Shown here in pieces: positions 1-27,710 of a stretch of DNA of 27,710 nucleotides (positions within the stretch are counted from its first letter, which is position 1; each line of letters opens with the position of its first letter). Under the pieces are notes generated by a model. That model was not told the origin of the DNA. It saw only the letters and a program-made list of their open reading frames with translations, and made no database searches. Location: the NCBI GenBank assembly GCA_031416315.1, contig JANOTL010000021.1, positions 1 to 27,710 of the forward strand. Direction: 5' to 3'. A program made the translations under genes and the position numbers. Origin of the DNA: Pseudomonadota bacterium (GTDB lineage Bacteria; Bdellovibrionota_B; Oligoflexia; Oligoflexales; CAIYRB01).

Positions 1-23
1 CCGCTAAACAGTAGATTATTGAA

Positions 24-1517
24 TCAGTGCTTTGGCGCGAATGGCAGAAGGCGCTCGAAGTCTTCATCGGTCACCGCATTCGGCAGTTCCGTGAAGATCC
101 GTTCCAGATAGTCTTCCGGCTCGAGACCATTGGCGCGCGCCGTAACGACGATCGAGTAGAGCGCGGCGCTCGCGCGGGCGCCTTGAAGCGAGGCGCTGAA
201 GAGCCAAGCCTTGCGGCCTATGACGAATGGGCGGATGGAATTCTCGCAGGCGTTGTTGTCGATCGGAACGTCGCCGTCGCGCAGGCAGACAGTGAGCGCG
301 TCCCAGTCGTTGTCGGCATACTGGAGCGCACGTCCGACCGGAGTTTTTGGCGGAGTCGTCGCGAGTTTCTCGTCGAGAAACTGTCGGAACCGGTCGATGC
401 GCCACTTCGAATGTTTTTGCCGCATTGCAAGCGCGTCGGCCTCTTCGCCGCGGGCCCGTCGCATGGCGATGGCTCGCTCGACGCGGTAGAGGCTTTGAAT
501 CTTGAGCATCGCCTTTGCGGCGATCGGCGATTTCGCGGCGCCGCCCGCGATCTTTACGGCGTCGGCGAATTTTCGTCGTACATGCGCCCAGCATCCGGCG
601 CGCGTAGCGCCGGTTTCACGCGCAAATTTTGAGTATCCGTCGAAGTGGTCGGTGACGAGCGTGCCTTTGTAGCCTTTGAAGAGGCGTTCGACGACGCCGG
701 TATTCTTTACGGGATCATAGTCATAAAGAACGATGCGTTGGCCTGGCGCTTCCGAGAACGTGACCCACATGAAGCCCTTCTGCTGCGGGCGCCGACCTGG
801 CTCATTCAGCACTTGATGCGGCGTCTCGTCGCAGTGGACAATCGCACGATCGCGCGTGCGCCGCACGAGGCGTCCAACGAGCGGCGCCACGAGCTCGCCG
901 CATTTGATCATCCACGAAGCCATCGTGCCGCGATCCAGATCGACGCCGATTCTGCCCAGGATATCTTCCTGTCGATAGAGCGGGAGGCCGTCGCAGTATT
1001 TTGCCGTCGCGACGTGCGCGAGCAGGCTGGGACTCGCGATCGAACGCGGAATCGGTTGCTTTGGCATCTTCGCGGTCACGATCTTCTCGCCGCAACCGCG
1101 ACAGCCGTATTTCATGCGCTCGTGACGCTTGACGACGACTTTAGCCGGCACATATTCGAGTTGTTCCGTGACTTCAGCGCCGATCTCGTGCAACGCGTGG
1201 CCACACTGACAAACGCGCTCGGCTTCGGGGATCACATGTGAAATCGGCTCGCGCGGAATATCAAGCGAAAGGGTCGCGCGACGCGGTTGGTTCGTTTGCC
1301 TTTCGCGCCGAGTCGCTTTCGGCGGCGTCGGCTCGGTTTCGCCCGATTCCGACTCGGCTGGCGTCTCGAAGAGGAGGCGCATGGCTGTCAACGTCTCGCT
1401 CGACGACGCGAACCGCTTGCGCCGGAGATAGTCGACGAGCCGCTCAAGATCTTTGATTTCGCTCTTCAGACGAGCGATTTCCAGGTCTTTTTGATCGGTG
1501 ACGACTTCGATCGACAT
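24..1517 (-). CDS. tnpC: IS66 transposase TnpC (DDE)
   Basis: N-terminal leucine-zipper-like segment, CxCG...CxxC zinc finger, KYCDGLPLYRQ, HCDET, CWAHVRRKF, IDNNACENSIRP and GRKAWLF motifs; 497 aa. Confidence 0.96.
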   Translation of the reverse strand: MSIEVVTDQKDLEIARLKSEIKDLERLVDYLRRKRFASSSETLTAMRLLFETPAESESGETEPTPPKATRRERQTNQPRRATLSLDIPREPISHVIPEAERVCQCGHALHEIGAEVTEQLEYVPAKVVVKRHERMKYGCRGCGEKIVTAKMPKQPIPRSIASPSLLAHVATAKYCDGLPLYRQEDILGRIGVDLDRGTMASWMIKCGELVAPLVGRLVRRTRDRAIVHCDETPHQVLNEPGRRPQQKGFMWVTFSEAPGQRIVLYDYDPVKNTGVVERLFKGYKGTLVTDHFDGYSKFARETGATRAGCWAHVRRKFADAVKIAGGAAKSPIAAKAMLKIQSLYRVERAIAMRRARGEEADALAMRQKHSKWRIDRFRQFLDEKLATTPPKTPVGRALQYADNDWDALTVCLRDGDVPIDNNACENSIRPFVIGRKAWLFSASLQGARASAALYSIVVTARANGLEPEDYLERIFTELPNAVTDEDFERLLPFAPKH

Positions 1518-1548
1518 GAAGGCAAGGTAGCAGTTTCAAATTCCCTCG

Positions 1549-1902
1549 TCACCATCCGTCAACGAAATTTGCCGGGCGATGACGCTTCACTTTCGCAATG
1601 TCGATTCCGTCGAGGAGCCATTCGAACTCGATTGTCGACAGTGCGTGCACGAGGTCGCCAGCCTTTGGCCAAGGAAACCGGTCGCGCTCGAGGCGTTTGT
1701 AAGTCAGCGCGAGGCCGGTTTTGTCCCACCACAAGAGCTTTACGCGATCACGACGACGGCCAGCGAACGCGAACAAAAATCTGCCGTCGAGCGGCTGGCG
1801 AATCTCGTGCATTACGATCGCGGCGAGGCCGTCGAGGCTCTTGCGCATGTCGACCGGCGCCCGATGGAGAAAGACGCCCTCGAAAGATTGAATGGCCTTC
1901 AC
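1549..1902 (-). CDS. tnpB: IS66 accessory protein TnpB (Orf2)
   Basis: PVDMRKSLDGL, RRDRVKLLWWD and KRLERDRFPWP motifs. Likely GTG start at 1902 overlaps the tnpA stop (GTGA); the ORF track extends it to 2187. Confidence 0.92.
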   Translation of the reverse strand: MKAIQSFEGVFLHRAPVDMRKSLDGLAAIVMHEIRQPLDGRFLFAFAGRRRDRVKLLWWDKTGLALTYKRLERDRFPWPKAGDLVHALSTIEFEWLLDGIDIAKVKRHRPANFVDGW

Positions 1903-2219
1903 TGCGGCTGCGCCAGCGATCGAATCAGGATGCCGAGCTGGCTTGGATCGCAGTCGAGCGGCGCCTCGATTCGCAGCCCGCATGAAGTCTCGACCCGCAC
2001 TATCGCCGCGGACCGGGGCACGACGGGAACGAAGGCGCCGACATTCGACGGCCGGCCGGCTCGCCGCCGGCCGTGACCAAGGCGCCGGCGCCAATCTTTC
2101 AAAGACCACGGCGAAAGTTCCCGACGCTGGCAAAAGGCTACGATCGTCTCTCCGGACCGATCGAGCTCTTCCAAAATCCCGCGCCATTCCTCGGCGCCAC
2201 GCCGCTGCCGCTTCGCCAT
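1899..2219 (-). CDS. tnpA: IS66 TnpA (Orf1, HTH)
   Basis: EEWRGIL...SGETIVAFC...WRRRL...FVPV pattern; GGAGG RBS upstream; first gene inside the IS end. Confidence 0.88.
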   Translation of the reverse strand: MAKRQRRGAEEWRGILEELDRSGETIVAFCQRRELSPWSLKDWRRRLGHGRRRAGRPSNVGAFVPVVPRSAAIVRVETSCGLRIEAPLDCDPSQLGILIRSLAQPQ

Positions 2220-2348
2220 AACACGCCTCCTTCGATCGAGGCGCGGAAGCTAGCGGATCTCGGCGCTATCGGCTACGTGGGGCAGGCCGAGCGCTTACCT
2301 TGCTTGAACGAATCCCTGTAGGCCTCACTGAAGCCCTGTTTAGCTCTC

Positions 2349-2371
2349 CATTGTCCCTAATTTGTCCCTGC
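2349..2371 (+). repeat. Left copy of 23-bp direct repeat (tandem TTGTCCCT), putative integrase arm-type or att-associated site
   Basis: CATTGTCCCTAATTTGTCCCTGC; 21/23 identical to 11123-11145. Confidence 0.75.
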
Positions 2372-2695
2372 TTCCGAGTCTGCAAGCGTGCCTGCAAATC
2401 AATTCGTCGGCTCCGTCGTCAGCAATAAAGTTTTCAACTGATGCGTCGTTGGTTTCCAAATGGCCCGACGTCAGCATCGTAGTCATGCGATCCGCTGAGC
2501 CCGAGATGACACGGAGCAGAGTAGTAATGGTGCAAATTCAATTCGCCAGAAGCCGGCGAGCACGATCGCAAACGCCGTTCCTACGCCGACGACTCGGCAA
2601 GATTTACCCTGTAGTATTTGGTTCTTACGCTAATGCCGGGGCCCATTGAGCCGATGCAGTGACCATAGGAATAGGTCACGGACTCCGGAGTTCCA

Positions 2696-5374
2696 TTGGT
2701 CGGCTCACCCGCATCGCCACACACACCGCCGCGTAGCGAAGTCGGCGCCGGAATGCATCGCTTCACGCTGCGATTCGCCCCGGATCTGGAGCACCGCTAC
2801 CGGGAACAGCGTCTTAGCAATGACTTGAAGTTACTCCGTATCATCGCCACCCTCGCCTTTGGGCTTTCGCTTCTCATTTTCCTCTTGAGCTGGGTCGCCG
2901 TCGGTGCGGGCGTCATTCCCTCCGCCAACCGCTGGCTGCATTTCGGGGTCGTCGTCGCGCTGGGCTTGGGCTCGGTGTCGACTTTTCGCCCACAGTCGTA
3001 TCGAAGCATGGATCGTCGTAACGAATTGCTGTTGGGCGTCATCGCGATTCTATTGTTCTATTTCGAGCGAAACGTGACGGAGGCGGGCTACGTCCCCGTG
3101 CTTTGCATCTACTTCTTCACCCAGATCGCGATCTTCGCGCAGCCGTTCGTCTACATCGTGCGAGCGCGGGCCATCATCTTGACGACGATCCTCTTTTCGT
3201 TGGGAGCCTGGCTGGCGCAGCGTTATGCCGGGAAGGACGCGACGTATCTCTACATCCCCATTTTGTCCGGCGGTCCACTGACCCTGTTCTCGGCCTATAC
3301 CTACGAACGAATACAGCGCCTCGCTTTTCTCGCAGAAGCAGAAATCGTCCGCCAGCGCGCCCGCGTCGAAACCCTCCTCCACAGCATCATGCCGCCGGCC
3401 GTGGCCCATCGCTTGGGAGACGGCGTCAACCCTAACGAGGCCATCGTCGAGAGTTACGCGGCGGCGACCGTCCTCTTCGCCGACATCGTCGGCTTCACGA
3501 GCCTTTCGGCCTCGATGCCGCCGGAGCGCCTCGTCACCTTACTCAACTCGCTCTTCTCCCGCTTCGACGCCGCCGCCGTCCAATGCGGGGTTGAAAAGAT
3601 CAAAACGATCGGCGACGCTTACATGGCCGTCGCCGGCGTACCAACGGCGGCCGGAGACCACGCGCATCGGATGGCGGACTTTGCGTTCGAGCTACGCGAG
3701 GCGGTCCGCAAATTCTCGGCCATTAACCAGGTCGCCTTGAACGTCCGCATCGGCATGCACTGTGGTCCCGTCGTCGCCGGAGTGATCGGCACGACCCGCT
3801 TCCACTATGATCTGTGGGGCGAAACCGTGAAGGTCGCCTCCCAGCTCGAGTCCCATGGCATCAAGGGCGAAATCCAGATCTCTGACGCCATGCGACGCGC
3901 GCTCGGCCCCAACTATCACTTCGAGGGCCGCGGGCTCGTGGAGCTGAAGGACAGCGCCTCGCGACTCTTCATCCTCCGACGTCCGCTCACGCGTGACGAC
4001 GGCGTCGAGGGCGTCGAGGGCGGCACGGCGGCGGCCAACGGCACGCCGCAGCTGCCTGAAGCCGCTCATCAGGGCGCGCAGCCAGGACCCACCATCGCCA
4101 AGGCGCCGATCCATCCATTGACGCTGCGGTTTGCGCCAGGCGAGGAGTCGCAGTACCGCGACCATCGCTTCGCCGGCGATATGAAGGTCTACCGTACGAT
4201 TCTCCTGCTCAGTCTCGCGACGCTAGTGGCGGTCGCCATGGTATCCTTTGTCGCGATCGGTCGCGACTACCTAGGATCCGCTATCAATTGGTCGCACATT
4301 GGGCTGATAACCGGAGTCGGCGTCGCGGCGCTGTCCGCCTTCTACGCGGATCAGTCGTTCCGCGCCGCGGACCTTCGCTGCGAGGGCGCCTCCTTGGTCA
4401 TTTCGTTTGTCTACGGGGCGCTAGCGGCCTTTTCGCCATCCTTCAGCTACGCGGGCGCGATCGCGGGATATTTCGTGATCTTGTCGGGCTTTTACGCCTT
4501 GCCGATGATCTTCGCGATCCGCGCCCGAACCATGATCGTATTCACGATCGCCTTCCTCGCCGGTCTCTGGATCTCGCCGGGAGCCCAAGTCGAATTCGCA
4601 TCGATGATCAATCTCTTCATCGCGTCCGCAACCGGGCTCTATCTCTTCGTCGCCCACTCCTCAGAGCGCACGCAACGCAGCACGTACCTCGCCATCAACG
4701 AAACGACTCGGCAGCGCGCTCGCGCCAACACTCTCTTGCGCAACATCGTCCCCCCGAAAATCGCCGATCGCTTACGCGACCGCGAAGATCTCCAGGACGC
4801 GATCGTTCAGCGCTTCGAAACGGCCACGGTATTGTTCGCCGACCTCTCCGGCTTCACGCAGCTGGCTCGGACCATGGCGGCCGAGGACCTCGTGGCCATG
4901 CTGAACGCGCTTTGCTCCCAAATCGATCTGGCGGCGCTTCGCCACGGCGTCGAGAAGATCAAGACCATCGGCTACACCTACATGGCGGTCGCGGGCGTTC
5001 CGGATCCGACGGTCGATCACGTGCAGCGTATGGCGGATTTCGCCTTGGAGGTCCGCGAGCTCGTGCACGATTTTTCGGCAAAAAAAGGGATTCGTCTGCG
5101 CGCCAAAATCGGCATGCACTGCGGTCCGGTCGTCGCCGGAGTGATCGGAACAACGCGTTTTCACTATGACCTCTGGGGCGAGACGGTCAACACCGCCTCG
5201 CGCCTCGAGTCCCACGGCGTCGAAAACGCCATTCAGATTTCCGCCGCGGTCCGACAGGCGCTGGGCGACCGATACGAATACTCCGATCGCGGCATGATTC
5301 CGTTGAAGGGTATGCAACCGACGCAGTTGCACATCCTCACCGGATCGCGATCAACGAGCATCGCTGCCGCATAG
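2696..5374 (+). CDS. Membrane class III adenylate cyclase with two tandem 6TM+catalytic units (pseudo-heterodimer)
   Basis: Two FAD(I/L)xGFT...EKIKTIG...IGMHCGPVVAGVIG...YDLWGETV domains, each preceded by about six hydrophobic segments. Lys/Asp substrate residues indicate ATP. Start is TTG 2696 (GGAG upstream) or ATG 2753. Confidence 0.92.
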   Translation: MVGSPASPHTPPRSEVGAGMHRFTLRFAPDLEHRYREQRLSNDLKLLRIIATLAFGLSLLIFLLSWVAVGAGVIPSANRWLHFGVVVALGLGSVSTFRPQSYRSMDRRNELLLGVIAILLFYFERNVTEAGYVPVLCIYFFTQIAIFAQPFVYIVRARAIILTTILFSLGAWLAQRYAGKDATYLYIPILSGGPLTLFSAYTYERIQRLAFLAEAEIVRQRARVETLLHSIMPPAVAHRLGDGVNPNEAIVESYAAATVLFADIVGFTSLSASMPPERLVTLLNSLFSRFDAAAVQCGVEKIKTIGDAYMAVAGVPTAAGDHAHRMADFAFELREAVRKFSAINQVALNVRIGMHCGPVVAGVIGTTRFHYDLWGETVKVASQLESHGIKGEIQISDAMRRALGPNYHFEGRGLVELKDSASRLFILRRPLTRDDGVEGVEGGTAAANGTPQLPEAAHQGAQPGPTIAKAPIHPLTLRFAPGEESQYRDHRFAGDMKVYRTILLLSLATLVAVAMVSFVAIGRDYLGSAINWSHIGLITGVGVAALSAFYADQSFRAADLRCEGASLVISFVYGALAAFSPSFSYAGAIAGYFVILSGFYALPMIFAIRARTMIVFTIAFLAGLWISPGAQVEFASMINLFIASATGLYLFVAHSSERTQRSTYLAINETTRQRARANTLLRNIVPPKIADRLRDREDLQDAIVQRFETATVLFADLSGFTQLARTMAAEDLVAMLNALCSQIDLAALRHGVEKIKTIGYTYMAVAGVPDPTVDHVQRMADFALEVRELVHDFSAKKGIRLRAKIGMHCGPVVAGVIGTTRFHYDLWGETVNTASRLESHGVENAIQISAAVRQALGDRYEYSDRGMIPLKGMQPTQLHILTGSRSTSIAAA

Positions 5375-5646
5375 GCGCGATAGCTATGCGAACATCTCGA
5401 GGTCTTCTGGCGTCCGCCACTCGAACTTCCGCAAGCCGAAGCTCGCGAACATCTCCTCGCAATTAGCCTGGCTCAGCGACTTCGTCCCGATCGTTGCGGC
5501 CGCTTTGTCGCGAAAGCGCTCCTCGGAGGTCCCAGCCGTTTCGAGCCCCTCGCAGTGTGAGCCCCGCGACCGTCGTTGCGACCATGTCGACGTCAATGGG
5601 CTTGGCGACGTGATCGCAAGCAGCTGAGATTGTACCTGCTGCGATG

Positions 5647-6636
5647 CTATCGAATCTGGCCACTTCCCCCCGATCCAAAGTGCTTCTTCACGTTGACTGC
5701 TTTCCACTGGAGCGCAGGAAACTCGCGTATTTTGCTGAGCATCGTCTCGTCGGTTGTTAGCAACTCGGGCGCGATGTCGCCGCGGTCATTGAGGCGCGAA
5801 ATGAACTCGCGCTCTTCCGCCGTCAGCGGAAGAACCCGCGACAGAAGCGCGCGGCACTCGGCTACTAGCTCGGCGCTCCATGCCGCTATCGCCTTCGCGT
5901 CAGCAAAGTGCTTCATTCGCAGTACCGGCACGAGTTGGCTCGCAAGCTCGGCGGGATCCACATCCACGGCATCGGGCGAAATGGAGCGCCAGTCCTTGCG
6001 GCTTGCGGCACCATAAATTGTGAACGCGAGTCGAAGCTTCTGCGGGTCCAAGTCGGCGCGCCTGAGAAGCTCGCGCGCATCAAAGACGTCGCGGCTCGCC
6101 TGTCGTGATAGCAGCGCTGCGAGTTTGCCGCCAGCAAGCTCGTGCAGGTCAATTATGGGAACCCCTCGGGCCTGGAACATGCCGACCTGGCGTGAATCGC
6201 AAGTAGTCACGGGCCAGAGCGGAGTGCGGAGGAGGAAGTTCAGATCGAGCTCGAGGTTTCCAGACGCGCCAACATCGTTGACGTAACCAAGGCGCCACTT
6301 ACCACCCGCGTGCTCTGACGGTGTCCGTCGAATGTTTAACCCTTCGCGACTACAGACGGCTTCGATGGCTTGCTCGACCTTCGGACGCTCCGCAAGCATT
6401 CGCTCGCGATCAGCAGTGCCAACGTAGTTGAGGTCGATGTCAACAGATAGACGGGGAACGTCGAAGACGAAGAGATTGAGCGCCGTCCCGCCTTTAAGCG
6501 CGATCCTCCCTTGCAGGTAGGGATGGCGCAACAAGGCTGAGAGCAAATTGACTAGGCGAAGTGTTTTTTCCAGGGCGATGGGCGGAAAGCCCGTCTGCGC
6601 CGCCTCGCGTACAATGATGTCGCGTGTGATCATCAT
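5647..6636 (-). CDS. abiEii: AbiEii/AbiGii-family nucleotidyltransferase toxin (type IV TA)
   Basis: LKGGTALNLF...PRLSVDIDL, KLAAL, SRDVFD motifs. Start overlaps the stop of the upstream antitoxin gene (ATGA). Confidence 0.9.
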   Translation of the reverse strand: MMITRDIIVREAAQTGFPPIALEKTLRLVNLLSALLRHPYLQGRIALKGGTALNLFVFDVPRLSVDIDLNYVGTADRERMLAERPKVEQAIEAVCSREGLNIRRTPSEHAGGKWRLGYVNDVGASGNLELDLNFLLRTPLWPVTTCDSRQVGMFQARGVPIIDLHELAGGKLAALLSRQASRDVFDARELLRRADLDPQKLRLAFTIYGAASRKDWRSISPDAVDVDPAELASQLVPVLRMKHFADAKAIAAWSAELVAECRALLSRVLPLTAEEREFISRLNDRGDIAPELLTTDETMLSKIREFPALQWKAVNVKKHFGSGGSGQIR

Positions 6637-7460
6637 CCGGCGAATTCCTCCCAGGAGCGAGAAAGAACGCGCTCAGGAACGATGAGATTCCAGCCTGCGA
6701 CGAGTTTGCCGGGCTCCCTTCGGCGCTCGATGTAGAGCGGACGCGATGGCGCATGGCGACGCAGGGGTGCCAGATGCTTCTCGTCGAGCATCAACTGATC
6801 TCGATGCTGATCGAGGTAGAAACCGACGCGCGCAACAGTGAGGGATGTTCCGAGCATTAAGGCGTACTCAGTGACCGCATCGATATCGACGTATTCGATG
6901 CTTTCCAGCGAGCGCCAGATTTCCTCGAGACCGCCACCGTGCTTCGGCATGTCGAGGACATCGACGAGCGTGCGCTCAAGCGACGTAACCCGAACCGTAC
7001 CGCCAGCTCGATCGACCTCAATGACGCCACCGCCTGCGTCAGGCAGGTCTTGTAGGGGGGCGGGGAATTGTACCGGGACAAAATCGGTTCCTTGAAAGCG
7101 GAACGAGCGACCGCGCGTTCGCGCGAGATAGGTGACCCGGCTCCTGACCGAATAGGCTTTGCCGTGAAACTCGAGAGCGCTGTGGTAGGCAACGACCGAG
7201 TCCGGTGCAAGCTTTGCTGCCAGGAGGTAAGGATCGACAACTGCGCGCCCTCGCTCCTCCTCGCGATTAACGACCGCGTATAGCCCGCGCCGAACGCGCA
7301 ACAGGCGCCCCGTTTTCACATGCTGAGCAAGAACGTTGCTAGTCGTGTGCTCGCTCCGCGAGCCGTCGCCGGCGTGGGCAGCTAGAAACTCTTCATGGCG
7401 AAACACTGGGTTGCGCGCAAAGAAGGTCGTTGGTCGTTCATTTGGCCGTTTTGCATCCAT
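6633..7460 (-). CDS. abiEi: AbiEi-family antitoxin / transcriptional regulator
   Basis: N-terminal wHTH-like LLRVRRGLY, AYHSALEFHG, VTSLERTLVD, ARVGFYLD. Start placed at ATG 7460 (MDAKRP) rather than 7577 because the extension runs through an AT-rich promoter-like region. Confidence 0.88.
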   Translation of the reverse strand: MDAKRPNERPTTFFARNPVFRHEEFLAAHAGDGSRSEHTTSNVLAQHVKTGRLLRVRRGLYAVVNREEERGRAVVDPYLLAAKLAPDSVVAYHSALEFHGKAYSVRSRVTYLARTRGRSFRFQGTDFVPVQFPAPLQDLPDAGGGVIEVDRAGGTVRVTSLERTLVDVLDMPKHGGGLEEIWRSLESIEYVDIDAVTEYALMLGTSLTVARVGFYLDQHRDQLMLDEKHLAPLRRHAPSRPLYIERRREPGKLVAGWNLIVPERVLSRSWEEFAG

Positions 7461-7497
7461 AGCACTATATAATATAGTTGTTGGGATCCAAAACGGC
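7445..7497. promoter_or_regulatory. Long inverted repeat over the abiEi start/promoter; putative AbiEi operator
   Basis: GCCGTTTTGCATCC (7445-7458) and GGATCCAAAACGGC (7484-7497) pair 13/14; inner ACTATAT-A-ATATAGT (7464-7478) is perfect; both are centred on 7471. Confidence 0.7.
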
Positions 7498-8331
7498 AAG
7501 CCTGGGCGTGACTGCTGGGCAGCGACACAACTAAAAATCATGAATAATAATGAATGGTTATATATCCATTTGCGCATGACTAAGCGGCCGGTAGCCCCGC
7601 TCGCAAGATGAATCCCCGGTTCGAGCCTAAGTCCGGGTCAAGCCGCGCAGCACGAGACCGGGAGCGTCTCACTCCACCGCGGCGCTCTCTCGCCCCTTCA
7701 TTCGCGTTCCTGCGCGCGATCGGCGTACTTGTGACGCTCGCCGTCATTGCCGAGCGCCTCGCCGTGCGTCTGGCGAGCCACGCCCAGTAGGCGCGGCCAT
7801 GCGGCTCAAGGTTGAGCCGCACCCTTTCGGCCGTGCGTGTAACTGAGCACGCCGCGAACAAAATCGGGCTTCGGCGTGCCCGAATATGGTCATTCCGAGC
7901 CAAAATCGGCCCCAAAAACTCGTGGCGGGTCCTTAGTTGACCCACCGCGATCTGCGATCCCACAGTCAGAAATTCTCTGATTCAAACAAAATCATGCAGC
8001 TAGCGTCGATGCTTTCAGAAAACGACCGCAGCAAGTTCGCCGCGAAAATCGTGGCACGACTTTCGCAATGTATGAGTATCAGTGATGCTTCACGACAAAT
8101 CGAGTTCATGCTTCGCAATTGGGCACGAACACCGTGTACTCGACGCAGGCCGATCCAAGCACGACACCGTCTTCGGAGAAGTCTTGAGAAACAAGAGCAG
8201 CGGCATCGCATTGTCTCCGGGTGCCCTTTCAGCAGAGGAACGCTCTGACGGTCGTAGCCGGCGTCGGCTACGCCGTTCGCTCAAATGGCGAACGTCGCGA
8301 GTGCGAGCAGCAACGTCATCGAGCGGGGGCA

Positions 8332-8410
8332 GCGTCCAGCTTCTGGACGCGTTGGGGGTCGCAGACCACCAAATAAAATCCGGGGTGGGCACCACACCCC
8401 ATGCTTGCGT
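8332..8410 (+). other. Candidate origin of transfer (oriT, MOBP-like)
   Basis: Three consecutive hairpins (8332-8350, 8352-8372, 8382-8400) followed directly by ATGCTTGC, resembling MOBP-type nic sites; about 200 bp upstream of mobC. Confidence 0.55.
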
Positions 8411-8602
8411 GAAACTCCGGCCGGCCCTCCAAATGCATAAAAAAGTAGCAAATCAAAGAAATCAAAACAGAACACATCAGCAAAAAACATCAACCAACAA
8501 CGCCACTACAAAACACAAATCCACCAAACCGAGGCAGTCAGAAACCAAGTCCCCAAAACAGCCACACAAAACCCCAAACACCATCACCAACCGGAGAACC
8601 GC

Positions 8603-8938
8603 ATGAATCCATCCCGACTCAATCGCAGTCATCTCCGCTTTAGCGCCGAAGAATATGCACGCCTCGTTGAAGATGCCAGAGTCTACGGCGATTCGATCCC
8701 AAATCTGATCAAGGCCATTTACTTCAAAAAGAAGCTGCCGCAACCGGCCATGAGCAAGGATGACGCCGACCGCGTTCTCGTCGCGCTCAATCGCATCGGC
8801 AACAACATCAACCAGATTGCACGGCAGTTGAACGCTGGTTTCCGCGAAGGTTTCAATCCGGCGGTGCAGGAAATGGCGGAATCGCTGCGCGCGATCAAGA
8901 CCTTCATCCTGGGCTATCGTGGCAACGGTCAAAATTAG
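8603..8938 (+). CDS. mobC: Plasmid mobilization relaxosome protein MobC
   Basis: LNRIGNNINQIARQLN signature, N-terminal RHH-like LRFSAEEY, GGAG RBS. Confidence 0.9.
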   Translation: MNPSRLNRSHLRFSAEEYARLVEDARVYGDSIPNLIKAIYFKKKLPQPAMSKDDADRVLVALNRIGNNINQIARQLNAGFREGFNPAVQEMAESLRAIKTFILGYRGNGQN

Positions 8939-9137
8939 TTTCGTCAAGCATCGCCGACATCAACGGCAACAGTCGCCCCCTGACTCTGGAACAACACTTC
9001 AGAGAGATTCAGCGAAAGTTCACCTCATTCTACATCCCCAAAGAGAGCCAGCTCAGGGAGCACGACGCAAAGCGCAAGACAGTCGGAATGCTGACTGGCA
9101 ATCGAGCAGACGCCGAGCATGCGGGGAGACTCTTTAG
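8919..9137 (+). pseudogene. Probable relaxase N-terminal stub (remainder deleted)
   Basis: GTG start overlapping the end of mobC; MATVKISFVK resembles MOBP relaxase N-termini; the rest of the 72-aa ORF has no Tyr and no 3H motif. Confidence 0.45.
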
Positions 9138-9327
9138 AAGCGGACAGGCCCAAGTTGACCATAGCGGCGTGGTTCGCCTCTTTGCGATGGAGGACCAAGG
9201 CGGGGCGCCAGAGTTCGTCGAACGAAGCGACAAGACATGGTCGCAAGAGAAGGTCGAAACGTTCAAGGACGCGTTCTTCGCGGTCGCATCTGGCAGGAAG
9301 AAGGCAACCGTTTATAAGGAGATGGAA

Positions 9328-9717
9328 ATGGAACAGGTGACCACGTCGAAAGCGAGCAAAGCGAAGGCGGCCACGATCTCAACCGCGGGTTTGCGGGTGA
9401 AACGCGAGACGAAAAAGCGCGTCATGCAGGAGCTGGCAAGGATCAATGAGAAGGAATTCGGAAAGCGTGTCAAAGCGGACGACTTGATCGTTCTTGCACT
9501 GTCTCTCGTGGAGGCCAAGCACATCGACGAGCTGCAAACGCGGTCGCTTTCCAATGCTGATCGATTGGAGCAGCAGTATCGCGACCACTCCAAGGCACAC
9601 GGACACATCACAAAGGATGCGTTCTTGGGCAGACTTCTGAACCACGAAATTGCATCACCTTCACAACCAACTTCGAGCTCAAAGAAACCACTCGGTGATC
9701 CTGTCGCGGACCGCTGA
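9328..9717 (+). CDS. Hypothetical basic protein, possibly RHH-like DNA-binding
   Basis: AAGGAG RBS (9316-9321) 6 nt before ATG 9328; LRVKRETKKRVMQEL strand-helix pattern; directly upstream of xis-int. The ORF track allows an extension to 9088. Confidence 0.65.
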   Translation: MEQVTTSKASKAKAATISTAGLRVKRETKKRVMQELARINEKEFGKRVKADDLIVLALSLVEAKHIDELQTRSLSNADRLEQQYRDHSKAHGHITKDAFLGRLLNHEIASPSQPTSSSKKPLGDPVADR

Positions 9718-9735
9718 TCGTGCACAAATGCACGG

Positions 9736-9753
9736 CAAAATCCATGGATTTTG
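9736..9753. promoter_or_regulatory. Perfect 18-bp palindrome upstream of xis-int; putative operator
   Basis: CAAAATCCATGGATTTTG, a few nt before the GGAGG RBS of the excisionase. Confidence 0.5.
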
Positions 9754-9771
9754 AAGCGGAGGAATGCTACC

Positions 9772-10005
9772 ATGACGACGTCTTCAATTGGGGCGTTGCC
9801 CCAGCCAGGACAGACGATCTTTGAAAACTTAATAGGTGACGACCGGCTTTTGAGCTACGCGGAAGTAGCTCGGCGGATGGGAGTTTCCATCCACACGGTG
9901 CGTGGCTGGGTCTACCAGCGGAAGATACCGTTTTTGAAAGCCGGCAAATCAGTGAGGTTTATATGGGCTGACGTCTTGCAGTGGCTCCAAAAGAATGGAG
10001 CGTGA
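9772..10005 (+). CDS. Excisionase-family HTH protein (HTH_17-like)
   Basis: LLSYAEVARRMGVSIHTVRGWVYQRKIPFLKAGKSVRF; GGAGG RBS; ends 3 bp before the integrase start. Confidence 0.85.
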   Translation: MTTSSIGALPQPGQTIFENLIGDDRLLSYAEVARRMGVSIHTVRGWVYQRKIPFLKAGKSVRFIWADVLQWLQKNGA

Positions 10006-10008
10006 GAC

Positions 10009-11121
10009 ATGGCCCACAAGACTGCAAATGGGACGTGGCGAGTTCAGTGGCGAGAGAATCGCCGGATGATGTCGAGGATTTTCCCTGCTGGCACGCCGAA
10101 GTCCTCTATCGACAAATTCGAAGCCGAAATTCGGCTCGGACTTGTTAACGCGACGCAAGAGAAACGGTGCCCGACGTTCTCTGACTACGCTGCGAGATGG
10201 ATCGAGCACTATGCAAAGATCCATAAGGCGGCAAGTACAGTTCTCAAGGATCGGCAGATCCTGCGGGATCACTTGATTCCAGTTCTCGGTTCAAAGAAGC
10301 TTCTCGAGGTCAAACGGAAGGATATCCGCGACCTCAAGACCCAACTTTGCAACGAGAAGGGCTTCGCTGCTCAGACTGTGAACAACATCCTCGGATTGGT
10401 TCACAAAATCTTTGACGGCGCGGTCAGCGAAGATGAGCTGATCCCGATGAATCCGGTTTCCGGCGTCAAGCGAGTCCAATCAGTGCGGCGTCAGTTCAAG
10501 TTTTGGACCTTCGAAGAGAAGGACAGGTTCTTGAGCTACTGCCGCACCGAAAATTGGGAGCTATTTCAGATCGTCGCGCTAGCTACTGAAACTGGGTTGC
10601 GTCCGATGGAGATCAAGGGCCTTCAGCGGGACTGCTTGGACTTCGAGAACGGTGAGGTCATCGTCCGCCGCAATTGGTGTACGAAGACCAATCAGCTCAA
10701 TCCGTATACGAAGACTAAGCGGGATCGAAAGGTGCCCATGAGTCCTGCTCTCTTCCAGATCCTCGCGGACAAGCGCTTTCTGCCCGCAGACGCATTCGTA
10801 TTCCAAGGAGTCACGAATTCGTTCGGGGCGATGAAGCTTCAGCCGATGGCGATCCAGGCGAGCGTGACGCCGATTCGGTTCCATGATTTACGGCACACGT
10901 TCGCCTCGCACTTGGCAATGCGCGGAGTGCCGATGATCAAGGTCATGGATCTACTCGGGCACACGAAAATGGACTCGACTCTGATCTATGCCCACCTGGC
11001 GCCGAGCTCCCTCAGAGGGATCACCGACGTCCTTTCCGGTGGAGCTGGATGGACGCGGTCGCTACCTGGGGAGGTAGTCCCGCTCGCAAAACGTGAGGCC
11101 AATGCATCAGCAGTCATCTGA
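10009..11121 (+). CDS. Site-specific tyrosine recombinase / phage-type integrase
   Basis: TGLRPME, TKTK, HDLRHTFAS, LLGH and IYAH catalytic motifs (R-K-H-R-H-Y all present); N-terminal beta-rich arm-binding-like segment. Confidence 0.95.
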   Translation: MAHKTANGTWRVQWRENRRMMSRIFPAGTPKSSIDKFEAEIRLGLVNATQEKRCPTFSDYAARWIEHYAKIHKAASTVLKDRQILRDHLIPVLGSKKLLEVKRKDIRDLKTQLCNEKGFAAQTVNNILGLVHKIFDGAVSEDELIPMNPVSGVKRVQSVRRQFKFWTFEEKDRFLSYCRTENWELFQIVALATETGLRPMEIKGLQRDCLDFENGEVIVRRNWCTKTNQLNPYTKTKRDRKVPMSPALFQILADKRFLPADAFVFQGVTNSFGAMKLQPMAIQASVTPIRFHDLRHTFASHLAMRGVPMIKVMDLLGHTKMDSTLIYAHLAPSSLRGITDVLSGGAGWTRSLPGEVVPLAKREANASAVI

Positions 11122-11122
11122 T

Positions 11123-11145
11123 CATTGTCCCTGTTTTGTCCCTGC
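11123..11145 (+). repeat. Right copy of 23-bp direct repeat (tandem TTGTCCCT)
   Basis: CATTGTCCCTGTTTTGTCCCTGC, immediately after the integrase stop. Confidence 0.75.
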
Positions 11146-11160
11146 CGAAATTTTTCTGGC

Positions 11161-11206
11161 AACAAAAGATGAACCCGACCAATGGCTTAACGCCTAGGCC
11201 GGGCCC
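11161..11206 (-). terminator. Possible intrinsic terminator on the minus strand
   Basis: Minus strand GGGCCCGGCCTAGGC-GTTAA-GCCATTGGTCGGGTTC folds with G-U pairs and is followed by ATCTTTTGTT. Confidence 0.35.
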
Positions 11207-11663
11207 GAAAAGGAGGTAAGGAGGAACTCACGCCCCGAGCCTCTTGCAGCGCTCGTGCCATCTTCACGATGCGCGCAAGTCGACGACCCGGAAGCGAAAA
11301 CGATCTGCCACGCAGCGGCGACGTCGAGGCATTCGACGACCCGGTGCACGGTTTCGTCAAGGCTCTGGACGCTCAACCGATCCTGAGATGCTCCGGCGGG
11401 CCGCTTCTACCGAGGTCCTCGGCAAGGCGACGAACCGCGAGGGCCGCACTTGGCGTGAAACATGTAGCCACGCTGCCATCATAAACTCAGAATCGCGGAT
11501 CATAGCGGTTTATCCCGGTTACTTTTCCTTCGAGCCAACGGCATACTGAAATCTCGCCTTTGAACGCAGAGTCATCATCGCCTCGCAGACGAGCGCACCG
11601 CGCTCTCATCCCCATCGGAACAAGCCTCCGAGTCCTCGCATTGAAACCGGCGCCACGTGCAGG

Positions 11664-13190
11664 ATGTGTGGAATGAGTCGTGTCATGGTCGAAAGCGAGT
11701 TTTTCGCGGCACTGTTCGAGCGCTCCGAGACGGGGCTCATCATCCTAGACGACGCGCGACGACCACTTTCGGTCAATCCGGTCGCTGCGAGCTATCTGAC
11801 GACGTCGGTCGAAGAAGCGGCCACACAACCGATCGAGGCGTCCCTGGCGCTTTGCGGTGACGCCCCGCCGCAGTGGGCAAGCATCTCGACGCAAACCAAA
11901 AGCGGCGGGATCATCACGATCGAGGCTCCGGGTGCGCGACGGCTCGACCTGGAATTTTTGGCCTTCGCGAGTCTTTCTCCCGGCCGGCACTTGCTGACAC
12001 TTCGCGACGTCACGACGTGCGACGACACGCGGCGCCGCGCCCTTGAAGAGGGCTTGCGCCAAGCCGGGAAAATGGAGGCACTCGGACAATTGGCCGGCGG
12101 CGTCGCCCACGACTTTGCGAACCTGCTCACCGTCATCATCGGGAATAGTGAGCTCTTGCTCCAAAGGACGCCGCCAGATTCCCCCGCCGTGGCGAAGCTC
12201 AACGTGATCAAGCAGGCGGGACAACAGGCGACCTCGCTCGTCCGTCACTTGCTGACGTTCAGCCGAAAACAGAGCATCGACCCGATCGTTCTGAATCTCA
12301 ACGACCAGGTCGCCAAGACCGAGGGCCTCCTTCGTCGCGTCATCGGCGAAAACATCCGGGTCGTTTGCCAGCTCGATCCTGGGATCGAGCGAATCAAGGC
12401 GGATTCAGGCCAGGTCGCACAAGTCCTCATGAATCTCGTGATCAACGCTCGCGATGCCATGCCCAACGGCGGCCAGGTCACGATCGAGACCGCAAATGCC
12501 GAGGTGGCGGAAGCCATCGTCGGCGGGCGAACCGAGGTCTTTCCCGGAAAATATGTGACCATGAGCGTGACCGATACGGGCGACGGCATGGACCAGGCCA
12601 CGATGGCCCGGCTTTTCGAACCTTTCTTCACGACGAAATCGCCGGACAAAGGCACGGGCCTCGGATTGGCCATCGTCTACGGTGCGCTCAAGCAAGTCGG
12701 AGGCAGCATCACCGTGCGGAGCGCGTTGGGCCAAGGGACGACCTTCAAGCTGTTTTTTCCGATCACGCTGGAGGTGATCACTCCAGCTGCGCCCAAAGTC
12801 GCCGGAGCTCGGTCCAGGACGCCGATGGCTACGATCCTGCTGGTAGAGGACGACGCCCCCCTGCTCGGCTTGGTCGCCGAGATGTTGCGATCAAAGGGCT
12901 ACGCGGTCCTATCCGCGCCGGGCGGCAACGAAGCGCTCGCGGTCGCCGACGCCCACGGCGCCCCCGTGCACTTGCTCGTAAGCGACATCGTCATGCCCGA
13001 AATGTCGGGTCATGAGCTGGCTCGACGAATGCAGACGCGACAGCCGCAGTGCCGCGTTCTCTTCTTGACCGGCTACCCTCGCAGCCACACGGACGAGCCC
13101 GGCGCCGGGACAGCGCGGGGGCCGACGCTTCTCAAGCCGTTTGCGGCCGAGACGCTCACGCAGATGGTGGGAGACATTCTCGGTGCATGA
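11664..13190 (+). CDS. Cytoplasmic hybrid sensor histidine kinase (PAS-like, HisKA, HATPase, REC; CckA-like architecture)
   Basis: H-box GGVAHDFANLL, N-box NLVINARDAM, G1 DTGDGM, F-box FEPFFTTK, G2 GTGLGL, receiver LLVEDD...SDIVMP...LKP. True start may be ATG 11673 or 11685. Confidence 0.93.
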   Translation: MCGMSRVMVESEFFAALFERSETGLIILDDARRPLSVNPVAASYLTTSVEEAATQPIEASLALCGDAPPQWASISTQTKSGGIITIEAPGARRLDLEFLAFASLSPGRHLLTLRDVTTCDDTRRRALEEGLRQAGKMEALGQLAGGVAHDFANLLTVIIGNSELLLQRTPPDSPAVAKLNVIKQAGQQATSLVRHLLTFSRKQSIDPIVLNLNDQVAKTEGLLRRVIGENIRVVCQLDPGIERIKADSGQVAQVLMNLVINARDAMPNGGQVTIETANAEVAEAIVGGRTEVFPGKYVTMSVTDTGDGMDQATMARLFEPFFTTKSPDKGTGLGLAIVYGALKQVGGSITVRSALGQGTTFKLFFPITLEVITPAAPKVAGARSRTPMATILLVEDDAPLLGLVAEMLRSKGYAVLSAPGGNEALAVADAHGAPVHLLVSDIVMPEMSGHELARRMQTRQPQCRVLFLTGYPRSHTDEPGAGTARGPTLLKPFAAETLTQMVGDILGA

Positions 13191-13311
13191 CGACGCTTTG
13201 TCACCCGATGCGAGCTCGTAAAAGTTTTGTCGGCCCCATTCCAAGGCAGTAGCATGGGTCAAACGGACACACTTAGGAATCGATTCGCCCGTCGGCGGTG
13301 AGGATGAAATC

Positions 13312-14148
13312 GTGATTCGGTGGTGCTCATACTGCCAAGAATTCGTCGGCGAAACGGCGCCGTTCGACGACTTCTCATTGACGCACGGCATTTGCCCAGG
13401 CTGTGCCAGTCGCGGCTTTGCCGCTCTGGCCGGGCTCGTGGAGCGCGGCACGCAGATCGCTGAATTCTACGCCTCCTTACGCAAGCAAGCGGCTACGGGC
13501 GAGCTTCTCGACGTTGACCAGACGATTCACGAAGCCGAGGTCGACCTGGGGATTCGCTCGTTCGACCTCTTCGTCGGGATGATTCAGCCGCTGCTCTACG
13601 AGGTCGGAAAGCTTTGGGCCGAGGGGAAAGTGACCGTCGCGATCGAGCACCAGTTCACGGCGTTCGCCGAAGGAATTCTCGAGCAGATGTCGAAACGCAT
13701 GGCGACGAAAACCGGACTCGAAGCTCCGACGCACGCCGGCGTGCTTCTGGTTTGCGCCGGCGGCAACTATCATACGGTTGGCGTCCGAGCGTTAAACCTC
13801 GCTCTGCGAGACGCTGGGATCGCGTCGCGCGCACTTTTTCCTGGATTGCCGCCCCGAGACATCGTCGACGCCGTTCGACGCTTTAGGCCCCGCGCTCTGG
13901 GCGTCTCCGTCTCGCTGCCGACGCAGGTGCCGGAGGTTCAGCTCGTCCTCGAGCTCCTTCGACAGGAGCCGATTATACGTCCTGAGCTGATCGTGGTCGG
14001 CGGCGTCGCCTCGAAGAGTCCAGATTGGACGTTAGATGGGCTGTTAGGTGTCGAACCGGCGCCGAACGATTTACAAAGTACGGTGGAGCTGTTTCGTCGT
14101 GGCGTCTGCGCCAGCGGCGAAAATTCGCAAACGCCGTCATCTGGCTGA
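13312..14148 (+). CDS. Cobalamin-binding protein (CarH-type helical cap plus Rossmann domain) with N-terminal CxxC...HxxCxxC finger
   Basis: W102-x9-E112-H113 motif, NYHTVG (xHxxG), GVSVS and VVGG B12-binding motifs; N-terminal WCSYC...THGICPGC. Confidence 0.85.
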   Translation: MIRWCSYCQEFVGETAPFDDFSLTHGICPGCASRGFAALAGLVERGTQIAEFYASLRKQAATGELLDVDQTIHEAEVDLGIRSFDLFVGMIQPLLYEVGKLWAEGKVTVAIEHQFTAFAEGILEQMSKRMATKTGLEAPTHAGVLLVCAGGNYHTVGVRALNLALRDAGIASRALFPGLPPRDIVDAVRRFRPRALGVSVSLPTQVPEVQLVLELLRQEPIIRPELIVVGGVASKSPDWTLDGLLGVEPAPNDLQSTVELFRRGVCASGENSQTPSSG

Positions 14149-14156
14149 GGTTCGTT

Positions 14157-14921
14157 ATGGCAGCTCCTTGCAAAGCGCTGGACACCGAACTCGTCGTACT
14201 TCTCGTCGACGACGAGCGCGATCTGCGTGAAGCGATCGCGCACGACATACACTTGCGCGGCGCGACCGTTCTCGAAGCGGATGGGGTCGACTCGGCTCTC
14301 GCCGTGCTCGCCGAGCGCAAGGTCGACGTCATCGTGACCGACGTCCGCATGCCCAAGCGCAACGGCCTCGATCTGCTGGCGACCGTTCGGCGTGGACAAG
14401 GCGATCAGCCCGCCGTCGTTCTCATGAGCGGGTTTGCGGAGATCCCCCTTTGGGACGCCTACGATCGGGGCGCGGATGCGTTCTTCGGCAAACCGTTTCT
14501 TCCAGAAGCCCTATTCGACCGCGTCCGACGACTGGCGCGGCCGAGCGCGCAGAATTGGTCCGTCGATCCCGGTCCAGCGGCCGCAGAGGTGAACCTAACA
14601 TTTCCCAACGGTGAGGTCGTAGCCGGCGCCACTGGCTTCACCATTGGGCGAGGCGGAATGTTTCTCGGTCTGATGCGTCGCGACCTCAGGGTCGGCGTGC
14701 TCATAGGATTCAAGCTCACGGTCGGTGACGCTCCCACCGCCCTGCAGGGCAAGGGCCTCGTTCGATGGGTGCGGAACCTTCCGGAAAGCGGTCTCGCGCC
14801 CGGTTGCGGCGTCGAGTTCTCGTTCCTAGAGCCCGACATATGCGCGCGCTTGAGCGAGCGGCTCGCGAAAACGAGGCCGCTCGCGTTCATCCCCAAAGGT
14901 CCTAAGCTCGCGACGCCGTAG
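14157..14921 (+). CDS. Response regulator with C-terminal PilZ-like domain
   Basis: LLVDDE...VTDVRMP...MSG...GKPF receiver; IGRGGMF...GLVRWVR...GCGVEF PilZ-like barrel. GAGG RBS before ATG 14157. Confidence 0.85.
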   Translation: MAAPCKALDTELVVLLVDDERDLREAIAHDIHLRGATVLEADGVDSALAVLAERKVDVIVTDVRMPKRNGLDLLATVRRGQGDQPAVVLMSGFAEIPLWDAYDRGADAFFGKPFLPEALFDRVRRLARPSAQNWSVDPGPAAAEVNLTFPNGEVVAGATGFTIGRGGMFLGLMRRDLRVGVLIGFKLTVGDAPTALQGKGLVRWVRNLPESGLAPGCGVEFSFLEPDICARLSERLAKTRPLAFIPKGPKLATP

Positions 14922-16092
14922 CGCGAGCTTTGGCGAGAGTCGCCACTACCGCGGCGTTGAAGGCGCCGCTGAACTGAGCCGGCGCACCGAGCCAAGCCGT
15001 CAAACTCTCGACGGCATTGGGGACGCCGTCGCGCTCGTCGCATACTGCCCCGGCGATGAGCCGGCCCGCGTCGACGCTCGCCCCACCTCCGACTCCCGCA
15101 AGCGCATCGAATTCGACGGCCATCGCCGCCATGGCGTCGTCGCCGAGCCAAGCGCGACGCTTCTTGCTCAACACCTCGGCGGCCTCCTCGAGCACGCGAT
15201 AAGAAGTCTCGTTTTCCGGCACCGAGCGCACGAGCTCGAAGCACAGCGTTCGCAAATGCGCCTCGAGGATGAGGCGAGGCATGCCCCGCGCGGCGAGCAC
15301 GCGTCCAAGCCAAAGAACCTGCGAGACCGCGGCGGCTCGCGGCGCGCGCGTCAACGTGACCAGCCAAACGCTGTCGCTCGTCGTGAAGCGGCGCCCGCGC
15401 TCTCCGTAGCGGCTCTTCAGGTACGGAAACTCATCCCAACTCGCGCGTCCTGCGGCGAGGGCGGCCTCGATCTCGCGGGGATCGCTCGTGACCGGATGCA
15501 TCCCCGCCTCAGGATTGAAGGAGCTCGCCAGGGGGCGCACCGACTCTTGCCGCAAGGGAAGAAGCGACTCGTAAATGCGAATCAAGGCCGCGTAAGTCTC
15601 GCAGGCTGTATCGAGCACCGCCTCGCGTTCTTCGGCTGCCAACTCGAGGCCGTCGAGCTTCGCGCAAGTCTCGACCCATGTCCTCGAGCCGGGTCGCGGC
15701 GCCGCATCGCGCTTCGAGCTTTCCAGAGCGTAGAGATTTCCGAGCCAAGAACGCGCCAGTTTGCCGGAGCGCCGGCATCGGATCTGAACAGCTAAGCTCA
15801 GCGCAGCGTCGAGCGCGTCCTCGCAATCGGCGGTCGTCGCGTGGCGAAGCTGTTCAAGGTCCTCGAGCAGATGCGGCAGGCGCCCCATCGAGGCATGCCA
15901 CAAAGCCTCCGCGCCGGGAGACGCCGCGGTCTCGAGAGCCGCGTGAATCACGGCAAGCGAGCGCAGATACGAAACGAAGCCCTGCAACTCGAGACCCCCG
16001 GACGCGAGGGCCGCCGCGAATGCGGTCGCATTCAGGCGCTCGTGGAGGTCTCGAGTCCGTTGGTGCAGCTGGCCGGTCAGAGTCAGGGACAC
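14902..16092 (-). CDS. Heme oxygenase-like domain fused to a helical (globin/bilin-binding-like) C-terminal domain
   Basis: LHQRTRDLHERL (proximal His motif), YLRSLAVIHAALE, LEDL, LYALESS; C-terminal RYGERGRRF...WLGRVLAARGMP. Confidence 0.78.
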   Translation of the reverse strand: MSLTLTGQLHQRTRDLHERLNATAFAAALASGGLELQGFVSYLRSLAVIHAALETAASPGAEALWHASMGRLPHLLEDLEQLRHATTADCEDALDAALSLAVQIRCRRSGKLARSWLGNLYALESSKRDAAPRPGSRTWVETCAKLDGLELAAEEREAVLDTACETYAALIRIYESLLPLRQESVRPLASSFNPEAGMHPVTSDPREIEAALAAGRASWDEFPYLKSRYGERGRRFTTSDSVWLVTLTRAPRAAAVSQVLWLGRVLAARGMPRLILEAHLRTLCFELVRSVPENETSYRVLEEAAEVLSKKRRAWLGDDAMAAMAVEFDALAGVGGGASVDAGRLIAGAVCDERDGVPNAVESLTAWLGAPAQFSGAFNAAVVATLAKARATASRA

Positions 16093-16254
16093 GTCGTATC
16101 TCTCGACTTCGTTCGCTTTGGCGCCGACGCGACGATGCTAGCACGAGCGCAAACATTTTCAAACCTGCGTTCGCGCCGAAGCCCGCGCCGAGGCGCCGCC
16201 GATGATTTGAACGGGACATGGGGACCGCTCGACTTCCCGCCTGCCCCGAGCCGC

Positions 16255-17571
16255 TCATTCCCCGAGCAATGTCAACTGCGCCAACGCAGCGACCTGCATC
16301 CGGAGCGTCTGCACCGCGAGCTCCGTGCGCGTGTTCTCGATGCGATCCGTCGTCCGGTGATACTGCGGGTAAGAGTCCCAGTCGTTCTCGATCGTGAGCA
16401 ACGACGGGATGCCTTCCTCGAGGTAAGGAACGTGATCGGAGCCCCACGGATTCAGCGAGGTCACCATGCGAAGCGTCGTGAAACGCTGCGCTGCGGCTTT
16501 CAGCAGGTCGAACAAGGCGGCACCGCCGCGCTCGTCGGACTCGAGCAGGCAGTCGAGGTCCTCGTCACCGGTGTAGGCAATCATATCCATGGTGAGCACG
16601 GCCTTCACCTTGCTTTTGTCCCCTTCCGCGACGAGCTTTTGCACGTGCGCGTAGCTTCCGTCGAGCCCCTGCTCCTCGCCCGAGTAGGCGATGAAAAAGA
16701 TCGTCGCCGCGGGGCGGGACGCCGCGAGCACGCGCGCCATCTCCATCATCCCGGCGGTGCCGCTGCCGTTGTCTTCGGCGCCGGGTGCCGCACTAGCCGG
16801 CGACTGCGAGGTCGCGTCATAGTGCGCGCCGACGATGTACCAGTCGTCGGGCCGACTCGTGCCGGTCAGCTTTGCGACGACGTTGTAGGCCACCGTCGAG
16901 CCGACCCGGAAGGACTCGGTCGTCACCTCGAGGCCCGGAACGTCCGCGAGCTTAGTCGCGATCCAGTCGCGCGCCTGCGCGATCCCGCTGCCGTGGGTGT
17001 AGCGATTGTGACGTACTAACTCAGTTAGGTCGGCGTGCCAGCGGTCGCCGTCCACTTGCTCGACGAGCCGCTCGACGTCCTCGCTAAAGGCGACCGCCTT
17101 GCTTGGCTCCGCGTCGTTGGCGGCTTGGCGCGCCAGAACTTGGTCAGGCACGAAGGGAAGCACCGGATGGTGCTCGTCCTTCGTCTCGAGGCGGGCCGTG
17201 CGAGCTTGGACCACCGCTTGCCGGCCACCCTTGACGAGGACGTCGGCGTCCAACTCCCGCAGGACCGAGTCGTGCGCATCCCGAATCACGTAGAGCTTCT
17301 CGGCGTTCGGCACGACGTCGAGCACGGAGTACTTCCGCTTGAGGCTCGCGAGGCTCGCCCGCGTCGAGAGGACGAGCAACCGATCGTCCGCCTCGACAGT
17401 CCATGCTGGCGCAAGCGTCGAGCGCAGCTCGAGCAGCGCCGCGGGGCCGATGCGATCGATGTCGATCGAGGCGTAAACCGCCGGATCCTTCGCCGCCATG
17501 CCGGCTGCGGCGAGCGCCGGGACGGCTGCGATCGTGATGAGAAGTGCGAGCCGGTTACGCAGGCGAGCCAT
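16255..17571 (-). CDS. Secreted M28-family metallopeptidase (aminopeptidase-like)
   Basis: Signal peptide; GAHYD, GAEDNGSG, GEEQGL, DMIAY, GSDH and YH motifs. Confidence 0.92.
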   Translation of the reverse strand: MARLRNRLALLITIAAVPALAAAGMAAKDPAVYASIDIDRIGPAALLELRSTLAPAWTVEADDRLLVLSTRASLASLKRKYSVLDVVPNAEKLYVIRDAHDSVLRELDADVLVKGGRQAVVQARTARLETKDEHHPVLPFVPDQVLARQAANDAEPSKAVAFSEDVERLVEQVDGDRWHADLTELVRHNRYTHGSGIAQARDWIATKLADVPGLEVTTESFRVGSTVAYNVVAKLTGTSRPDDWYIVGAHYDATSQSPASAAPGAEDNGSGTAGMMEMARVLAASRPAATIFFIAYSGEEQGLDGSYAHVQKLVAEGDKSKVKAVLTMDMIAYTGDEDLDCLLESDERGGAALFDLLKAAAQRFTTLRMVTSLNPWGSDHVPYLEEGIPSLLTIENDWDSYPQYHRTTDRIENTRTELAVQTLRMQVAALAQLTLLGE

Positions 17572-17704
17572 GAATCCTCCGGGAAACGTCGAACAGACAT
17601 TTGCCGAGGACTCTACCTGACGCTGGCCGCAGCGTCGACGCCGCAGAACTGCGGCAGAACGCGCGTCGCGCCTTGAAATCTCAGCGACGAACTAAGATGA
17701 GCCC

Positions 17705-19696
17705 TCAACGCGCGACCAACCCGCCCACCGCATCGACGTAGATCCTCGTCGCCGGCGCCGCTTGCGCCATCGGCAAGCGCTCGTCGCTGCCGTGGATGGT
17801 CGCCGTCAGCTCGCTCGCCAGGATCGCCGGGAAAAAGCCGTAAGAGCGGATCGGCGCTAGGCTCGAGCCGGCCGAGGCGGGCGCGCGGAACCAGGTGCTG
17901 TCGGAGCTCGTAGGCGCCAGAAATGCCGTGATCCGAGCCGCCGGATAGACTTTGGCCAGGCTCTGCGTCAGGATCTTGAAGTCCGCCGTCTCGAGGGAGC
18001 TGCCGCCGAAGTTCCAGCCCTGCACCAGGCGCACGACGAAGGCGGGATCGGTGACGCGCTTTTTCACTTCCTCGACGAAGTACGCGCCATGATCGAAAGG
18101 CTCCGGGCTCACCGTTCCCGTATGCACGAGCCGGCAGTCGGCGAGCGCTTTCGCCGCCTCCCCTTTCTTGAAGGAGAGGCTCGTCCAGGAGCACGTCGTG
18201 CGGAAGAGCGCCTCCGAATATGCCGCGTTGCCGAACGCCTTGAGAAACTTCTGATCGAGGAACGACACGTATTGCGTCAAGTCGCTGACGACGCCAGGAA
18301 TGTAGTAGAGCTTGCCCATCGTGCGCACGAAAGCGTCGATCCCCGGCGTGCGCTGATATTTGTAGAAGTCAGCTTTCTTCGGATAAAGCGGGTCTAGCTT
18401 CAGGACGCCGATGCGGCTCAAGCCGGCCGCGGCCACCTGCAAGGCGGAGAGTCCGCCCAGGGAGCCGTGCCCCGAGCTCGCGAGACGAATCTTGACGCGG
18501 AAAGCGTCGGCTTCCGCCGCAACGTCGATCGAAACGCCGGAATTCGCCGCGAGGCTCGCCGAGAACGCCTGCTGCAACGCTTGGGCCGTCGTCGCGCCGG
18601 CCGCGCAGTCGAGAACGAGCTCGCCGATCGACGGCACGACGTTCACCTGACTGCCGGGCGTGTCGTAAGCGGTCCACGCGCACTTCGCGCCGAGATCCTG
18701 CTTCTTCTTCCACGCGCTCGCCGGCTGCGTCAAATTCATGGCCAAGTGCAACTGCTGCACGAGAACGCGCGGGTCCGCGTGCGAGAGCTCGAGCCACGCG
18801 CCGCCTTTCTCCTCGGACGCGATCACGAAAACGTCTTTACCCTGGCGGTTGAGCCCGAAGCCGCCCTCGTTCAGGATCACGTCCATTTTCGCGAGCGCCT
18901 GCAGCGAGCCGCCCGGCGCCATTTCCTTCAGCAGTCCGCGGGCGCCCTTGGCCCCGACCTCCTCGTCCGCTGCCGCGATCCAATGCAAGTCGTGCGTCGC
19001 GGGAACCGCCGCCGCATGGCGCAGCGCCATCGTGAGGAGCTGCAGCACGCCGTAAGATTTCATGTCGATCGAGCCGCGGCCCCAGAGAAACTCCTCGCCT
19101 TGCGGCGCATCAGGATGCGGCGCGACGTTGCCGCTGAACGTCTGCGCGGCGTCGCGCCATTGCTCGGGATGCACGTTGACGACATCCGTGTGGTGATAAA
19201 GCCCGACGCCGGGTTTCGCCGGAGCACCGGCCCAGTCGTAGCTCGTCGCATAGCTTTCGCCCGTCCAAGACAAGGTCGCGACGAGGTTCCAGCGCTCCTC
19301 GGTCCGGTAAACCTTGCGCGGAATGCCCAAGGCCTCGACGACGGCGTCGAGGAAGGCTACGGCCTTCAGCTCGTCTCCTGGCGGGTTGATCGTCTGCAGG
19401 CGCACGTAGTGCCCGAGGCAGACGCGGAAGGCGTCCTTCGCCTTGGCGGCGAGCGGCTCGGACCACGCGATGGCCTGCTTGCCCTCGACCAAGGCCGTCG
19501 CGCCGCGGATCGCTTCGACACAGGCCGCGGCGTTCGCCGCCTGCGCCGCCTTCATCGCAGCGAAGCCGTCGTCGCCCATAGTCGCAATCCCCGGCGTCGC
19601 GACCGGAGCCTCCGCCGCGGCGAGCTGCGCCGACTGCGGCGTTCGGCAGGCGAAGACGAGGAGGACCGAGGCGGTGAGCGTGAAGCGACGCAACAT
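17705..19696 (-). CDS. M20/M25/M40-family metallohydrolase lipoprotein
   Basis: Lipobox VFAC after ATG 19696; HTDVV, GRGSIDMK, DEE, NEGG and HGSDE motifs. Confidence 0.88.
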   Translation of the reverse strand: MLRRFTLTASVLLVFACRTPQSAQLAAAEAPVATPGIATMGDDGFAAMKAAQAANAAACVEAIRGATALVEGKQAIAWSEPLAAKAKDAFRVCLGHYVRLQTINPPGDELKAVAFLDAVVEALGIPRKVYRTEERWNLVATLSWTGESYATSYDWAGAPAKPGVGLYHHTDVVNVHPEQWRDAAQTFSGNVAPHPDAPQGEEFLWGRGSIDMKSYGVLQLLTMALRHAAAVPATHDLHWIAAADEEVGAKGARGLLKEMAPGGSLQALAKMDVILNEGGFGLNRQGKDVFVIASEEKGGAWLELSHADPRVLVQQLHLAMNLTQPASAWKKKQDLGAKCAWTAYDTPGSQVNVVPSIGELVLDCAAGATTAQALQQAFSASLAANSGVSIDVAAEADAFRVKIRLASSGHGSLGGLSALQVAAAGLSRIGVLKLDPLYPKKADFYKYQRTPGIDAFVRTMGKLYYIPGVVSDLTQYVSFLDQKFLKAFGNAAYSEALFRTTCSWTSLSFKKGEAAKALADCRLVHTGTVSPEPFDHGAYFVEEVKKRVTDPAFVVRLVQGWNFGGSSLETADFKILTQSLAKVYPAARITAFLAPTSSDSTWFRAPASAGSSLAPIRSYGFFPAILASELTATIHGSDERLPMAQAAPATRIYVDAVGGLVAR

Positions 19697-19795
19697 GCGA
19701 ACTCCGAAACGTGTTGAAAATGGGCGTGGGCTTCCGCAGAGCCTACTCAATCGCCTACGACTTGGCTACCGCCGGGACCAAACGGCCCGCGCGGC

Positions 19796-21640
19796 TCAAC
19801 CTTCTGCGGGCGGCGAGGCCCAGGCCCGATCGTCCGCCTCGACGCCGCCTTTGGCGGCCTCCGCGCGCAGGATGGACTCGAGCGTGTCGATCTTCTGCCG
19901 CGCCTCTTGCAGGAAGGCGCCGCGATCACCCTGGTTGAAGAGCGGCGCGAGCTCGGCGACCGAGCGCTCGTTGTAGCGGCCGAAGATCAGGCCCTGCCGA
20001 TGCGCTCGCCACGCGGAGAAGCCCAAGCTCTTTAGGATGTCGGTGCCGAGCATCGTGGCGCTCCATCCCGTCTCGATCGACACGTGGTCGGCGCCTGCGT
20101 GCAGGAGCTTATAGGCGTGCACGCGGTCGAACGCGCGCGAGAAGATCTTGAGCCTCGGATATTCCGCGCGCACTTCCTTGACGATCTTGAGGGCGCTATC
20201 CTGATCGTCGATGCAGACGACGACGATCCGCATTTTCTCGATGCCGGCGGCGCGCAGGAGCTCGAGGCGCGTCGCGTCGCCGAAATAGCCCTTGATGCCG
20301 AAGCGCTCCATCACCTCGATCTGATCGGGGTCGTAGTCGAGCGCCGTCGTGGCGAAGCCGTTCGAGCGTAGGAGGCGCACGATCACCTGACCGAAACGGC
20401 CGATGCCCAGGACGAGGGCCTTGCTCGCCTTTTCGTCGATCGTATCGGGCGCGCGCTCTTCGCCTTTCCTAGCGTACAGCGGCAGCCCCCACTTGATCGC
20501 CGCCGCGATCAAAGGCGGCGCCAAAGCCATCGAGATCGCCACCGACGCCGTCAGGAGCTGCGCCACCTCCGGCGTCAGAAGCCGTCCGGCCGTCGTGTAG
20601 GCGAGGAGGACGAAGGCGAACTCCCCGCCCTGGGCCAGGCTCACGCCGAGGAGAAAGCACTCGGCCGAGCGCATTTTCATGACCCGGCCGAGCCCCATGA
20701 GGATCAGCGCCTTCATGAGGACGAGGCACAGAACGCCGCCAAAAACGGCGAGCGGCTTTTCGACCGGCAGGGCCAGGTCGATCCCCGCGCCGATCGAGAT
20801 GAAGAAGAGGCCTAGGAGGAGGCCTTTGAACGGCTCGAGGTCCGCCTCGATCTGATGCCGATACTCGCTGTCGGCGAGGACGACGCCGGCGAGAAAAGCG
20901 CCGAGCGCCGGCGAAAGGCCCACGAGCTCCATCAGAGCCGTCGTCCCGACGACGAGGAGGAGCGCCATCGCCGTGAACGTCTCGCGTAGCTTCATCCGCG
21001 CGAGCAGGCGGAACGCCGGGCGCACCAGGAACCGCCCCGAGATAACGAGCCCGGCGATCGCCCCGGTGACGAGAAGGGCCTGTTGCCAGCCGGGCCGCAC
21101 CGCCTGGAGGGCGCCTTCGGCAACGGGAGAGAGGCTCGTCGCCAAGAGCGGAAAGAGCGCGAGCATCGGGATGACCGCCATGTCCTGGAAGAGCAGAACG
21201 GCGAAGGCACGCTTCCCGGCTTCCGAGTTGGCGAAGCCGCGCTCGTCCAAGGTCTGGAGCACGATCGCGGTCGAGGACACCGACAGCACCATGCCCACCG
21301 CCAGCGCGCTTTGCCAAGGCAGCCCCGCGAGCTTCGCGATCGCCGAGAACAGGACGGCGGTCGAGACCACCTGTGCTCCCCCGAGCCCGAAGATCGGCCC
21401 GCGCATCTGCCAAAGGAGCCTGGGGCGCAGCTCGAGCCCAATCATCAGCAGCATCATGATCACGCCGAACTCGGCGAGATGCCCAGCGTCTTTCTGCGAA
21501 TCGACGATCAGTCCCAAGGCGGAGGGACCGAGGATGACGCCGGCGATCAGATAGCCGAGGACGGCCCCGAGTCCGAACTTCTTCGACAAAGGCGCGATCA
21601 GAATCATGGCGACGAGGTAGACGATGAGCTGCAGAATCAT
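19796..21640 (-). CDS. kefC: CPA2 K+/H+ antiporter, KefB/KefC type with TrkA-N domain
   Basis: GLGAVLGYL, AEFGV, LSVSSTAIVLQ, LLFQD, SEYRHQIEADLEPFKGLLLGLFF, GIGRFGQ, FGDAT. KefB versus KefC cannot be distinguished. Confidence 0.9.
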   Translation of the reverse strand: MILQLIVYLVAMILIAPLSKKFGLGAVLGYLIAGVILGPSALGLIVDSQKDAGHLAEFGVIMMLLMIGLELRPRLLWQMRGPIFGLGGAQVVSTAVLFSAIAKLAGLPWQSALAVGMVLSVSSTAIVLQTLDERGFANSEAGKRAFAVLLFQDMAVIPMLALFPLLATSLSPVAEGALQAVRPGWQQALLVTGAIAGLVISGRFLVRPAFRLLARMKLRETFTAMALLLVVGTTALMELVGLSPALGAFLAGVVLADSEYRHQIEADLEPFKGLLLGLFFISIGAGIDLALPVEKPLAVFGGVLCLVLMKALILMGLGRVMKMRSAECFLLGVSLAQGGEFAFVLLAYTTAGRLLTPEVAQLLTASVAISMALAPPLIAAAIKWGLPLYARKGEERAPDTIDEKASKALVLGIGRFGQVIVRLLRSNGFATTALDYDPDQIEVMERFGIKGYFGDATRLELLRAAGIEKMRIVVVCIDDQDSALKIVKEVRAEYPRLKIFSRAFDRVHAYKLLHAGADHVSIETGWSATMLGTDILKSLGFSAWRAHRQGLIFGRYNERSVAELAPLFNQGDRGAFLQEARQKIDTLESILRAEAAKGGVEADDRAWASPPAEG

Positions 21641-22221
21641 GCGCGCGACTCCGCATCCCGGCCGTCACGCAAGGCCTCGACGCGCGCTCGATAGGCGCTA
21701 ACGCAGCTCTCCATCTTTTGGCGCCGCTCGATCTCGAGCGACGCGTAGATCACGAAGGGCTCGACGAAGCGCATGCCGCAGAGGTTCGCGGTCTGCTCGA
21801 CCGGCGCCAGCAGCTGACGCACCGAATACGCGTTGTGGCCGCCCGCCGCATATGACGACTCCCCGCCGCCCGCAGTTAAAGCGGAGAGCCAGATTTTTCC
21901 CGCGAGCTTGGTGCCGCCCTCGCCGTAGGCGAAGCCGTATTCCAGCACCAGATCGAACCATTCTTTCAAGATGGCAGGCGTACTGTACCAATAAAAGGGG
22001 TGCTGGAAGACGATGACGTCGTGCTCGAGCAGAAGCTTCTGCTCCGCCTCCACGTCGATCAGAAAATCCGGGTAGGTCTCGTAGAGATCCCGAAACGTCA
22101 CGCCGGGCAAAGCCATCACAGCGGCCGCGAGGCGGACGTTGACGCGGGATTTGTGCGGCGCCGGATGGGCGAAGAGGACGAGCACGCGCTTGACCGCGAC
22201 GGGCGCCGCTCCGCTCGTCAT
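21637..22221 (-). CDS. kefF: KefF/KefG-type NAD(P)H oxidoreductase (flavodoxin-2)
   Basis: FAHP, DLYETYPD, FQHPFYWYSTPAILKEW; ATGA overlap with kefC. KefF versus KefG is ambiguous. Confidence 0.85.
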   Translation of the reverse strand: MTSGAAPVAVKRVLVLFAHPAPHKSRVNVRLAAAVMALPGVTFRDLYETYPDFLIDVEAEQKLLLEHDVIVFQHPFYWYSTPAILKEWFDLVLEYGFAYGEGGTKLAGKIWLSALTAGGGESSYAAGGHNAYSVRQLLAPVEQTANLCGMRFVEPFVIYASLEIERRQKMESCVSAYRARVEALRDGRDAESRA

Positions 22222-23105
22222 TTCCGCACGACCACGAGGTAGTGATAGCTCCGTGGCTCAATCGCCTTCACCGTTCGCCCGGCCAGGAGGCTCGCCACCG
22301 TCTTGACGGCAAACTGGTTATGGTAAGTTTCGAGCTTAGCCCCCGTCCGTCCGGAGAAGAGCCCCTCGACCACGACCTTCTCCGCTTCTTCCAGCGTCGC
22401 GACCAGGAGCGTTCCGCCTGGCCTGAGCCGCTCCCAAAGGCCCGCGAAGATCGCGCGCGCCGTCAAGGAGGGCTCCACGCCGGCGGCTTCGAGGCTCTTG
22501 CCGCTGCCCAGCTTTTGCGCCAGCGCCTCGTAATCACCCTGCCCGATCACGTAGGGATGAACGTAGAGAATGAGCTCTGGCGCCTCCGACGGCAGGTCGG
22601 CGTCTTGGGTCAGATCCGCGACCCTTGCCTCCGCGTTCGCCATTCCCAGCGTCACGAGGCGCTGAGCCGTTGCCGCGACCGCCGCAGGCGCGATGTCGAG
22701 AAAGAGGGTCCGCGCCGCCGGAAATCGCGCCTGAATCCAGACCGCCTCCCAGCTGTTGCCGCAGCCCGCGACCCAGATCGTCCTCGGCGCCGCAGCGCCA
22801 CTTTCGGCGAAGCGGTCGAAGACCAGGCGCATCACCGCGAGCCCTTCGACCTCGGCGCGCTGCGCCTGGAACGTCTCCTCGAGGCGCGCCACGTACCCAC
22901 GTGCCGCAGCCTCGCCCTCGGCCGTCGCGACCTGGCGCAGTCGGGCCACGAGAAACGGCGTGACCACGGCCTCGACTCGCTTCAGCATCAGCTCGCGCTC
23001 GGTGGCGAGCGGCGCCAAGGCGTCTGCCAACTCGGGCACTGCGCGGCTCCACATGCCGATGACGGCAAGAGCCACGGACTGCTGCGGTAGATCGAGTTTT
23101 TGCAC
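22218..23105 (-). CDS. Class I SAM-dependent methyltransferase-like protein
   Basis: IWVAGCGNS motif I, LFLDIA, VADL, LRPGGTL; AGGGAG RBS before GTG. Confidence 0.7.
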   Translation of the reverse strand: MQKLDLPQQSVALAVIGMWSRAVPELADALAPLATERELMLKRVEAVVTPFLVARLRQVATAEGEAAARGYVARLEETFQAQRAEVEGLAVMRLVFDRFAESGAAAPRTIWVAGCGNSWEAVWIQARFPAARTLFLDIAPAAVAATAQRLVTLGMANAEARVADLTQDADLPSEAPELILYVHPYVIGQGDYEALAQKLGSGKSLEAAGVEPSLTARAIFAGLWERLRPGGTLLVATLEEAEKVVVEGLFSGRTGAKLETYHNQFAVKTVASLLAGRTVKAIEPRSYHYLVVVRK

Positions 23106-23119
23106 GCTCCCTTTCTAGC

Positions 23120-23156
23120 AAAAAAGACGGGCCCCGTCTCCGAAGAGACGAGGCCC
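23120..23156 (-). terminator. Intrinsic terminator after ahcY
   Basis: Minus strand GGGCCTCGTCTC-TTCG-GAGACGGGGCCC-GTC-TTTTTT (cUUCGg tetraloop). Confidence 0.88.
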
Positions 23157-23173
23157 ACCGCACACGCTGGTGC

Positions 23174-24535
23174 TTAGTACTTGTACGAATCCAACTTGTA
23201 AGGTCCTTCGACCTTCACGTTGATGTACTTCGCCTGCTCGGTCGTGAGCTTGGTGATCACGCCACCAAAGCCTTCAACCATGTTGCGGGCGACCTCCTCG
23301 TCGAGGGCCTTCGGCAGGACCTCCAGCGTGATCGGGCCTTTCTTGTCGGCCCATTTCGCGGCGTAGAGGTGCATCTGCGCCAGGACCTGGTTGGCGAAGG
23401 AGCCGTCCATGATGCGCGACGGGTGGCCCGTGGCGTTGCCGAGGTTGACCAGGCGGCCCTCGGAAAGGAGGAGGATGTAGTCCTCGCGGTCGCCCGACTT
23501 GCGGAAGATTTTGTGGACCTGGGGCTTCACTTCCTGCCACTCGAACTTCTCGCGCAGGAACTTCGTGTCGATCTCGCTGTCGAAGTGGCCGATGTTGCAG
23601 ACGACGGCGCCCGACTTCACCGAGGACAGCATGTACTTGTCGCACACGTCGACGTTGCCCGTCGTGGTGACGATGAGGTCGATCGTGCCGAGCAGGGCTT
23701 TGTCGACGCCGTCCTCACGGCTGGTGTTGACGCCGTTCTTGTACGGCGAGACCACTTCATAGCCATCCATGCAGGCCTGCATCGCGCAGATCGGGTCGAT
23801 CTCGGAGACCTTGACGATCATGCCTTCCTGGCGAAGCGATTGCGCCGAGCCCTTGCCCACGTCGCCGTAGCCGACGACCAACGCTTTTTTACCGGCGAGT
23901 AGCATGTCGGTGCCGCGCTTGATCGCGTCGTTCAAGCTGTGGCGGCAACCGTACTTGTTGTCGTTCTTCGACTTGGTGATCGAGTCGTTGACGTTGATCG
24001 CAGGGACCGTCAGCTGGCCTTTTTCCAGCATCTCCATCAAGCGATGGACGCCGGTCGTCGTCTCTTCCGTGATGCCGTGGATCTTGGCCAAGAGCTGCGG
24101 GTACTTCTGGTGGATCATGCCGGTCAAATCGCCGCCGTCGTCGAGGATCATGTTGACGTCCCAGGGCTTACCGTCCTTCAGGATCGTCTGCTCGACGCAC
24201 CAGTCGCCTTCTTCCGGGGTCTGACCCTTCCAGGCGTAGACCGGGATGCCGGCCGCGACCATCGCCGCCGCGGCGTGGTCCTGCGTCGAGAAGATGTTGC
24301 AGGAGGACCAGCGCAGCTCGGCGCCGAGGTGGGTCAGGGTCTCCATCAACACGGCCGTCTGCACGGTCATGTGGATGCAGCCGATGATCTTCGCGCCCTT
24401 CAAGGGCTTCGTCTGGCCGTGCTTCTTGCGCAACGCCATGAGGGCCGGCATCTCGCGCTCGGCGAGCTCGATCTCTCTGCGGCCGAAGTCGGCCAGGCCG
24501 ATGTCCGCGATCTTGCAGTCTTTGGTCGTAGCCAT
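23174..24535 (-). CDS. ahcY: Adenosylhomocysteinase
   Basis: [59 protein letters not shown]. Confidence 0.98.
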
Positions 24536-24567
24536 GGATCATTCTCCTTCAATGGACAGTGAGGGCG

Positions 24568-25569
24568 CTAGATTGCGCGAAACAATTGCAATTGAATTTG
24601 GAAGCCGTTTTTCAGCCCCAAGTACGAGCTCTCTTCTTCGGCGAAGCCGGCGGCCTGCGCCCATTCCTTCACGTCTTGCGGGTCGAAACCGAGCCATACG
24701 TCCCCGCAGGAGGCCTTCGTCCATTCCTGGTTGTGCGAGCAGAGGTCGGCGATCAGCAGGAAGCGGCCCTTGTTCACGAGCCGGCGCAGCTTCTGCAAAG
24801 CTTGAAGCGGCGACGACATATGGTGAAGCACCATGTTGAGAACCGCCGCGTCGAAGCCTTCGTCCGGCGCGCCGGCCATCTCGAAGGACTCGAGCGAGCC
24901 GTGGAGAAACGTGACGCGCTCGCGCATGCCGAGCTTTTCGCGCGTCAGCGCCAGCATCTCCTCCGAGTTATCGAGGGCGACGAGGCGGTCGAAGCGGCGC
25001 CCGAGCTCTTCGAGGAGCTGCCCCTGGCCAGGGCCGACCTCCAGCACGCGGCTTTTCCGCGGCAAGTCGATCAGGTCCAAGAGCTCGCGGAGGTTCCCGA
25101 GATACTGCGACAGCTCGCAGAGCATCCCTTGGCTCTCCACGAACTTGCCCGCATTGCGCTCGAAGAAGAGGCGCGACTGCGCCGAGCGCTCCTCGTACAC
25201 TTTGTCGATGCGCGTCGCGTACTGGCTCGCGAGGGGCATAGCATCGATCGTCTTGAAGAGGCTCGCCTGGAGCTCCTGCAGATGACCGTCGCCTTTCTGC
25301 AGGGCGCGGCGGTAAAAGATGCTGTTGCCTTGCCGGCGCGTCACCAGGAGCCCTGATTTCGACAGGACCCGCAGGTGATGGCTCATCCCGGGCTGAGGCA
25401 TGGCGAAGATGCCGGCCAGCTCTTGCACCCCGAAGGAGTCGTTGCTCAGCACGCGCATGATGTCGAGCCGCAGCGAGTCGGAGGCCGCTTTGCACATCGC
25501 GGCCAGGGCGCCGCCGGCCACGGTCGGCAGCGGTCTCTTCAGGTCGTCGTGTCGTGCGCTGGAGGCCAT
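24568..25569 (-). CDS. sahR: SahR: ArsR-family HTH plus SAM-binding methyltransferase-fold regulator
   Basis: CKAASDSLRLDI...QPGMSHHLRVL HTH; VLEVGPGQG, MVLHH; directly upstream of ahcY. Confidence 0.88.
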   Translation of the reverse strand: MASSARHDDLKRPLPTVAGGALAAMCKAASDSLRLDIMRVLSNDSFGVQELAGIFAMPQPGMSHHLRVLSKSGLLVTRRQGNSIFYRRALQKGDGHLQELQASLFKTIDAMPLASQYATRIDKVYEERSAQSRLFFERNAGKFVESQGMLCELSQYLGNLRELLDLIDLPRKSRVLEVGPGQGQLLEELGRRFDRLVALDNSEEMLALTREKLGMRERVTFLHGSLESFEMAGAPDEGFDAAVLNMVLHHMSSPLQALQKLRRLVNKGRFLLIADLCSHNQEWTKASCGDVWLGFDPQDVKEWAQAAGFAEEESSYLGLKNGFQIQLQLFRAI

Positions 25570-25609
25570 GTCGTCCCACCCTATAGACCTATCGGCCTTC
25601 GGGCAATCT

Positions 25610-25645
25610 ATATTGAATCTTTTTTATATTCAAATCTTTTTATGT
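25610..25645 (-). promoter_or_regulatory. Tandem putative SahR operators
   Basis: Two overlapping 20-bp AT-rich pseudo-palindromes (minus strand ATATAAAAAAGATTCAATAT 25610-25629 and ACATAAAAAGATTTGAATAT 25626-25645) upstream of sahR-ahcY. Confidence 0.6.
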
Positions 25646-25753
25646 TGTAAGCTGGAGAAATCCCAGGCAAAACCTGGGCAGCAGCCCGCGAAATTCCGAT
25701 TATCTCAAGCGTTTTCAGGCGTTGAGCAATGGGTGTCGAATCAGTAAGGTGGA

Positions 25754-27295
25754 GTGGCCTCATCCAAGGAGTTTCCCGTGAGCGGCCCCCAAGCGGACCT
25801 GATGGCCAAGATCGTCTCGCTGTGCAAGCGGCGTGGTTTCATCTTCCAGAGCAGCGAGATTTATGGCGGTCTTCGCTCTTGCTACGATTACGGCCCGCTC
25901 GGCGCCGAGCTGAAGCGCAACATCGCGGCCGAGTGGTGGCGCAACATGGTCTACGAGAGAGACAACGTCGTCGGCATCGACGCGTCGATCATGATGCACC
26001 CCAAGGTCTGGGAGACCTCCGGCCACCTTTCGGGCTTCTCCGACCCGCTCGTCGACTGTCTCAACTGCAAAGAGCGCTTCCGCGCCGACAAGGCGCCGCG
26101 CGGCGAGGCGGGCAAGGACGTCACGTTCCACACCGGCGGCAAGACGCACATGCCGAAGCAGACGGCGGCCGTCAGCGCCAAGGGTTACGTCTGCCCGAAC
26201 TGCGGCGCGCCGACGCTCTCCGACGAGCGCCAGTTCAACCTCATGTTCCGCACCAACTACGGCCCCGTCGACCCGATGTCGGACGCCATCGCCGCGATTC
26301 AAGGCAAAGACCTCTCGGCCGCCGAGCTCCGTCAGATCATCGAAGACACGATGAAGAAAACGGCCGTCTATCTGCGCCCGGAGACGGCGCAGGCGATGTT
26401 CGTGCAGTTCCTGAACGTGCAGCAGTCGATGTCGATGAAGGTGCCTTTCGGCATCGCGCAGGTCGGCAAGTCCTTCCGCAACGAGATCGTCGTCGAGCAC
26501 TTCGTCTTCCGCTCCTGCGAGTTCGAGCAGATGGAAATGGAGTTCTTCTGCGAGCCCGGCACGCAGTCGGAGTGGATGCAGTATTGGCGCGACGCGCGCA
26601 TGGCTTGGTACCAGCGCTACGCCAACAACAAGGAAGGCTTCCGCTTCTGGAAGCACGACGACGACGAGCTCGCCCACTATTCGGACGAGTGCTACGACGT
26701 CGAGTACATGTACCCGTGGGGATGGGGCGAGCTCGAGGGCATCGCCTCGCGTACAGATTACGACCTAACGAAGCACGCCGAGGCGTCGGGCGTGAAGCTC
26801 TCCTACTTCGACCAACAGAAGAACGATCCGACGACCGGCAAGCCGGGCTGGCGCTACACGCCTTACGTGATCGAGCCCGCCGCAGGCCTCACGCGCTCGG
26901 TCCTCTGCTTTCTCCTCGACGCCTATCATGAGGAAGAGTCGAAGGACGCCGACGGCGAGGTGAAAACGCGCACTCTCCTACGCCTCCACCCGCGCTTCGC
27001 GCCATACAAGGCCGCGATCCTGCCGCTGGTGAAGAAGGACGGCCAGCCGGAGGTCGCCGAGAAGATCGTCGACCGCTTCCGTAAGCTCGGCCTCAACGTC
27101 AGCTATGACGACAAGCAGTCGATCGGGAAGCGCTACGCGCGTCACGACGAGGTCGGAACGCCCTTCTGTCTGACGGTGGACAACGAGACCCTCACCGACC
27201 ATCAAGTGACCATCCGAGACCGCGACAACGCGAAGCAAGAGCGCATGCCGATCGACGTGGCCATCAAGGCGGTCCAAGATCGCGTGAACGGGTGA
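25754..27295 (+). CDS. glyQS: Glycine--tRNA ligase (alpha2 homodimeric type)
   Basis: KRRGFIF, YDYGPLG, FNLMF, LRPETAQ, GKSFRNE, EFEQME, HYS, SIGKRYARHDEVGTPF. Confidence 0.97.
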   Translation: MASSKEFPVSGPQADLMAKIVSLCKRRGFIFQSSEIYGGLRSCYDYGPLGAELKRNIAAEWWRNMVYERDNVVGIDASIMMHPKVWETSGHLSGFSDPLVDCLNCKERFRADKAPRGEAGKDVTFHTGGKTHMPKQTAAVSAKGYVCPNCGAPTLSDERQFNLMFRTNYGPVDPMSDAIAAIQGKDLSAAELRQIIEDTMKKTAVYLRPETAQAMFVQFLNVQQSMSMKVPFGIAQVGKSFRNEIVVEHFVFRSCEFEQMEMEFFCEPGTQSEWMQYWRDARMAWYQRYANNKEGFRFWKHDDDELAHYSDECYDVEYMYPWGWGELEGIASRTDYDLTKHAEASGVKLSYFDQQKNDPTTGKPGWRYTPYVIEPAAGLTRSVLCFLLDAYHEEESKDADGEVKTRTLLRLHPRFAPYKAAILPLVKKDGQPEVAEKIVDRFRKLGLNVSYDDKQSIGKRYARHDEVGTPFCLTVDNETLTDHQVTIRDRDNAKQERMPIDVAIKAVQDRVNG

Positions 27296-27299
27296 GCCG

Positions 27300-27710
27300 A
27301 TGAGCGAAGACAGCGGCAATGGCATCGGAGGCGAAGGCGGCGGTGACTCGCAAGGTCCGCGCGAAGGCGGCAAGCGGCGCCGGCGGCGCCGTCGTGGCGG
27401 CGGCGGCGGCAATCGCCCGCCCGGCGAAGGCGGCGCGGAAGGCGGCGAAGGCGAAGGCAGCAGCCAAGCCGCGGAAGGCTCCGAAGGCGCCGCGCCGCAG
27501 GGCGAGCGCGCCCCGAGCCCGCAAGGCGACCGCGGCCCTAAACCCCCTCGCGACCCGAATCGTCCCCCGCAGGGCAGCCATCGCCCCGCGCGAGATCCCG
27601 ACAGCGCGCCTCTCGCGGCCGGCGCCGAAGCCGCGCCGGCCGAGCCCGGCGCCGCAGCCGACGGCCGCGGCCCGCGCCGCGACGGCAATCGGCCGCCGCG
27701 CGACCCGAAC
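27300..27710 (+). CDS. Partial CDS with Gly/Arg/Glu/Pro-rich disordered N-terminus (runs off the window)
   Basis: ATG 4 nt after the glyQS stop; open frame MSEDSGNGIGGEGGGDSQGPREGGKRRRRRRRGGGGG... to the window end. Product not identifiable. Confidence 0.7.
   Translation, partial: MSEDSGNGIGGEGGGDSQGPREGGKRRRRRRRGGGGGNRPPGEGGAEGGEGEGSSQAAEGSEGAAPQGERAPSPQGDRGPKPPRDPNRPPQGSHRPARDPDSAPLAAGAEAAPAEPGAAADGRGPRRDGNRPPRDPN

Follow-up and report, generated by a model that had tools for sequence, protein, structure and literature searches.

A bacterial adenylate cyclase gene with two fused membrane units and catalytic residues split between one complete and one predicted dead site

One gene in the window, the 27,710-nucleotide stretch of contig JANOTL010000021.1 analyzed here, specifies a single chain with two membrane-anchored class IIIa cyclase units (Table 1). 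Its catalytic residues are divided between the units, and the chain is predicted to close into an intramolecular C1-C2 pseudo-heterodimer that, with good probability, converts ATP to cAMP at one site. Synthesis at one shared site is likely because each unit lacks catalytic residues that the other keeps. A first-pass annotation of this DNA had proposed such a pseudo-heterodimer, and the residue inventory, conservation in diverged family members, the fit of a structural model to AC9, and the complementation of Rv1625c mutants all support it. Fused bacterial class III cyclases were described as unknown by Schultz 2022, and we found no paper on a bacterial 12-helix fused cyclase; the bioinformatic survey of Bassler 2018, outside that search, could mention such proteins. 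The protein described here is a membrane-bound counter-example, which also displays the mammalian pattern of catalytic loss.

Table 1. Features of the gene and its surroundings, as positions in the 27,710-nucleotide window
Feature	Positions	Strand	Remarks
23-bp direct repeat, left copy	2349..2371	+	possible end of mobile element
Fused two-unit class IIIa adenylate cyclase gene	2696..5374	+	892 aa from TTG 2696, 873 aa from ATG 2753
Membrane bundle 1	2753..3310	+	six helices in model; TLRF motif at start; borders approximate
Helical domain / cyclase-transducing element 1	3311..3445	+	SIMPP at residue 230; model helices; weak HNOBA match
C1	3446..3985	+	intact site: D263, D307, R351; predicted dead site: K303, D372, degenerate K379, Q383, D419
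Linker, flexible, about 45 aa	3986..4117	+	low pLDDT; 29% identity to paralog
Membrane bundle 2	4118..4675	+	six helices in model; borders approximate
Helical domain / cyclase-transducing element 2	4676..4804	+	NIVPP at residue 683; model helices
C2	4805..5350	+	intact site: K756, D825, N832, R836, K871; predicted dead site: D716, degenerate Y760, K804
23-bp direct repeat, right copy	11123..11145	+	directly after integrase stop codon

The reading frame is open from TTG 2696, with GGAG 7 nt upstream, and its product matches the Pfam cyclase profile PF00211 in two stretches (E 1e-105, 351 bits). Hydropathy alone picks out only about 4 clear hydrophobic segments in the first half and 6 in the second, and in the AlphaFold model (pLDDT 83.9, pTM 0.80) each catalytic domain is preceded by six long helices, i.e., the 12 helices that had been anticipated. 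Both catalytic domains are preceded by a cyclase-transducing element (CTE) with the SxL/MP-type centre reported in PMC9552081 as the motif of this position. The catalytic domains are 59% identical to each other in protein sequence; bundle 2 shares 34% identity with bundle 1 and 54% with the corresponding bundle of a paralog. The linker varies in length, in frame, across other samples.

With residue-to-site roles assigned from PMC6005667 Table 1, all canonical positions of the composite site are intact (8/8, contributed by both domains), including the Lys and Asp that select adenine over guanine. Four positions are lost in the mirror site: D>Y760, R>K804, N>K379, and R>Q383. C1 thus reads DD/KDKQ and C2 DY/KDNR, and since neither half has a complete residue set, one site rather than two is expected. 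The probability that all four changes land in one site by chance is 0.077 taken alone. Every residue that the first-pass annotation had numbered is found at its number (D263, K303, D307, D372, K379, and Q383 in C1; D716, K756, Y760, D825, N832, and R836 in C2). It had overlooked two further departures of the mirror site, namely, Lys804 of C2 opposite R351 of C1 and D419 of C1, where the KG loop carries Gly. An engineered counterpart of this arrangement exists: as recounted in a passage of PMC4821796 on Guo 2001, Rv1625c D300A and R376A are each inactive alone but complement to an active dimer. The logic is the same, with the second metal Asp lost in one partner and the catalytic Arg in the other; by motif, D300A would be equivalent to the lesion of C2 and R376A to that of C1. 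That pair, as presented there, consists of laboratory mutants of identical monomers, whereas here the partners are natural, covalently joined, and equipped with diverged membrane halves. The inventory supports a natural split of residues across linked halves, with one site predicted to be complete and the other degenerate.

The seven best Foldseek matches of the model are full-length AC5, AC9, and AC8. Superposed on AC9, as had been suggested, its soluble part fits at 2.3 Å (424 residues). The membrane part aligns to the 12-helix domain of human AC9 over 381 residues (Z 27.0, 3.8 Å), while the whole-chain fit is loose (7.5-8.6 Å). This likeness is partly expected, because the alignment behind the model was rich in eukaryotic tandems. 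Over the whole chain, identity to the solved mammalian cyclases is 20-24%. PDB 6yii, a cyclase-like protein of Pseudomonas aeruginosa, can also be aligned with both domains, over 363 residues (Z 27.7).

The animal enzymes AC1-9 (AC5 8sl4, AC8 8buz, AC9 6r3q/9u3r) are likewise single chains of the order 6TM-helical-C1-6TM-helical-C2, in which C1 gives the Asp pair and an Arg, C2 gives Lys, Asp, Asn, and Arg, and the pseudo-symmetric site is dead. Here, in contrast, the linker is short (45 aa), N- and C-terminal tails are almost lacking, and the protein has no Pfam match to PF16214. C2 retains the first metal Asp (D716), which is Ser in AC5 and AC9, and has Tyr760 at the second-Asp position, which is Ser in AC5 and Ala in AC9. 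To our knowledge, neither a G-protein system nor regulation by Gs-alpha is to be expected in a bacterium. In animal membrane cyclases, the forskolin pocket has a Ser at the second-Asp position of C2; the Tyr760 found instead suggests that the pocket here differs. Each half resembles a 6TM class IIIa monomer of the Rv1625c/Cya type (MASE7/MASE8-linked, 400-470 aa) in its TLRF-type start, six helices, helical element, and a catalytic domain 45-50% identical to many of them, but the protein is twice their size, fused, and asymmetric. Human sAC and 6yii also carry two class III domains in one chain as a pseudo-heterodimer, and 6yii is a precedent for bacterial fusion of cyclase domains; these soluble tandems, however, have no membrane bundles and share 15-17% identity with this protein. 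sAC-like tandems carry Thr at the adenine-specifying position, which is here the class IIIa Asp (D372, D825). Kobayashi reportedly described, in 2004, sAC-like Chloroflexus cyclases with a tandem layout. Assignment as a Pycsar PycC was rejected: the neighbors are IS66 and AbiE, with no adjoining gene for a cNMP-binding effector, and the PycC profile match is weak (103 bits vs 351 for PF00211). The adenine Lys/Asp pair is present.

The same genome holds, on another contig, a 5'-truncated paralog that is 61% identical and has the same C1-TM2-C2 order and lesions. It keeps K379 (AAA vs AAG), Q383, Y760, and K804 at dS 1.0-1.2, with dN/dS of 0.16 (C1), 0.24 (TM2), and 0.21 (C2) between the two genes; the shared substitutions are held under purifying selection (dN/dS about 0.2). 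Under neutral drift, K379, Q383, and Y760 would jointly survive at this distance with a chance of 0.001-0.002. A third family fragment, 63-64% identical to both others, keeps D716, Y760, T761, K804, and the K/D/N/R set. The five C2 positions of the intact site are kept in 3/3 family sequences; the C1 lesions rest on two sequences, because the third member shows C2 only. One full-length copy plus a close allele are known. Conservation of the degenerate residues does not exceed that of the domains as a whole (about 70% identity; five matches are expected about 1 time in 6), and they are therefore constrained but not demonstrably special. Among 39 listed differences from the allele, 21 codons are synonymous and 15 non-synonymous, where neutrality predicts about 1 to 3.

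Because the paralog carries the same substitutions and the third fragment those of C2, they are not read errors, nor are they private to this gene, either of which would have undermined the first-pass annotation. That the fusion itself or the substitutions are an assembly or sequencing artefact is exceedingly unlikely. The sequence does come from a metagenome assembly in which two similar catalytic domains lie 1359 bp apart, and no contig piece among those listed spans the whole gene; yet at the DNA level these domains share only 69% identity, and the paralog repeats order and lesions on a contig of its own. One source-like contig matches 3746-4972 without a single difference. The runs of a second study yielded contigs that cover the gene piecewise, with about 96-97% identity; one crosses the C1-TM2 linker (3791-4284) in frame with only a 9-base deletion, T at 4973 (Y760) is kept by depth arithmetic, and of the 23 differences in the covering contig, the 20 that are listed include none in codons 379 and 383. 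Descent from a eukaryotic membrane cyclase by horizontal transfer, or a contig that is not bacterial, is only slightly less improbable. Domain order and polarity are those of AC1-9, TIGxTY and KIG of C2 are common to both, some protist tandems with little-diverged halves (Diphylleia, Entosiphon) score well, and separate AU tests of grouping with animal domains brought no rejection (p 0.09, 0.10, 0.25). Against this, the halves are more alike (59% in the catalytic domains, 34% in the bundles) than the protein and the solved mammalian cyclases (20-24%), and all four domains from the two paralogs group in a single clade (FastTree 0.99 with six catalytic columns removed; quick tree SH-aLRT 98) among bacterial monomers, apart from animal and sampled protist domains. 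The joint tree in which each domain groups with its animal counterpart, C1 or C2, was rejected (p-AU 0.0125), and for animals the transfer is already largely refuted. The gene has bacterial neighbors (IS66, AbiE, integrase, histidine kinase, KefC), and its GC3 of 0.79 fits that of the genome, where the median is 0.81.

Two functional alternatives are each improbable, though less so than the preceding ones. A pseudo-enzyme or decaying gene would fold and perhaps bind ATP but yield little or no cAMP, in line with the alignment of both domains to 6yii, whose title calls it a class III cyclase-like ATP-binding protein. In C2, C740 and I743 replace consensus Phe residues and KGMQ stands in place of KGKG, the paralog is truncated, and the gene sits among mobile-element genes. 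We take the Pseudomonas single-chain protein 6yii to be devoid of cyclase activity. What speaks for an enzyme instead is the complete site of the full-length copy, the retention of its C2 positions throughout the family at low dN/dS, and the synonymous excess between alleles. Alternatively, the halves could act mainly in trans, with other cyclases or a second chain, or the second site could really be active. The genome offers potential partners: its 21 open frames of this class carry 23 class III domains and include several intact 6TM monomers, and the second site retains D716, K303, and D372; moreover, the C1 remnant of the truncated paralog changed about 3x faster than C1 of this gene while C2 did not, as if TM2-C2 were still useful alone. 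This rate difference is not significant with a monomer as the outgroup (p 0.42), however, and the model closes C1 on C2 inside one chain; the second site has lost both the second metal Asp and the catalytic Arg, either of which losses alone kills Rv1625c according to the same passage of PMC4821796.

The fused cyclase likely arose by duplication and fusion followed by decay of one site, in convergence with the mammalian enzymes. A bacterial 6TM monomer would have been duplicated and then fused, one site would have decayed, and the whole fused gene would later have been duplicated and diverged, repeating the origin of the animal membrane cyclases independently and with the same polarity. A sister link to one monomer (C121) reached 0.918 in FastTree and was left without resolution in the quick tree. 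The label "mammalian-type" of the first-pass annotation holds for the design but not for descent, as the halves probably stem from a bacterial duplication and the joint animal tree is rejected.

Within the predicted pseudo-heterodimer, the two six-helix bundles would pack as one asymmetric 12-helix unit whose signal reaches the catalytic dimer via the paired helical domains, probably upon binding of a membrane-soluble ligand. Proteins with cNMP-binding domains, for which the genome has 15 matches, could read the cAMP. The dead pocket, kept under selection, is most likely a structural plug, with Tyr760 in the metal position and Lys379 possibly pairing with D716, and less likely a ligand site. 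An allosteric role had been envisaged for it; this idea is unsupported, as Tyr760 and Lys379 may simply fill the pocket. D716 had also been predicted to be dispensable, but its retention in 3/3 family sequences suggests that it may not be. The halves are still similar enough to trace each change, and the protein offers a compact, G-protein-free model for asking why one of the sites is abandoned, whether such a site turns into a regulatory one, and whether ligand sensing changes when the two membrane bundles are unlike. Its importance is tempered by the rarity of the family and by the soluble bacterial tandem already on record (6yii).

The family is very rare. A protein search at 490-1561 aa returned the paralog as the one close match among 8000 candidates scored, and a search at shorter lengths yielded one family fragment among 120 matches listed. 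None of 72,556 plasmid records covers 80% of the query, and a JGI metagenome scan gave at least 9 loci, with none of this fused family among the matches listed. Within the order, the fused gene occurs only in its source genome (G000) among 95 genomes, where scoring covered up to 9 candidates in each; absence from a same-genus genome is weak evidence because that genome is 82% complete. The exact KTIGYTYM pattern occurs in 1/131 genomes of the phylum and in 0 viral contigs. Other fused 12-helix cyclases were found with both sites intact (P0004, P0005, P0135) or with reversed polarity (P0012, P0014, P0134). A genome scan for the reversed-polarity family returned one weak unrelated locus; the bacterial origin of these six is thus probable only from their compact size and their place in the tree. 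Intact duplicates lying side by side (L028, L029) and a split complementary pair (L026) also occur. Read jointly, and quite tentatively, bacteria might have gone repeatedly through the steps that gave rise to the mammalian membrane cyclases, with this family as a young, independent fusion of the same polarity, its conserved Tyr/Lys/Asp pocket as a true regulatory site, and its unlike bundles as an asymmetric receptor; L028/L029, P0004/P0005/P0135, L026, and P0012/P0014/P0134 would then be other stages. If so, the pocket would be the natural equivalent, in bacteria, of the forskolin site.

Around the gene, promoter and terminator scans remained at chance level, and the window holds no tRNA. The core pattern of the 23-bp direct repeat occurs at only two places in the genome, both given in Table 1.

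The open frame of the fused cyclase specifies 892 aa (numbered from TTG 2696) with two class III cyclase domains by Pfam, on a contig that is the entire 27,710-bp window and belongs to a bacterial assembly of 6.36 Mb and 65% GC. The first-pass annotation's observation on this gene holds, and all 12 residues that it cited or implied were confirmed in the translation. The 12 helices that it expected appear in the AlphaFold model (pLDDT 83.9, pTM 0.80, disordered linker) as six long helices ahead of each catalytic domain, whereas a plain hydropathy scan resolved only ~4 and ~6 segments. On AC9, the model superposes at 2.3 Å across 424 residues of its helical pair and catalytic pair, and its membrane part on that of AC9 at 3.8 Å across 381 residues (Z 27.0); the whole chain fits more loosely (7.5-8.6 Å). 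The top seven Foldseek matches are full-length AC5, AC9 and AC8, a likeness partly built into the model, since many rows of its 87-row input alignment are eukaryote-like tandems.

Table 1 of PMC6005667 lists canonical residues contributed by C1 (Asp396, Asp440, Arg484) and by C2 (Lys938, Asp1018, Asn1025, Arg1029, Lys1065). One composite site of the fused cyclase carries all eight (D263, D307, R351, K756, D825, N832, R836, K871), and the R351 position is Arg in 99% of 120 single-domain proteins picked for an intact set (DD/KDNR). K871, as the corresponding Lys of KGKG, is presumably the Lys1065 counterpart. The mirror site keeps D716, K303, D372 and K418 but is altered at Y760, K804, K379 and Q383, with Asp in place of Gly after K418. 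Matched by motif, Y760 and Q383 presumably correspond to Rv1625c D300 and R376. According to section 7 of PMC4821796, neither the D300A nor the R376A mutant is active alone, and combined they complement to an active dimer. At the position of Tyr760, AC5 has Ser and AC9 has Ala, and this dead pocket also holds an inward Lys facing a conserved Asp. The pocket is probably a structural plug, a ligand site being about half as likely.

We consider it very probable that the fused cyclase is a predicted one-site intramolecular cAMP synthase controlled via an asymmetric 12-helix receptor. This 12-helix unit would control cAMP synthesis at the single C1-C2 site; passages of PMC12505454 describe membrane bundles of related enzymes as lipid receptors. 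The proposed pseudo-heterodimer is upheld in modified form: the protein is predicted to work like mammalian membrane cyclases, but by its sequence it does not belong to their lineage. A passage of PMC9552081 has fused dimeric class III cyclases as unknown in bacteria, sections of PMC4821796 describe bacterial enzymes as homodimerising monomers, and a term search of PMC9433096, PMC2447327, PMC3085406 and PMC11006738 found no bacterial 12-helix case. No bacterial 12-helix fused cyclase was found in the literature searched, and Bassler 2018 may bear on its novelty. Pseudomonas PDB 6yii aligns with the model across both domains. Chloroflexus has sAC-like tandem cyclases and, together with 6yii, these make the statement of absence from bacteria too broad for soluble enzymes.

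The two halves are 59% identical in their catalytic and 34% in their membrane parts. In a 140-row tree with six catalytic columns left out, the four domains of the fused cyclase and its paralog form one clade (0.99), within which the two C1 domains pair up and so do the two C2 domains, and the neighbouring branch is an intact 6TM monomer from the same genome (0.918); a quick 67-row IQ-TREE run supports the clade at 98 and leaves its sister group open. Transfer of an animal enzyme would require C1 to group with animal C1 and C2 with animal C2 jointly, which was rejected (p-AU 0.0125), although single constraints with animal-type C1, C2 or all together were not (p 0.09, 0.10, 0.25; 36 rows, in which P0050 alone is a named animal protein, the remaining ones being assigned from their motifs and tree positions). 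These identities and trees, with the rejected joint constraint, point to a likely order of bacterial monomer duplication, fusion, loss of one site and duplication of the fused gene.

Read errors as the source of the substitutions are ruled out by the same lesions in the paralog, the C2 lesions in P0280 and Y760 in an allele. The paralog P0003 retains K379 (by another codon), Q383, Y760 and K804 at dS 1.0-1.5 and dN/dS 0.16-0.24 (C1, TM2, C2). The chance of three free codons all keeping their residue at this distance is 1-2 in 1000, and the degenerate residues are kept no better than the surrounding domains overall. P0280, a 253-aa fragment from another assembly, is 63-64% identical to both proteins and shows the same C2 signature. 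Three runs of a second study (X2, X3, X4) contain the allele in pieces, ~96-97% identical; at position 4973, all depth minus other-letter depth equals the allele contig depth in each run, so Y760 is kept. One allele contig runs through the linker, where 9 bases are deleted in frame. Codons with synonymous and non-synonymous changes number 21 versus 15 among the 39 allele differences listed (456 further rows exist), and codons 379 and 383 show no change among the 20 of 23 differences listed for the covering contig. Judged from sequence, the losses are not random decay. The paralog itself is 5'-truncated and has neither membrane bundle 1 nor the first Asp strand. It starts ~140 bp past tRNA-Ser(GCT), and downstream of it lie the remains of an IS66 and a thiolase-like frame that is split. 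Its C1 remnant evolved ~3x faster than the C1 of the fused gene (p 0.02-0.04 if C2 serves as outgroup, 0.42 if a monomer does), which is not so for C2. Candidate readings are a pseudogene or a C2-only partner subunit.

The family of the fused cyclase is rare. When 1.84 billion representatives were searched with a profile, the 150 best matches comprised 28 single-domain proteins (405-453 aa), 119 proteins taken as eukaryotic by length, inserts and motifs, and three compact tandems among bacterial-type monomers in the tree (P0003, P0134, P0135). Together with P0004, P0005, P0012 and P0014, these suggest some five independent fusions that probably arose in bacteria, an origin that we infer for those besides the fused cyclase and paralog. 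Both sites are intact in three (P0004, P0005, which lacks the first membrane bundle, and P0135), all fused two-domain membrane cyclases that branch apart from one another among monomers likely to be bacterial. Polarity is reversed in one, with N and R lost in C2, and only the fused cyclase family shows the mammalian polarity and carries lesions in each half. In protist 12-helix cyclases (P0006-P0011, P0132), the twin sites are intact or almost so (Diphylleia DD/KDNR and DD/KDNK; both intact in Entosiphon); in other eukaryote-like tandems both polarities occur. Unfused adjacent cyclase genes also exist, as intact and as complementary pairs. The intact pairs at L028 and L029 represent the unfused stage. 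At L026, the tree groups the second gene with the C2 domains of a fused MASE8 family (P0012/P0014/P0134) and puts the first near that family's C1; by this branching, they are split and fused forms of one lineage with polarity opposite to mammals. The C115 pair is a candidate two-gene heterodimer, its first gene lacking both metal Asp (HS/KDNR); the second (DD/KDTR) may function alone, since N>T with Arg retained is common in monomers.

Locations of the fused cyclase gene, its surroundings and related cyclase loci
Feature	Location	Strand	Remarks
Fused cyclase gene	window 2696-5374	+	
IS66 element (tnpA, tnpB, tnpC)	window 1-2300		upstream of fused gene
8.8-kb segment with fused gene	window 2349-11145		23-bp direct repeat at both ends
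AbiEii/AbiEi	window 5647-7577		inside 8.8-kb segment
MobC	window 8603-8938		inside 8.8-kb segment
Excisionase-like HTH	window 9751-10005		inside 8.8-kb segment
Tyrosine integrase	window 10009-11121		inside 8.8-kb segment
Hybrid histidine kinase, B12-binding-domain protein, response regulator, N-terminal heme-oxygenase-like-domain protein	window 11664-16092		clustered
Paralog P0003	G000:C153:64728-66581; L001 7729-9582	-	61% identical to fused cyclase
Two adjacent 6TM cyclase genes	G000:C115:44606-47427; L005 4607-7428	+	
Unfused neighbouring pair of intact 6TM cyclase genes	L028 (G076) 1171-3747		same order as source genome (G000)
Unfused neighbouring pair of intact 6TM cyclase genes	L029 (G077)		same order as source genome (G000)
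Adjacent complementary cyclase pair	L026 4542-7222		NG/KDNR then DD/TDRG

The fused gene, whose GC3 is typical of the genome, lies between IS66 on one side and the AbiE pair, MobC, HTH protein and integrase on the other. The core pattern of the 23-bp repeat occurs in the genome only at the two ends of the 8.8-kb segment, and an integrative element may carry the gene as cargo. An X2/X3 contig joining 5651 to 11196 (short side 38 letters) suggests, with low confidence, that some strain retains the cyclase without the AbiE-to-integrase genes. X2/X3 contigs match only rightwards from 2298, suggesting a strain without IS66 at that place; an IS66 copy on contig C36 is 86% identical. Assignment to Pycsar is unlikely, as no cNMP effector is adjacent to the fused gene and its PycC match is weak. 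Across the genome, class III domains number 23 and cNMP-binding matches 15. The genes clustered downstream of the integrase possibly serve light or redox signalling.
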